Assembly: GCF_028641065.1 (NCBI RefSeq)
Contig: NC_073384.1
Location: 65,906,001 to 65,970,000 of the forward strand
Length of the DNA stretch: 64,000 nt
Source: Leucoraja erinacea
Taxonomy: Eukaryota
Reading direction: 5' to 3'
A program made the position numbers and the translations under genes. Positions within the stretch are counted from its first letter, which is position 1; the number at the start of each line of letters is the position of its first letter. The notes beneath the pieces are model-generated. The model did not search any database, was not told the DNA's origin, and saw only the letters and a list, made by a program, of their open reading frames with translations. This document shows positions 1-64,000 of this stretch, piece by piece.

Positions 1-99
1 TCGAGGGCAGTTATCATAAGTGCTACATGTCAGTTCCAGAAACAAATTCCAATATCCACAATGGCATAGATGTGAATCAGATAGTAACCTAGCATATGG

Positions 100-235
100 A
101 GGGACCGTTCAGAAGCCTAATAGCAGAGGATGAAAACGTTGTTCTTGAGTCTAGTAGTGCACGCTTTCAAGCTTCTATATCTTCTGCCGGGAGCAGCGAT
201 GAAGAAATGAGCGAGAGGGGTCAAGTCTTTGATTA
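100..235 (-). mobile_element. Rex1/Babar-like LINE ORF C-terminal fragment
   Basis: Minus strand reads like the Rex1 C-terminus (..RYRSLKARTTRLKN..); degenerate. Confidence 0.5.
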
Positions 236-240
236 TGTGG

Positions 241-745
241 TGTGTGGGTAGGAACTGCAGATGTTGGTTTAAACTGAAGATAGACACAAAAAGCTGGAGT
301 AACTCAATGGGTCAGACAGCATCTCTGGAGAAAAGGAATCGGTGATGTTTCGGGTTGAGACCCTTCTTCAGACTAAGGGGAAAGGGAAACATTAGGTCTA
401 GATGGTGATATAGAGAGACATAGAACAAATGAATGAAAGATATCCAAAAAAGTAAAGATGATAAAGGAAATGGGCCATTGTTAGCTGTGTGCTAGGTGAA
501 AATAATGTTACAGACAATGAAACTCATCAGGGTGACAGTGAAACTAGCAGAACAACTAGGATGGGGAGGAATGGAGAGAGAATGAATGTAAGGGTTCCTT
601 GAAGTTGGACAAATCAATATTCATGCCACTGGGTAAGCTGCCCTAGCAAACATGAGGTACTGTTCCTCCAATTTGCATTTAACCTCATTCTGCCAATGGG
701 GGAGGCCCAGGACAGAATGATCTGTGTGGGAATGGGAAGGTGAAT
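241..745 (-). mobile_element. Penelope-like element (PLE) 3' part: GIY-YIG C-terminus plus pLTR with hammerhead motif at 344-371
   Basis: ORF 621..815 contains HSVLGL..CKLEEQYLMF; minus strand CTGAAGA-AGGGTCTCAACCC-GAAACATC. Confidence 0.8.
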
Positions 746-859
746 CAGTCGTAAGGTCATAAGTGATAGGAACAGAATTAGGCCATTCCGCCCATTGGCC
801 CAAAATGTTTGTCAACTGGGAGATCTCGTAGGCCCAGGCAGACTGAGCTCGTAGAAATC

Positions 860-1930
860 TCCCGAGTCTTATCAGATATATTTGATGACACTGTGGGAAT
901 TTAGAGAGAAAATTGCAGGTGCCCTGGCTGAGATTTATGTGTCACCATTAAATAAGGGTGAGGAGCTGGAAGACTGGAGGGTGGTAAGTGTTGTGGCTCT
1001 ATTTAAGAAGAGCTGCAGGGAAAAGCCTGGGAACAACAGGCTTTGAGTCTAACAACTGTGGTCGAAAAGTTACTAGAGAGTATTCTGAGGGATAGCTTAT
1101 ACAGGCATTTGGATGGGCAAGGGCTGATTAGGGATAGCCAGCATAGAAACATAGAAAATAGGTGCAGGAGTAGGCCATTCGGCCCTTCGAGCCTGCACCG
1201 CCATTCAATATGATCATGGCTGATCATCCAACTCAGTATCCTGTACCTGCCTTCTCTCCATACCCCCTGATCCCTATAGCCACAAGGGTCACATCTAACT
1301 CCCTCTTAAATATAGCCAATGATCTGGCCTCAACTACCTTCTGTGGCAGAGAGTTCCAGAGACTCACCACTCTCTGTGTGAAAATTCCAGAGATTCACCA
1401 CTCTCTGTGTGAAATGGTTTTGTACGTGGGAGGTTGTGCCTCACAAATCTGATTGAGTTTTTTGAAGACACAACCAAAAAGATCAATGAGGGCAGAGCTG
1501 TAGATGTTGTGTACATGGATTTCAATAAGGCATTCGACAAGGTTCCACATGGTAGGCTGCTCTGGAAGGTTAGATTGCCTGGGATCCAAGGAGAGATAGC
1601 TGACTGGATAAAGAATTGGCTGCATGGACGGAAGCAGAAGGGATGGTGGAAGGTTGTTTTTCGGACTGGAGGTCTGTGAGGGGGGTGAAAGATTTCATAG
1701 GACCTTGAGGGGCAACTTTTTTTACACAAAGTGTAGTGGGTGTCGGGAACGAGCTGCAAGAGGAGGTAGTTGAGGCGGGTACTATCACTGTTTTAAAAAA
1801 AAAAGGAAATTATAGGTTTGGCGGGATAGGGGCCAAACAAAAGCACATTGAAGTAGTGTAGATGGGCATGTTGGTCAGCATTGGAAAATTGGGCTGAAGG
1901 GCCTGTTTCCACGCTGTATGACTCTGACTC
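860..1930 (+). mobile_element. CR1 LINE RT fragments with 3' end, interrupted by an antisense CR1
   Basis: CLTNLIEFFE..VDVVYMDFNKAFDKVPHGRL RT motif; tail GGGCTGAAGGGCCTGTTTCCACGCTGTATGACTCT. Confidence 0.9.
1143..1413 (-). mobile_element. CR1 LINE 3' end nested in CR1
   Basis: (TTCTATGT)n tail on the minus strand; matches CR1 ends at 20604 and 56066; ~30-bp duplication 1354-1413 at its 5' junction. Confidence 0.9.
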
Positions 1931-2684
1931 CCTCCTGTACTACCGTATCAATGTACATAACTTAATTGCATTTCCTGTGCCTGTTTTTTTTTGGGGAGGG
2001 GGTTATCAAATTTAGCCCATACCATATTTTCCACTCGTTTATCGATGATGTTGTGTGGAAGTTCACTCTGTTTCCGATCCACCACATTTAAGATGATGCA
2101 CGTTCAGATTTTGCAGTGTGCCAGAAACATTAAAGATTGAAAATTCATTCTCAGCTTCTTTCAATTAGAGTCTGAGTCATTTGTATCCATATTAGAAATT
2201 AAACGATCTGTATTTCCAGAGTTGATGGCTCTTTCACTTTCCCAAGGCAGGGAGCATTTTGCTTGGCTGACGATTGCAAAACATTGGAATGACACTCATT
2301 TGCATGTGCACATTGCACAGTAGGTGGGCTGCTGGTTGAAGTTTAAAGATTCAAAATGATTTTAAAAAAGCAAGTAAATATTTAAAAAAAAAATAGTTTA
2401 TGATGTAAATTTATGAGTAAGAAATTTCATAGCAGTTTATGATGAAACATATACATTTTAATTTGAAGTGTTAGAAAACATCATCCAAGAGTGCACCAAA
2501 AAACCCCTTCTATTTGTTAAAGTGCAATTACAAATCAGTTTGACTTCAAAGGTTCTGAACCATGATAATCTTTAGTCCAATTATTATTACAGGATTTTAT
2601 TCTGTATCTGGCACAAATACACGTAACTGTATGAGTTTAACACTCCTTCGATAATTGAGAACAGTGTAACCGGTTGTTGAAAGA

Positions 2685-2889
2685 AGACAGAGTTCTGGTT
2701 CCCAACTGGAGCTGCTAGTATAACACAGCTGGTCAGTCAGTATCTGTGTCGAGAGAAATAGTTACTGTTTCTGTTCTGCGAGAATACCATTGATATAAAT
2801 TATTAGCATTGCTTCTCTCTTCACAGAATGCTGCAGAATACTGAGTATTTTCAGCACCTGTTTTTTTTAATTTCAGACTTCCAGTATCT
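2685..2889. mobile_element. Old PLE-derived fold-back remnant
   Basis: Degenerate GCTGG..ATCTGTG..GAGAGAAA / CTCTCTTCACAGAATGCTGC..CTGAGTATTTTCAGCA inverted pair. Confidence 0.5.
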
Positions 2890-3257
2890 TAGACAATAGA
2901 CAATAGACAATAAACAATAGGTGCAGGAGCAGGCCATTTGGCCCTTCGAGCCAGCACCGCCATTCAATGTGATCATGGCTGATCATCCGCAATCAGTACC
3001 CCGTTCCTGCCTTCTCCCCATATCCCCTGACTCCGCTATTTTTAAGAACCCTATCTAGCTCTCTCTTGAAAGTATCCAGAGAACCCGCCTCCACCGCCCT
3101 CTGAGGCAGAGAATTCCACGGTCTCACACTCTCAGTGAGAAAAAGTGTTTCCTCATCTCCGTTCTAAATGACTTACTCCTTATTCTTAAACTGTGGCCCC
3201 TGGTTCTGGACTCCCCCAACATCGGGAACATGTTTCCTGCCTCTAGCGTGTCCAAAC
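2890..3257 (-). mobile_element. CR1 LINE 3' fragment
   Basis: (TCTATTG)n tail; RT C-terminal region homologous to other CR1 copies in the window. Confidence 0.9.
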
Positions 3258-3269
3258 CCTTCAATCTTC

Positions 3270-3405
3270 CAAGGGGAGGGGGAGAGGAGGGGGAAAGAAG
3301 GCAGGGAGTGGGGGGTGTCTAGTGACCTAAAATTGGAGAATTCAGTGTTCGTATCGTTGGGTTGTAAACTAACCAAGCAGAATATGAGACGCTGTTCCTC
3401 TAGTC
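3270..3405 (-). mobile_element. PLE GIY-YIG endonuclease C-terminal fragment
   Basis: RLEEQRLIFCLVSLQPNDTNTEFSNFR in ORF 3173..3496. Confidence 0.8.
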
Positions 3406-3758
3406 TCTTCAGTTTTGTTTGCTTTTTAATTAAGGTTCTGATCCCGATTGACTTGGCTGGCAATGTGAAAGCCTGCATGTTCGCGTGTACATTCATACCA
3501 ACATCGCATCAACTCTAGTCTCTGTGTTTTTAGCTGTGGATTTAATTTGCACTCCAGAGACTTCAGAATGCACAAATATGAGCTCAGTCACTGGTGCTCT
3601 CCTTCCCTTGTTCGACTGAGGGTACTTCAAGGTTCTGCTCGCTCGAATGGATGCAAAGGATCCCTTCTCACCATTTTAAAGAAGAGCAATAGTTTCCAGA
3701 ATAATAACTATCGATGAATGTCACTGATGCAAAGTACGGCCATCATTACTTACATCAT

Positions 3759-4098
3759 TAAGGCGACAGATAGCACAATAAGGCGACAGATAGCACAATA
3801 AGGCGACAGATAGCACAATGGGCTAAGAGTTCGGCTGGCGACCGGAAGGTAGCCGGTTCAAATCCCGCTTGGAGTGCATACTGTCGTTGTGTCCTTGGGC
3901 AAGACACTTCACCCCACCTTTGCCTGTGTGTAATGGAATGTAATTACGGCGGCAGGCGCGGGCACACCGCGACGCCCTGTGTCTCCCTTTCAAGGGAGAT
4001 GCTAAAAATGCATTTCGTTGTCTCTGTACTGTACACTGACAATGACAATTAAATTGAATCATTTCATTTCATTTCATTTCATTTCATTTCATTTCATT
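3759..4098 (+). mobile_element. tRNA-derived SINE with triplicated 5' end and Rex1-type tail
   Basis: A box TAGCACAATGG, B box GGTTCAAATCC, GTGTCCTTGGGCAAGACACTT block; tail CATTTCGTTGTCTCTGTAC..ATGACAATTAAA then (CATTT)n. Confidence 0.85.
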
Positions 4099-4126
4099 TT
4101 TACTGCCTGTGGGATCAAACCGGTTA

Positions 4127-4217
4127 TAGACACAAAAAGCTGGAGTAACTCAGCGGGTCAGGCAGCATCTCTGGAGAGAGGGAATGGGTGACGTTTCAGG
4201 TCAAGGCCCTTCTTCAG
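4127..4217 (-). mobile_element. PLE pLTR fragment with hammerhead motif (4190-4217)
   Basis: Minus strand CTGAAGAAGGGCCTTGACCTGAAACGTC. Confidence 0.8.
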
Positions 4218-4811
4218 TTTCAAAAGTACTTCAATGTCTGTAAAGAAGCTTTGGACATCAGGAAAGTTGCAACATAAATGCTTCTCTTTCTGCGAATGGC
4301 TCATTTCATCAGGTGCTACAGAATAGTGTGGAACCTTGCTTTGATAATATTCAGTTTCCGGTTGGAGGGGAGAGAGGGGAGGAGGGATGTGGGACGGGGT
4401 GGGGTATAGGGGGTGTTGAAAGAAAAATTGCTGGAGGAAAATTGGGTAAACAAATCTTTGATTTATATTCATTTCAAAAGGACAGAGTTCTTGGGTTGAA
4501 TCCATTTAGTTGTATTGGTGGCTTCTATTCCAGATTTGCTGTGGTGTAGTAATCATGAGAAAATTACATTTTATAGCCTTGGCTATTGGCTATATAAATC
4601 TCTGCTAATTTTTTTGGTAGGCATGTAGCACTAACTCAAAATTAGCTAATCATAGATGTTGTAAAGAAATGCTTTTGTGTCAAGTGCATTCTTCAGTATT
4701 AAGGTTTGATCATGTTAATAACAGACACATGCTCCTATGGTGCATACATTATAAGGTATTATCGATACAAAATCTAGGTCAAAATGTGGTACAAGATTTT
4801 CCTCATCGGGT

Positions 4812-5610
4812 GGCACCTTAAGTGGCAGCATCACCAACAGCCTGTCTCGTCCCTTTCTTCTTTTGTTGTTTTTAGTCTGTTTATTTGTACGTTGTACTGG
4901 ATCTTTAGTTTTGTATTATGTGTGGGGTGGGGAAACATTTTTCATCTCTTTCCTCGACAGCGATGGAACTTTTTCCATATAGTATCTCCGACCCCTCTGC
5001 AGCCTTAACATTGTGGAGCTGGCGGTCCCTTTGTTAGGGATCGACTTCGGGAGCTCCAACTGCAGGAGCTTCAACCACCCCAATCACAGGAGCCTCGATT
5101 GCCCCGTTGATCACCCCAACCACGGGAGAAAAGGAGGAAGAGGGTAAAAGTTATTCGCCTTCCATCACAGGGGGGAATGTGAGTTCGCCGAAAAACAAGA
5201 TGGACGTGCTGCCTGCGCTGGTAGGGACTCGGAGGGATTGCCGTGAATGCAGTGATCTCGGTGTTTGTGGGGACATGAGAACATCCTGGAGTCTGGTGCG
5301 AGTGTGAACAGCTTTCTGACTGTTCGGGTGGACAGGGACTGCAGCGAGAGTGACAGCGGTCGGTACAACTCTGGTCACATCACGATGAAGGAGCGTGTGT
5401 GTGTGTGTGGTCGGACATTGAACTGATGGCTGTGGGTCTCTGCTTATGCAGTGTGCCCTGGCAATTCTCAAACGCCGCTGTGGTGGCTGTTTATGTTGAA
5501 TTTTTATGTAGTTTTGTATCTTGTTGCTTTTTTGGTAAAATGGCTTGTATGGTAAATCAAATTTCACTGTACCTCGGTACATATGACAATAAAGGACCAT
5601 TGAACTATTG
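4812..5610 (+). mobile_element. Internally deleted Rex1/Babar derivative
   Basis: APE-start-like GNVSSPKNKMD..RRDCREC joined to Rex1 tail TTTCACTGTACCTCGGTACATATGACAATAAA. Confidence 0.7.
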
Positions 5611-6517
5611 AGAAGCAGTATGAACACTTGAGTAATAATTTGTTTCTACATTTAAAGTTAGAATTAAGGATTTTAATAGATGAGCATAACTAATTAAAAG
5701 GAAAACTAACGTGGTTGTTGGAAAGTTACGCTGTGAAAAACTTGGCTGATAATTGATTTTATTTAATCATTTATTTTTGTCCGCATTTATATTTATGGAG
5801 GGGAAGATTATAGACCCTTGGAAAGAACATGATATACCTTTTTATTAATGAAGCTGATGTCCTGCATGTGTAAACCAAAATGTATGAATGTGGTTTGTTT
5901 AGCAATATGAAAGCTAGTGCCTATCTCGCTAGTTTACTCATACTCCCCAATCGTATTCTCTGTCGGTAACTGTTTCTTTAATTGCAAATAATTCTTAATT
6001 AACAGAAGACAGTATGAAATATTAACAAGATATTTAAAGCAAATTGTTTTCCTGAGTTGATGAACTAATTTTAATATCAGAACACGTTTCACTGAAGTTC
6101 TGAGCAGTGCATGAAAACAATGAGCTGTTATGTATTGGGAGATACAAAGCAACAGCATCTACTAAAGATGCAAATAAGAAATTGGTTAATCCTTGAAAAT
6201 GTACATGAGGATCTTGATTTGCACCCTTTAATTACAATGCTGCCTGTTCATTATCTTACTTACTATGAGCAGACAGTGCTAATTATGCTGTGCATTCACT
6301 GCTCGCATCAGTAGGAGGTTCAATATCATTACATGCTGGTACTACACAGAGTGTCACACTACATTCCTAATAGGAAAATACATTAATGGCTGCTTTAGAT
6401 GCAAACTTCTTTTGTAGTTGAGCTCTAAAATAGAGAGCTGGCCCAAACCATATGAGCACCAAGATTTTCCAACAGTGAACTGGAAGTTACAATGTAAGGT
6501 ATTCATTGCTGCCCGAT

Positions 6518-7085
6518 GGTTCTTGGTTTGTTGGTCCTCCAAAATATTCCAAATGGAATTTAAACTGGAGGTGGTGAAGGGAGGGCTTAAGCCAGAAAGG
6601 GTTATTGGGAAGAAAGAGCTACTTTAAATTTAGTTGCATCTGGTTGGGTAACTATAGTTGGGTAGAGATTATTCCATGCTTTAATTGTGCGGGGGAAGAA
6701 CGAATTGCTGTACACATCTGTCTTTGTAGCTGGGATCACAAATTGGATCGAATGCCCTCGTCTGCTCCTAATTTGTGTGGGTTTGGTGTAGGTCTTGTAG
6801 TCTATGTCGAGCTGACCATTTAACATTTTGTAAAAACAGGTCAAACGGTGAGCTTCACGTCTGTCTTGGAGAGGGTTCCACCCCAGAGAATTCAGAAGTT
6901 TGGTGACCCTCGCTTCTCTCTCATAGGTGTTAGTAACAAATCGAGCTGCATGTCTTTGGACACGTTCGATGGAAGAAATGTTTTTATTTGTGTATGGGTC
7001 CCATGCTGCAACTGCGTAGTCCAAATGAGGTCTAACGAGGGTGAAGTATAGCTTCTCCTTGACAGAAGTTGAACAATGATGAACT
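6518..7085 (-). mobile_element. 5'-truncated CR1/L2-group LINE of a distinct, invertebrate-like type
   Basis: Open ORF DYAVAAWDPY..IERVQRHAARFV..SFFPRTIKAWNNL to the stop at 6602; short AACC-rich tail. Confidence 0.8.
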
Positions 7086-7384
7086 CACCTTCTGTATAGA
7101 TTTCTTTAGATCCTAATCCTCTGCCCCCAAAAGGTACATTTACAGACATGGGATCCCATTGTTCAACCTTCAGGTATTGCACAATCTTGCTTGCAGACAA
7201 CAGAAACCAGTGGTGAAGGCTGCAGAACTAAAATGAAAACTATATTTCCAAATCAATGCAGATCCATCAAACCAATAAATATCTATAAATTAATCAGATT
7301 TTAAACAGTGCACTGGCCCTCCAATCTGCCCCAGCTACTTTTATTGTGGTATTTTGGAAAGGTCAAACAGTTGCACTTTAGTTC

Positions 7385-8455
7385 ACTTTTAGTTTAGTTT
7401 AGAGATACAGCGTGGAAACGGGCCCTTCGGCCCACCGAGTCCGCAATAACCAGCGATCCCCACACATTAACACTATCCTACACACTAGGCACAATTTACA
7501 CATACACCAAGCCAATTAACCTACCTACCTGTACGTCTTTGGAGTGTGGGAGGAAACCGAAGATCTCGGAGAAAACCCATACAGACAGTGAAACTCTGTA
7601 CAGACAGTGTAAATTGCTCGCATCTAAGCTTCCCCCCCAGTCTAGTTTCAGTAAAAACACTGAATCAAGCACTTGAAACAACTACATTTTATTTTAACTA
7701 AAGCGTGTCACAGTTCAATTACTGTACCTATCCCACCGCGGGTTCGATCCTCATGTCTGCCTGTTCAAGCCCTCTAGGCCTCGCTCAGACAGAGACACTC
7801 CAGAAGTTCACGCAGTCCCAAGCGCTCTCCCAGAAGATCGATGCTGGACCTCGTGGTAGCGGACTTTTATATGTCCCGGGACCTCGAAGGGCCGAACCAC
7901 ATGGGGGTGGTATCTTAATAACCTAATTACAGATATCGATTAACCCCATACATAACAGACATTTCCCTAACCCAATAATACAACAGTTCATACATTGTAT
8001 AAGAAAGAAAGCTCTCAAAGGAAGCTAACAAGAACAAACATTGAAACATGTGCCCTGAGATTCAAACAGTTTCTCCAAGGCTCAACAGTTCGACCAATCA
8101 CCAATTAACAGGATGACTGTCTTGCAACATTATGTATACTGTTTACAATGCTTTTGCAGCGATCTAATCAAAATGATGCATTTAAGGTTAGTTTGCAAAA
8201 CCCCTATACATGTTATCAATTTAAGAGAAAGTCGGAGAACACCTGGACCCCTTGCCATCTTGCATATCAGTCTGAGCCTAGACTGGCTGGTGCCAATCAA
8301 AGCCTGTAAAGTTTAGCTGACAAGGGTTAAGCAATTCTGACAAGCGCAGGGATCCTCCATTTTATGGTGTCTTTAATTTAGCCAATATTAACAACAGAAC
8401 CCATAGTCGGTATCGAATGCAGGTCACTGGCATTGCACCACTGCGGTCATGCTGC
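7385..8455 (-). mobile_element. V-SINE (HE1-like) split by a solo LTR
   Basis: (CTAAA)n tail and TTTCCTCCCACACTCCAAAGAC V-domain; the SINE resumes at 8394. Confidence 0.85.
7608..8393 (-). mobile_element. Solo LTR (ERV/Gypsy-like), 786 bp
   Basis: TG...CA ends with imperfect TGTWAAT inverted termini; 4-bp TSD ACAG (7604-7607, 8394-8397); minus-strand TATAAAA 7865-7871 and AATAAA 7688-7693 in U3-R-U5 order. Confidence 0.85.
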
Positions 8456-9169
8456 AAATACCCACTTCATCTGAAATACAGTGTTTGCTTTGACATACTT
8501 TCAGAATGCGAGTGTGACTTTCCATTCCCAGTCTTCTGAGTCCGTTTTGAGTTCAATACCTGCAAAGATATTGCAAAAATATGAGGATATGACATAAATG
8601 CAAAACTATGTTGGGAGGTGGGCAAGGTTATTTCTATATCCTCCATAAGCAAAGATGTTACACCCATTTTAAAAGAAGAGCAAAAAAAATCCAGAATTTT
8701 TTATTTTGATTTTTGTAACGGTAATGCGCGATTTAGTAATTCAGCCATTTTCTTCAGCTTCATGTATAATTTATCCATGATTTATCTCTCTTTAAGCATA
8801 GTCACTCAGGATCCCTTTATTGCCTCGTTTCCTTGGTCTCTCACTCCTCATTATGCCCTTTTTAAAAGTCTCTGACCCCATTAATGACCCTTCTTCTATT
8901 CTCTTTCGTGTATATTAATATTAGATAAGAAAGGCTATTGGGTGATGGAGTATTTAATGCCCAATTCATTTACCATTAGTACATGCTTAACCGATTATTA
9001 AAAGGAAATATAAAAATTCACGATAGTACAACCATTTTCTCCTCAGTCAATATTAGTTCAAATATATGATTTAGTGTTCAGACTAAATTAAGCAGCGTAC
9101 TTGAAAACCATCAAGGCTTTTTGTTTTTAAAATAGGAAATAACTTTCTACAGTAGCTGAATGTTGTTGA

Positions 9170-10450
9170 AAACAGGGTTGTTATGAAAGACTTGACTTGC
9201 ATCCACTGGGGATTGGAAAAATGTGAGGGAGATTGATTGAGACGTGTCATATACTGAGGGGTCCTAACAAGATGGATGTGTGGAAGATTTTTTTTCTACT
9301 GGAAGAATCTAGAACGAGGGTCAATTGTTTAAAAATAATGGGCTGCTCATTTAAGACAAAGAGGAAACAATTGTTTTCTTTTACAGGTCAAGTATTTATC
9401 CAATCCCTCTTTAAAGGTCACTATTAATCACAACCCAATCTGACATTGGTTTCTAATCCCACCTACGTATAAAAAACACCTCAGTAATTGACTCTTCAAT
9501 TTGTTTAAAGCCTTTATAATAAAATCGTAGCTTCCTCTGCTCTAAAGTGAACAACCTGTCCATTCTTCATTCTATGCACATAACCATAATCCTTCAATCC
9601 CTATGTAATCTTTCCAAAGCCTCCATATCCCTCTTACAGTATAGACATGTCCAGAATTGAGCTTGTACTTTGTATGGGTTCAAAATAATTTCCTAGCTTT
9701 TGTACTTTAAGAAGTCCGGTGTCCTCTTCACTGTTTTGATAATTTTCCATCTTCAAAGATCTCCGCACAACCACCCCAGGTCTTTCTCATCCCATTTAAG
9801 TTTGTTCCATTTAGCCTGCATGGTCTCTCTTCATGTTTCCTTTGAAAATGTACCGACTCGCATTTTTCCTGCATTTTATTTAATCCTCCATGAGTCCTCT
9901 CAACAACTATCCTCCATACATCCACCTGAAGCCTATTACCATGTTCTGCAATGATTGCAAGTGACTTTTGTGACATCTACAAATGTTGTATACCTCCTGG
10001 ATCAAGTCATTTATGCATCAAAAGCTGTATTGATTCTGGAAGTAAACCATGAGAATAATCATCACACAGCTCTATGCAAGAGACAGCCTGGTTGGGAAAA
10101 TACTCATTGGTGTTTAAACATGTTGGTGATATTATTGAACCATAAGATTAAAATCTTAACGGGTGCTTAACAGAGTAGATGTTGAATGTTTATTTCTCCT
10201 TGTCACAGAATCTGGTATAGTTTCAGAATTAGGTATTTCCCATTTCAGATGGAGATGAGAAGTCATTTCTCTCTGAGAAATATGAATCTTTACTATTCTC
10301 TATCTTATAGAGTTGTGGTCACAGAGTCATTGAACATATTCAAGACTGACAAGGACAGATCTTGGACCGGAGAGAAATAAGGGTAAAGGGAAATGGGGAG
10401 GAATGTCGAGTTCAGACCAAGATCATCTCACCCAAGAGGCAATCGCCTAC
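9170..10450. mobile_element. Cluster of old CR1 fragments in both orientations
   Basis: Degenerate LIETCHILRG..ESRTR and related CR1 RT C-terminal motifs. Confidence 0.65.
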
Positions 10451-10842
10451 ATCCACATCTCTTTGTTACGCATTATTATGTGGGATGTCCTGCATGTGCA
10501 TTATGAGCCAGTGGCCATCCATATACAATCTGAGAAAGGCCAACGCACAATGTCGGGAGTCAGTGTTGGAAGCCCTTGATCCAGTGCTGCAAGGAATTCA
10601 ATGAGCAGTGAAATCATTGTCAACCCCATCTCCTACAAATGTACCAATAACCTCAAGCACGAATCAATTCATGACATCATATTACTGAGTTGCCAACAAT
10701 CCCCATGGAAGGACACCTACCGTATATTCATATGGTCTTTCTTGTCCTCACACATCAGCACTAATGCAGGTATATCACTTACACACAACACACAACCCTA
10801 GCTATTCAATCATGACTATCGCAGGATTGAAACACATTGCAC

Positions 10843-10896
10843 GGGGTGGGAGATTGCAACCTTCACTTGGTCCGCCCTGTTTCGACGAATGCAATC
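10843..10896 (+). ncRNA. Minimal HDV-like self-cleaving ribozyme
   Basis: P1 GGGGUGG/CCGCCCU, P2 GAUUGCA/UGCAAUC, P3 ACC/GGU, L3 UUCACUU, mini-P4 U-UUCG-A, J4/2 CGAA. Confidence 0.85.
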
Positions 10897-10988
10897 CACC
10901 TCGTGTGCACAATCAAGTAAGATCAAATAGAACAAGTTGTCCTACAACGTTAGGCTGTGCACGCCATACGCAAGAAGAAGAAGAAGAA
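10843..10988 (+). mobile_element. 146-bp non-autonomous retroposon with ribozyme head and (AAG)n tail
   Basis: 14-bp TSD GAAACACATTGCAC at 10829-10842 and 10989-11002; ends GCCATACGC(AAG)n. Confidence 0.9.
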
Positions 10989-11219
10989 GAAACACATTGC
11001 ACAAGACTCAAAGGCACATTTCCCTGTTACATGCATAAGAAGGAACTGAAGAAGGTGAGAACCAACTCATAATCCACAGCCTCATTTCCCTCACATCCCC
11101 CATTTTGCTCATCCTATTGCCTCTTCATTGATAACTGTGAATGATGCATGTGTGGATCACATATTCTCATCTTCCCTTATCGCAGCTCAACCCTTGTGAT
11201 GTATTTCCTTTCAGATTGA

Positions 11220-11820
11220 GTTATAAAGTCAGACACCATTGAAACCAGTCCTTTAGCCCAATGCATCCATATTGACCAAGATCCACATGTCTTTCAATCA
11301 ATGTTATTGTACCAGCCCAAACTACTTAATCTGGCAGTTTGTTGCATATACCTGCCACTCACTGTGTCAAAATGTTATCCCTTAGCTTCCTTTTAAATCT
11401 TTCCCCGCTTACCTTAAACCTATACCCTCTAGTTTAGTTTAGTTTAGTTTAGTTTAGAGATATTACGTGGAAGCAGGCCTTTTGGCCCACCGAGTCCACG
11501 CTGAACAGGAATCATCTATACACTAGTACGATTCTACACATTGGTGAGAATTTACAGAAGCCAATTAACTTACAAACCTGCACGTCTTTGGAATGTGGGA
11601 GGAAACTGGAGCAGCCAGGGAAAACCCACGTGATCATAGAGAGAAGTACTCCGTACAGACAACAGCTGTAATAGGATCAAGCCCGGTTCTCTGGCGCTCT
11701 AAGGCAGCAACTCTAGCTCTGCACCATTGTTCTTGATTCACCTACCTTGTCAAAAAGTCTCTGTGCATTCACCCTATCTATTCCCCTCATTATTTTACAC
11801 ACCCTTTTTAAAATCACCTC
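11220..11820 (-). mobile_element. CR1 3' fragment containing a nested V-SINE (11431-11728, minus)
   Basis: CR1 RT C-terminal DNA resumes after the SINE; SINE has a (CTAAA)n tail and V-domain. Confidence 0.75.
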
Positions 11821-12224
11821 TCAGCCTGAATTGATTGAGGTGATTGAAGAATCCAAACTCATCAAGCGTTTTGACAAAATGAATATAGAAAGGTTGTGTC
11901 TGTTGGCAGAATTAAGGTCATTGGGAAAAGAACCTGGTGACATAAAGAAATTATATTTCAAGCAACAAGCAATCATGATCTGGAAATCGTACCTGAAAGG
12001 TTTTCAAAGTGGATTTAGTCATTGGTTTCAAAAGAGAATTGGATAGATACTTAATGAGAAATTAATTTCAAGGCAGCTTAAAGAGCTGGGGAATGGAACC
12101 TGTGGATATCCAGGAAGGGATTGATGGGATAAATTATCTCCTTCCAATGAAGTGATAATTCCAGCATTTTTAATTTTATTTTTTGGTTTATTTTTGGTCC
12201 TAGCAATAAGTAGAAGAATCAATA

Positions 12225-12690
12225 GTTCAATGCTTCAATGGTACTTTATTGTCATTTGCACCTAAATACAGGGACTTTATTTTTTTGCATTCAGGTTAAT
12301 GGCAATCCTACTATATTTTAGGCACAGTCATACATTTTAGGCATCATCTTGTACCTTTCAAGTCTGAATTGTTTTAATGAGTGTTAGAGGCCTGTTTCTG
12401 CTGGCAGTGGCACTGGGTTGGTGTAACAGGGGCCGGCCTGGCCACACGATGTGTCGATGTTCTCGACCACTGCTCCATCACTCTGTGGCGCTGCAAGCCA
12501 CGTCCGTTCCATGTGCTCAGCCACAAAGGAGCAGCATCCTATCTAATGGAGCCCCAGGCTGCTTCAGGCCCACCAGCGGCCCACTCCACCAACTCAACCA
12601 CTCGTCATCTGCCCACAAACACGCCGTCAAGACACTAGGTCTACGGTAGACCAGTAAATATCCCGCCAGCACTCATAATGAAAAACAGTG
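12225..12690 (-). mobile_element. Rex1-type non-autonomous element
   Basis: Minus-strand ATGACAATAAAGTACCATTGAA tail plus a GC-rich body. Confidence 0.5.
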
Positions 12691-12837
12691 ACATCTGAAA
12701 ATCAGAAAAAAACAAACTGTAGAAGCTGGAAATGTGCATTAAAAACTGAAAATGCTTTAAACACTCAACAGGTCAGGCAGCATCTGTGGGAAGAGAAACA
12801 GTTAATATTTAAGGTTCAAGATTAGGTAACCCCTTTA

Positions 12838-13700
12838 TAGGGTATGTTACAAAACCTACCTGAATTGCCATTGTGAATCTGCCCTCAGCCAGGTCGGCGA
12901 TTTTGGCGCTGTTTGGAGGGGGCGGGTTTAAAACGCGATTTTTACTAGGCTGTACTAATCGCAGATGTTCAGCCTAGTAAATCATTAACGAAAAATCGCT
13001 GCAAGACCCGGTCGCAAAAGGTATTATTAGTTTTATAGGCCTCGATAATATAGTTATGATAATTTTAAAATTACTGTTTTATTCCGCGACCTCTAGCAGC
13101 CCCAGGGTTTTATAGAGCAAACAATTAAAGGTATGTACCTTATTTTTACATTAAATGGGGCATATATATAACCCTGTAATTAAAGTTATCTATAGCGAGT
13201 GGTTCATTTTGGGCTTTTTATATCCCGCAGTATTTTTCTCGGCATTTGAGGGCACTAATCTAGCGCGCTGTCAACATTCTAAACCAGCGCGTTCACAGAA
13301 ACCCACTGGAAAGCCGATTTAAATGGGCATTTATTTACAGCAATTGAACACTAAATTCCTTCCATTTGGCCTATAAATTAATGTAAATTAGATATAAAAA
13401 TCATGTTATATTGTGAATTATTTGTGAATAATCTTTGGACACTTAGGCTATTTAAAAATGTTAATCTTTCCTTAAGAAATGGCCTGTTGACTATCCAAGA
13501 TCACAGCTTTTTTGTAATGTCCATTGAAAATCAATAGGGAACAAGATGCTAATTTCCGAGTATGAAAATGGCCATAACTTTTTTAATACTTGAGATATGA
13601 AAGTGAATTTGGTGTCAAATTAAACTTATTGTTATGCTTTATCTGATGGGATAAATTGCAGACTTGACTTTTAAAATCTCAAAATTTTGTAACATTGCTA
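12838..13700. mobile_element. Non-autonomous DNA transposon, TAG...CTA ends, 6-bp TSD
   Basis: Imperfect TIR TAGGGTATGTTACAAAA / TTTTGTAACATTGCTA; CCTTTA at 12832-12837 and 13701-13706. Confidence 0.75.
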
Positions 13701-14451
13701 CCTTTATTGCAGGGGAAGCCTTGAGGGAGGGAAACACCCTAAACATCTTCTTCTACACCCACCAATTCAAAATTGATTTTGACCTCAACTTGATGAAATT
13801 GTGAGCTGACATTGGTGATGCAAGACCACTGGGCACTGAAACCAAAAGAGCAGTGAAATCAACTATCCATCTCCATCAAGTTATAACGATGAGACTTACC
13901 AACTGAGGAAATGCAGGGACATCTGAAGATAGTGAATTGGAGGTCCAGAAAAACTGTAATGAGAAAGAAAGATAGGTTTAAAAACAGAAAGGAAAACTAT
14001 TAGTGGGGAAGGATGAAGTGCAAATGAGCAGAAGTATAAAGACTAGATTTATTTTAAATCTCAAAACTCTGGCAGAATTAGACTCAATAATTTACCCCCT
14101 TTTAATGAGATAGAATCATTCATTGATCAATACAGCACAAAACAGGCTTTTCAACCAAGTTGGCACATTGGACCAGTCCCATTTGCCTGCATTTGGCCCA
14201 TTGCCCTCTAAACCCTCCTCTCCATATATCTGTCCTAATGTCTTTAATAAAGAGATTTGTTGGCATTGCATTTTCTAAATCGCATTATTAAAGGGAGACT
14301 TACGTATTAATTATGAGGCCTAAATTCCCACAGAGATTAGTGGCTAATTAATTTGCAGTTTTCGCAAGCTAATAAAAATAAGTGCACTGGACAGATTGCT
14401 GTTTATACAGGGCAGACGGTAAGCTAGCCAATACTTCAGGGAGGTTTGTAA

Positions 14452-15013
14452 AGGGGCTGTCCCACTGCGGCAACCTAATTCGTGAATTTAGGAGAGTTTG
14501 AAAAAATGTCATGTTGAAGAACTCCTTCAACTAGGGAGAAGACCTCCTTCGACATCCTTCGACTATGTTGAAGACTAGCTTCAACTAGCTTCGACCAGCT
14601 TCGGGAAAATTGGACACCGAATAGTGGAGAGTGAAGATGACCTCCTTCGATCTCCTTCGACCTCCCTTCGACTATGTTGAAGACTATCTACGACTACCTT
14701 CGACTACCTTAGATTACCTTTGACTACCCTCGATTATCTATGAATAACATGCCGACCTACTTCGACTAAACCTAAGAGTAAAAAAAGTATTCATTTTTTC
14801 CATGGAGACCTTTTTTTACTCGCGGGCATTTTTCAACATGTTGAAAAATACGCCGCGGCCTAGCTGAGGCCTCGAGTACGCGGGGACCACTCTCGAGCAT
14901 GAAGAAGAGTTACAAAGACCTCCTATGACCTCGTGTCGACCATGCTGCGAGTATGAGTCGAGGGCAAACTCGCCAGAACTCGCGGATTATGTCACCGCAG
15001 TGGGACAGCCCCT
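14452..15013. mobile_element. PIF/Harbinger-like MITE, family A
   Basis: TIR AGGGGCTGTCCCACTGCGG; TAA TSD; internal CGACTA/CGACCT repeats. Confidence 0.85.
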
Positions 15014-15323
15014 TAAATCTACAACTTCTGAAACGGGTGGCAAATTTGTGCATTAATAATTGACTACTCTACAGGAACAGAAGAAGGCACATTAGTACCT
15101 CAGCTTGCTCTGCCATTCAACATGACCAAGGCTGGTCTGATCTTAGTTTCAACTCCACTTTCCTGGTCTCTCCCAACACCCCTGGAGTTCCTTGACGTTT
15201 AAATGTCTGTCATTCTTTTGAATATATTCAAGGTCTCCATCACCACAACTTTCTGGAGTAGCAACCAACCTAGTGAACCTCATTTGTGCTGCTGCTGCTA
15301 ATACGGCTTTTACTTTGATATAC

Positions 15324-15374
15324 TAGAGTGCATGCTTGTCATGTGTGAGGCCCTGGGTTCAATTCCCGGCATCT
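15324..15374 (+). pseudogene. 5'-truncated tRNA-Ala-like sequence with GTC at the anticodon position
   Basis: TAGAGTGCATGCTT-GTC-ATGTGTGAGGCCCTGGGTTCAATTCCCGGCATCT aligns to the vertebrate tRNA-Ala body; A box and 5' acceptor strand missing. Confidence 0.65.
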
Positions 15375-15837
15375 TTACACTTTTTACTTGTTGCACTCAT
15401 GTATTGCCTGAGTGTACTTGGGTATATTATGATTTGGCCGGATAGCACTCAAAGTTTTTCAAGGTATCTCGGTACACATGACCATAGTAAATTCATACCA
15501 ACACCATTCGTTGACCACATCCACTGGCCATTACCAAACCACCTGATGGTAAGAACTGCAAAAGCAGCCTCCTGCAATGTGGTGACAACTGGAATAGCAA
15601 GGCTTCAGTGCAGAGTAGGCCTCAAGTGATTTATTGCTGAGACCTTTGGCAGGAAAAAAAGTTTAGGAAAATCTTAACCCTGTCAAAGTTGTCACCACTT
15701 TGTTGATGTTTTTAAATGTCTGATATTTATAGGCTATTAAAACTATTGACTATTTTAAATAAATAATGAAATAAAAGATATTCAAAAAACATAGCTTAAT
15801 AATAAAATTAAACAGATTAAAACTGTAAGATAAATAA

Positions 15838-16060
15838 GGTGGTGGAGGACGGGCCGGCGGAGGGTGCGCTACCCAGAATAAAGGGGAACCATGCATGGGG
15901 AGACCGTCGAGAGAACAAAGAGGGATCATTGGGGACTAAATGTAATACTTTGTAAATTTGTCGGTGCCCTCTATGTGGTGACGCTTTGCATAGTTGTGCA
16001 AGCACAACAAAGAATCTCCCTGTGACTTGTCACATGTGACAATAAAGTATAATTCATTCA
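15838..16060 (+). mobile_element. Rex1-type 3' end
   Basis: CTGTGACTTGTCACATGTGACAATAAAG tail followed by TTCA repeats. Confidence 0.6.
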
Positions 16061-16610
16061 AATAAAATAAGAAAAAAAAACATGAACATACATGCCTATT
16101 CCCAATCAATCCACAGGATCAGGAATCTCCATTGCAATGAAAGTTTTTGTCATTCAGTGCCAGATCGGATTGGCAGAGGATGGCAGTGACAAATTCTCCT
16201 GCACAATGCTGAGGAACCATCGCATGATTGGACTCCATTATTGGATTCCACATGATAACCAGCGCAATAGCAACCATTGCTCTGCACATTCTAATTTACA
16301 GTGGACAGACACACAGTGCTGGAGTAATTCAGCGGGACAGGCAACATCTCTGGAGAGAAGGAATGGGCGACGTTTCGGGTCGAGACCCTTCTTCTGACTC
16401 ATGGGAGAGGGAGATACAGAGCTAAGGAAGTGTAAGTCATGAGAACAAATATTGAAAAACAGTGTGAATACTGACTTCTCTAACTCCAAGTAACCCTTGC
16501 TTTCCCTCTCTCTCCATCCATCCCCCTTCCGAGTTCTCCAACCAGTCTGACTGTCCCCCAATCACATTTAATCTCTGTTTGCTTCATTGTCACCTTCACC
16601 TAGCTGACAA

Positions 16611-17642
16611 TCTATACTATTACTAAACTCTCATCTTGACCACTTGTAATTAAATTTGCGCAAAAACGATCCCCCATAGCGCTATGATTTTTTGCCACCT
16701 TACTCACCATTCACCTCTGCTGCAAGTCAAATAAGTTTTGTTCCGATTGGTGAAATAATACAAAAATTATGAAGGTTTAAAAATCGTAAAAACCGCCCCT
16801 TCCGGAACCCGTTGTCAATAACGCGGTGAGGAGAATGAAAAGCTGAAGGAGCGGAGTGTGTTGAGCAGCTCATGGAGAGCGAGCAGTCTGCGGGCTGCTC
16901 TGCGGCGACCAGCACGACCGGCCGGATGCTGCTGAGTTGAACCGGAAGCCTCTGAGTGAAGCCGGAGTGGGACCGGGATCTGCTGCGTGAGGCTGAAGGT
17001 GCGGGGTGAGCAGAGTGCGAGCCCCTCTTCCCCCCCCCCCCCTTCCCCCCCCCCCTTCCCCACACCCCTCTTGCCCCACCCCACCCTTCTCCCGCCCCCC
17101 CCCCCCCCCCCCCCCCCCTTCCCCACACCCTCTCCCCCCACCCCACCCTTCTCCACGCCCCCTTCCCCACCCCCCTCCCCCACCCCTCCCCCACAACTCC
17201 CCCCTTCCCCACACCCCCCCCTTTGCCACACACCCCCCCCCCCACCCCCCCTTCCCCACACCCCACACTCCCCCACACTCTCCCATTCCCACACACCCCC
17301 CACTTCCCCATATCCCCCCCCTTCCACACATCCCCCCCCCCCCCCACACTCCCCCATTCCCCACCCCCCCCCACACACTCTCCCATCCCCCACAACCCCC
17401 CTTCCCCACACCCCCTCCCCTTCCCCACACCCCCCCCTTCCCCACACCCCCACACCCCCTTCCCTCCTCCACAAATCCCCCTCCCCCACACACACGTCCT
17501 CCCCTATACCTCCCTCCCCTGGACACCCCCCCACCCACACCCCCTTCCCTTTGTTGTGGAATATTGCGTTGGGGAATGGGTTGCGTTGGGGGGGACCAGG
17601 CCTCCCGTGTGACTGGGACCCAACGGCTCCCACTTAATCTAG
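16611..17642 (+). mobile_element. Non-autonomous Helitron
   Basis: Inserted at A^T with no TSD; 5' TCTATACTAT; 3' hairpin TGGGACCCAACGGCTCCCA (17614-17632) then CTAG; PLE sequence is continuous across the site. Confidence 0.85.
17024..17550 (+). repeat. C-rich low-complexity minisatellite (G-quadruplex-prone on the minus strand)
   Basis: Degenerate CCCCTTCCCCACACCC units. Confidence 0.9.
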
Positions 17643-18669
17643 TCTATTCTATATTTTCCTTGATCTATATCCCCTTTGTCTAATTTTCACGCCTTACACT
17701 ACCTTATCTCTGTATCTCCCTCTCCCCCAACCCTTAATGAAGAAGGGTCCCGACCCAAAATGTCACCCATTCCTTCTCTCCAGAGATGCTGCCTGTCCTG
17801 CTGAGTTACTCCAGCATTTTTTTGTCTATCTTCAGTTGAAACCAGCATCTGTAATTCCTTCCTGCTAATTTACAGTAGCTTGGGGAAATCTGAATCTCAC
17901 TCTGGTATAGATGAACATTGATAGTTCCCTTCAGAATCACCAGCCTCAGACCAATTGCCTTTCAGCAGCAAATATCTTTGAAGCAATTAAATAACCTACA
18001 TCTATGATTATTTGAGCTTATGATATATATAGTTTCACTGGAGATTAAAGATCCTTAAAAGAAACATTAAAAAGTTACTAAATGGTAAGCACCTTACTCG
18101 AAAAGCAATTGAATTATATCAATTATTTAGCATGGTAAGAATGGTATATTGATTACTTTAAGTTAATTTGGATGACTGTAATTAAATTACCAATTACATG
18201 TTACTGTTGTAATTGTCATGGTTACTTTTATCTTGTAATTGCTACAAGCATTGAATATACTACTTGGCCGTAACCTCTGTGTAAATTAGACCCTATTTCA
18301 AATGAATTTAAATAAGCAACATTTCAGCTAATCCATCACTTTTAGTCCGTTAGGATAAATGCTTAACAATTTTGTTCATATTTTTCATCAAACAGTTTTG
18401 CATTCTACCCGTTAAATTGGATTGAATTGTTTGATTACTTCAACAAATTTATGATGTCAGTATTTCTTCCTACAATTAGGATGCAGAATATGGTCTGTCT
18501 CAGGATTTATTTACTATCTCGGAAACGAACATGCTGTTCTCTCTATATCCATTAGTGTGTTCATTCTGTGGTCACATTGTGATTCTGTTCGTACTGGCTG
18601 TTCAACATATTAACATTGTCACGGACATCCAATCTACAGCAAGTCATAAAGAATTAAAAATAGTTTTAA

Positions 18670-18980
18670 CTAGACCAACTGGACCCTGTCACATGGGAGG
18701 CCTGGTCCCACAATGCAACCCGTTCCCCAACGCAATATTGGACCACTAACCCATAGCCCCCATGGGAGGCGAGGTCCCCCAACTGAAGGCATTCCCGAAC
18801 ATAAGATTCCAGCACTCCCCTGCCTCCCTCAGCTGTGAACTTTAAAAATAAATTCCAATTGCACCTTCCCTGCCTGCTGCAGCATTTCCAATTGCAATAA
18901 CAATTGGCGCTCCCCCTCCTGTTGAACGACTAAGTTTAGAGTGTTCCTGTCTTGCAACTTTGTATCGAAGTGTGTTGGAA
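18670..18980 (-). mobile_element. Second Helitron, 3' end, same family
   Basis: CTAG at 18670-18673; ~80 bp match the 3' end of 16611-17642 in inverted orientation. Confidence 0.7.
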
Positions 18981-18991
18981 GTTTGTCTTCT

Positions 18992-20811
18992 CCTATCGTA
19001 GGTGCTGTTGTAGGTTGTCACCAGGATGACGCCGGTTGTCAGCAGTTGATGGAGGTTGTCGCCGGGTGATGACCGGTGAATTCCATTGGTAACTACCTAC
19101 GTCAATGTTCCAATGTTCAATAGATTCAGGATCAGTTCCTGTGGATTGGAGGATAACTAATGTTATCCCACTTTTCAAGAAAGGAGCGAGAGAGAAAACA
19201 GGGAATTACCAGTTAGCCTGACGTTGGTGGTGGGAAAGATGCTGGAGTCAATTATTAAAGAGGTAATAATGGGGCATTTGGATAGCAGTAAAAGGATTAG
19301 TCCAAGCCAGCATGGATTTATGAAAGGAAAATCATGCCTGACTAATCTTCTGGAATTTTTTGAGGATGTGACAAGTAAAATGGATGAACGGGTGCCAATG
19401 GATGTAGTGTATCTAGACTTTCAGAAAGCCTTTGATAAGGTCCTGCACGGGAGACTGGTGACTAAAATTAAAGCACATGGTATTGGGGGTAGGGTGTTGA
19501 CATGAATAGAAAATTGGTTGACAGACAGGAAGCAAAGAGTAGGAGTGAACGGGTCCTTTTCAGAATGGTAGGCAGTGGCGAGTGGAGTGCCGCAGGGCTC
19601 GGTGTTGTGGCCGCAACTGTTTACCATATATATTAATGATTTGGAAGAGGGAATTATGAGCAACGCTAGCAAGTTTGCGGATGACACAAAGCTGGGTGGC
19701 ATTGTGAACTGTGAAGAGGATGTTAGGAGGTTGCAGGGTGACCTGGACAGGTTGAGTGAGTGGGCAGATGCGTGGTAGATGCAGTATAATATAGATAAAT
19801 GTGAGGTTATCCACATTGGCGGCAAAAACAAGGGGGCAGATTATCATCTCAATGGGGTTAGGTTAGGTAAGGGGGAGGTACAGCAAGACCTGGGCGTCCT
19901 TGTACACCGGTCACTGAAAGTTGGCTTACAGGTACAGCAGGCAGTGAAGAAAGCTAATGGAATGTTGGTCTTCATAACAAGAGGATTTCAGTATATGAGT
20001 AAAGAGGTTCTTCTGCAGTTGTATAGGGCCAGATGTGAGACCACATCTGGAGTATTGTGTACAGTTTTGGTCTCCTAATTTCAGGAAGGACATCCTTGTG
20101 ATTGAGGCAGTGCAGCGTAGGTTCACGAGATTGAACCCTGGGATGACTGGACTGTCATATGAGGAAAGATTTAAAAGACTAGGCTTGTATTCACTGGAGT
20201 TTAGAAGGATGAGGGTGGATCTTATAGTAACATTTAAAATTATAAAAGGACTGGACAAGTTAGATGCATGAAAAATGTTCCCAATGTTGGGCGAGTCAAG
20301 AACAGGGGCCAGAATCTTAGAATAAAGAGGAGGTCATTCAAGACTGAGGTGCGAAAAAACTTTTTCACCCAGAGAGTTGTGAATTTATGGAATTCCCTGC
20401 CACAGAGGGCAGTGGAGGCCAAGTCACTGGATGGATTTAAGAGAGAGTTAGATAGAGCTCTAGGGGCTAGTGGAGTCAAGGGATATGGGGAGAAGGCAGG
20501 CACGGGTTATTGATAGGGGACGATCAGCCATGATCACAATTAATGGCGGTGCTGACTCAAACGGCCGAATGGTCTCCTCCTGCACCTATTTTCTATGTTT
20601 CTATGTCAACCTACGTCTACAGGCGACAGATACCGGCGACTGAATTGTCCTCAGTTGTCGCCAACAGGGTCATAGCTTGTCGTAGCTTGTCCTGGGTGGA
20701 CCTAGGTTGATTTTAGTTGTCGCCTGTGTGGTCGTAGGTGTACGTCCTAATGGGTCATCGGTTATCGGTAGCTTGGCAGTCACCGAAAAAATTGCCTGTG
20801 GGACAGGCCCT
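18992..20811. mobile_element. Harbinger-like MITE family C (left TIR lost) interrupted by CR1
   Basis: Right TIR GTGGGACAGGCCCT-TTA; GTTGTCG repeats on both sides of the CR1. Confidence 0.7.
19106..20604 (+). mobile_element. CR1 LINE, 1.5-kb 3' portion with disrupted RT
   Basis: QHGFMKGKSC, LDFQKAFDKV, GVPQGSVL, KFADDTK motifs; TTCTATGT tail; GTCAA duplication at 19101-19105 and 20605-20609. Confidence 0.95.
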
Positions 20812-21446
20812 TTATTCATTCACATGGAATCTGCCTCCAAGATTTCCATGTATATCAGCCTCCACAACATTGAAAGCCACAAGGCTGTCTACCTTCCACT
20901 AGATCATCATGCACACTGTTAGCTGTGTCATTATTATGTAATAGGAATGTAACCCCACAGCACCATCCTCTACCTCCTCATCCTGACTGGTTACTTCACC
21001 ACAACAAAGGAAAATGGTATACGTATAGAACCATATGAAAATGGTTCTATACGGTTGCACAAGACTTTGGTGAGACTGCATTTGGAGTATTGTGTTCAAT
21101 GTTGGTCACCCTGCTATAGGAAGGATGTAGATTTATAGTAAAAGGGACTGTTTTAATGATTAAATTGTATAATTTACAGTCTTCATATGAAATTCTATCA
21201 CACTAGGATCTTTCTTATTTGGAGGCCTCTTAACTAATTATTCTGTGTATTAATTAGCCCTTTCCCCTTGCACAATACTCGATCTGAAATAGCCTGTTTT
21301 GTTAATGGTTCCTTAAGATATTGACCTAGAAAACTGTCTCCTATACCCTCCGGGAATTTTGTTCTCCATTGTCTTTGCCATACAGAAAATGTACCCTTTT
21401 TATCTTTGTAATATCTTCATGAATGCGTTGAGACTAAATATATCCT

Positions 21447-22417
21447 TAGATATATTTAATGATGACAAGACAGAGGTAATGATCTTTGGTGGCACCTCTG
21501 GGGCCCCCCCTGTTGATCTAGGCTCTTTGTCTGCATATCTCAAACCTAACATCACGAACCTGGGGATTAAAGTGGACCCTGAGCTTAGATTTGACTGTCA
21601 GGTGAGGGCTGTTGTTAAATCTGGTTTTTTTCATCTGAGGCAGCTGGCAAAAATAAAGCCGATTTTGTCAAGGAAGCACTTTGAGACGGTAATCCATGCC
21701 TTTGTTACCACCCGGCTGGATTACTGCAATGCACTGTATCTGGGGGTTAGTCGGTCCTCCATCGCCCGTCTCCAGATGGTACAGAATGCAGCTGTTCGTC
21801 TCTTGACAGGCACACGAAAGCATGATCATGTTTCTCACCTTTTGGCCTTTCTCCACTGGCTGCCTATTCAGTATAGGATTCGTTTTAAAATTATTTTATT
21901 TACTTTTAAATCCCTAAGTGGTCTTGCCCCGTCCTACCTATCTGAGCTTCTTCACCCTTATTCGCCCTCCCGCTCTCTCAGGTCAGATGATCAGCTGCTC
22001 CTGATTGAGCCAAAGACTAAGCGGAAGCTCAGAGGGGACCGTGCCTTTGCTGTGTCGGCTCCGAGATTGTGGAATGAATTGCCTCTGCACGTTAAACAGG
22101 CCCCTTCTCTAGCTGTTTTTAAATCACTCCTGAAGACATATCTATTCTCCATGGCCTTTGTAGACCAGTGAGGTGTCGAATTGTTTATTAACTTTATTTG
22201 CTTGGTTTTGCTGCGTTGTTTGTACTTGTGTTTTATGTTTTTTAATTTATTGTTTGGATTTTTGTATGTAATTTATGCGCCTCGTGTTAGTTGTATGTTC
22301 TGTTGTTCTGCCTGTTTTATGATGTCTTGCTTGTTTTCTTTTTTCTGTACAGCACTTTGGTCAGCTTTGGTTGTTTTTAAGGTGCTTAACAAATAAAGTT
22401 ATTATTATTATTATTAT
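21447..22417 (+). mobile_element. L2 LINE 3' portion, young, teleost-like
   Basis: Open ~238-aa C-terminus FNDDKTEV..RLDYCNAL..LHWLP..GDRAF..LWNELP to the stop at 22171; tail CAGCACTTTGGTCAGC..AAATAAAG(TTA)n; TATATCCT duplication. Confidence 0.9.
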
Positions 22418-22489
22418 TATATCCTCGACGGAGGTTTATTTAATAACGGTGAATACTGTTCACACATTGAGACTGAAGATGAATGCCTT

Positions 22490-22990
22490 CTGCACACCTT
22501 ACACTTCCTTATCTCTGTGTCTCTCTCTCCACTGACTCAAGGGCCTGTCCCACTGTACGAGATAATTCAAGAGCTCTCCCGAGATAAAAAAAAATCAAAC
22601 TCGTGGTAAGCACGTAGAATGTATGTAGCGGGTAAGTCGGAACTCGGGACGTCTCTTAGCGGCTCGTAACGCTGACGGCAGGTACTCGGGAAATGCGGTA
22701 AGCTTGTGAAGACTCGTGAAGATTTTTCAACATGTTGAAAAATGTCCACGAGAGCCCCGAGTACCTACAAGCGGCTATTACCGTAATTCTCCGAGTTCGA
22801 ATCGGGGGAAACTCGAGAGAACTCTCGAATTAGCTCGTACTGTGGGACAGGCCCTTCAGTCTGAAGAAGGGTCTCGACCCGAAATGTCACTCTTTCCTTC
22901 TATCCAAAGATGCTGCCTGTCCCACTGAGTTACTCCGGCATTTTGTGTCCATCGTTGGTGTAGACCAACATCTGCAGTTCCTTCCTACAC
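22490..22990 (+). mobile_element. PLE pLTR with hammerhead (22861-22888), interrupted by a MITE
   Basis: CTGAAGAAGGGTCTCGACCCGAAATGTC. Confidence 0.8.
22540..22855. mobile_element. Harbinger-like MITE, family B
   Basis: TIR AGGGCCTGTCCCAC; TCA TSD. Confidence 0.85.
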
Positions 22991-23839
22991 ATACTCTTTC
23001 TCAGGCAGTTACAGGCTCTATATGGTTTGACTATCAATTTACATCCAATTGTAAAATCTACACTATTCCCTCCCTGGTTACTGAAAGTTTTGACTACGGT
23101 CTCCAACGTCTGAGCTCCCAGGGAGGTTGAGGGGCTTTTAATTACATCTGTTCCAATCTACGAATACAAGAGGCTGATTCTTTGCATAAATTTCCTAAGA
23201 ATCTTATTAGCATGCACTGGAATGTAAAACGACTTGTGTAAATTATATGGAAATCAACTAAAACAATCAGGGCCTGAGGAAATTTCAGAACGTTTAACAT
23301 TTATAAGCACCTCTCATGAATCACCGTTATCAGGTAGACTACCTTTTATATGGTTCAGGTATATAAAATGGTCACTAGCGGTGGCTAGTAACTGCCTGTT
23401 TGCCAAGATTTGATCTTAAATTATAGTTTGAAGCCATCGATCATCAATGATAATATAACCTCTTTGTTTTCCACTAGGCAGGATCGGGTAAACTGAAGGG
23501 TCAACTAATCCGCAACATTCTGTATAACAACCAAATGAAATTATTTATAAATAATCATCTTCACTTGCCAGTTGCCAACTACCAAGCTGTAGAAAACCAA
23601 TGCACATGGTAAACTCCTGACTCTGTTTTTTGGTGCTGCAGTTAATAGGCCAGATTTTATAAGCATGTTAGCCTTAAAATCACATTTAGGTTTTTTGTTT
23701 CCACATACAAGCTTGCTGGAAGTGTTAGCATCCTGGGAATAGACATGTTGAATGTATCCCATGTACACATGTGCCCTCTGTTTAATTTTACTATCCTTTC
23801 CTGGAACAAACAGTGCAGAATTGCTGCACAAGAGACTAA

Positions 23840-24379
23840 TGGGCCTGTCCCACTTAGGTGATTTTTTTCAGCGACTGCTGGCGTCTGTCACAGTCATAGC
23901 AGGTCGTAGAAAAACCGTCGACTGGACTCTCCCACGACAATGTCTACAACAACCTACCACCGTCGACGTCAAGCTACGGCAAACTGCCGACAACCGGCGA
24001 CGAATTAGGACGTCCACCTACGACCACACCTATGACAACCTACGTCCATCCACGACAAGCTACGACAAGGTAAGGCAATTCAGTCGCCGGTACCTGTTGC
24101 CGGTTGACGTAGGTACTCGTCAGCACTGGCAACAACCTACGTCATCCTGGCGACAGCACCTACGTCAGGCTATGATCGTTGGCGTCAAGCCCATAGGCAC
24201 CAAATGTTGCCAAAAAGTTTTGAACATTTCAAAATCCAGCAGCGACCAGAAAAAAGGTACGACTCTTTGGGTGACTGAGGAGACTACTCACGACCATACA
24301 GGCACCACCCCGGCGACTATGTGGCAACAGCCTAGTCGCCTGAAGTCATCTAAAAAATCGCCTAAGTCGGACAGGGGCA
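23840..24379. mobile_element. Harbinger-like MITE, family C
   Basis: TIR core TGTCCCACTTAGG; TAA/TTA flanks; CGACA repeats. Confidence 0.85.
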
Positions 24380-24454
24380 TTAGGATACTGCTTAGTGCAG
24401 AGTTGAACATATCAGGTAACAAATTCAACCTTGATCATCAGTGTCAACACATTT

Positions 24455-24710
24455 AATAGGCATCTGAGGGGTAACTTTTTCACACAAAGTGTGGTGGGTG
24501 TATGGAACAAGCTGCCAGGGGAGGTAGTTGAGGCAGGGACTATCCCAACATTTAGGAAACAGTTAGACAGGTACATGGATAGGACAGGTTTGGAGGGATA
24601 TGGACCAAACGCGGGCAGGTGGGACTCATGTAGCTGGGACATGTTGGCCGGTGTGGGCAAGTTGGGCAGAAGGGCCTGTTTCCACGCTGTATCAATCTAT
24701 GACTCTATGA
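24455..24710 (+). mobile_element. CR1 3' end (subfamily sharing its tail with the V-SINEs)
   Basis: LRGNFFTQSVVGVWNKLP; GAAGGGCCTGTTTCCACGCTGTAT..CTCTATGA tail. Confidence 0.9.
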
Positions 24711-25842
24711 CATGCGTGATGGCTAGCTGTCAATTGAACTTGCCTCTACACAATGGGCTTTGTTGAAGGTGAATGAAACTGGCTGCTACTGATAATCCTG
24801 CCTGCATTTAGCATTGTGAATGAAAGATAAATTTCTCGGCAATGCATTTTATAAGCACTAATTAATGATTTACATTGGCTTTTGTGACTTATTAGTTGCC
24901 GTGAGAATACAAGTTTTATTACTTTACACCCATATCAAATATGTTGTGTCTGTTTTAGCAGTAGACACATAAAACCTCTCGGAAATAGTGAATAACAACA
25001 GTCTAAAGAGAATGAAGAGCTGAAATAAATTAGCAATACAAATAAAATCGCTGGGGAAATTAATGGACTGAAGCCAGTAAATCGTTAGGTCCTGAAAAGC
25101 TGCATCACAAACTTTAGAACCAAAATGGTCTTGGTGATAATGGATGAACTAGTTATATTCTTCTGAAATGCTGCTAACATTAGAATAATTCCAAGATTGC
25201 AAGGTAATACTGTAAGTGTCACTCCACTATATGAGTGCGCTTGGGCACTTGTTTCCACACTGTATATCTCAAAACTAAACAAAAATCAGAACTCCCCACA
25301 ATGGGGAAAATCCCCTGATATAGAAACATAGAAAATTGGTGCAGGAATAGAATTGTCCAAATGCAGTTCAAATAAAGTCAGTCGGGGCAAGCGCAGGGAC
25401 TTGTGCATGTACAGCGACGTTACATTAATGCGCTGCAGAACTTTAAGACTGATGTTTAAAGCAGCTGGAGTGGGTTTTTTTTGTAAGGATAGGATCTGCA
25501 GACAGAAATACACTTTTGGGATTTTATTTTGGAATGCAACTGTTCGATTCAATTTGGAAAAAAAATGTGTAATAGGAAATCAAAGCCCCCAGTTGGCTAA
25601 TTATTAGAGGCACATTATTCCTATGGTACACCAATTGTTACTATGGAATGTTTTGAAAAGTGATACTCAAGTATAAATTGGCATGGGGACATTGTTCCCG
25701 ATTGTAAAATGCATCGGAATTCTATTTCACACATTGTTTTTCATCGTTAAAGGAACTATAATTAACAGGACGTACAGAGAAAACTGCGTATTTTAAAAAC
25801 AATAATTAATGTCATAAGAATTCAGAACCTAGGTAAAAGTAA

Positions 25843-26064
25843 TGGGCCTGTTTAGGCGACTGCCAGGGACTAGTTTTAATGGAATTCACCTACGACACCT
25901 GTCGACAACTCGCATCAGCATCTACGACAACCTACGACAACACCTACGCCATCCTACGGCAGCATAAATGGTCGCCACTGTCGCCGAAAAATTTTCAACA
26001 TGTTGAAAATATTGTGACAGTCGCCTGTAGTCGCCCCAAAAATCGCCTAAGTGGGACATGCCCT
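25843..26064. mobile_element. Harbinger-like MITE family C, internally deleted
   Basis: Right TIR AATCGCCTAAGTGGGACATGCCCT; partial left TIR. Confidence 0.7.
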
Positions 26065-26595
26065 TTTAGCTATCCCAATCTTATCCTTTATTGTGACAAA
26101 GGTAATGAATTTTTAATCCATAAAACGATTGTGTGTAGGCTAGCTCAGAAACAAAATGAGATTTGGTAAAATGCTCTTTTTGGGTAACACCAACATTAAA
26201 TGTTTTGCTCAAAAAATTGATCACAATTCTTGACGTGGAATTGTTGACGGAAATGCAGGATGATGACAGTTGATCCAAAATTCACGAAATGTTCTCCTAG
26301 TTTGCATAGTTGGAATGCAAGTTCCCTGGATTTTCATGGGATCTGGGAAAGTGAACTAAAAAAAAATTGAATTGACGAAGAAAATTGCTTTTGGTAATGG
26401 TAACCATGAATCCATGGCATTGTTGTGAAAATCCATCATGTTCACCAATGTTCTTCAGGGGAGGATAGCCTTCCCCAATCTGGCTAATGTACATAACTCC
26501 AAACCTAATGACTCTCAACTCCCTCTTCAGTTCATGAGCAATTAGGAATGAACTTTCAATACCGATATTCCTAGACTTTTCCAAATCCTGTAAAC

Positions 26596-27211
26596 CAGTG
26601 GTTCCCAACCTTTTTTTGGCCATGCCCCACCTAATCGCCTCTAAAATCCTGATGCCCCTCTCCATGTGGTGATATATAATTCTTATCATAAGGGGCAGAA
26701 AGGTGACCGCTCATCATGGACAGCGGGTATGAAACCAAGTTTTAAATATTCCTCTGAATACTGACGAACTTTCTTCTTGCTTGCACTACTCATTTTAGCA
26801 CGAGCAGACAAAGAAATAATTCTCAGAAAATGGATTGCTTTCCCTTGAGAGAAAACGGAGGAAATAGATATTATAAGGGTAACTTAGCAAAAGCTCTTTG
26901 AATCGCATTTCTAAATCCAATTCAATAAATAAGGTTCTCCCATGACCTCGCGCGCTTCGTGCGACGTGCATGAAGAGCGATGGCGCGGTGATTATGTAAT
27001 AACTACACAATAAAGACCTTTTTTACCCCCCAAAAAATTATTTACTCAAAATAACATCTGAAACATAAACTACATATGTTTACCTGATGGAAAATCCAAA
27101 AAAATAAAAATCGAAAATTTGGACCCAGACCTCCTCAGTCGCGCTCAATTGCCCCCCTTAAAAATCAAATTGCCCCCCTGTGGGGCATACGCCCCACGTT
27201 GGGAACCACTG
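26596..27211. mobile_element. hAT (Charlie-like) non-autonomous element
   Basis: TIR CAGTGGTTCCCAAC / GTTGGGAACCACTG; perfect 8-bp TSD CTGTAAAC. Confidence 0.9.
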
Positions 27212-27273
27212 CTGTAAACAAAGTAATAGAAAAATATTACCCAGTTGCATTTACTTTTCCTCTTGTAACGTAT

Positions 27274-28376
27274 AGGGCCTGTCCCACTTGGCCGTCATTT
27301 ATGCGATAGGCCGGTCGTGACTGACACACGACAGTTGCACGACGGTCGAGCCACTGTCGCGTGTGTCATCACGCACCTTCATGTGTCAACACAGCCGTCT
27401 GGAGCGTGTGATATCATTTGAATACCCAGTTTATGATATTTACCCAGTTTATGAAATTTAAGGTGATTTTCTAAAATGTTTCAGTTTCTTGAGTGGTGCT
27501 AGCAATTGGAAACCTGCAGATGTAATGCCCCAATTCAAAAAAAGAGGTGAATGAAAAGTAGCAAGCTGCAGACCAAATTAATCTGTGGGAAGGAACTGCA
27601 GATGCTGGTTTAAATTGAAGAAAGACACAAAGTGCAGGAGTAACTCAGCAGGACAGGCAGCATCTCTGGAGAGAAGGAATGGATGATGTTTCGGGTCGAG
27701 ACTCTTCTTCAGTCTGAAGAAGGGTCTTGACTCGAAACGTCACCCATTGCTTCTCTCCAGAGATGCTGCCGGTCCCGCTGAGTTACTCCAGCATTTTGTA
27801 TCACTTATCTGGTTTGCTCTTCCATTTCTACCAACTGCACCCCTTCTCATGTCATTCGTTTATCCAGCTGTAGGAGATACAACATTTGTCCCTTTAACCA
27901 CAATCCAGGGACCCAAGCAGTTATTGCAAGTGAAGCATCAATTCACTTTTGCACTTTCCGGTTTAGTGTATTTTGGTGTTCACCACATAGTTTTCTCTAC
28001 GAAACTGTGCAAATATTTAAATCGCGCGCGCTTATATCCATGACGCGTAAAAGGCGGGGCGACTGCGTATGGACGGCGTGCGGCGGCGCATTTTTACGCA
28101 CGGTGACGTAATCATGCGTCACCACGCGCTACATGTACAAGGTCAGGATGCCTGCGTGCGACCGCAATACGCCCGTGTGCGAATGCGATACGTCACGCCG
28201 GAGCTGTGCGAAGATTTTGAGCCCTACAAAATCCTGGAGCGCCGCGCGATATCGCTCGCAACTTCATACCCCTCCATGCGACCGTCACGCACGGCCCACA
28301 TGCTACCCGTGTGTCTCAACGCGACGATGAGGTAGCGTAAATGGCGCGCAAATGACGGCCAAGTGGGACAGGTCCT
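27274..28376. mobile_element. Harbinger-like MITE ends (family E) bracketing ~600 bp of other sequence
   Basis: 27-bp TIR AGGGCCTGTCCCACTTGGCCGTCATTT / AAATGACGGCCAAGTGGGACAGGTCCT. Confidence 0.6.
27584..27799. mobile_element. PLE fold-back palindrome with back-to-back hammerhead cores (27685-27712 minus, 27714-27741 plus)
   Basis: Centre CTTCTTCAG-T-CTGAAGAAG; plus-strand core CTGAAGA-AGGGTCTTGACTC-GAAACGTC. Confidence 0.85.
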
Positions 28377-28834
28377 TGTCACATCGGAATCACCATTTCT
28401 TTGCCTGTGCCTTTCATCTATCAATGGCTTACTTGAGAATATACAAAACCCTATTGTTTTGTGACCTCAGGCATTTAAGTTAAATGCTTTGGCCTCTTTC
28501 CATCGTGCTAACTCTAACCATTGTCTAATATTTATCTAATTTTCTCTGTAGAGAATCTGACATCCTGAACAGAACACAAAGTGCTGGAGTAACTCAGTGT
28601 GTCAGGCAGGCAGTCTGACCCCACTGAGTTAAGGGCCTGTTTTTTTTGGTGTCTGCCAGCGACTGTCATGGTGGTAGCAGTGTTAGTGTATGAGGATCAC
28701 TAGTGGTGGGTACGGACTCAGTGAGCCAGTTTCTGTGCTGTATTTCTAAAAATCGATTTCAGCATTCATTGCTTTATTCACCTCCTGTAAACAAATATAT
28801 AGAAAAATATTATCTATATGCGCTTTAGAATGCT

Positions 28835-29425
28835 AGGGTAACTTGGATAGGTTGGGTGAGTGGGCAGATGCAGTTTAATGTGGGTAAATGTGAGCTTATC
28901 CACTCTGGTAGCAAAGACAGGAAGGCAGGTTACTATCTAAATGGTGTCAAGTTGGGAAAAGTACAACGGGATCTGGGGGTCCTTATTCATCAGTCAATGA
29001 AAGTAAGCGCGCAGGTACAGCAGGCAGTGAAGAAAGCGAATGGCATGTTGGCTTTTATAACAAGAAGAGTTGTGTATAGGAGCAATGCGGTCCTTCTGCA
29101 GTTGTGTAGGGCTCTAGTGAACAAGACTCTAATCAGTTCGTGACTGCCAATCACCACCCCCCCCCCCCCCCCCCCCCCCACCGGCACTGCGGTCCTTCTG
29201 CATTTCGTTGTCTCTGTAGGGACAATCTTGAGTGAATCTGAATCTGAATCTGACCACACCTGGAGTATTGTGTTCAGTTTTGGTCCCCTAATTTGAGGAA
29301 GGACATTCTTGCTATTGAGGCAGTGCAGCGTAGGTTTACAAGGTTAATTCCGGGGATGGCGGGACTGTCATATGCTGAGAGAATGGAGCGGCTGGCTCGA
29401 AGGGCCGAATGGCCTACTCCTGCAC
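28835..29425 (+). mobile_element. CR1 fragment with internal deletion and an inserted Rex1 tail (~29121-29251)
   Basis: QMQFNVGKCE..AVKKANGML motifs; poly-C and (TCTGAA)n Rex1 tail inside. Confidence 0.8.
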
Positions 29426-29584
29426 AATATTGTCTATTGATTTTCCCGTTAAAATATATAACTTTACACCTATCCACTTCTAATGTCACTCTTATTTTCT
29501 GTGTTCATTACAATCAACTGGCTGTGGTTCTCATGAGAATGGAAAAGATTTGCTGTTTTGTGATTTTGCTAAATGTTTAGTATT

Positions 29585-29900
29585 AGTTGGTTAGTTTTAG
29601 AGATATAGTATGGAAACAGGCCCTTCAGCGCAACAAATTCACATTGACCATTGATCACCTACCTATACACTAATCCCATTTTCACATCCCACAGAGTAGG
29701 GGTAATTTACAGAAGCCAATTAACCTACAAACCTGCACATCTTTGTGGAATGGGGAAGGATACTGGGGCACCCCCGGAGAAAACCCTTCTGATCGCCGTG
29801 AGAACTTAGAAACTCTGCACAGACAGCACCCGTAGTCAGGATCGAACCCGGGTCTCTGATGCTGTAAGGCTGCAGCTCCACCGTTGTGCCATTCTGCCGC
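29585..29900 (-). mobile_element. V-SINE (HE1-like)
   Basis: B box GGTTCGATCC, V-domain, CR1-shared tail. Confidence 0.85.
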
Positions 29901-30379
29901 CCCTAACGTGGTCTGCAGATAACTGAGGACTAATTCAACCTGGTGGCTATACCAGCGCAATAATCACCCCGTGAAACACTGTAGCATCAGTGATTCAGAC
30001 CAGATAAGGATGCAACATTGTCCAGATCAGCATGATCGAGCACATATTTCAGGCACCTTTAGAGCATGGGGCACAGCTATGTGAAAACTTGACCTTTTGC
30101 CACCATTTCATGATTGTATCTCAGGTAAAGTCGAATGACTTTAGCAGATGTTCAGATTAGAAATATTAGATCGTATCACAGGTAATTAACTGCAGGGTTC
30201 GTGCATTTATCATTTAGCTCACAGCAGGCCAGTGAACTTTGGTTGAGAGTCTGTTGCTGAAACACGTCATAATGCAAAAGACCCAAAGGCATTGGGTGCT
30301 GTAGACAAGTCTTGTGCAACCACACTCTTACAGCATGTGATTCATCGTGGCAGAGAGTTCCACTGAAGTTTCTTGAGCA

Positions 30380-30700
30380 GGGGAGAGGGGTGAGGGGAGA
30401 CGAGAGGGGTGAAGGGTGAGAGGAGAGGGGAGAAGGGTGAGGGAAGAGGGGTGAGGCGATAGGGGTGAGGGGTGAGGGGTGAAGGGAGAGGGGTGTGGGG
30501 GTGAGGGGTGGGGGTTGGGGAGAGGGGAGAAGGGGTAGGAGTGGGGCAGGGGAAGGGGGGGTAGGAGAGGAGAGAGAGAGAGAGGAAAGTTAAGGAGAGG
30601 GTGGGGGAGGGTGAGAGAGGAGGAGAGATGGGAGAGAGAGAGGGGAGAGACGGGAGAGAGAGGGGGAGTGAGGGGGAATGAAGAGAGGAGAGGGGAGAGT
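30380..30700 (+). repeat. G/A-rich low-complexity tract (G4/triplex-prone)
   Basis: GGGGTGA and GGAGAG runs. Confidence 0.85.
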
Positions 30701-31894
30701 CAGTAATCAGAGTGGAAGGCCTGTAACTAAGGGGCCAGGGGATTACCAGCAATTGGGGTTTGAGGGAAGGGACTGGCAGTCTGATCCGAGGGGCAAAATT
30801 TGACTGAGCATTCCCCAAAGATTAGGATGAAGGTTTAGGGCATTTCTCCCAGTTATAAGGATTTTTCATCGTATTGTCTTTAAGCTAATGTTTAAGAATG
30901 TTAAATTTTAGTCCTGCTGCTACAAATGCACTGCATAAAACCAGGTCTCTGAATTTGTGTAGAGATGGGTTATATATTAAATAATTTTAAAAACATTGAG
31001 GAGAGGCAGATTTTATTGAAAGCCCATGGCAATATCTTTTCGCTCAGCTGAAGTCATAACCTTCATGCTCTCGGGTATTTATTCTGGTAAGTGAGCTTTT
31101 ACACATCGTGATAGAATTAAGTGCTTGCTAAACTGTGTTGGACAGTTGCCTCAGCGCTATATCTGAAAACCAACTGCAAAAAAAGAGTATCTCTGTATCC
31201 CTGATTACAGTCTGTTACTTCCACGTCAACAATAGTCACCTTGGAGCTTCCGTTCGTGAGACTGACAGCCTAATGCCAATTAGGCCTGAATTATAGCTAG
31301 TTGTACCCACGAGGTTCTGATATGCAACTGCCAAAAACCTGACAACTCTCCCAGCCATCAGAGAGGAAGCTTATCCAATCTGTCTGGGTTAGTTTTGGAC
31401 CCGGGGATGAAAGGATAATGTTCTAACCCAGTGCACCCATCAAGTCACATAACAAGTAGGTCATAATTTTCACAAGTCAATGTTAGGATTCACAATTTGA
31501 GTCAATGTTCGAATGCACACTGATCCTCACTTGCAGCTCTGGGTTTCTGCCAATCATTTCGCCAGAGCTCAGAGGGTAATTGGCAGGAAACTGGAGGCAG
31601 GCAGCAGAGGCAAGCGATGTGAAATGCAAGGTAAATATCCTCAAAAGTGACATTCCTTGTGAAAACCTGAATACTTTCGCAACAGGCTCTATTTTCTAAC
31701 CATGTAAACTTTTACTCATCTAAACGACATCGTCGGAAGGAAACCGAGAAGATTCAGTTTTAGACAACACGCGACACTTTATTCAACTTTGGCAACATTT
31801 CCTATTTCTGGAAACCACTGCTTCAAGAAACGAAAACCTCCAGTCTGTCTGCCTCTTCACAAACGTGACCCTTTGGAATCAGGTAAGTCATGGT

Positions 31895-32220
31895 CATAGA
31901 GAGATACAACAATGAAGTGGGCCCTTCAGCCCATTTAGTCAGTACTGACCATTGATCACATTTACACTAAATGTACAATAGTCTAATTTATTTTATTCTC
32001 TGCACATTCTCAACCATTTGCACTCTCCCTCTCGCTTCTACCGCTTACCTATACACTTGACACAATTTACAGTGGCCAATTAGACTACCAACATGCACAT
32101 TTTTGAGATGTAGGAGAAAATCAAAGTACCTGGTGGAAATCCATGTGGGAGAACTTTGTCCAGAGGATAAAATGGAATCTGGGTGGCTGAAACTGTGAGG
32201 CAGCAGCTCTGCCAGTGGCA
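31895..32220 (-). mobile_element. Old V-SINE
   Basis: Degenerate GGCCCTTCAGCCCA..CAATTTACAGTGGCCAATT..GTAGGAGAAAA. Confidence 0.6.
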
Positions 32221-32549
32221 CAAATTGTTGATATGGTTTTATTATGAATTCATCAGTTGTACTTTAAAAGGCACCAAGATGATCAGGAAACGAGGAGATT
32301 GCAGACAGAAAAGGAAGTGGGAAATATTTTCTGCACTTGGTACCTGTTTTCAGAAAGCCCTGGAGATCCCTCAGAAAAAGACTGAGAATCAGGAAATGCC
32401 ATTTCTCACAGAAGAGCTTGGCTGTGAGTGGAGCGTGCCAGTAAAAGGGAGTCTTACTACCTTGCTTGAAATTGAGCCACCCTTCAGTCATCAAAGCTCC
32501 CACATCCACTGTCCTGAGTCAGTAATCGCAAAAGTTAATTGGAAATAAT

Positions 32550-32890
32550 ACATTATGTACATACGATTATGAGGGGTTCAGATAGGGAAGACTGCACGAA
32601 ATTGTCAGAGGTAGATCAAAATAGAGGCCCTGAGGAAAGGAGGAAGAGGTTCAAGGGGGTCACGAGGGGGATCTTCTTCCCCTAGAGAGCACAAAGTACC
32701 TGGAATGCATCGGTTGAAAGAGAGGTTGATGGTGAATCACTGATAGCATTTTAAGAAGTGCCTTGATGAATTCTTGAAGCATTTAGGCATGGAGGGCTCT
32801 GGACCAAGAAGTGGTTGATGGGATTAATACAGAAGGGTGCCTATTAGTCAGTGTGGATGAGTTGGGCCAGATATCCTAAGTTCACATTGT
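32550..32890 (+). mobile_element. Old CR1 3' fragment
   Basis: Degenerate RT C-terminal DNA (ATTATGAGGGGTTCAGATAGG..TTCTTC..TGGAATGCA). Confidence 0.6.
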
Positions 32891-32950
32891 AGGATAAACA
32901 CCACTTTATAACTTGCCACAGGAGCAAACTGGGCACTGAGTATTCTACAG

Positions 32951-33161
32951 ATGGACATAACAAGCTGGAGTAACTCATGGGGACAGGCAGTATCTCTGGA
33001 GAGAAGGAATGGGTGACGTTTCGAATGGGTGAGTCTGAAGAAGGGTCTCCACCCAAAATGGCACCCATTTCTTCTCTCCAGAGATACTACCAGTCCCACT
33101 GAGTTACTCCAGCTTTTTGCGTCTATCTTCAATTTAAACCAGCATCTACAGTTCTGTACGA
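32951..33161. mobile_element. PLE fold-back with partly deleted centre
   Basis: 17-bp TSD CAYTGAGTATTCTRCAG (32934-32950, 33162-33178). Confidence 0.8.
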
Positions 33162-33466
33162 CATTGAGTATTCTGCAGCAGGTAATCTTCATCCTAATTC
33201 TTAGCCTTTCGATTATGGACGATTCATGTTTTCCTGCTTTGTTTTTAGGGGAAATGTACATCACGAGTAAGGCCAGTGCTTATTAATCGTCCATAGTGGA
33301 AAGGTCTCTGTGCAGAGAAATGTTAAATAGGCTCATTCAATCTAGAAACATCTCTGTCTGAGTGAGCAGAAGAGGGCTCCTATAGTCACCTGAAATCACT
33401 TACTGCGAAATATTCAGCCTATGGCCCATGACTACTCAAAGCAGAGAAGGAGCATTCCAGATTAGG

Positions 33467-33720
33467 GGTGGGCACGGTGGCACAACGGTAGAGTTTCTGC
33501 CTTACAGCGCTTGCAGCACCAGAGACCCGGGTTCAATCCCGACTATGGGTGCTGTCTGTACGGAGTTTGTAAGTTCTCCCCGTGACCACGTGGGCTTTCT
33601 CCGAGAGCTTCGGTTTACTCCCACATTCCAAAGACATACAGGTATGTAGGTTAATTGGCTTGGTGCACATATAAATTGTCCCTTGTGGATGCTGGTCAGG
33701 TGATGTAGCAAGTGGGTATG
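33467..33720 (+). mobile_element. V-SINE (HE1-like)
   Basis: A box TGGCACAACGG, B box GGTTCAATCC, V-domain. Confidence 0.85.
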
Positions 33721-33994
33721 GATTGATTCAACTGGTGTGGAGTTGAACATTTTTGAACGTATCCACCTCTGACCTTACCTCCATACCACTTCGAAGGAGA
33801 CAAAAGAGACGGCAAAATCTTGAATTGGGGGGAAAAAAAGAACACTGGATGAATTCTGCAGATCAATCAGCATCTTTTGATGCAAAATGTGTAAAGCGAT
33901 CAGCCATGGCTTTTAGAAACATCCTAGACCTGTGAAACAATTTGCATCATAGTTTAAGTCACAAAACATTTAATCTTTGTTGGCATACACATGG

Positions 33995-36110
33995 CTTAAT
34001 TTAAACTCAGATTCATTTATTGTTATACCTGTATATATATCTATGTATCTATTTGCAATGAAATTCTTTGTTCACATGAAGTGCACAGTAGAAATATAGT
34101 CATGATAAATACAACAACATTGTAGTGTCATCTGATGTAGTGCAAAACCATATTAAAATACTATCGTAAAATGATGGAATGAGGCAGACTTAAGAGTAAG
34201 AATATTTGCAGCATCTCTTGACACATGACACAAGGTTCTTGGTCTCTTTCCTGTGCTTCAATTTATTATTGTTGTTGATCCGGCCGACAACTGTAGTATC
34301 ATCAGCAAACTTAAAGATTGAGTTTGACACAAACTCAGTGGGACAGGCAGCATCTCTGGAGAGAAGGAATGGGTGACGTTTCATGTCGAGACCCTTCTTC
34401 AGACTGAGAGTCAGGGGAGATGGAGTCTAGATATATGGAGGGGTAAGGTGTGAAAATGATAGATAAGGAAATGTAGAATGGTTCATTGTTGGCTGAGGGA
34501 ATGGTGACAAGGAGGCATGCAATCAGTAAAATTAATCGGTAGGACAGTGAAACTAGTCGGAGAGCTAGAGTGGGGGAGCGACAGAGAGAGAGGGTAAGGA
34601 AGAGTTCATTAAAGTTAGAGAAATCAACATTCGTAGCGCTGGGTTGTAAGCTGCCCAATAATGCATTTCGTTGTCTCTGTACTGTACACTGACAATGACA
34701 ATTAAAATTGAATCTGAATCTGAAACACCATGTTGACGTTTTAAAGGGCCACACAGTCATGGGTGTACAGGGAGTACGGGGACTGAGCACAAAATACTGG
34801 AGGAAATGTTATGACCAATTCTAACCGACTGTTTAGGGATGAGATTATTCAGTGTTATAGTGCTGATGGCCGAGCTGTAAGCTATCAATTGCATCTTAAC
34901 ATGCGTATTCCTATTGTTAGGGTGATCCAACGCTGAATGTAGTGCAAGGGAGATGGTGTCTCCCATCGGACTATATTTCCTGTACACAAATTGCAAAGGG
35001 TTTAGATAGCCCAAAGCCTGGTGCAGATGTAGGCCGCTACCGGTCTTTCAAAGAACTTCAGTATAGTCGATATTGCAGCAAACTGGACAATGGCCATTGA
35101 AACTGGACACTTTACTTTTTTGGCTTCTGGAATGATGCAAGTTATTTTTAGACAGATGGTGACAGTAGATTTTTTGGCGTGAGAGGTCGAAGATGTTGGT
35201 TGACGATGTTGGTCAGTTGATTTTGCACATGATTTCAGAACACTTCCAGGGAGTGCGTTCGGACTGGCCACTTTCCAAGAGTTTACCCTTGCGAAAGGAG
35301 ATCTGACTGAGTTGTATGGGACAGTGAGATGTATGGGACCGAGTCAGCAGCATTGAGATACCGCTCCTTGGGTAACTTTGTTTGCTTGTTCAAAATGGGC
35401 GAAATAAGGTTTGAGAGCATCTGTTTGAGGTCAGTGGTCGTCCCAGATTTTGGCTTGCTGCCCATAAATGTATTCAGGCTCAGCCACAGTTCCATCACAT
35501 CTGCTTGATGGAATTGAGTTGCCAGCTTGGTTTGTGATTCTCTGTACTTTCTTGATAGACTTGCGGTGATCGTACTTGGTCTCGTGTAGGAAGGATCTGC
35601 AGGTGCTGGTTCAAACCAAAGATAGGCACAAAATGCTGGAGTAACTCTGCGGGTCAGACACCATCTCTGGAGGAAAGGAATAGGTGATGTTTCGGGTTGA
35701 GACCCTTCTCCAGTCTGAAGAAGGGTCTCTTCCTGAAACGTCGACTATTCCTTTTCTTCACAGGTGCTGTCTGACCTGCTGAGTTACTCCAGATTTTTGT
35801 GTACTTGGTCTTCTTGTACAGCGTGGGATCACCCATCTTTTAAAGGTTTCGGATCCGGATCTTATCAGAGAATGAATCTTTCTGTTCATCTAAGGTTACT
35901 GGTTAAGATAGACCCTGATTGTCTTTGTCGTAACATAGGAGTCATTGCATTTCTTGATGAAACTGGTGACAACTGAGGTAATCTTGTTCAGGCTGGTTGA
36001 AATGGTCTTGAATGTCCAGTCCACTAACACAAGGTGATTCTGAAGCAGAAAGCCAGCCTCCTCAGACCACTGCTGCATTACTCTTTTTTGTTGGTGCCTC
36101 GGGCTTCAAT
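33995..36110 (-). mobile_element. Degenerate Rex1/Babar LINE with nested PLE (34325-34657), Rex1 tail (34660-34722) and PLE hairpin (35583-35800)
   Basis: SNSIFKFADDTTVVGRI, LNPLQF and HSALDH motifs; hammerhead cores at 34375-34402, 35686-35713 and 35715-35742. Confidence 0.8.
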
Positions 36111-36318
36111 CGCTGTAAGACAACACTAGCTACATCGACAGATGATTAAACTGGCCGAAATGAGAGCGAGGGATGGAGCAACAGTCACACATGAGGGTAT
36201 GATAACCACTCACAAATATTTGGCACCAAGGATTTGTACCAGAGAAAATTATATATTGGTTGATAACTGAATAATGTTAATGAAGTTGAAGCAGGACTTT
36301 CATCAGGTCAAATCAAGG

Positions 36319-37295
36319 TTTAATCATGCTTTCAGCACTTGGCTGCTTTGGAGATTTGACTCCTGAGGCCTTCATGTAATATTCTCAGGAAAGCTACTTT
36401 AGATAGATTAGAATTTTAATCTGGTCAAAGTGACAGATATGGGAATGAATAGCAAGAAATCCAAACCCTTCATTGACTTTTCATACTGGAATTCATAATG
36501 TATCTCATATCACAGACATCAGATATTAGTCCTCCTAAACTTACCTGATCTCCCGGCTGCTAAACGTTTAAACTTCCCTCTCCCATTCCAATACTGACCT
36601 TTCTGTCCTGGGCCTCTGCCATTGTCCGAGTGAGGCCCAGCACAAATTGAGTGAACAGCACCTCATATTTTGCTTGGGCAGCCTGCACCCCAGTGGTATG
36701 AACATTGATTTCTGTAACATCAAGTAACCCTTGCTTTCTCTCTCTCTCCATCCCCTCCCCCTTCCTAGTTCTCCGACCAGACTGACTGCCCCCTAATTAA
36801 ATGTTATCTCTGTATGCATTGTTGTCACATTCTTCTAGATAACAATGATCTATACATTTTCCTTGATATCCACCCTCTTTGATGTCTCATTTACATACCT
36901 TACACATCCTTATCTCTGTGTCTCTCTCTCTCCTCTGACTCTCAGTCTGAAGAACGGTCTCGACCTGAAATGTCACCCATTCCTTCTCTCCAGAGATGCT
37001 GCCTGTTCCGCTGAGTTACTCCAGCATTTTGTGTCTATCTTTGGTGTAAACCAGCATCTGCAGTTCCTTCCTACACATTTAATCATGCTTCCAGCACTTA
37101 GCTTTTTTGGAGATTTGACTCCTGAAGCCTTCCTACAACATTCTCAGGAAGGCTACATAAATACAACAGATAGATTAGAATTTTCATCTGGTCGAAACAA
37201 AAAATATTGGCATTGATAGCAAGAAATTCAAACCTTTCATTGACGTTTCAAATTGGAATTCATGATCTATCTCATATCATAGACATTAGAAATTT
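36319..37295 (+). repeat. ~210-bp direct repeat pair (36319-36526, 37078-37295) flanking the PLE
   Basis: Both copies start TTTAATCATGCTT and end ATCTCATATCAYAGACATYAGA; roughly 80% identical by eye. Confidence 0.9.
36527..37077 (+). mobile_element. PLE 3' portion (GIY-YIG end, pLTR, hammerhead 36947-36974)
   Basis: DNA encoding LSVLGL..QHLIFCLGSLHPSGMNIDF-like peptide; CTGAAGA..GAAATGTC. Confidence 0.85.
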
Positions 37296-37887
37296 GGAAA
37301 ACATTTTTATTCACCCTGGAGTCACAGCCCAGTCACAATCCGTGCCTTGGTTCTATCCTGCCTTAGTTTCAGACCCACCCTAGCTTACTCGCATACTGTT
37401 CATTTTCCTCCAGGGAGCTCGCCACATCCAGTGGGACTAACTCCTGCCATCATGCGGTCTGTCACCAGGGGGAGCTGTGCACCAGCTACTTTGCCCAGGA
37501 CAGGGACCTGTTTGGTTGCAGCAACCTCTCCTCAACCTAAAGTGACAGCTGGTCCCGTAATTCTAAGATTTTGTGGGAGGACAGTTAGTAATTTAAAAGG
37601 AGCGGTTACTTTTCATGTAAGCTTTATTTATATACGTTCTACACAAAGGAATTGAAGATGTTGACTTATCAGTCCGACTGTGGTGTAAACTGCCATAAAT
37701 CATTTGGGAGAGGTTAGGAGGACTAAGCTTGGAAAGTTAATGTGTTATTTCTGCTTCTGTTCCTGATTAATTGCTGTACCCTTGTTTTACAATTAAACCT
37801 TTAATTCTGGTTTGTTACTGTTCTGAGATAGAGTATTATTTTATTTTCTACAAAATATATTAAAGCATATTTTATTAAATATATATT

Positions 37888-38062
37888 AGAAACATAGAGA
37901 CATAGAAATTAGGTGCAGGAGTAGGCCATTCGGCCCTTCGAGCCTGCACCGCCATTCAATATGATCATGGCTGATCATCCAACTCAGTATCCCGTACCTG
38001 CCTTCTCTCCATACCCTCTGATCCCCTTAGCCACAAGGGCCACATCTAACTCCCTCTTAAAT
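37888..38062 (-). mobile_element. CR1 3' end
   Basis: Near-identical to 1143-1320. Confidence 0.9.
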
Positions 38063-38609
38063 ATGTAACAGAGATATGAATTCACATTTCTGTTGTAACA
38101 ACCATGTTGTATTAGATTTCCTGTTGAGAATGGAAATTTGCTGTACCTTGAATGGATGCAAAAAGCTGGAGTTCATTCATTTAATAGGTGCTTCATAAAG
38201 CTTTTCCCTTTATTAGTATTCTGCAGTTTATTGTCATTAAACTAGCCTTTCTGATAGCCTTTCATTGATACTAGTGTAAGCTTATATATATCTGATTGTA
38301 TAATACAGTTAGGTATATGTCTAACAGTTTATAATAGTGTGAAATTTTTGTAAACACGAAAAAGAAATCGCATCACATCAACATTTACCAAGATTAATGA
38401 TAATGGAAAGCGTAATACTAAAAATAGGTGATTTCAAAAGGAGATTAAATAAACTTAACTTTACCAGACTCCACTGACATTATCCGGAAACTCCCAGTGT
38501 TTAACAATGCTGTGAAATGTATTAATGGCTGCAAAAGGCCGTTCATAAGCTAATAAACAATCATAAGCTGCAAGAAAGAAATCTGCTAATATATGTTGAA
38601 AACTCCTTT

Positions 38610-39555
38610 AGGGGCTGTCCCACTTGGGCGACCTGGTGAGTTTAGAAGAGTTTGAAAAAATGACATGTTGCAGACCTCCTTCGACTAACTTCATAAGATA
38701 ATGTTAATTATTACGACTAACTTCTGGAAAATTGGACACCGAATGGTGGAGAGTGAAGACGACCTCCCTTCGATCTCCTTCGACCTCCCTTCGACTATGT
38801 TGAAGACTATCTACGACTACCTACGACCTACGACTAACAACTAACCTACTCAGCATATAGTCATATGCTGAGAGAATGGAGCAGCTGGGCTTGTACACTC
38901 TGGAGTTTAGAAGGATGACAGGATACCTTATTGAAACATATCAGATTGTTAAGGGTTTGAACATGTTCCCGATGTTGGGGGAGTCCAGAACCAGGGCCAC
39001 AGTTTAAGATAAGAGGTGAGCCATTTAGAACGGAGACGAGGAAACACTTTTTTCACAGAGAGTTGTGCGTCTGTGGAATTCTCTGCCTCAGAGGGCGGTG
39101 GAGGCCGGTTGTCTGGATACTTTCAAGAGAGAGCTAGATAGGGCTCTTAAACATAGCAGAGTCAGGGGATATGGGGAGAAGGCAGGAACGGGGAACTGAT
39201 TGGGGATGATCAGCCATGATCAGATTGAATGGCGGTGCTGGCTAGAAGGGCCGAATGGCCTACTCCTGCACCTATTGTCTATTTTCAATTGACCTACTAC
39301 AACCTACATCGACTAAACCTATGAGTAGAAAAAGTTTCAATTTTTTTCATGGCGACCTTTTTATACTCGCGGGCATTTTTATTGAAAAATACACCACGAC
39401 ATAGCTGAGGGCTCGAGTATACGGGGACCACTCTCGAGCATGAAGGAGAGTTACAAAGACCTACTACGACCATCGTGTCGACCATGCTGCGAGTATGAGT
39501 CGAGGGCAAACTCGCCAGAACTCGCAGATTTGTTCGTCCAAGTGGGACATGCCCT
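38610..39555. mobile_element. Harbinger-like MITE family A interrupted by CR1 (~38850-39290, plus)
   Basis: Both TIRs present; body matches 14452-15013. Confidence 0.85.
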
Positions 39556-39700
39556 TTACTAATTCAGTAATAAGAGTGGAGTCATAAAACTTGATATATT
39601 TCAAATGATAATGATGCATTTCAACTCTGCATTTTTTCAGTATATCAATGTTAGCTATGTCTTAGGTATGATTGATACAAATACATCGATAGATGCTCCT

Positions 39701-39775
39701 AAACAGATCATCAGTGATGTAACCTGGGGTCATTGGGTGTTTCGGGTCTTTCAACATCAGACACCCTCACCCAGG
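39701..39775 (-). ncRNA. Rearranged (non-circularly permuted) hammerhead ribozyme motif
   Basis: GGGUGUC^UGAUGU-UGAAA-GACCC-GAAACACCC ... ACAUCA-CUGAUGA; stems I and III perfect, stem II weak in this copy. Confidence 0.7.
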
Positions 39776-40405
39776 CGACTCAAGCCGTGGTTGATTAGAC
39801 CATGACTTGGGTTCAGGTGGCATTTGCTCCTGCCCATGGACCTCCTCTCCTGATCCAGAGCCATCTCGAGGCCTTCTCCGCTGCCTCGGTGATGTTCTTC
39901 ATGGCCCTTCTCCTCTCCCTTCCGTTGATGCCCAGTGCACTCAAGGCTTTGGAGAGCGACTGCCCTGCAAAACCTCTGCGGCCAACCTCGATGGGCATAC
40001 ACCTCGCCTTCCAGCCCTGCTTACGGCAGTCTATGACCAGCTCTTCATATCTGGTCATCTTCCTCTCGTGGGCCTCCTCCAGACGGTCCTCCCACGACAC
40101 TGTCAGTTCCAACAAGACAATGTTTTGGTGACCTCTGAGACCAGGGGGATATCTGGCCTCAGGGTGGTCGTGGAAATGTGCTGTGGGAACCTCAGCTGTT
40201 TCACCAGGTCTACAGAAAGCTGCCAGTCCTGCGCAGTCGCCAGGATTCCTGACGGATTCCTGGCTGCTGTGGTTCTTGGCAGCTGCACTGCGGCCTTCAC
40301 GAAGGTGATCATCTGGGTGGTGGGGCGGTCTCGTCTACAGCTGCTGATTCCAATGCTGATGGCTTCTGCAATGGGTTTGAGAACATGGTCGCGACGCCAT
40401 GGGTA
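39708..40405 (-). mobile_element. HERO-like non-LTR retrotransposon 3' part (restriction-like endonuclease)
   Basis: WRRDHVL, LRPDI, ELTVSWEDRLEEAHERK, IEVGRRGF, AEKASRWLW motifs; frameshifted. Confidence 0.85.
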
Positions 40406-42047
40406 TGTAATATAATATTTTCTATTGTGTGGCGTTCAGTTGAATATTGGAAATGGCTTTTAAAAATGGTCAGGTTAAAAATAATAATGCGACTTCTGTT
40501 TTCTAATAACTCTTTAACCAAACTTCATGGGATGTGGTCATTAGCTGAAATAATTAACATTATCTTATGAAGTAATCTCAGGCAAATGGGCACACAGTCT
40601 TCTTGAGAATTTGTTTTACTGTTCAAAAGGAACTAGCTAAACTACAAAACCAAGCCTTAAGACAGCCGATAGTGAAAATATAATGAAAATGACAATGGAA
40701 AACGTCAAACATATCAAGCCACGACAAATCACCTTCCTTCAGATCTTCAATCAAACAAAATCAAATTATGTATTCTCACTTCAAAGAATGTACCTTGGAA
40801 GAATATTAGTAATATCATCCTTTGACCTACACAGGGAAGGTACTGATTCATTGCCACAGATCTTCTTTAGGCACTTGTGTAATAGTGATCCTTCATTTCT
40901 TTCTTTGACCTCTAAGAAGTAATGGTGATTGGAATAGTGTACTCAAAGTGATTTGGGAATTAACTTACAAAGTGATGCTTCAGATGGTTACCAACAACTG
41001 ATTTTGTATGAATTAAATTATTCATTCTAGATCCAGTCAAGGACTTTTAGGAGTTTAACTGTCAACAAACAAGGAAAGATCATGACTTGTTGGCACATTT
41101 GCCGTCGATAGCTATTCTGAATATGATTTAGTGCCTGACTATATGGTAATATGATCAACTGCTATATCTTATGCTGCAAAGTGTGCTGTCCTGATCGTTG
41201 CAACCTGCATAACTGGAAGAACAAATTACCTAGTTTGGTTGTAACTGTGTGGTGAGAACTGGCAGGTGGTTAAAAATGTACCACAAATATTCAGTGGCAA
41301 TTCCATACTCTGGAGTTTTAACCTTCTCTTCCAAAGGAGCCACATGGACCTTGATCTGCTCTGGGGTTCTGTTTTAAATATGCGGACGGGCCCAGTGATA
41401 TAATTTGACCTTGAATGCTTTTATAACTGCCGTGTTATTCTAGGATTTCAAGAGTGACAGCCACCGTATGGATTGCACCCCAGTATGGCTCAGCAGTGTT
41501 TACAAATTATTGGGATAAAATGGTTTGCAACCACAAATATTGTCCTGTCTGCTTTGTTGTTTTTATGCAGGTCCAGATTAAAAATGGAGTAAAGTGTTCA
41601 CTAATACATGACAGATATTTCTAAATATTCCAGAATTATTAAATAATCATATTTCGACATATATTTGAATAAATTAAAGGCTCTTAAAGGAAAGTACAAA
41701 AATAAATACTGTTTCTCATAATGGGTTTTCCTCATTTTCTTCTTAGAGCACACAGCTTGAGACAAAAGGAAGTCAATGTATCCAGTAGATAGTTCTTTGT
41801 AGATTCCTCTTGCACATGCCCTGTTCAAAAATCTCCATTTTAAAAATTGGTAGAAAATTTGTAAGTACATTCGATGGCTTTTCCAGGAAACCAACAATTT
41901 TTAACAATCCCTTGGTGTCTGTGATTCTACTTTAGATATCAGATAGAAACAGGACACACAGCTCCATTAATGCAAAGAATTTGAGTTGGGCAGAAGATGT
42001 TGTGATGATACTGAGTGAACACTTTCTGGAGTCCTAAGGTTAAGTTA

Positions 42048-42628
42048 AGGGGTTGTCCCACTTGGGCGAACTAATTGGCGAGTTTAGAAGAGTTTAGGGG
42101 AGTTTGAAAAAAATGTAATGTTGAAGACCTCCTTCAACTATGTAGAAGACCTCCTTCGACCTCCTTCGACTATGTTGAAGACTAGCTTCGACTAGCTACG
42201 ACTAGCTACGACTAACTTCAGGAAAATTGGACATCGAATAGTGGAGTGAAGGCGACCTCCTTTCGACCTCCCTTCGACTATGATGAAGACTATCTTCGAC
42301 TAACTTCGACTACCTTCGACTACCCTCGATTACCTACGACTAACATGCCGACCTACTACGCCTACTATGACCTACTACGACTAAACCTACGAGTAAAAAA
42401 AGTATCAATTTTTTCCATGGCGACCTTTTTTTACTCGCGGGCATTTTTCAACATGTTGAAAAATACGCCGCGACCTAGCTGAGGCCTCGAGTACACGGGG
42501 ACTACTCTCGAGCATGAAGGAGAGTTACAAAGACCTCCTACGACCTGGTGGCGACCATGCTGCGAGTATGAACCGAGGGCAACCTTGCCAGCACTCGTGG
42601 ATTCGGTCGGCCAAGTGGGACAGCCCCT
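42048..42628. mobile_element. Harbinger-like MITE, family A
   Basis: TIRs present; TTA TSD. Confidence 0.9.
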
Positions 42629-42960
42629 TTAAGATATCACGTTGTATCTGTTCGGAGTATTTACAAGTACCCCACTTTAGGGAGATTATTCTGTATCAAC
42701 CTATATTTCAAAGACTAAGTTACGTTATTATCTGAGTCTCTTTTCCTGAAGGGGTTTAGCTACAAATAGCCACTATTTTGAGCAGTGGGTCCACCCACCC
42801 TCCATACCAAGGAGGAGATAATTCCAGCTATTGAAGCAGTTTCAACAGTTTTATTTTCAAATGAAGCATGTTTAATTCTGAGGCATCATTTCTAACAGAG
42901 ATTACAATTTACAATGGATTTCCAAGGCACAAGTATAATTCTTACAAAAGTAGAAAAACA

Positions 42961-43240
42961 TTAGTTTAGTTTAGTTTATTGTCACGTGTACCGAGGTACA
43001 GTGAAAAGCTTTTGTTGCGTGCTAACCAGTCAGCAGAAAGACAAGACATGATTACAATCGAGCCATTTACAGTGTATAGATACTTGATAAGGGAATAACG
43101 TTTGGTGCAAGGTAAAGCCAGCAAAGTCCAATCAACGATAGTCCGAGTGTCACCAATGAGGTAGATAGTAGTTCAGCACTGCCCTCTGGTTGTGGTAGGA
43201 TGATTCAGTTGCTTGATAACAACTGGGAAGAAACTGTCCC
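42961..43240 (-). mobile_element. Rex1/Babar 3' end
   Basis: TTTCACTGTACCTCGGTACACGTGACAATAAAC(TAAAC)n on the minus strand. Confidence 0.8.
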
Positions 43241-44139
43241 TGACATACCAGTGAGTTGCAGATAGACAAGTCGTCTGCCTCAGAAAGGATGTTTAGGGAA
43301 GAGGTTCCCCTTGGACCGAGGTTGAGGAATGGATTCTGTGTCTTCATCCCTGTAACTCCTGACCCCCACCCTTCTTGTCATCTACCATTCATGCTGTTTT
43401 TTCTAAAGTTGACATCATCTGCATGTGATGTTTTGCAGCCACATTGCTTGGGTTAGATGATTGGAGTAACTTAATGAGATCTGCATGTACCAGCTTGATC
43501 CTTTTGATCATGTCACAGTCTTAATTAGGTTAATGTGGACCGTATTGTTTGGGTCAGGAGGGTGAAAATCTTATGTCTATCATGGTTAATATTGTTTCTC
43601 TTGATCATATCAAGAGGATGGGCAAAATATACTAGTTAGATGTTTAGCTAAATTAATAGTACACATCTTGAATCTCGTTCAGCTTGTGCTGCTGTATGAG
43701 AAAGCTGAGGATAGCAATAAGCTTTACGGGTCTGGTCAACGAATAGCCTTTTTGGGCTTAGAGAGTGAATATCCATCACAATATCATAGAACTGATGTGC
43801 AAAGAAGGGTGCTTGTGCTGTGAGACTTGAGGGAGCTACTTGAGCAAAATTCTAGGAAGATGGACGACCATTTCACACGAGTTGTATTCTAGGCACCATT
43901 CCGCATGTGTGCTGGGCAAAGTGTGTCTAATGGAGCTGCGTATAGAAACAGGGACAGTGGCTGCCTGGGTCATTTTCACCTTTGTCACTGCGTTCAAACA
44001 GCCCTCCACACTTGATCACCAAAATTCAGGCTGAGAACAGATGCTGCATTGTTAAGGTTCTATAACTCGGAGACCCCAGTTGCTTGTTCAAATAAGAGTA
44101 AATAACGATTTTTAATAAGGAGAGCTGGAGAATTATATT

Positions 44140-44470
44140 TAGAAAGGTCCCGGCCCGAAACGTCACCTATCCACATTCTTCAGAGATGCTGCCCGACCTG
44201 CTTAGTCACTCCAGAACTTTGTGTCTTTTTCTTTGTAAAACAGTATTGCAGTTCCTTGTTTCTACATATCTCTGATTATCTTTAGTGGCCGGAACAATAC
44301 TTATTCCTCAATCGAAGTTTCTAAAAAGAGTTATCCTGTTACTATCACACTGCTATTGTGGGAGTTACCTGTGCAAATCTTGCTAGTACGTTTACAGTGG
44401 TGACTCCATGGTAAAGCTGCTGTAGAGTGTTTGTTCTAGAATTGTACCATGTAAATACAAATCTTAATTC
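44140..44470 (+). mobile_element. PLE pLTR fragment followed by a DeuSINE-like relic
   Basis: CCCGAAACGTCACC..; TTATTCCTCAA..TATCACACTGCTATTGTGGGAG. Confidence 0.6.
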
Positions 44471-44584
44471 CCAAACAGAATGAAATCAAGTACCAATGCA
44501 TCAGTCAGCACAATCTTCTGATCTAGGTATTGCCCATATTTAAGCATTTTTTAAAATGAAACTGAAAGTTGTCTGCACTGTTAT

Positions 44585-45000
44585 ATAATACGATACGATA
44601 CAATAGAACTTTATTTTTTCCCAGGAGGGAAATTGATCTGCCAACAGTCACAAAACACAAGATACATGAAATTAAAATGACGAGTGAAAAGGATTGGGGA
44701 TGCGTAAAGATTTGGGGGGTAGGGGCGGGGGAGGGGAGTCAGTCCACCCCACGACAGAAGGGGGAGGAGTTGTACAGTTTGATGGCCACAGGGATGAAGG
44801 ATCTCCTGTGTTGTTCTGTGCTGCATCTTGGTGGAATCAGTCTATTGCTGAAGGCACTCCTCAGGTTGACCAGTGTGTCATGGAGGGGGTGAGCTGTATT
44901 GTCCAAGATGCTCCACAGTTTGAGGAGCATCCTCCCCTCTAAGACCACCTCCCATGAATCCAACTCTGCCCCCAGGATGGAGTTGGATGATCCTGTTGCC
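44585..45000 (-). mobile_element. Rex1/Babar 3' portion
   Basis: ILDNTAHPLH..RRSFIPVAIKLYNSS. Confidence 0.85.
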
Positions 45001-45497
45001 GTCCGCAGCCTTTGTCCTGTTTTGTAAGCCACAGTGCAGTTGGAAGATGGGGACATTGGTGGCTGGACACAGATTTTTTGTGATTTTTTTTTCTTTAGTT
45101 ATCTAACTCAACGCTGTTTTATGTGTAATCCAGACTTTTGTACAGAGGCAGGATGTGGCTGAAGGAAACAGCACACACGGACATTCTGCAGCTGATCAGG
45201 CTCAGGACCAGGATGGTGGTGCAGGCACCAGTTTACCATTGGGTGGAATTTCCACCAGTCTTGCAGCAAGGAATCAGAAGACAACTTCAGTGGGGAAGGC
45301 TGCAGATGAATGCTAATGGATAGACATAATAAAATGCTCATGACACTGAAACGCTAAAGAGAAAGTGTGTTTAATGTCTGGGAGCATGGATGAATCTGGC
45401 ACCAGTTAGCACAGAACTGATAAGAATCCTTTCCAGTATATTAGGGAGGACAAACATGCCACAAACAGTCACGGTGCAGTCTGTTGACACATGTCTT

Positions 45498-45915
45498 CAG
45501 GTCATAAGGTCATGTAATCGGAGCAGAATTAAGTCATTTGGGCCATCAAGTCTACTCCGCCTTTCAATCATTGTTGATCTATCTCTCCCTCCTAACCCCA
45601 TTCTCCTGCATTCTCCCCATAACCCCTGACACCCGTACTAATCAAGAATTTATCTATCTCTGCCTTAAAAATATCCATTGACTTGGCCTCCACTGCCTTC
45701 TGTGGCAACGTATTCCACAGATTCACATAATCACCCTCTGACTAAATAAATTTCTCCTCATCTCCTTCCGAAAGGAAGTCCTATATTCTGAGTCTATCTA
45801 TCCAAGCCTTTCACTACTCTACATTTCAATGAGGTTCCCTCTCATTCTTCTAAACTCCAGCGAGCACATGCCCAGTGCCGTCAAACGCTCATCAAATGTT
45901 AACCCACATATTCTT
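45498..45915 (-). mobile_element. CR1 3' fragment
   Basis: ERLTALGMCSLEFRRMRGNLIE. Confidence 0.85.
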
Positions 45916-46266
45916 GGATTTCCTAATTCTGCTCCTATTAGACCATGTCTGGGATCAATCGGTATGTCAAGAAGGCTTGAAATCAACAAATTGCCCACCA
46001 CTCCCTGTCAAATCAGTGATACAATCTTGAATCAATGATACAGTCAGTGATAGAAATCCATGAGTAGCTGTTATGGATGTAGGCATGTGCCCCAATACAA
46101 TCTGGCGTTCAAAATGGACTTGTACTACCCAAATAGCAAGTGTCAAACGTTCTAGGTTCCTTCCTTTTGTATGTAGAACATCAAGAGAACTTTGGCACAG
46201 TTAATGTAAGCAAGAAGCTTAAATGGTGAGATCATTTATCAGTTTTAGCTCTGTGCTCAAGACTCA

Positions 46267-46558
46267 AAGCACTGTCCCACAGTACGAGTTCTCCCGAGTT
46301 TGCCCTGATTCGAACTCGGAGATTTACGGTAATGGCCACTCGTCGGTACTCGGGGCTCTCGAGGACATTTTTTATCATGTTGAAAAATCTTCATGAATCT
46401 TCCCGTGCTTACCTGCCGTTAGCGAGTCTTCCCGAGTACCTGCCGTTAGCTTTACGAGACGTCCCCAAGCTCCGATGTACCCGCTACGTTAATTCTCCGT
46501 GCTTACCACGAGTTTGAATTGAGCTCTCGGAATGAACTCGTGCCGTGGGACAGGGCTT
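46267..46558. mobile_element. Harbinger-like MITE, family B
   Basis: TGTCCCAC TIR core; body matches 22540-22855 inverted. Confidence 0.85.
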
Positions 46559-46929
46559 TAAGAGTATGGATAATAAAAAAATAGCATTAATGCAGCAGCT
46601 TGCTCAAGTGGTGTTGAGATTGAGATATGTGTTTGTGGCACTGTAGGGGCCATCTGTTCATCACGTATTATGAGTGCATTTATCCTTATTGAAATAGAAA
46701 TAAATGCAAACTGATGCAATATTCACCAACATAAAACCATCAAGCAACATATATCCACTAATTTTCATTAAACACTGCCTGACTATAGGAAACTAATATG
46801 TCAAGAAAATGACAGTTTCACTGCATTTCAAATTTTTCCTTCAATGGCAATAGTGGTAGCAAATACACTGGTAATACATTTGACCTGAAACAAATCCGAC
46901 TGGATGGTAACATTATAATGTTGTATAAG

Positions 46930-47153
46930 TGCAGGAAGGAACTGCAGATGCTGTTTTAAACCGAAGATAGACACAAAAAACTGGAGTAACTCAGCCGGTC
47001 AGACAGCATCTGTGGAGAAAAGGAATAGGTGCCATTTCTTCAGAAGAGAACAAGGCCAAGTAGAGAAGACTCAACACAAAACGTCACCTATTCCTTTTCT
47101 CCAGTGATGCTGTCCGACCCGCTGCGTTACTCCAGTTCTTTGTGTCTATCTTT
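46930..47153. mobile_element. PLE fold-back
   Basis: Inverted arms GGAGAAAAGGAATAGGTG / CACCTATTCCTTTTCTCC. Confidence 0.8.
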
Positions 47154-47649
47154 GATGATGTACGTATATGTATCAGCTATTGCGGCATTTGCATAAGGAA
47201 CACTCACCATCATTAGCTGTCATTGCATGGCCTAGCAGTATGATGTGACATTACCCATTCAATCGATGATCAGTGTATCTTTGCACTGGAGAAAATGAGG
47301 CCTGCCATGCATGGGGATAACTTGTCATACATATTAAATATGAGGCCCCTTATTCTATCATATTCAAATGTGCTAAAATGTGGTTACCTTGGTTTGTAAC
47401 TGATCTATCAGTCGAGAACAAATTCATAACAGTTCACTCATAATTCATTAAGAAATATTTAGGACTCATAATAAGACCAAAACACAGAACCAATATATAA
47501 ATTGATAGATTTGAGAATTTTAACATGTAGTTCAACAGGCTAGCATTTATTGCATAATTAATCTATTTCATGGATGCTTTACTTATGTTCTTTGATGGGT
47601 AACTAGGGACTTAGGATAAAGCCCATCAGTGCCTCTACTTCCTTAGAAG

Positions 47650-48400
47650 ACTGAGGAAATTCTGTATGTTGACAAAAACTCTCTTGAACGTAGCTCGAAT
47701 GCCCAGGAACGAAGAGGATTGCACCAAGTGATGAACGCTGCCCAGTCTATCACATATACTGATCTCCTTGCCACCGGAGGCATCTACTGGAGTTGCTGCT
47801 TCAATAGGGGCAGCTGGCATCATCAGGGTCCCACACCACCTTGGCCACGCTCCCATTTCACTCCTGTCATCAGGAAGATGGCCTGAAAACTGTACCATCC
47901 AGGTTTAGGAGCAGCTTCTTCAGAACAACCATCAGGCTATTAAACAATACAAACTTCAAATAAACTCCACGCTACGAACTGCCTCCATTGCACTACTTGC
48001 TTTATAATAATTGCTTTATAATAATAAAATTATTTGTATAGCACATTTTTAGTCAACTTGCATTGACCCCAAAGTGCTTCACATAATTACATTACATTTA
48101 CACACAAGCAAAGGTGGGTGAAGTGTCTTGCCCCAAGGACACAATGACAGTATGCACTCCAAGCAGGATTCGAACCGGCTACCTTCCGGTCGCCAGCCGA
48201 ACACTTAGCCCATTGCGCCATCTGTCGTCCCGCACTATATTGCACTATATTGGTCATTATTGTTATATCTTGAACTTTCTTTTGTTGTCACTATGGTGTC
48301 TATTGTGCACTATGTTTACATATATGTTGTACTGCAACAAGTGAGAATGCCATTGTTCCATTTCGGGACATATAACAATAAAACACTCTTGAACCTCTTG
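47650..48400 (+). mobile_element. Rex1 3' fragment interrupted by a SINE
   Basis: Degenerate C-terminal DNA and CATTGTTCC..ACAATAAAACACTCTTG tail. Confidence 0.65.
48013..48231 (-). mobile_element. tRNA-derived SINE with L2-type tail
   Basis: A box TGGCGCAATGG, B box GGTTCGAATCC; tail AAGCACTTTGGGGTCAA..TGTGCTATACAAATAA(TTA)n. Confidence 0.85.
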
Positions 48401-48519
48401 AAGCATCACATGACTATTAAAGGAAAGTATTGAGGAAGGTAACTTGTTTTAGCTGATTATTACTTAATCTAGTCCAGATTCGTTTTATATAACCAGGCCT
48501 AACTTGTTTAACTGCCATA

Positions 48520-48940
48520 ATAACCTTTTCACACAAAGGGTGGTGGGTGTATGGAACAAGCTGCCAGAGGAAGTAGTGGAGGCTGGGACTATCCCAATAT
48601 TTTGGAAACAGTTGGACAGGTACATGGATAGGACAGCTTTGGAGGGATATGGAGCAAACATGGGCAGGTAGGAATACTGTAGCTGGGACATGTTGGCCGG
48701 TGTGGGTAAGTTGGGCCGAAGGGCCTGCTTCCATGCTGTATCACTCTATGACTCTAATTCATCATCAAACTCACTTTTCAAATCATCCTGTGGAAATGAT
48801 GACTAGTATAGTTCTGAAGAAGAGTCTCGACCCGAAATGTCACCTATTCCTTCACTCCATAGATGCTGCTTCACCCGCTGAGTTTCTTCAGCATTTTTAT
48901 CTACCTTTGATTTTTCTGGCATCTGCAGTTCCTTCTTCAA
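48520..48940 (+). mobile_element. CR1 3' end (48520-48756) and PLE pLTR with hammerhead (48814-48841)
   Basis: Matches 24455-24710; CTGAAGAAGAGTCTCGACCCGAAATGTC. Confidence 0.8.
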
Positions 48941-49334
48941 CTATTATAGTTTTTATTTGTTCATGAGATCTTTATGATATGGGATGTTCCATCAATAATG
49001 CTCGCCACTTAATGAAATTGCTGTGGGGGTGGGTGTGACTTGGTTTACATTGCTAATTATTATGTATCCTGCCCAATACAGAATTGCATTTACATTAAAA
49101 ACTGTTTTTGATTATCTATTAGTACAAAATATCTGAATTTAATTTCAGTCATGAGTCAAATGTGTAAGAGTTTGTGACACAGTTCTATAATGCTGAGGCA
49201 TCGTGTGGATCATGGGTAAGTTATTTCCACTCATGGCTAGGACAATCACTAATTGGTGGGATTAGAGCTAAAGCATTCCATAGACAGTTTGGAGACTGAG
49301 GTGGGAGAAATTGAAAAGATTGGGATTAAAATCT

Positions 49335-49755
49335 ATGCTGAGCGTTTGACGGCTCTGGGCCTATACTCGCTGTAATTTAGAAGGATGAGAGGACACCTCA
49401 TTGAAACTTACTGAACAGTGAAAGGTATGGGTAGAGTGGATGCAGAGAGGATGTTTCCACCAGTGGGAGAGTCTAGGACCAGAGGGCACAGCCGCCAAAT
49501 AGAAGAACACATCTTTAGAAGGGAGATGAGGAGGAATTTATTTAGTTAGAGCATGGTGAATCTGTGGAATTCATTGCCACAGACGGCTGAGGAGGCCAAG
49601 TCATTGGGTATTTTTAAAGCGGAGATTGATAGGTTCTTAATTAGTAATGGTGTTGAAGTTGATGGGGAGAAAGCAGGAAAGATAGATCAGCCATGATTGA
49701 ATGGCGGAGTAGACTCAATGGGTTGAAAGTCCTAATTCTGCTCTTATGATTTATG
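49335..49755 (+). mobile_element. CR1 3' fragment
   Basis: RT C-terminal DNA plus GATCAGCCATGATTGAATGGCGG 3' UTR. Confidence 0.85.
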
Positions 49756-51464
49756 AATATATAAAACAGCCACATCAGAATTTGCAGTGTCGGCGTACAT
49801 GAATTTCTGTTTTGTGGAAGTCAATAGATTATGGGATTGGATGCACTCTATCCAAGGGGACAGGCCCTTCCACTTTCAAAGAGGACATTATTAAACTTCA
49901 TGAGACAATATCCCAAACAAACTGATGTTTAAACAGAACAATTAGAAAACATACAATTAGAATAAAACCTTGAGATTGAACACAAACAGCAGAGGTTACC
50001 AGGAAGTGACCAATGATCATGGATAATACCCTGCTTTGTGATTCTGTAAGGATTACTCTGTAGGAATTAAATGTCTTAACACAGAGAACTAGTAAAAATG
50101 TTCAAAATCTTCACATGGAGTTTCTGATGGTGAAATTAAACATTTAAAATAATGTAATTTGGTTGTTTTGAATACACAAGTATGAGTAATGTATTACAAA
50201 TGGTGAATCGCCTTAATAGCTTTGCATGAAAATGTTTATTTCTGATTGAAAACATTAAAGTTTCAGAAGTATTTGAGTGCACATTGCTTTTATAGATTTT
50301 TATCAGAAAAATGTCCCCTTTATTTCAAGTTGAATCTATTACCTCCTTTGTCTTAATGTGAATTTATGACTTATGTGAGTTATACTGCAAAACCTGAGCG
50401 TAAATACTTCCACTTTTATTAGCTTTTTATACACACTTTGTTATTAAAGGATTCGATTAGGAGACCGCAATTCTGTCAATATGCAAATATTTCGACTGTG
50501 GCTTTATGTGTAATTTTAGTTTTTATATGTTGATGTCTTCATGAATTTTTCCATTTGTTTATTTTGCACAAACCATAGGGGACATTTCATGTGCTGAATT
50601 GCCTCTTTAATTTTATTTTTGCAATATTCTTATTATTTATTTCATTAAATTAGATAATGCCTTTTCTTATTAACATAATTTCCAGTACATTAAACATATT
50701 TCTCCACAAATGTAAGGGAAGAATTAAATTAAATGACGGGTGTAGCAGTTTTAGCTATTACAAGCAATGTGGAGCAGTGTATTTTTTTCCCTCTCCTCTG
50801 TAGTCATGAGATGTGCTGTTTGTGAGAGAAATGAAATATTCACAAATAGACGCAAGAAAGAAATAATAAGATATATGGTGTAGGCACTGGAGTGATGGTG
50901 ATTTCACAACAATTGAAAGCAAAACAAAGAAATACACTGTGAAAGTTACCACAAAAAAAAATTGAATTAATCAAAGCCAAACCATAAACTCAATATGAAG
51001 ACGGGATTTCATACAGAAAATTGGGATCACAAGCTGCGCTGAAATTTATTCCATTAAAAATAAATTGCTTTGGAGATCTATGTGTTAAAATAGTGACAAA
51101 AAATAGTAATGAAATAAGACCAACCTTTTCCCTGGTTTTCCTAAATTTTTCATTTTTGATCTGGTATTCGCTTATAAAGCTGATATTTTTTCTATTTCAT
51201 TTTCTCTGTTGAAACATAATATAGAAACTGAATTTTCAAAAGCATGCCAGCCTTTATGATTTAAGTGCAATACTGCTGATATTTATCTCAGGCTATCATT
51301 CTTTCTAAGCAAGAGGCAGAGTGCATTTTATAGCATGCACCCTACATTTTTGTGTTTAGACGATCATCTTCAGGTTGGAAAAGAAGATTGGGGGACACAT
51401 TTGCTGCTGGCTCTTTTATATGTGATATACCCATGGAGACTGTTGGACATGCAACGTGACATGG

Positions 51465-51776
51465 GGTGGCACGGCTACACAGTGGTAGAGTTGCCTTACA
51501 GCACCAGAGACCCGGGTTTGTTCCTGACCATGGGTGCTGTCTGCACTGAGTTTGTACGTTCTCCCTGTGACCTGCATGGGTTTTCTCCGGGTGCTCTGGT
51601 TTCCTCCTGCACTCTAAAGACATACAGGATTGTAGGCTAATTGGCTTTGTATAATTGTAAATTGTTCCTAGTATGTGTAGGATAGTGCGAATGTGCAGGG
51701 ATCAATGGTCGGCGTAGACACAGTGGGCCAAAGGGCCTGTTTCCGCGCTGTATCTCTAAACTAAACTAAACTAAAC
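51465..51776 (+). mobile_element. V-SINE (HE1-like), full length
   Basis: tRNA head, V-domain, AAGGGCCTGTTTCCGCGCTGTATCT(CTAAA)n. Confidence 0.9.
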
Positions 51777-51894
51777 AAAACATCATGTATACAATTCCAC
51801 AGGACATACACACCATGCAAGACCATTGCAGTTAGTCTTAACTGGACTGCTGAAATCTGCTTTGATATTAGTTAAAGAACTCAACCATATCTTA

Positions 51895-53335
51895 GTATTG
51901 GTATTGGTAACTGTTTATTATTGTCTTGTGTACTGAGATACAATTACATTTTTGTATGCTATCCAGACAAACCATATCATATTAAATTCAATCAAGTCAT
52001 ACACAAGTTCAAGGTACAAGGTTCAAATTGTATTTGTCACATGCACCATAAGGTGCAGTGAAATTAATTTACCATGCAGCGTTACAATTAAAAAAGGACA
52101 CAATACACAACATAATTCAACACAGATATCCACCACATCATTCTTCACTGCGGTGGAAGGCAATACAGTTCACACAGTCCTCATCCTCCTCCCTTGTTCA
52201 CCCGTGGTTGGGGCCCTGACCTTCTGTAGTCGCCGCTACAGACGGCCCAATATTCAAGCCCTATGGTTGGGATGGGCGGAACGCTGGCGCCACAGAACAG
52301 GTCGAGCCCGGAGCTCTCAAATCGGAGACTGCGGCTTTCAGATGTTGTAGGCGGCAGGCCGGCGGCCGGAGCCCTTCTCCGGCGAACCCCGGCGAGGGAT
52401 CGCCAACTCCACGATGGAAGGGCCGCTGCACGCTTGCCGCCAGAAGCTCCTCAGACCGAGGCTCCAAGATGTTGTAGACCACAGGCCAGCGGTCGGAGCG
52501 CTTCTCCAGCGATCCCCTGCTCTGCGATGTTAAAATTCCCGCTGCAACGCCGTTGAAGCTCCGGGCTGCAAGGAGGTAGATTGGGAGATGAAGACTCCAA
52601 TCTTAGCTCATGAGAGATCTGTTTAGCAGGGAATAAGCTGTTTCTGAGTTGAGCTTTTAAATGTTTGCATCCACTGCCTGATGGGAGAAGAAAGAATACC
52701 CAGCGTGTAAGGGGTCTTTGATTATGTTGGCCACGTGTGCAAGAAAATGTGGGGTAGGTGCAGTCACCGGGAGGCAGCCTGGATTGTGTGATGGACTGGG
52801 CTACATTCACAATGCTCTACAATGTCTTGCAACCTTGGCAAAGCGGCATTTCGGCAAACCCAATTGTGTTGCATCCAGACAGGTTGCTTACTACGATGCA
52901 TCTGCAGAATATGGTAAGAATCGCTGAAGACACGCTGACTTTCTTTGTTACCCTGAGGAAGTCGAGGCGCTGGTGTTCTTCCTTGCTGTAGTGTCAATGT
53001 GATTGGATCAGGATAAATTATTGGTGATACTTTCGCCCAGGATCTCGAGACTCTCAACCATCTGCATCTCAGCATCATTGATACAGACTGCGGTGTAGTC
53101 CATGACTAGCTCCTGCACCTTGCTGACATTGAGGGAGAGTTAGCTGTCTTAACACCATGTTGCTATCTCCTTCCTGTACTCCGCCTCGTCATTGTTTGAA
53201 ATGCGGCCCACTATGATAGTGTCATCTGCAAAATTACAATAGGCCACACCATCGTGAGTGTATAGGGAGTATAGTAAGGGGCTGAGATGCAACCTTGTGT
53301 GGCACCAATGTTGAGAATTATCGGGGATACCACTG
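51895..53335 (-). mobile_element. Rex1/Babar LINE fragment with nested Rex1-type non-autonomous element (~52008-52570)
   Basis: LSPLLYSLYTHD..FADDTIIVGRISNNDE; two Rex1 tails. Confidence 0.8.
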
Positions 53336-53939
53336 GAAAGTAGCGCTACCACCGAACCATCTTAACCACACTCTATCTTCTGATATCCTCACATGACTGT
53401 ACTCTCTTCCACTAACGTCAACTCTATGTTTATCCACCACAATGATCTCCTTGACCACCCACTCCGCATCCTCCGCTCATGATGTTGTGTCCCATTCCTC
53501 ACATTGACCTCATCATTTGATCTTCTCCACAAATCACTTCTTCTGTGGTGTCCACACTGTGCAGAGGCTGGAGATCATGGAAGAAAAGCCTGTTTTTGCA
53601 ATGCATATCGGGAGATTTTGTGGCACGCTCTCTGCAGATTTCGGCAAGGTTGGGCCAGATGGAAGTACGTAACACTCCCTGCATTTACTACAGCCGCATC
53701 ACTTCACGCTGCAGTTGCCACTTTCCCTCGTCTGATGACACAGAGCTGGTGAGCAACATTTGTGTAAAAGTGGATTAACATGGAATACAATTAGAGCACG
53801 CAATCAGTTTCAAGAAGTATTAAATTTATCAAAACTGAACTATTTGTCAGCATCGCCAAATTCATTCTCAATTATTCTCACATCCGTGCTTTATCCCTTT
53901 CCATAGAGTGGGCACCTGGGCAATTATTTTGCTCCCTAA

Positions 53940-54176
53940 AGGGCCTGTCCCACAGGCGATTTTTTAGACGACTACAGGCAACTGCCAAAAAATGTTCAAC
54001 ATGCTAAATATTTTTCGCCGACTGTGGCGAGAATTTGGGCTGTCGAAGGTTTATCGTAGGTTGTCGTAGGTTGTCGCCAGGATAACGTAGGTTGTTGCCG
54101 GTGCTGACTTCGGTGAATTCCATTGTCCTAGTCGCGGGCAGTCACCTAAAAAAATCACCTGAGTGGGACAGGTCCA
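53940..54176. mobile_element. Harbinger-like MITE, family C
   Basis: TIRs present; TAA/TTA flanks. Confidence 0.8.
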
Positions 54177-54837
54177 TTATAGGCTGCAGGGTGAATGCCC
54201 AGTATCTGAACACAAAGAGATCTTAGCTCACAATTGTGTCTAATGCTGATGTAATGGTATTGTGAAACGGAGTGACAATGACTCTTCAGCCACTGCCTGA
54301 TCGGGTTTCTGCTCTTTGCTTTCTGAGGGAGGTGGAAGGGTGGAGGAGGAGATCATATTAATTTTTAAGAGCGGGCCATTTCCCACACATAGAATTAAGC
54401 TGTGCCGAAGCATTCATCAACTTCCATGTAATTGCCGCAGATGGGATCTGGCATGGGTTTCAAGAAGACTATGGCAATGGGAAATTTTGTGTGCCTTGTA
54501 GGATATACAGAAATATTTCTTCTCCTGAACATAAGTTTTAGATGGAGCAACAAACCTTCTTTGCTTCCGGCTTGAAAGAAATCACGGCAGCTTTCATGTG
54601 CACTTTTATTATGAAATGAAAGACATCTTTTTCCTTATTTTTCTACAATATATTGACTTGTATGAGTACTATTGACAATGAAAGAGTAAGCCCAATGGCA
54701 CCTTGACAATCACACACAAGCTGAGTTGTTCTGCAACACAGGAATTTCCCTGCAGAACCAGACTCAGGAGCTGAGGGAATCACCGCTGAAACACTGTCTC
54801 TCCAGGAAGATTTAATAAGTTTATGTAGACAGCTTAA

Positions 54838-55204
54838 TGCCCCTGTCCCACTATGCGATTTCACCCAAGAGCTCTCCCGAGTTAAAAAAAAATCAAGCTT
54901 GTGGTATGTACGTAGCGGGTACGTAGGACCTCATGGATGTCCCCTAGCGGCTCGTAATGCTAACGGCAGGTACTCGGGAATCGCGGTAACTCGCAAAGTT
55001 TTTTCAATACTGTGAAAAATGTCCAAGAGTTTCCTGAGTACCTGCCGTTAGTTACCATGTTTCCCGAGTACCTGCCGTTCGCATTACGAGCCGCTACGGG
55101 ACATCCACGAGGTCCTACGTACCCGCTACGTACATACCATGAGTTTGATTTTTTTTTAAACTCGGGAGAGCTCTTGGGTGAACTGGCATCGTGGGACAGG
55201 GGCT
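54838..55204. mobile_element. Harbinger-like MITE, family B
   Basis: TIRs present; TAA TSD; long internal inverted repeat. Confidence 0.85.
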
Positions 55205-55239
55205 TAAGCATGCAGAACAAAACAAGGATCAAGAGTATA

Positions 55240-56066
55240 ATGCAGTATAATGTGGATAAATGTGAGGTTATCCATTTTGGTGGCAAAAACAGGAAAGCAG
55301 ACTATTATCTAAATGGTGGCTGATTGGGAAAGGGGGAGATGCAGCGAGACCTGGGTGTCATGGTACACCAGTCATTGAAGGTAGGCATGCAGGTGCAGCA
55401 GGCAGTAAAGAAAGCGAATGGTATGTTAGCTTTCATTGCAAAAGGATTTGAGTATAGGAGCAGATAGGTTCTACTGCAGTTGTACAGGGTCTTGGTGAGA
55501 CCACACCTGGAGTATTGCGTACAGTTTTGGTCTCCAAATCTGAGGAAGGACATTATTGCCATAGAGGGAGTGCAGAGACGGTTCACCAGACTGATTCCTG
55601 GGATGTCAGGACTGTCTTATGAAGAAAGACTGGATAGACTTGGTTTATACTCTCTAGAATTTAGAAGATTGAGAGGGGATCTTATAGAAACTTACAAAAT
55701 TCTTAAGGGGTTGGACAGGCTAGATGCAGGTAGATTGTTCCCGATGTTGGGGAAGTCCAGGACAAGGGGTCACAGCTTAAGGATAAAGGGGAAATCCTTT
55801 AAAACCGAGATGAGAAGAACTTTTTTCACGCAGAGAGTGGTGAATCTCTGGAACTCTCTGCCACAGAGGGTAGTTGAGGCCAGTTCATTGGCTATATTTA
55901 AGAGGGAGTTAGATGTGGCCCTTGTGGCTAAGGGGATCAGGGGGTATGGAGAGAAGGCAGGTACGGAATACTGAGTTGGATGATCAGCCATGATCATATT
56001 GAATGGCGGTGCAGGCTCGAAGGGCTGAATGGCCTACTCCTGCACCTAATTTCTATGTTTCTATGT
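55240..56066 (+). mobile_element. CR1 LINE 3' portion, young
   Basis: 164-aa ORF VRPHLEYCVQFWSP..FFTQRVVNLWNSLP; TTCTATGT tail. Confidence 0.95.
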
Positions 56067-56730
56067 TCCTAAGAGTAACTTATGTGACTCTCCGAGCCTT
56101 CCCAACATTCAATAAGGTCATGGTTGATTTGACTCCTTACTTTTTTAACCAATGTGTTTTTGAAATGTTTAATGGGTAGATTGGTGTGTGCCCATACATA
56201 CACAAACCTTTATTGGGATGACTTTTCAGTGAGGAACTTTAAACCCCACCAACTTTGATGCCATCTGCCTACAGTTTTTTAGTGGACCCTGTGGTGTTGC
56301 CTTCCCTTTGTTCAACCTGATTTCCAGGTCCAGTCTTTCTGAAGGGAATTTAAGGCATCAGTGATATAGCTGCTGAATAGCTAACTGGATTGAAAAAAAA
56401 ATCAGTTAACAAAGCTGGAAGCAAAAAGTATTATTTTTTACAATGTTTTTGGTATTTTATAGAAAGGGAAGTAAAGATTGAGTTATAGGCATGATTGAAA
56501 TGGAAAATGAAACATCAAATTTTAAAACAAATAATTATTACTAACCCTGTGGAATTTACAAATATAATGTTGAAGAAATGACACATAAAATTAGTTTTGC
56601 AGATTCAGAGGTTGTTCATTTGCTGTTGCGTATACCTATAAATTCTATAACAATGCAATCTATTGAGGAGGAAGGTATCACAAATGACAACTTCTGGATT
56701 TCCTACTTTCAAATAAATACAGTAGTTGCA

Positions 56731-56946
56731 GGAACTCTCTGCCACAGAAGGTAGTTGAGGCCAGTTCATTGGCTATATTTAAGAGGGAGTTAGATGTGGC
56801 CCTTGTGGCTAAAGGGCTCAGGGGGTATGGAGAGAAGGCAGGTACGGGTTACTGAGTTGGATGATCAGCCATGACCAAATTGAATGGCGGTGCAGGCTCG
56901 AAGGGCAGAATAGCCTACTCCTGCACCTATTTTCTATGTTTCTATG
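56731..56946 (+). mobile_element. CR1 3' end
   Basis: Near-identical to 55851-56066. Confidence 0.9.
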
Positions 56947-57043
56947 TAACCAGAAGTTCCTGTCAGTTTTACACAGTAATCGAGCAGTTTTTGAGACACT
57001 TTGTTGTCATTATAACTGCACAACTAACCCTATATTTAATAGA

Positions 57044-57231
57044 AGATAGACACAAAATGCTGGACAGGCAGCATCTCTGGATAGAAGGAATGGATGACGT
57101 TTCGGGTCGAGACCCTATCTTCAGAGGGTTGCCCATTCCTTCTCTCCAGAGATGCTGCCTGTCCCGTTGAGTTACTCCAGCATTTTGTGTCTATGTTCGG
57201 TGTAAACCAGCATCTGCAGTTACTTTCTATA
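57044..57231. mobile_element. PLE fold-back
   Basis: 14-bp TSD CTATATTTAATAGA (57030-57043, 57232-57245). Confidence 0.85.
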
Positions 57232-57790
57232 CTATATTTAATAGATATTTTTTGCAAAGCACTTCAGTCTCCAAATTAAAACTCTCTAGTCCTGCATGCC
57301 TCTGTCTTTAATGTTTGAATATTTTTAAATTGCTTCCTGAAATACCATTACTGTTTGCTTTAATTTCTTTTATATTCCTTTTTAACTTTATAGGCATCAC
57401 CTAATTAAAACAATTCTTTATGATCTGTTGTTTGTGTTTTAGATCTTAAAAGAAAGTTTAAATTTTCTAATTTTTCTGCAGACTATTTTCTGAATCTTCA
57501 GCAGTGCACTTATTTTTTTAATCTTCCTCATGTTTCCTGAGTCGGATCCGGTCTCATATATGCTAGCTTATGAATCAATTCATTTGGAATGTATCTTTGA
57601 CTTTCTGTCATCCAGTCCCTTTAACCCTGATTTTAAATTGCCTGTTACTGCTCTCAAACTGAACCCAGGGACATCAGCATGGCTGCTTCCCAAATTTTTT
57701 TTTTCTTTTCGCATTGGTTTTGTCTCACTTCATTTTCAGGAACTATATCATGGAATGCTTCTTTCGTTGTTAGATTTGGTAACTAGTATG

Positions 57791-57882
57791 ATGAAGAAGA
57801 GTCTCCACCCGAAACGTCACCCATTCCTTCTCTCCAGAGATGCTGCCAGTCCCGCTGAATTACTCCAGCATTTTGTGTCTAT
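57791..57882 (+). mobile_element. PLE pLTR fragment starting at the hammerhead core
   Basis: TGAAGAAGAGTCTCCACCCGAAACGTCACC. Confidence 0.75.
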
Positions 57883-58009
57883 TGTAAGTAGCATGATGTT
57901 GCATTTGAAAAAAAGAAAATGTAATCTCCTTAGATTCAATAATATTTCTGTGGCCACTCTCACCTCTGAGTTGATGAATTTCTTCCCTACTCCATAGACG
58001 TGCACACAG

Positions 58010-58220
58010 TGTGACATTTTAGTGCAGCATTAAAGAAGTGTGGTGCTCGTGGCAGTACCATCTTTCCAATGAGACATTAAGCTATGGCCATGGCTGCTGA
58101 ATAAAATTTGCTGCCATGATTCACTGCATTACAGCACAGTTCAAAAATAAGTCTCTGGCTTTGAAGCACTAAAGTGACATTCAGATGATATAAGATAATG
58201 CTACATAAATACAGTTTCTG
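58010..58220 (+). mobile_element. DeuSINE-like relic
   Basis: AGTGCAGCAT..TCTTTCCAATGAGACATTAA..AAATTTGCTGCC..CATTACAGCA. Confidence 0.5.
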
Positions 58221-59561
58221 TCCCTTTTTTGTCTCCAAGGATTTGTTTCTGGAAGGTTAGGAGTATTGGGGAAATTTGTTGGGCCCTGCTGTGCTCTTCC
58301 CATGAAACAATTCTAAATACACAATCCGTTAAATATTTGTAATTTTGCCTCGACTATACAGTCGAGCCAGTGGATTCAGCCCAATATTTTTGCATTTCAA
58401 AATAATTTAAACTGTTCTTGTTGTAATCTATTTATAGACCAACCCTGATGTGTAAGAAGAATTGCCAATTCCAACTGTCATATAGATCTTTCTATGCTTT
58501 TGGTTTGATCTGCATGGGAAACTATGTAAATATTCATCATTAATACATAATTACTGCTGCTTTTGGCACAGTGTTTTTAATTTAATTTGGCTAGAATGTC
58601 CAGCAAATGAAGTGACACGAGCTACAGTGGCTGAAAATGTGATTACATATTTTCAATCATTATTAAATGAAGGCAGCTCAAGGCGAAGCTTTAACCCCCA
58701 GTATGTTTTCTGTGTGATAAAAAGAGAAGGTGCTATCAATCTTTATTGTCTGTCTAGCTTACTGTAATTGCATTGAATAGTCCACTGATTCTGTTGTCTG
58801 TGCTAATGTCATGAACAGTGAAAAGCCAGCTGCTCAGGCTTAATCATATGCATGCAGTGGCCAGTTTGAAGATCTGACTGCAAGTCTTGCAGTTGATGAT
58901 AAATTGTTGATGCTATAGATTGTGAACAGCTCAACATTGTAATTGTATATAAAATGAGATTCTTACCTTGTTTGATATCTACTGGTATGATGTCAGCTAA
59001 AGGGCATGTCATGTATTATACAAATGCATCTAGTTCTGGAACTGTTCCAACGGTTCACTGTATTCTTTTTAAATGGTTAGAAAAGCTGACGGCTCTGAAC
59101 ATGACAGCAATGCTCTTATGGTTATAGGGAAGTGATTGCAAAATGCATTTACAGCAACTATCAATATTTGTTTCAACGGCTAGACATTTTTTGACAGATT
59201 TTGAATATATGCACAAATGTCTTTACATATTTTGCTTAAAAAAAATTGGCACACAATCTTTATTCTATTCACAAGTTTACACAATTCTTAAGCATAGTTC
59301 CAAATTATATAACATAAGCATTTGTATATAAGAGCAGAGAAAATGCAAACTGTGTATATTTTACATAATGAGGGTAACTTAAAATATGGATTAACATCCA
59401 TAATAGCAAGAAACCAATTATTCAAATTTACTCCAAATATAGTATCTAGAGAGCTATAGTGTACATGACCTCAATTTCAATTATAGAATAATGGGACAGA
59501 GCCACACATGTGGATTTGTAATGTCATTGAGATTTAGTGTATCCCAAACATAGCATACAGT

Positions 59562-59640
59562 ATGTGTGTGTGTGTGTGTCCACGTGTGCCTTTGTGTGTG
59601 TGTCTGTGGAGGCGTGTGTGTCTGCGTGTGCATGTGTGCT
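59562..59640 (+). repeat. (TG)n-like microsatellite
   Basis: Imperfect TG run. Confidence 0.9.
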
Positions 59641-60241
59641 TGCGTTAGGGTTCTCAACATCGCTGGAAGTGAAAGAGAAGAAATAAAATATTACAGAGGG
59701 TCCTCTGGTTATCCTTGCCTGAAATTTGATCATTACACTCCAAAGACAATCCCCAAGGCCAATAAGAACTTTTGATTAATTTTCAAAATGCTTTTTGATC
59801 GCATTTTAATCTCAGAGGCAAACACCTTTTTGGAAATTGGACATATTTCCTCGCTAACCATTCTCAGTGACCGAACTCCTTCACTGAGTAGATGACAATC
59901 CTTTGTGTTCAAGCCGACATGCCTGTTTCTAATCAGAATAAAGTTTGGGAGGAAAGCCAAGGCAGTAATGTACTTTGAGTTGCCATTCTCTTTAAACGCA
60001 GCACTTCAAATCAAATCTGATGTTCTAATGGGTGACAGCAAGATACCTATTAGCACAGACTGGTCTCCATAGATAGGTTCTATATGGCGTGAGGCCAGGC
60101 TCTATCATCAGGTGGGCTAAGGGTCTAGAAACAGGTAGTCCCAGGTTCTGGCATCAAGTTCAGGCATTGAGTGAGTCTTGCTCCATGCATTGGGTGAGCA
60201 AGGGCCTGTAGGTTGGGTGGACAGCAGGTAAAGCCTAATAA

Positions 60242-60469
60242 TGCCCCTGTCCCACTTAGGAAACCTGAACGGAAACCTCTGGAGACTTTGTGCCCCACCC
60301 AAGGTTTCCGTGCGGTTCCCGGAGGTTGCAGGTGGTTGCCGGAGGTTGCAGATAGTGGAAGCAGGTAGGGAGACTGACAAAAAAAGCTCCGGGAACCGCA
60401 CGGAAACCTTGGGTGGGGCACAAAGTCTCCAGAGGTTTCCGTTCAGGTTTCCTAAGTGGGACAGGGGCA
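60242..60469. mobile_element. Harbinger-like MITE family D with 83-bp perfect TIRs
   Basis: 60242-60324 is the exact reverse complement of 60387-60469; TAA/TTA flanks. Confidence 0.9.
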
Positions 60470-60694
60470 TTAGTTTTGCACCTTAGTTCTCGGGCTTAAT
60501 TGGTAGATGGACATTTCTTTTTAGAGATGCAGTTGTCCTGATGATTTCTGACCTACACCTACAGAATAGTTTTCCGTTTGACAGGAGATGTCCTGGACAG
60601 GGTGTGTGTATGTGCATGTGTCACAGAGGGCGAGAGAGAACCCTGTTCTATTGATCCAGGCCCAGACCCACACATACATCCTTCAAGAACCGCC

Positions 60695-61352
60695 TTAGAC
60701 TTAGATTCGTTTATTGTCATTCAGACCTTCTGGCCAGAACGAAATGTTATTTCCCTGCAGTCATACATATAATTTTTTTTTAAATGACAAAAACACACAA
60801 TCAACACAAATTTAACATCCACCACAGTGAGTTCACCAAACACCTCCTCACTGTGGTGGAAGGCAAAACTTAAAGTCTCTGTCTCTTCCTCTTTGTTCTC
60901 CCTCTGCGCCGAGGCGACGGTTCGAACACCGCGGGTGGTCGCTGCAGTCGCCACGGCTCCAGGGCCGAGTCGGGTCTGCGGACTGCTACCACCGCCGTCA
61001 AAGCTCCAGGGCCGAGTCGGGTCTCCGGACTGCTACCACCGCCGCCGCCGCCGTCACAGCTCCAGGGCCGAGTTGGGTCTTCTCCACGGCCGCTGTCGCT
61101 GCTCCACCATTAGGCCTCGGCGCAGATTGAGACGGGGAATACAACCAAGGAAAAAGTCACATACCCCGAAGGAAGCGACCAGAGCAGGTTACTCCCACCC
61201 CACCCACACACGTACACAGCTTAATAAAACAAAATTAACTAAAACATGACAAGAAACAAAAGAAAGAAAAAAAAAAAATACAGACGGACTGCAGGTGGGC
61301 CGCAGCAGTTAAGCCAGCGCCGCCATCTTACGGCCAGCGCCGCCATCTTACG
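60695..61352 (-). mobile_element. Full-length-looking Rex1-type non-autonomous element
   Basis: 5' AAGATGGCGGCG (YY1-like) duplicated; internal ~45-bp tandem repeats; tail CATTTCGTT..ATGACAATAAAC..(TCTAAG)n. Confidence 0.7.
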
Positions 61353-61565
61353 CCTGTGACCTGATGGATTGATGGCTCTACATTTGGGATATATACAGGA
61401 ATTATAAATGGCCTATTTTATTCCACTGAGTCTAATAGCTTACTGGTTCTAAATGATAAGACAGATGATTAGAAATTAGCATTTCCAAAACAGGGAGTGA
61501 AAAGATGCAACCCACTATGAAAGTGTCCCAAAAACGTATGCGTAGAAGACAAAATGAATATAGGA

Positions 61566-61743
61566 TAGACACGAAAAGCTGGAGTAACTCAGCGGGTCAG
61601 GCAGTATCTCTGGAGAAAAGGAATAGGCTCCACCCAAAACGTCACCTATTCCTTTTCTCCAGAGATGCTGCCTGACCCGCTGAGCTACTCCAGCTTTTTG
61701 TGTCTATCTTCGGTTTAAATCAGCATCTGCAGTTCTTTCCCAC
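61566..61743. mobile_element. PLE fold-back with hammerhead centre deleted
   Basis: 17-bp TSD ACAAAATGAAYAYAGGA (61549-61565, 61744-61760). Confidence 0.85.
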
Positions 61744-62385
61744 ACAAAATGAACACAGGACTGGAAATTGCAGTATATAAGCTGCACATGGAAATAGAAT
61801 TATTCCCAGGTGCCAGGCATGATCAAAGCATAAGGGTAGATTAAGAGAGTTAGAAAATTAAAAATGAATATAACCTGAAGGGAAATTGTGTTCTAAACTC
61901 TCAGGCAGGAAGTCAGGGATTGAATAAGCTGTCAATTTAGAGCCCAGAAAATGTAATATTTTGCTGACTTTAAATTAACCCTCGCCCCTCCCACACTTAT
62001 ATTGTGATGCAGAAAATGTAGAGTTCTTATTATAATGATCGTGGCCTGGAAATAGGGTCTCATCCACATTTGCTGTGTTAAACCATCTTTCAGCTTAATG
62101 CTGGTGCCCAATTCTTTCCTTCAAAAAAAAATGCAATGAGACAAGCAGACATAGGAAATAATGCTGGGACGCTTTATGCCCTGAAAAATGTGCTGAATAT
62201 GGACCGTGACATTTCCTCAGCAAAACGCAGAATACTGGAGAAACTCACCAGGTCAGGCATCATCTGTGGATGGGTTGAACAGGTGACGTAGCGGGTCGGG
62301 ACCCATCTTTAGACTCGAGCTAGCCCAGGCACTCCATGCAGTATCCTCAATGTGCAGGAATGTGGCAGAAAGGCAGGTGGACTTA

Positions 62386-62935
62386 AGGGGCTGTCCCACT
62401 TGGGCGATCTAATCCGCGAATTCTGGCGAGTTTGCCTTCGGCTCATACTCGCAGCATGGTCGACACGAGGTCGTAGGAGGTCTTTGTAACTCTCCTTCGT
62501 GCTCGAGAGTAGTCCCCGTGAACTCGAGGCCTCAGCTAGGTCGCGGCGTATTTTTCAACAAGTTGAAAAATGCCCGCGAGTAAAAGAAGGTCGCCATGGA
62601 AAAAAATCGATATTTTTTTTACTCGTAGGTTTAGTCGAAGTAGGTCCTAGTAGGTCATCATATTAATCATAGGTAATGGAGCGTAGTCGAAGGTAGTCAA
62701 AGGTAGTTGTAGATAGTCTTCATCATAGTCGAAGGGAGGTCGAAGGAGATCGAAGGAGGTCGTCTTCACTCTCCACTATTCGGTGTCCAATTTTCCCGTA
62801 GTTAGTCATAGCTAGTCGTAGCTCGTCGAAGCTCATCTTCTACATAGTCGAAGGAGGTCTTCAACATGACATTTTTGCAAACTCTCCTAAACTCTTCTAA
62901 ACTCGCCAATTAGGTCGCCAAAGTGGGACAGCCCT
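62386..62935. mobile_element. Harbinger-like MITE family A (inverted relative to 14452)
   Basis: TIRs present; TTA TSD. Confidence 0.9.
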
Positions 62936-63463
62936 TTAGAGCTGATGATCTCCTTGCTGGCTGTGCATCCATCTAGACTACCTCACCCCAAATTACAGCC
63001 TATGGGTTCAGATTATTCCAGCCTTGTGGAATCTTCTTATTTCAGCAATCTTTATTCTCTAATTGCACAATCATTTCAAGCCCACATAATAATATTAAAA
63101 ATCCAATCTCATTTCCAGTTGCGAAAAAGAGGGGATGTGGAGCGCAGAGCCGACTCCTACCATCCCATCTAAGTCAGGGCTGACATTGAGGATTTGTGAT
63201 CATCTCATTGTTTCACAATGCAAGCCATTAGTTTCATGCAACTGAAACACCTTTCTCTAATCCTTTATGAAATTACCTTCTAACATTCTACCAAATATGC
63301 ATTAATTCAGAAATACTGATTGTAACCTAGTTTTAGGTACACATTTCAATCCTAGCCAATTATGCCCATTCATTCATATCAGATGTAATCTGTCTTCAAT
63401 TTAGTAAGGTCATTGTCTATCTTCTGCCTACAATTTCTGTATTGCTTTGGCCATTTTAACTTG

Positions 63464-63608
63464 GAACATAGAAACATAGAAAATAGATGCAGGAATATGC
63501 CATTCGGCCCTTCAAGCCAGCATCATGGCTGATCATCTAGAATCAGTACCCAGTTCCTGCTTTCTCCCCGTATCCCTTGATTCCGTTAGCCATAAGAGCT
63601 ACATCTAA
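63464..63608 (-). mobile_element. CR1 3' end
   Basis: ACATAGAAACATAGAAAATAG tail on the plus strand. Confidence 0.85.
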
Positions 63609-63616
63609 TACCCCTG

Positions 63617-63719
63617 GTTACACAGAAAAGCTGGAGAAACTCAGCGGGTGCAGCAGCATCTATGGAGCGAAGGAAATAGGCAACGTTTCGGGCCGAAACC
63701 CTTCTTCAGACCTAATCAG
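63617..63719 (-). mobile_element. Young PLE mini-insertion with intact hammerhead (63682-63709)
   Basis: 16-bp TSD ACATCTAATACCCCTG (63601-63616, 63720-63735); CUGAAGA-A-GGGU-UUCG-GCCC-GAAACGUU. Confidence 0.85.
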
Positions 63720-63727
63720 ACATCTAA

Positions 63728-64000
63728 TACCCCTGTCCCACTTAGGAAACCTGAACGGAAACCTCTGGAGACTTTGCGCCCCACCCAAGGTTTCCGTGCG
63801 GTTCCCGGAGGTTTTTGTCAGTCTCCCTAATGGTCGAAAGTGGTTTCCGCTTCTTCTATGTTCCGGCGATTATTTCAAAAAATTCAAAACCGGCAGCGAC
63901 TAAAAATAGGTTGCCGCTTTAAAAATCGGTCATTTTTAAGTCGAAGCCGGTTGCGATGCTAGTTGAAAGTGGTTGCTGGAGGTTGCAGGTGGTTGCCGGA
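63728..64000. mobile_element. Harbinger-like MITE family D, runs off the window
   Basis: Left TIR matches the 60242 copy. Confidence 0.85.

Follow-up and report, generated by a model that had tools for sequence, protein, structure and literature searches.

A miniature internal-deletion derivative of a Vingi-like LINE, headed by a predicted P4-less HDV-like ribozyme

The 64,000-nucleotide stretch of DNA analysed in this work (the window) contains a short retroposon copy on the plus strand, bracketed by a direct repeat at 10829..10842 (left TSD) and 10989..11002 (right TSD). The coordinates assigned to this copy in the original prediction (10829-11002) all agree with the sequence, and two of its measurements were adjusted. 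The direct repeat is present, but the first 3 nt (GAA) of the proposed 14-bp TSD, which overlap the tail repeat, can also be read as tail, leaving a TSD of 11-14 bp and perhaps of 11 bp; the proposed length of 146 bp stands as a minimum, the element measuring 146-149 bp because those 3 nt read as tail and the TSDs of its family are mostly 11-12 bp long. From 5' to 3', the element comprises an HDV-like fold without P4 (10843..10896), predicted to self-cleave and corresponding to nt 1-54 of the partner LINE described below; the remaining retained LINE 5' UTR (element positions 55-77, 10897..10919), with a stem arm GTGCACA at 10905-11; a junction segment that marks the main short subfamily (10920..10936); a LINE 3' end (10937..10971) with the last ORF codons, a TAG at 10951-53, 3' UTR and a stem arm TGTGCAC at 10956-62; and an (AAG)n tail (10972..10988, possibly to 10991). 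A CCUA/UAGG hairpin had also been proposed, in place of which MFE folding favours GUUGU/ACAAC.

The first base of the element coincides with G1 of the HDV-like fold, as had been predicted, and G1 is the common 5' start across the family. P1 (10843-49/10872-78, G1-U included), P2 (10852-58/10890-96) and P3 (ACC/GGT, 10859-61/10869-71) form with P1.1 a nested double pseudoknot that places G1 at the predicted cleavage site. P1.1 consists of one Watson-Crick pair, C22-G37 (10864/10879), plus a possible U-U, and P4 is absent, solely a UUCGA loop (10881-85) lying between G37-U38 and C44, in agreement with the definition of minimal HDV-like ribozymes as lacking P4 (PMC10879173). J4/2 spans 10886-89 and includes the predicted catalytic cytosine, C44 (10886), the counterpart of C75 in HDV and C57 in CPEB3. 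L3 (10862-68) was correctly given as UUCACUU for the window copy; the family carries G at position 25 in 62 of 73 copies.

The claim that this head is a complete minimal HDV-like ribozyme holds for the fold and, at the family level, for the core, where U20.G25 and the C and A of J4/2 are found (C44 in 70/75 copies), but not for the window copy itself, in which a G25->U change (T at 10867) removes the U20.G25 reverse wobble and distinguishes it from the natural copy L002. This wobble positions the catalytic Mg2+ (PMC4836649); the equivalent change at U23/U28 slows the antigenomic HDV ribozyme 290-fold (PMC3386971, Table 1), and in a nematode HDV ribozyme activity is strongly reduced by G25A (PMC13635239). 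Our fold descriptor, built from general HDV rules, passes L002 and fails the window copy because position 25 is T and not G. Furthermore, A55C and G60C (relative to L002) turn 10896-10902 into a perfect 7-bp decoy partner for G1-G7, and the MFE fold of the window copy picks this decoy pairing with the 5' strand of P1. Given G25U and the decoy P1 helix, we expect the window copy to cleave poorly and to be largely disabled. The suggestion that it might cleave a host pre-mRNA is accordingly left without support at this locus, where both changes are predicted to be crippling and no host gene was identified. Three of the five differences from L002 (10867, 10897 and 10902) are each predicted to impede the ribozyme, which could be due to chance or to silencing by host selection.

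The occurrence of the fold is beyond chance, as the HDV descriptor in its strict form did not match anywhere in 1.92 Mb of shuffled window (0 hits). Rfam returned no ribozyme match over the window at the gathering score and only three chance sRNA hits at E<=10, in a scan that covered the P4-less, G25U window copy alone; MFE folding, a method that cannot draw pseudoknots, was no better than shuffles (z -0.03).

A genome-wide search, which the original prediction had proposed, revealed a dispersed family in the element's own genome (G000, 2.19 Gb). The 146-mer yielded 1,206 first-look candidates, 40 of which were scored and proved 95-100% identical, 37 of them aligning from base 1, while exact matches to 25 nt of the tail, with a single flank letter constrained, numbered at least 1,766. 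A sample of copies was drawn from the first 90 of 100 listed tail matches, all on contig C1, with a bias towards younger copies inherent in the exact tail. Starts at G1 were expected by the original prediction, and 63 of these 90 copies begin at position 1-2; the other starts fall at 3-9 (10 copies), within 10-54 (4) and beyond 54 (11), and the last 2 sequences are LINE 3' ends. In only 20 of the 67 full-head copies are the 18 pairs and 7 core bases all intact; 38 preserve the core and have at most one broken pair. The commonest non-CpG variants of the head, at position 8 of J1/2, position 32 of P1 (U.G or U-A) and position 45 of J4/2, all fit the fold, most other variation being CpG decay. 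At L062, the G1 of a near-complete copy in inverted orientation directly adjoins the bare tail of another copy.

TSDs were found in 52 of the 67 full-head copies, with a length of 11-12 bp in 35 of the 52 and the repeat abutting G1 in 38; an overlap of 1-3 nt with the AAG tail was present in 40 of 41 scorable TSDs. The target profile (n=38) displays T at -14 and -13 in 19 and 17 copies, respectively, A at -12 and -11 in 17 and 16, and T as the last TSD base in 28, which suggests that both nicks tend to leave a 3' T. Capped L1 RNA templates leave an extra G at the 5' end. We found no hint of capped templates here, because G occupies -1 in just 3/67 copies.

The orthologous site was assessed in public data, where 15 listed runs from six organisms each contained over half of the sampled words, none being recorded as RNA. 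The site is empty in organism B, in which one public contig joins 10842 to sequence from 11003, and in organism E, in which a contig joins 10839 to 11000; 160 nt are absent in each case, and the left TSD sequence is present once at both empty sites. Organism F, almost identical to the window and possibly its very source, probably carries the insertion, although its bridging contig reaches just 28 nt into the element. Loose ends accumulate ahead of 10843 in each of the four runs. Run X16, flagged as probably DNA, left the unique flanks uncovered and is uninformative on expression or a host gene. With its many sites, TSDs, variable tail and an empty orthologous site, the element has been amplified as a unit by TPRT.

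Patterns that paired the head and tail with exclusions first returned only truncated, indel-bearing or interrupted short copies; the route to a parental LINE was provided by two short copies with inverted heads joined to ~400 nt of an ORF end plus the same tail. Used as a probe, this ORF end gave 609 candidates in G000, with 39 other scored matches 86-88% identical, and the 29 ORF-end matches fetched all carry the start of the tail, two lacking its distal part. L211 (C7:41979200-41986000) is a full-length, decayed LINE that starts at G1 of the same head, is flanked by its own TSD and encodes APE and RT with stops, frameshifts and insertions; L212 is similar, with a start near position 8. The head of L211 is 82% identical to the short element over positions 1-77 and its tail 95% identical over 103-139, the tails of L211 and L212 being 93-95% identical to the short element over about positions 100-144. 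The short element has lost the ORF, of which the stop codon survives at 10951-53.

Both ends of the element are therefore ends of the same LINE, as seen with L211 and L212, and because head and tail both come from one LINE the element is a SIDE, i.e., an internal-deletion derivative, a class that has already been described (PMC5786205, PMC3414825, PMC4035085). The original picture of a parasite that borrows a LINE is retained as to the Vingi/Ingi-type partner but not as to an independent origin with only the tail shared, since positions 1-77 of the head are the LINE's own 5' end. Likewise, the autonomous LINE with both ends that had been anticipated exists in L211 as a decayed copy, but none of the 51 listed matches was both full length and stop-free (45 candidates scored in a strict first look), and as no intact partner ORF was seen among the matches listed the family is probably dormant. 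Several short forms (L002, L085, L208, L094) differ in how much 5' UTR precedes the tail, an indication that internal deletion took place repeatedly or in steps; the form in the window keeps ~23 nt of 5' UTR past the fold, and for its ~17-nt junction (10920..10936) no convincing source was found in the LINE copies (best E 0.93).

The closest intact protein among 120 listed hits, P0001, is 72% identical over the RT piece and consists of a single 1019-aa ORF on a 3.3-kb contig. Of these 120, the 28 relatives that were scanned all contain APE and RT, and RNase H was found in none of them; a single ORF of ~1000 aa with APE and RT and no RNase H is the architecture of Vingi (PMC13708176, PMC3708506). 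None of the 120 protein hits was named Vingi or Ingi, and we use the label Vingi-like on the basis of architecture. A search of the PDB found no relative. P0001 lies on an ENA contig, and its 72% identity compares with <=59% for the other 119 listed hits; it may derive from a related host or from horizontal transfer.

Further observations concern the LINE copies of this genome. L130-L135, the top PF14529 families with (AAG)n ends, were rejected as partner on account of their two ORFs, RNase H and different 3' UTR; they make up two young families with open frames of up to 1268 aa, which we take to be Nimb/I-like, RNase H having been confirmed for L130. At L211:281-420 the endonuclease reading frame stays open upstream through the entire ribozyme. 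At the LINE 5' UTR loci L180-L209 of G000, the head is inverted relative to the ORF piece or tail just upstream in 19 of 30 loci, a twin-priming-like pattern that seems unusually common. The 5' and 3' UTRs of the LINE (both ends of L211) share an 8-nt inverted repeat, CGTGCACA/TGTGCACG (10905-10911 and 10956-10962 of the window), both arms of which are kept in the aligned short forms, with the stem extended to 10 bp in the main subfamily; this repeat may serve end-to-end pairing.

Covariation, another test named by the original prediction, was obtained between families (11 of 18 pairs) and not within the family, where no compensatory double change was seen in the sampled copies. In a second Vingi-like family of G000, represented by L148, a head of different sequence adopts this fold with P4 included, and the start lies at position 1-2 of that family's own fold in 20 of 26 matches. 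L148 and L307-L326 have a TAAA-type end, and internally deleted copies of their own (L310, L317, L319, L324, L326) were observed. Among 77 metagenomic loci, the first descriptor identified the fold in 1 of the 13 relatives with enough upstream sequence; relaxed after inspection of L394, the descriptor scored 3 hits across 315 kb per strand, each of them at the head of a LINE. The fold lies upstream of the endonuclease in L343 and L394, and inverted beside an RT match in L395.

Seven heads from five families, three of them from the window family, were aligned with MAFFT. In this alignment 95.1% of the cells assigned to helices are paired and both sides have changed in 11/18 pairs, values to be read as partly circular, given that pairing was itself a requirement of the descriptor used to choose the four heads from outside the family, and as drawn from only 7 rows; 0 of 500 shuffles reached the observed pairing or covariation score, and slid controls gave at most 48.8% paired and 2 pairs changed on both sides. 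No change is seen among the aligned heads at U20, C22, G37, C44 and A46/A47, and the window copy is the only one to have lost G25. An independent check was made on upstream stretches picked by protein, in which the relaxed descriptor found the fold in 1 of 4: in L411 it is complete, includes a P2 of 7 Watson-Crick bp and immediately precedes the ORF. L410 and L412 have P1, P3 and L3 by eye, yet failed the descriptor, and L413 has none of these. As an observation in its own right, L411 (G000:C8:43219800-43220900, minus strand) belongs to a third Vingi-like family, with L3 UUCACGU, J4/2 CGAA and an 8-bp P4. Taken together, this partly circular covariation between families and the fold at L411 support an HDV-like structure for these heads, as judged from alignment.

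With the integration of these findings, we consider the element a miniature derivative of a Vingi-like LINE in which an internal deletion joined the first 77 and the last ~40 bases, and whose P4-less HDV-like head likely freed the RNA at G1. On this account, transcription would begin at host promoters lying upstream or within the head itself. Read-through RNA would then cleave itself 5' of G1, by means of C44 and a Mg2+ held by U20.G25; the APE and RT protein would bind the 3' end in trans and copy through to the cut end. The target would be nicked first at a TT/AA-like site, synthesis being primed on the AAG tail, and again 11-12 nt away, usually following a T. Copies would decay neutrally after insertion. 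The heads of R2 SIDEs and of NARTco self-cleave in vitro (PMC3414825; PMC4035085).

The same origin could be combined with a head that acts mainly as an internal RNA polymerase II promoter starting at G1, cleavage being secondary or lost. A precise 5' start would equally follow from such a promoter; Pr77 of L1Tc/NARTc couples promoter and ribozyme in a sister clade (PMC4035085), bipartite LINEs are thought to be transcribed by Pol II from their 5' ends (PMC5786205), and the ~23 nt of 5' UTR kept past the fold could also be accommodated. We nevertheless regard this account as unlikely: between families the sequence turns over while the pairs and catalytic bases stay, which argues for selection on RNA catalysis and not on a DNA motif, and the rarity of G at -1 gives no sign of the extra G of capped RNA. 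A dual role as promoter and ribozyme is compatible with the preferred reading as well. Slightly less probable than a promoter is a structural cap, that is, a P4-less fold which shields the RNA from exonucleases or provides a protein-binding or translation signal, cleaves inefficiently and leaves host processing to set the 5' ends. Such a role would suit the loss of P4 and the single Watson-Crick pair of P1.1, and R2 ribozyme folds protect 5' ends and have been proposed as an aid to translation (PMC13708176, PMC6765202); the invariance of the core bases, with G25 kept outside the window copy, speaks against it, as do the in vitro cleavage of P4-less ribozymes (PMC10879173) and the compatibility of a weak second P1.1 pair with fast cleavage (PMC13635239).

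Two other accounts appear far more remote. A host role for the window copy, lying sense in an intron and cutting or tuning a pre-mRNA as proposed for CPEB3, would draw on the agreement in fold and numbering with that ribozyme (PMC4836649), and nothing direct speaks for it; it is very hard to reconcile with an insertion that is absent in two relatives, with G25U and the decoy P1, and with the failure to identify a host gene. Short length, a TSD and a microsatellite tail are also what would be expected of a classical SINE transcribed by Pol III, its head derived from a small RNA and only its tail acquired from a LINE, and we give this equally little credence, considering that the head is the LINE's own 5' end, with which L211 also starts. 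The original prediction had seen no Pol III boxes, and this was confirmed, as no A box was found in the element even with 2 mismatches allowed, nor any A-B pair, and neither a tRNA call at the site nor an Rfam match was obtained. The original label of promoter-less is at most provisional, the analogous L1Tc/NARTc head being ribozyme and internal promoter in one (PMC4035085).

Elements of comparable design are known from other hosts. The R2 SIDEs and R2/R1 SIDEs of Drosophila (Eickbush and Eickbush 2012, PMC3414825) likewise combine the parent's HDV-like 5' ribozyme with its 3' end, have an unexplained middle, are non-autonomous and are mobilised in trans. According to the same source, R2Dwi_SIDE measures 529 bp, resides only in 28S rDNA, has P4, depends on an RLE-type protein and has demonstrated cleavage, whereas the window family is 146-149 bp long, dispersed in at least 1,766 copies, devoid of P4, derived from an APE-type parent and only predicted to cleave. 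The trypanosomatid elements NARTc, NARTco, RIME and SIDERs, from L1Tc/ingi, are likewise short, dispersed derivatives of Ingi-group LINEs and also keep a head of ~77 nt with an HDV-like ribozyme; their parent has RNase H and the head has P4 and proven promoter activity (PMC4035085), in contrast to the parent without RNase H and the animal host of the window family. Vingi LINEs and Vingi-1_EE derivatives share the single ~1000-aa ORF with APE and RT and no RNase H, and many internal-deletion derivatives are reported, including those of hedgehog Vingi (PMC5786205, PMC3708506, PMC13708176, citing Kojima 2011), a likeness taken from published descriptions.

As regards the ribozyme itself, the minimal P4-less HDV-like or theta ribozymes have the same nested double pseudoknot with a short loop for P4; PMC10879173 reports them from metagenomes and gut phages, often beside tRNAs, and calls their origin and function otherwise open, whereas here the fold heads an animal retrotransposon. 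CPEB3 has the same bases at positions U20, U21, C22, A23, G25, U26, G37 and U38, and its P1.1 is likewise one G-C plus a U-U pair (PMC4836649); it is a single conserved intronic copy with P4, unlike the window element, a young repeat whose locus bears no mark of conservation.

Our literature search found no description of this family, which Repbase, Dfam, supplements, Kojima 2011 or Ruminski 2011 may already contain. The class of element is already known; what is distinctive is the P4-less head, the tiny size and the high dispersed copy number in an animal, together with alignment-based evidence that suggests ribozyme heads across Vingi-like LINEs. More tentatively, and with somewhat less than even confidence, we propose that Vingi-type LINEs are generally ribozyme-headed and that this family has shrunk to a 54-nt P4-less ribozyme plus a ~40-nt recognition tail, spread without a promoter of its own to thousands of sites in the genome of an animal. 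Should this hold, the element would be the smallest known ribozyme-headed retroposon and would give minimal HDV-like ribozymes a eukaryotic home and a function; RTE, Ingi, Vingi and R2, i.e., all LINE clades with known ORF-less bipartite derivatives, would carry 5' ribozymes; and sense-strand intronic copies would be predicted to be depleted or silenced. Kojima 2018 raised the question of why only these four clades yield such derivatives, ribozymes having been noted for three; the six Vingi-like head folds would fill this gap, making it testable that self-cleavage lets two-ended minimal elements propagate. Thousands of mutated copies permit a genome-wide test of selection against sense-strand intronic ribozymes. 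Vingi UTRs are in use as RNA templates for gene insertion (PMC13708176); the natural 146-nt unit indicates how little of both ends sufficed, and a 5' ribozyme may need to be accounted for in such templates.

Two other features of the window were recorded. A LINE 3' fragment with a restriction-like endonuclease motif lies on the minus strand at 39690-40400 and is presumably HERO-like; this RLE-type fragment (39.7-40.4 kb) was rejected as partner owing to its different 3' end. At 48154-48228, also on the minus strand, ARAGORN called a tRNA-Ala-like gene, which is possibly the head of a SINE.

What the first reader, a model, noticed from the sequence alone, without database searches (positions are those of the whole stretch)
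39701..39775. Non-circularly permuted hammerhead in the 3' UTR of a HERO-like retrotransposon
Minus-strand RNA reads CCUGGG-UGA-GGGUGUC^UGAUGU-UGAAA-GACCC-GAAAC-ACCC-AAUGAC-CCCAGG-UU-ACAUCA-CUGAUGA-UCUGUU. All hammerhead core nucleotides are present, but in an order that is not type I, II or III. GUC and GAAA close stem III (GGGUGU/ACACCC, extended by CCUGGG/CCCAGG). The CUGAUGA strand comes afterwards and pairs back through a perfect 6-bp stem I (UGAUGU/ACAUCA), giving a pseudoknot with a 5-nt bridge between stems I and II. Stem II is poor here (UCUGUU vs GACCC), possibly from decay or flanking DNA. The predicted cut is at 39760/39759, yet ~50 nt beyond it were integrated, so the copied RNA was uncleaved. 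I recall reports of rearranged hammerheads in animal genomes but cannot confirm that this is the same family.
Basis: partly seen in the sequence, partly recalled or inferred. Interest (0 to 1): 0.82.

Follow-up and report, generated by a model that had tools for sequence, protein, structure and literature searches.

The report
Rewired hammerhead ribozyme in HERO retrotransposons
A conserved RNA fold that carries every catalytic base of a hammerhead ribozyme, wired in an unusual order, sits in the tail of a widespread family of animal jumping genes, where it likely cuts the element's RNA and lets it close into a ring that would then be copied into the genome as slightly more than one unit.

Summary
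The motif is real and larger than reported (window 39817-39698, minus strand). It lies in the 3' UTR of a 5'-truncated HERO-like retrotransposon. It is present in 68 of 71 divergent relatives that have enough downstream sequence, with strong compensatory changes. One lineage even swaps the catalytic C3-G8 pair to U3-A8.

Its stem II was wrong. The partner strand lies upstream (95.5% paired, against 53% for the strand after CUGAUGA). The strand after A9 instead closes an extra helix that abuts a hairpin. So A9 and G10.1 are not adjacent, which is a topology the published scheme assumed away. The window copy is decayed.

In this genome, 37 of 40 insertions that reach the 5' UTR continue seamlessly into a repeat of their own 3' end. 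Of these, 21 cross the cut site and none ends at it. The best model is that two cuts release a unit-length RNA, it circularises, and it is reverse-transcribed for more than one lap. Cleavage and circles are untested, and one small RNA-read check showed no cut ends.

The parts
39669..40405 (-). 5'-truncated copy (about 737 nt) of a HERO-like RLE non-LTR retrotransposon. It lacks the 5' UTR and the upstream repeat, and is decayed.
   Evidence: Extent from blastn against a natural full-length copy. At least 1463 candidate places in G000. The 6-mer CATACC on both sides is no longer than the chance repeats seen at other copies.
39813..40435 (-). Frameshifted C-terminal remnant of the single ORF: zinc-knuckle end and restriction-like endonuclease (RPD..ELTV..K); stop codon at 39815-39813
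   Evidence: Two overlapping frames. An unbroken sister frame of 482 aa matches RT proteins of fish, amphioxus and mussel at 49-83% identity.
39808..39817 (-). P0 5' strand. It pairs with the strand directly after A9; 8 of 10 pairs remain in this copy, 10 of 10 in sister L002.
   Evidence: (10 of 10 pairs have two-sided changes)
39783..39807 (-). P1 hairpin, abutting P0 and stem II. Its loop is usually a 6-nt palindrome (broken in this copy), and one extra base follows at 39782.
39777..39781 (-). Stem II strand carrying G10.1 (GAGUC here, GGGUC in sisters). This is the true partner of GACCC and lies upstream of the cut site.
39770..39775 (-). Helix IV 5' strand, equivalent to the stem I-II interaction helix of type SGC
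39760..39766 (-). Stem III 5' strand and GUC triplet; predicted cut between 39760 and 39759, 89 nt upstream of the element's usual 3' end
   Evidence: cut position inferred from the hammerhead consensus
39754..39759 (-). Stem I 5' strand, followed by a 5-nt linker (39753-39749)
   Evidence: 98% paired
39735..39748 (-). Stem II strand carrying C11.1, core G12-A13-A14-A15.1, and stem III 3' strand
   Evidence: GAA invariant in 32 of 32 representatives by selection
39723..39728 (-). Helix IV 3' strand
39708..39720 (-). Stem I 3' strand and core C3-U4-G5-A6-N7-G8-A9
   Evidence: U3-A8 variant in L086, L092 and L073
39698..39707 (-). P0 3' strand, directly after A9
   Evidence: Best register starts with no unpaired base in 29 of 32 representatives, some with short P0
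39669..39696 (-). Terminal hairpin (variable 4-nt loop) and ragged 3' end without poly(A), the inferred priming site of reverse transcription
   Evidence: (40 anchored ends at -2 to +3; 5 more not anchored)

Best explanation
The 3' UTR of HERO-like retrotransposons holds a conserved, pseudoknotted hammerhead fold whose stem II strand lies upstream instead of following A9, and it likely cuts a tandem transcript twice to release a unit-length RNA that would close into a circle and be reverse-transcribed for slightly more than one lap. Shown by sequence comparison: six covarying helices, an intact core, and the S-G-C block order opened between A9 and G10.1. In most families P0, P1, stem II and the A9-G12 side meet with no unpaired bases. 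Shown in the genome: insertions that reach the 5' UTR run on through one fixed junction into a copy of their own 3' end, of variable length. Inferred step 1: P0 stacks on P1, keeping A9 next to G10.1, so a normal hammerhead active site forms and cuts after the NUH triplet (about 0.85). Inferred step 2: a partial-tandem copy with a complete upstream ribozyme (at least about 146 nt of repeat) is read through from host DNA, and both sites cut. Inferred step 3: the 5'-OH and cyclic-phosphate ends, held together by P0 and stems II-IV, are ligated by the ribozyme or by a host ligase. Inferred step 4: the element's RT primes internally at the ATCA/ATCA junction 89 nt past the ligated site, copies around the ring, and tends to stop soon after meeting its own start, which regenerates a partial tandem. 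The window copy is a first-lap truncation whose ribozyme has since decayed.
For: Fold: 87.0% of cells paired against 60.6% shuffled and 36-40% slid, with 33 of 37 pairs showing two-sided changes, on a sequence-only alignment of 32 representatives at 35-80% identity. Tree branches with compensatory double changes, against wrong partners: stem II 13 vs 0.4, stem I 21 vs 0.9, stem III 13 vs 0.6, helix IV 9 vs 0.6, P0 30 vs 2.9. Catalysis: the core is kept across families, and C3-G8 becomes U3-A8 in L086 and L092/L073, a natural covariation described for active hammerheads (PMC3088659 section 8). The stem II + 1 nt + interaction helix geometry matches type SGC, which was shown to cleave (PMC10085705). 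Circle: 37 of 40 independent 5' UTR-bearing insertions carry an upstream 3'-end repeat; 16 are 80 nt or shorter, 0 are 81-97 nt (the cut is at 89), 21 are 98 nt or longer, and 17 are 146 nt or longer. No two of 34 upstream flanks share sequence, so there is no sign of host-sequence carry-over. Upstream repeats share minor alleles with their own downstream end 25 times against 5.2 expected, 3 of them private, 0/20000 permutations (23 elements). RT stops within 41-80 nt in 15 of 36 second passes but in 0 of 56 first passes over the same sequence. 3' ends lie 89 nt past the cut and have no poly(A). Head-to-tail 3' end/5' UTR junctions also occur in divergent families. The same model was proposed for Penelope-like elements (PMC4209133 passage).
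Against: There is no cleavage or circle data. In poly(A) reads of a related organism (X24, about 6% of the run, 284 records laid, many on a flanking repeat), depth on the presumed sense strand is 21-28 across the cut at L154:3723|3724 with no pile-up of starts; the only nearby start cluster is 5 molecules on the other strand at 3721. Depth over the 5' UTR is 0-3, so these reads are mostly truncated copies. In L177 and L238 the upstream repeat and the downstream end carry different subfamily loop alleles. L072 is a tandem of two units only 70% alike. A single circular template does not explain these three cases. 83 of the 108 minor alleles in upstream repeats are not shared (expected from decay after insertion, but not proof), and three alleles recur in upstream repeats only. 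Shared subfamily ancestry can produce part of the allele sharing. Helix IV and stem III are joined on both strands by short linkers, and whether that fits the hammerhead fold in 3D is untested. The structure was drawn from the same sequences it was counted on.
Confidence: 0.6

Rival explanations
1. The ribozyme is active but works like the R2 5' ribozyme. Only the upstream copy cuts, freeing a linear RNA from the host transcript, while the downstream copy is kept off by an alternative fold or by bound protein. Partial tandems then arise by RT template jumping from the RNA 5' region onto another 3' end.
For: 16 of 37 upstream repeats are shorter than the 89 nt to the cut. Mismatched upstream and downstream repeats (L177, L238; L072) fit jumps between different RNAs. 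The G000 family has a second GACCC that offers an alternative pairing.
Against: 21 of 37 repeats extend past the cut and none ends within 8 nt of it. The junction is essentially invariant, whereas jumps would be expected to leave ragged joints (inference from recalled R2 work). Upstream repeats match their own downstream end.
Confidence: 0.2
2. The fold is hammerhead-derived but cuts slowly or not at all. It serves as the RT-binding or stabilising 3' domain, and tandem copies are transcribed as uncut linear concatemers that are primed internally.
For: All integrated copies contain the intact site. RNA reads cross it. The broken A9-G10.1 link has no tested precedent in the papers read.
Against: Catalytic bases, the non-G at H17 (G only in the 2 of 32 decayed copies where the automatic call failed) and the C3-G8 covariation are what selection for cleavage predicts. 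No host flank is carried over in 34 flanks. The second pass stops far more often than the first. Repeats would shorten each generation with no way to regrow.
Confidence: 0.13
3. The ribozyme is a self-limiting switch. Cutting removes the 3' priming tail from most transcripts and so dampens retrotransposition or separates mRNA from template. The partial tandems have another cause, such as insertion of one copy just upstream of another.
For: The cut lies between the ORF and the priming site. A controlled balance of cut and uncut genomes is described for viral hammerheads (PMC13725137 passages).
Against: Targeted insertion would not give 37 of 40 occupancy while most copies sit at unrelated sites, and it would not give allele sharing with the element's own 3' end.
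Confidence: 0.07

Closest known systems
Type-SGC (HRIMA-1 and variant) hammerhead ribozymes, Eckert et al. 2023, PMC10085705 (main text parts 1-6 of 8; supplement parts 1 and 8 and two supplement searches)
   Same: Order of cut site, GAAA, CUGAnGA; 5-bp stem II followed by 1 nt and a helix that joins stems I and II; short linker from stem I to stem II; full core.
   Different: There, stem II follows CUGAnGA(U) directly, and the authors assume that block cannot be interrupted. Here the A9-G10.1 link is replaced by P0 plus P1, the RNA ends lie in P0, and the interaction helix is also linked to stem III (a link seen in their type CSG). They found type SGC only in metatranscriptomes, none in genomes of known organisms. 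Their RNAMotif pattern would miss this form.
Hammerheads in pseudo-LTRs of Penelope-like elements, and non-LTR retrozymes (PMC4209133, PMC7761336, bioRxiv 10.64898/2026.07.22.740005; passages)
   Same: A hammerhead in a terminal repeat of a retroelement with head-to-tail tandem structure; proposed route of cut, circularise and more-than-unit reverse transcription.
   Different: Those are type I or minimal hammerheads that often need a dimer, in GIY-YIG elements or non-coding repeats. Here it is a complete single-unit pseudoknotted form in an autonomous RLE (R2-group) LINE.
HERO clade of R2-group non-LTR retrotransposons (PMC3636483, PMC7650587 passages; the names HEROFr, HEROTn and Zebulon for BAC82598, BAC82599 and AAN12398, and Zebulon's 'partial tandem array', are recalled; that paper was not held)
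   Same: Single ORF with RT, zinc knuckle and restriction-like endonuclease; not site-specific; 59-66% identity to those deposits.
   Different: No ribozyme in HERO was found in the searches made.
HDV-like 5' ribozymes of R2 and other LINEs (PMC7761336, PMC13580325 passages)
   Same: A self-cleaving RNA that frees an RLE element from a host co-transcript.
   Different: Different ribozyme class, at the 5' end and cutting once. Here the motif lies in the 3' UTR and would cut in each repeat.
Pseudoknot-containing (pistol-like) hammerhead, PDB 8YDC, PMC11300833 (parts 1-2 of 6)
   Same: Shows that a hammerhead core tolerates rewired peripheral connectivity.
   Different: A9 still leads into the G10.1-C11.1 pair, and the strand order differs.

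Membership tests
Hammerhead ribozyme class | Core C3 U4 G5 A6 N7 G8 A9, G12 A13 A14, A15.1-U16.1, H17 | tested here: met
   U3-A8 variant
Hammerhead ribozyme class | Stems I, II and III flank the core, with G10.1-C11.1 next to G12 | tested here: met
   98.0, 95.5 and 94.1% paired; first stem II pair G-C 25, G-U 5, other 2 of 32
Hammerhead ribozyme class | Site-specific self-cleavage after NUH | not testable with these tools
   No assay; low-depth RNA reads of a relative show no cut ends
Type I, II or III hammerhead | Circular permutation of the C-G-S order, with no pseudoknot in the core | tested here: not met
   Order is S-G-C with crossing helices; no Rfam match
Type-SGC hammerhead (Eckert 2023) | Block order S, G, C | tested here: met
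Type-SGC hammerhead (Eckert 2023) | [quoted passage not shown] | tested here: met
   Helix IV is 89.7% paired; geometry compared with their alignment
Type-SGC hammerhead (Eckert 2023) | Block C uninterrupted: the stem II strand directly after CUGAnGA(U) | tested here: not met
   Complete in 0 of 32, equal to swapped partners; 53% paired; their pattern
HERO clade | Single ORF with RT, zinc knuckle and C-terminal restriction-like endonuclease | tested here: met
   1092-aa open frame in L149/L150; RT Pfam on homologs; weak zf-RVT hit, below the curated cut-off; best solved relatives of homolog P0007 are R2 proteins
HERO clade | RT phylogeny groups with Repbase HERO elements | not tested
   Reference sequences labelled HERO were not at hand; the closest named deposits BAC82598, BAC82599 and AAN12398 are HERO or Zebulon by recall only
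HERO clade | No specific target site | tested here: met
   Unrelated flanks
Retrozyme (non-LTR) | Non-coding 150-300 bp tandem repeats with a type I hammerhead | tested here: not met
   Unit of about 3.65 kb that codes for its own RT, with a different topology
Retrozyme (non-LTR) | Accumulates as circular RNA | not testable with these tools
   Tandem genomic copies give the same junction reads as circles

The most novel reading that the evidence does not exclude
A whole clade of autonomous LINEs, from molluscs and amphioxus to vertebrates, replicates through a covalently closed, protein-coding 3.7-kb circular RNA. The circle is made by a hammerhead of new topology, in which the core is split between A9 and G10.1 by a perfect four-way junction. 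A palindromic kissing loop pairs the two ribozyme copies so that they swap strands and ligate the circle.
Probability: 0.4. Interest if true: 0.95.

Novelty: new variant of a known kind. Interest (0 to 1): 0.87.

Why it matters
It would add a hammerhead topology outside the six block orders thought possible, and would put non-circularly permuted ribozymes, so far reported from metatranscriptomes, into animal genomes in thousands of copies that current descriptors miss. It gives a concrete, testable reason why HERO/Zebulon-type elements insert as partial tandems: a circular RNA template in an R2-group LINE, for which target-primed reverse transcription is normally taken to start at a free 3' end. 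It also makes the open question of what hammerheads do in tandem retroelements testable in an autonomous element that has a complete single-unit ribozyme. A self-clamping cut-and-ligate RNA, and an RT that primes on a circle, would be of use in RNA and genome engineering.

Tried and rejected
Classic stem II after CUGAnGA: rejected. It shows only a slight excess over shuffles (12/500 for pairing, 9/500 for covariation score) and 4 tree changes against 1.2.

Target-site duplication CATACC at the window copy: other copies show chance repeats of 4-8 nt and no consistent duplication, so it is not claimed.

Site-specific insertion of one copy in front of another as the cause of the tandems: rejected.

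First twin test (226 vs 290 differences): confounded by age, so replaced by the shared-allele test.

First count of upstream repeats: it removed duplicates by junction sequence and dropped independent loci, so it was redone by flank. In one search, L168 and L176 were wrongly merged and L213 wrongly split from its duplicates. These errors cancel except for the class of 400 nt or less, which is 33 rather than 34. In one search my regex missed L259 as a tandem repeat; I moved it, leaving 56 first-pass ends, while the printed Fisher values still include it.

In one search, H17 was placed by maximising stems I and III, so those two native scores are inflated; avoids this. L001, L036 and L105 were dropped there.

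Pfam on the window frames gave no hits. Viral contigs gave no relative. No RNA holder was listed for the window stretch. Earlier scan notes held nothing on this family.

Literature searches that found no report of a hammerhead in HERO or of this topology: (open-access PMC and bioRxiv only). The Zebulon paper and Fell et al. 2025 were not held. Their text and supplements, Repbase, Dfam and bioRxiv supplements could bear on novelty and were not seen.

Full report
Observation. It lies 38 nt after the stop codon of a frameshifted reading frame ending in a restriction-like endonuclease. The copy is about 737 nt long and 5'-truncated, and the family has at least 1463 candidate places in the 2.19-Gb genome. 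An unbroken sister frame matches RT proteins of fish, amphioxus and mussel. These include BAC82598, BAC82599 and AAN12398, which I recall as HEROFr, HEROTn and Zebulon; the best solved relatives of one homolog are R2 proteins. Rfam has no match.

What is known. The order cut site, GAAA, CUGAnGA is 'type SGC' of Eckert et al. 2023 (PMC10085705; main text parts 1-6 of 8; supplement). They showed that it cleaves, found it only in metatranscriptomes, and assumed that CUGAnGA and its flanking stem I and stem II strands cannot be separated.

Conservation. An endonuclease alignment fetched 80 metagenome loci (the best 80 of 255) and 4 genome-collection loci. The core pair lies just downstream in 58 of 84, and in 57 of the 71 with enough sequence, against 5 of 642 control windows. 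A covariance model, run on 60 of the 84 loci, recovers 11 of the other 14; L099, L107 and L114 are not recovered. So 68 of 71 carry the motif, always on the sense strand.

In 32 representatives (57 loci clustered at 80%, pairwise identity 35-80%), the five bases before G12 pair completely with a strand about 20-21 nt upstream of the cut in 27 of 32 (mean 4.81 against 3.60 for swapped partners, 0/5000). They pair completely with the strand after A9 in 0 of 32 (3.25 against 3.24). The strand after A9 instead pairs with a far-upstream strand (P0), and a hairpin (P1) fills the gap between P0 and G10.1. On a sequence-only alignment, the six-helix structure is 87.0% paired against 60.6% shuffled and 36-40% slid, and 33 of 37 pairs change on both sides. 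By helix: stem I 98.0%, stem II 95.5%, stem III 94.1%, helix IV 89.7%, P1 79.7%, P0 76.5%. The classic stem II is 53.1% paired. On a tree from the endonuclease DNA, compensatory double changes number 13, 21, 13, 9 and 30 for stems II, I, III, IV and P0, against 0.4-2.9 for wrong partners. The structure was drawn from these same sequences, but the slide, swap and tree controls all agree.

Topology. The molecule is the SGC cyclic order opened between A9 and G10.1. Helix IV has the place and spacing of the SGC interaction helix. P0 starts directly after A9 in 29 of 32 best registers, and in most families P1 abuts both P0 and G10.1. This suggests a four-way junction in which P0 stacks on P1 and keeps A9 beside G10.1 (inference). 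Type SGC carries an extra U at this same position, so the backbone there tolerates insertion.

Signs of catalysis. The core is kept across families. L086 and L092/L073 (84% alike, probably one event) read UUGACAA, a C3-G8 to U3-A8 swap, and L088/L091 have U3-G8. This covariation is described for natural active hammerheads (PMC3088659, passages and section 8). The window copy is decayed: stem II has 4 of 5 pairs, P0 has 8 of 10, and the loop palindrome is broken, whereas sister L002 is complete.

Element anatomy. Full-length units are about 3.65 kb. Copies that reach the 5' UTR continue through one junction (ATCAAT|CACTG) into a repeat of the 3' end. Of 40 independent insertions, 37 have such a repeat: 16 of 80 nt or less (12 at 40-60), none at 81-97 although the cut lies at 89, 21 of 98 or more, and 17 long enough to hold a whole ribozyme. 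About six of these are rearranged or short on the downstream side. None of 34 upstream flanks resembles another. In 23 elements with both ends, upstream repeats share non-CpG minor alleles with their own 3' end 25 times against 5.2 expected, on both sides of the cut, and 3 of these alleles are private. Among 60 3' ends picked by a terminal pattern, 4 are tandem repeats; of the other 56, none stops within 80 nt and 22 stop within 400 nt, against 15 of 36 and 33 of 37 on the second pass. 3' ends are ragged over about 6 nt and lack poly(A). Divergent families show the same head-to-tail junction, although those contigs may be collapsed assemblies.

Mechanism. A ribozyme that cuts between the ORF and the priming site would destroy a linear template, and insertions neither end nor start at the cut. 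The simplest model that fits has four inferred steps: two cuts in a partial-tandem transcript, ligation into a unit-length circle, internal priming 89 nt past the joint, and reverse transcription for a little over one lap. It accounts for the intact site, the fixed junction, twin ends, the lack of host carry-over and the excess stops on the second pass. It mirrors the model proposed for Penelope-like elements (PMC4209133 passages) and retrozymes (PMC7761336 passages). My odds: structure about 0.95, cleavage about 0.85, circle about 0.6.

Against. Nothing here shows cleavage. Poly(A) reads of a related organism cross the site without a start pile-up, at low depth and mostly from truncated copies. 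L177 and L238 have mismatched ends, and L072 is a tandem of 70%-identical units; these favour template jumping in at least some cases. Subfamily ancestry can explain part of the allele sharing. The short links between helix IV and stem III have not been modelled in 3D.

Side feature. The P1 region holds a palindrome of at least 6 nt in 15 of 19 selected representatives (P0 of at least 7 bp and a spacer of 18-32 nt), against a shuffle mean of 3.4 and a maximum of 10. The palindrome changes between UGAUCA, UGGCCA and GACGUC, with AGUACU in L077 outside that selection. This suggests a kissing-loop dimer signal. It is absent in several families, and related families are not independent.

Novelty. 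Ten searches found no hammerhead in HERO elements and no split-core form. Passages of PMC7650587, PMC3636483, PMC13580325, PMC13725137, PMC2684134 and bioRxiv 10.64898/2026.07.22.740005, and parts 1-2 of PMC11300833, add none. Subscription papers, Repbase and Dfam were not seen. Verdict: a new variant of a known kind, both as a ribozyme topology and as a ribozyme-retroelement pairing; interest 0.87.

Noticed in passing
L154:3813-3902 and L041:115-200, L042, L051, L055, L065, L072, L088, L091: A second conserved structured RNA begins the 5' UTR, just after the junction: a closing helix with two covarying hairpins bearing GAA-rich loops (7 of 17 predicted pairs have two-sided changes in 8 sequences). 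It is a candidate RT-binding or translation-start element next to the priming site.
   Followed up: partly
L177, L178, L183, L184, L186, L025 (G000): Internally deleted units of about 950 nt keep the 5' UTR and the ribozyme-bearing 3' end, most in partial-tandem form. Their breakpoints cluster but differ (about 370-400 nt before the 3' end), and several upstream repeats start in the same zone. These are retrozyme-like non-autonomous derivatives.
   Followed up: partly
L119 (and L116-L118): A HERO-like endonuclease remnant with the ribozyme, beside another broken RT, lies in a 539-kb contig titled as a Rhodospirillales MAG. It looks like eukaryotic DNA in a bacterial bin.
   Followed up: partly
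L072:14-1796 versus 3744-5518: A head-to-tail tandem of two units only 70% identical, each with an intact ribozyme. It may be a template jump, a recombinant or an assembly chimera.
   Followed up: no
L051:1-90: The contig begins one base after the predicted cut site of an upstream repeat; probably coincidence.
   Followed up: no
L033:6256-6337 and 8344-8425: An 82-bp direct duplication flanks one G000 copy, whereas most copies have no clear duplication.
   Followed up: no
L162:7631-7944; L181/L187: Copies whose 3' side runs 200-270 nt on into the next 5' UTR: possible priming at another place on a continuous template, or later deletions.
   Followed up: partly
proteins P0035, P0089: In some fish families the ORF appears to read into the 5' half of the ribozyme (C-terminal PRLGRP..V) and stops near the cut site.
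   Followed up: no
cluster of P0062: Two amphioxus proteins of 1065 aa have adjacent locus tags (Bbelb_153490, Bbelb_153500), a hint of tandem full-length copies.
   Followed up: no
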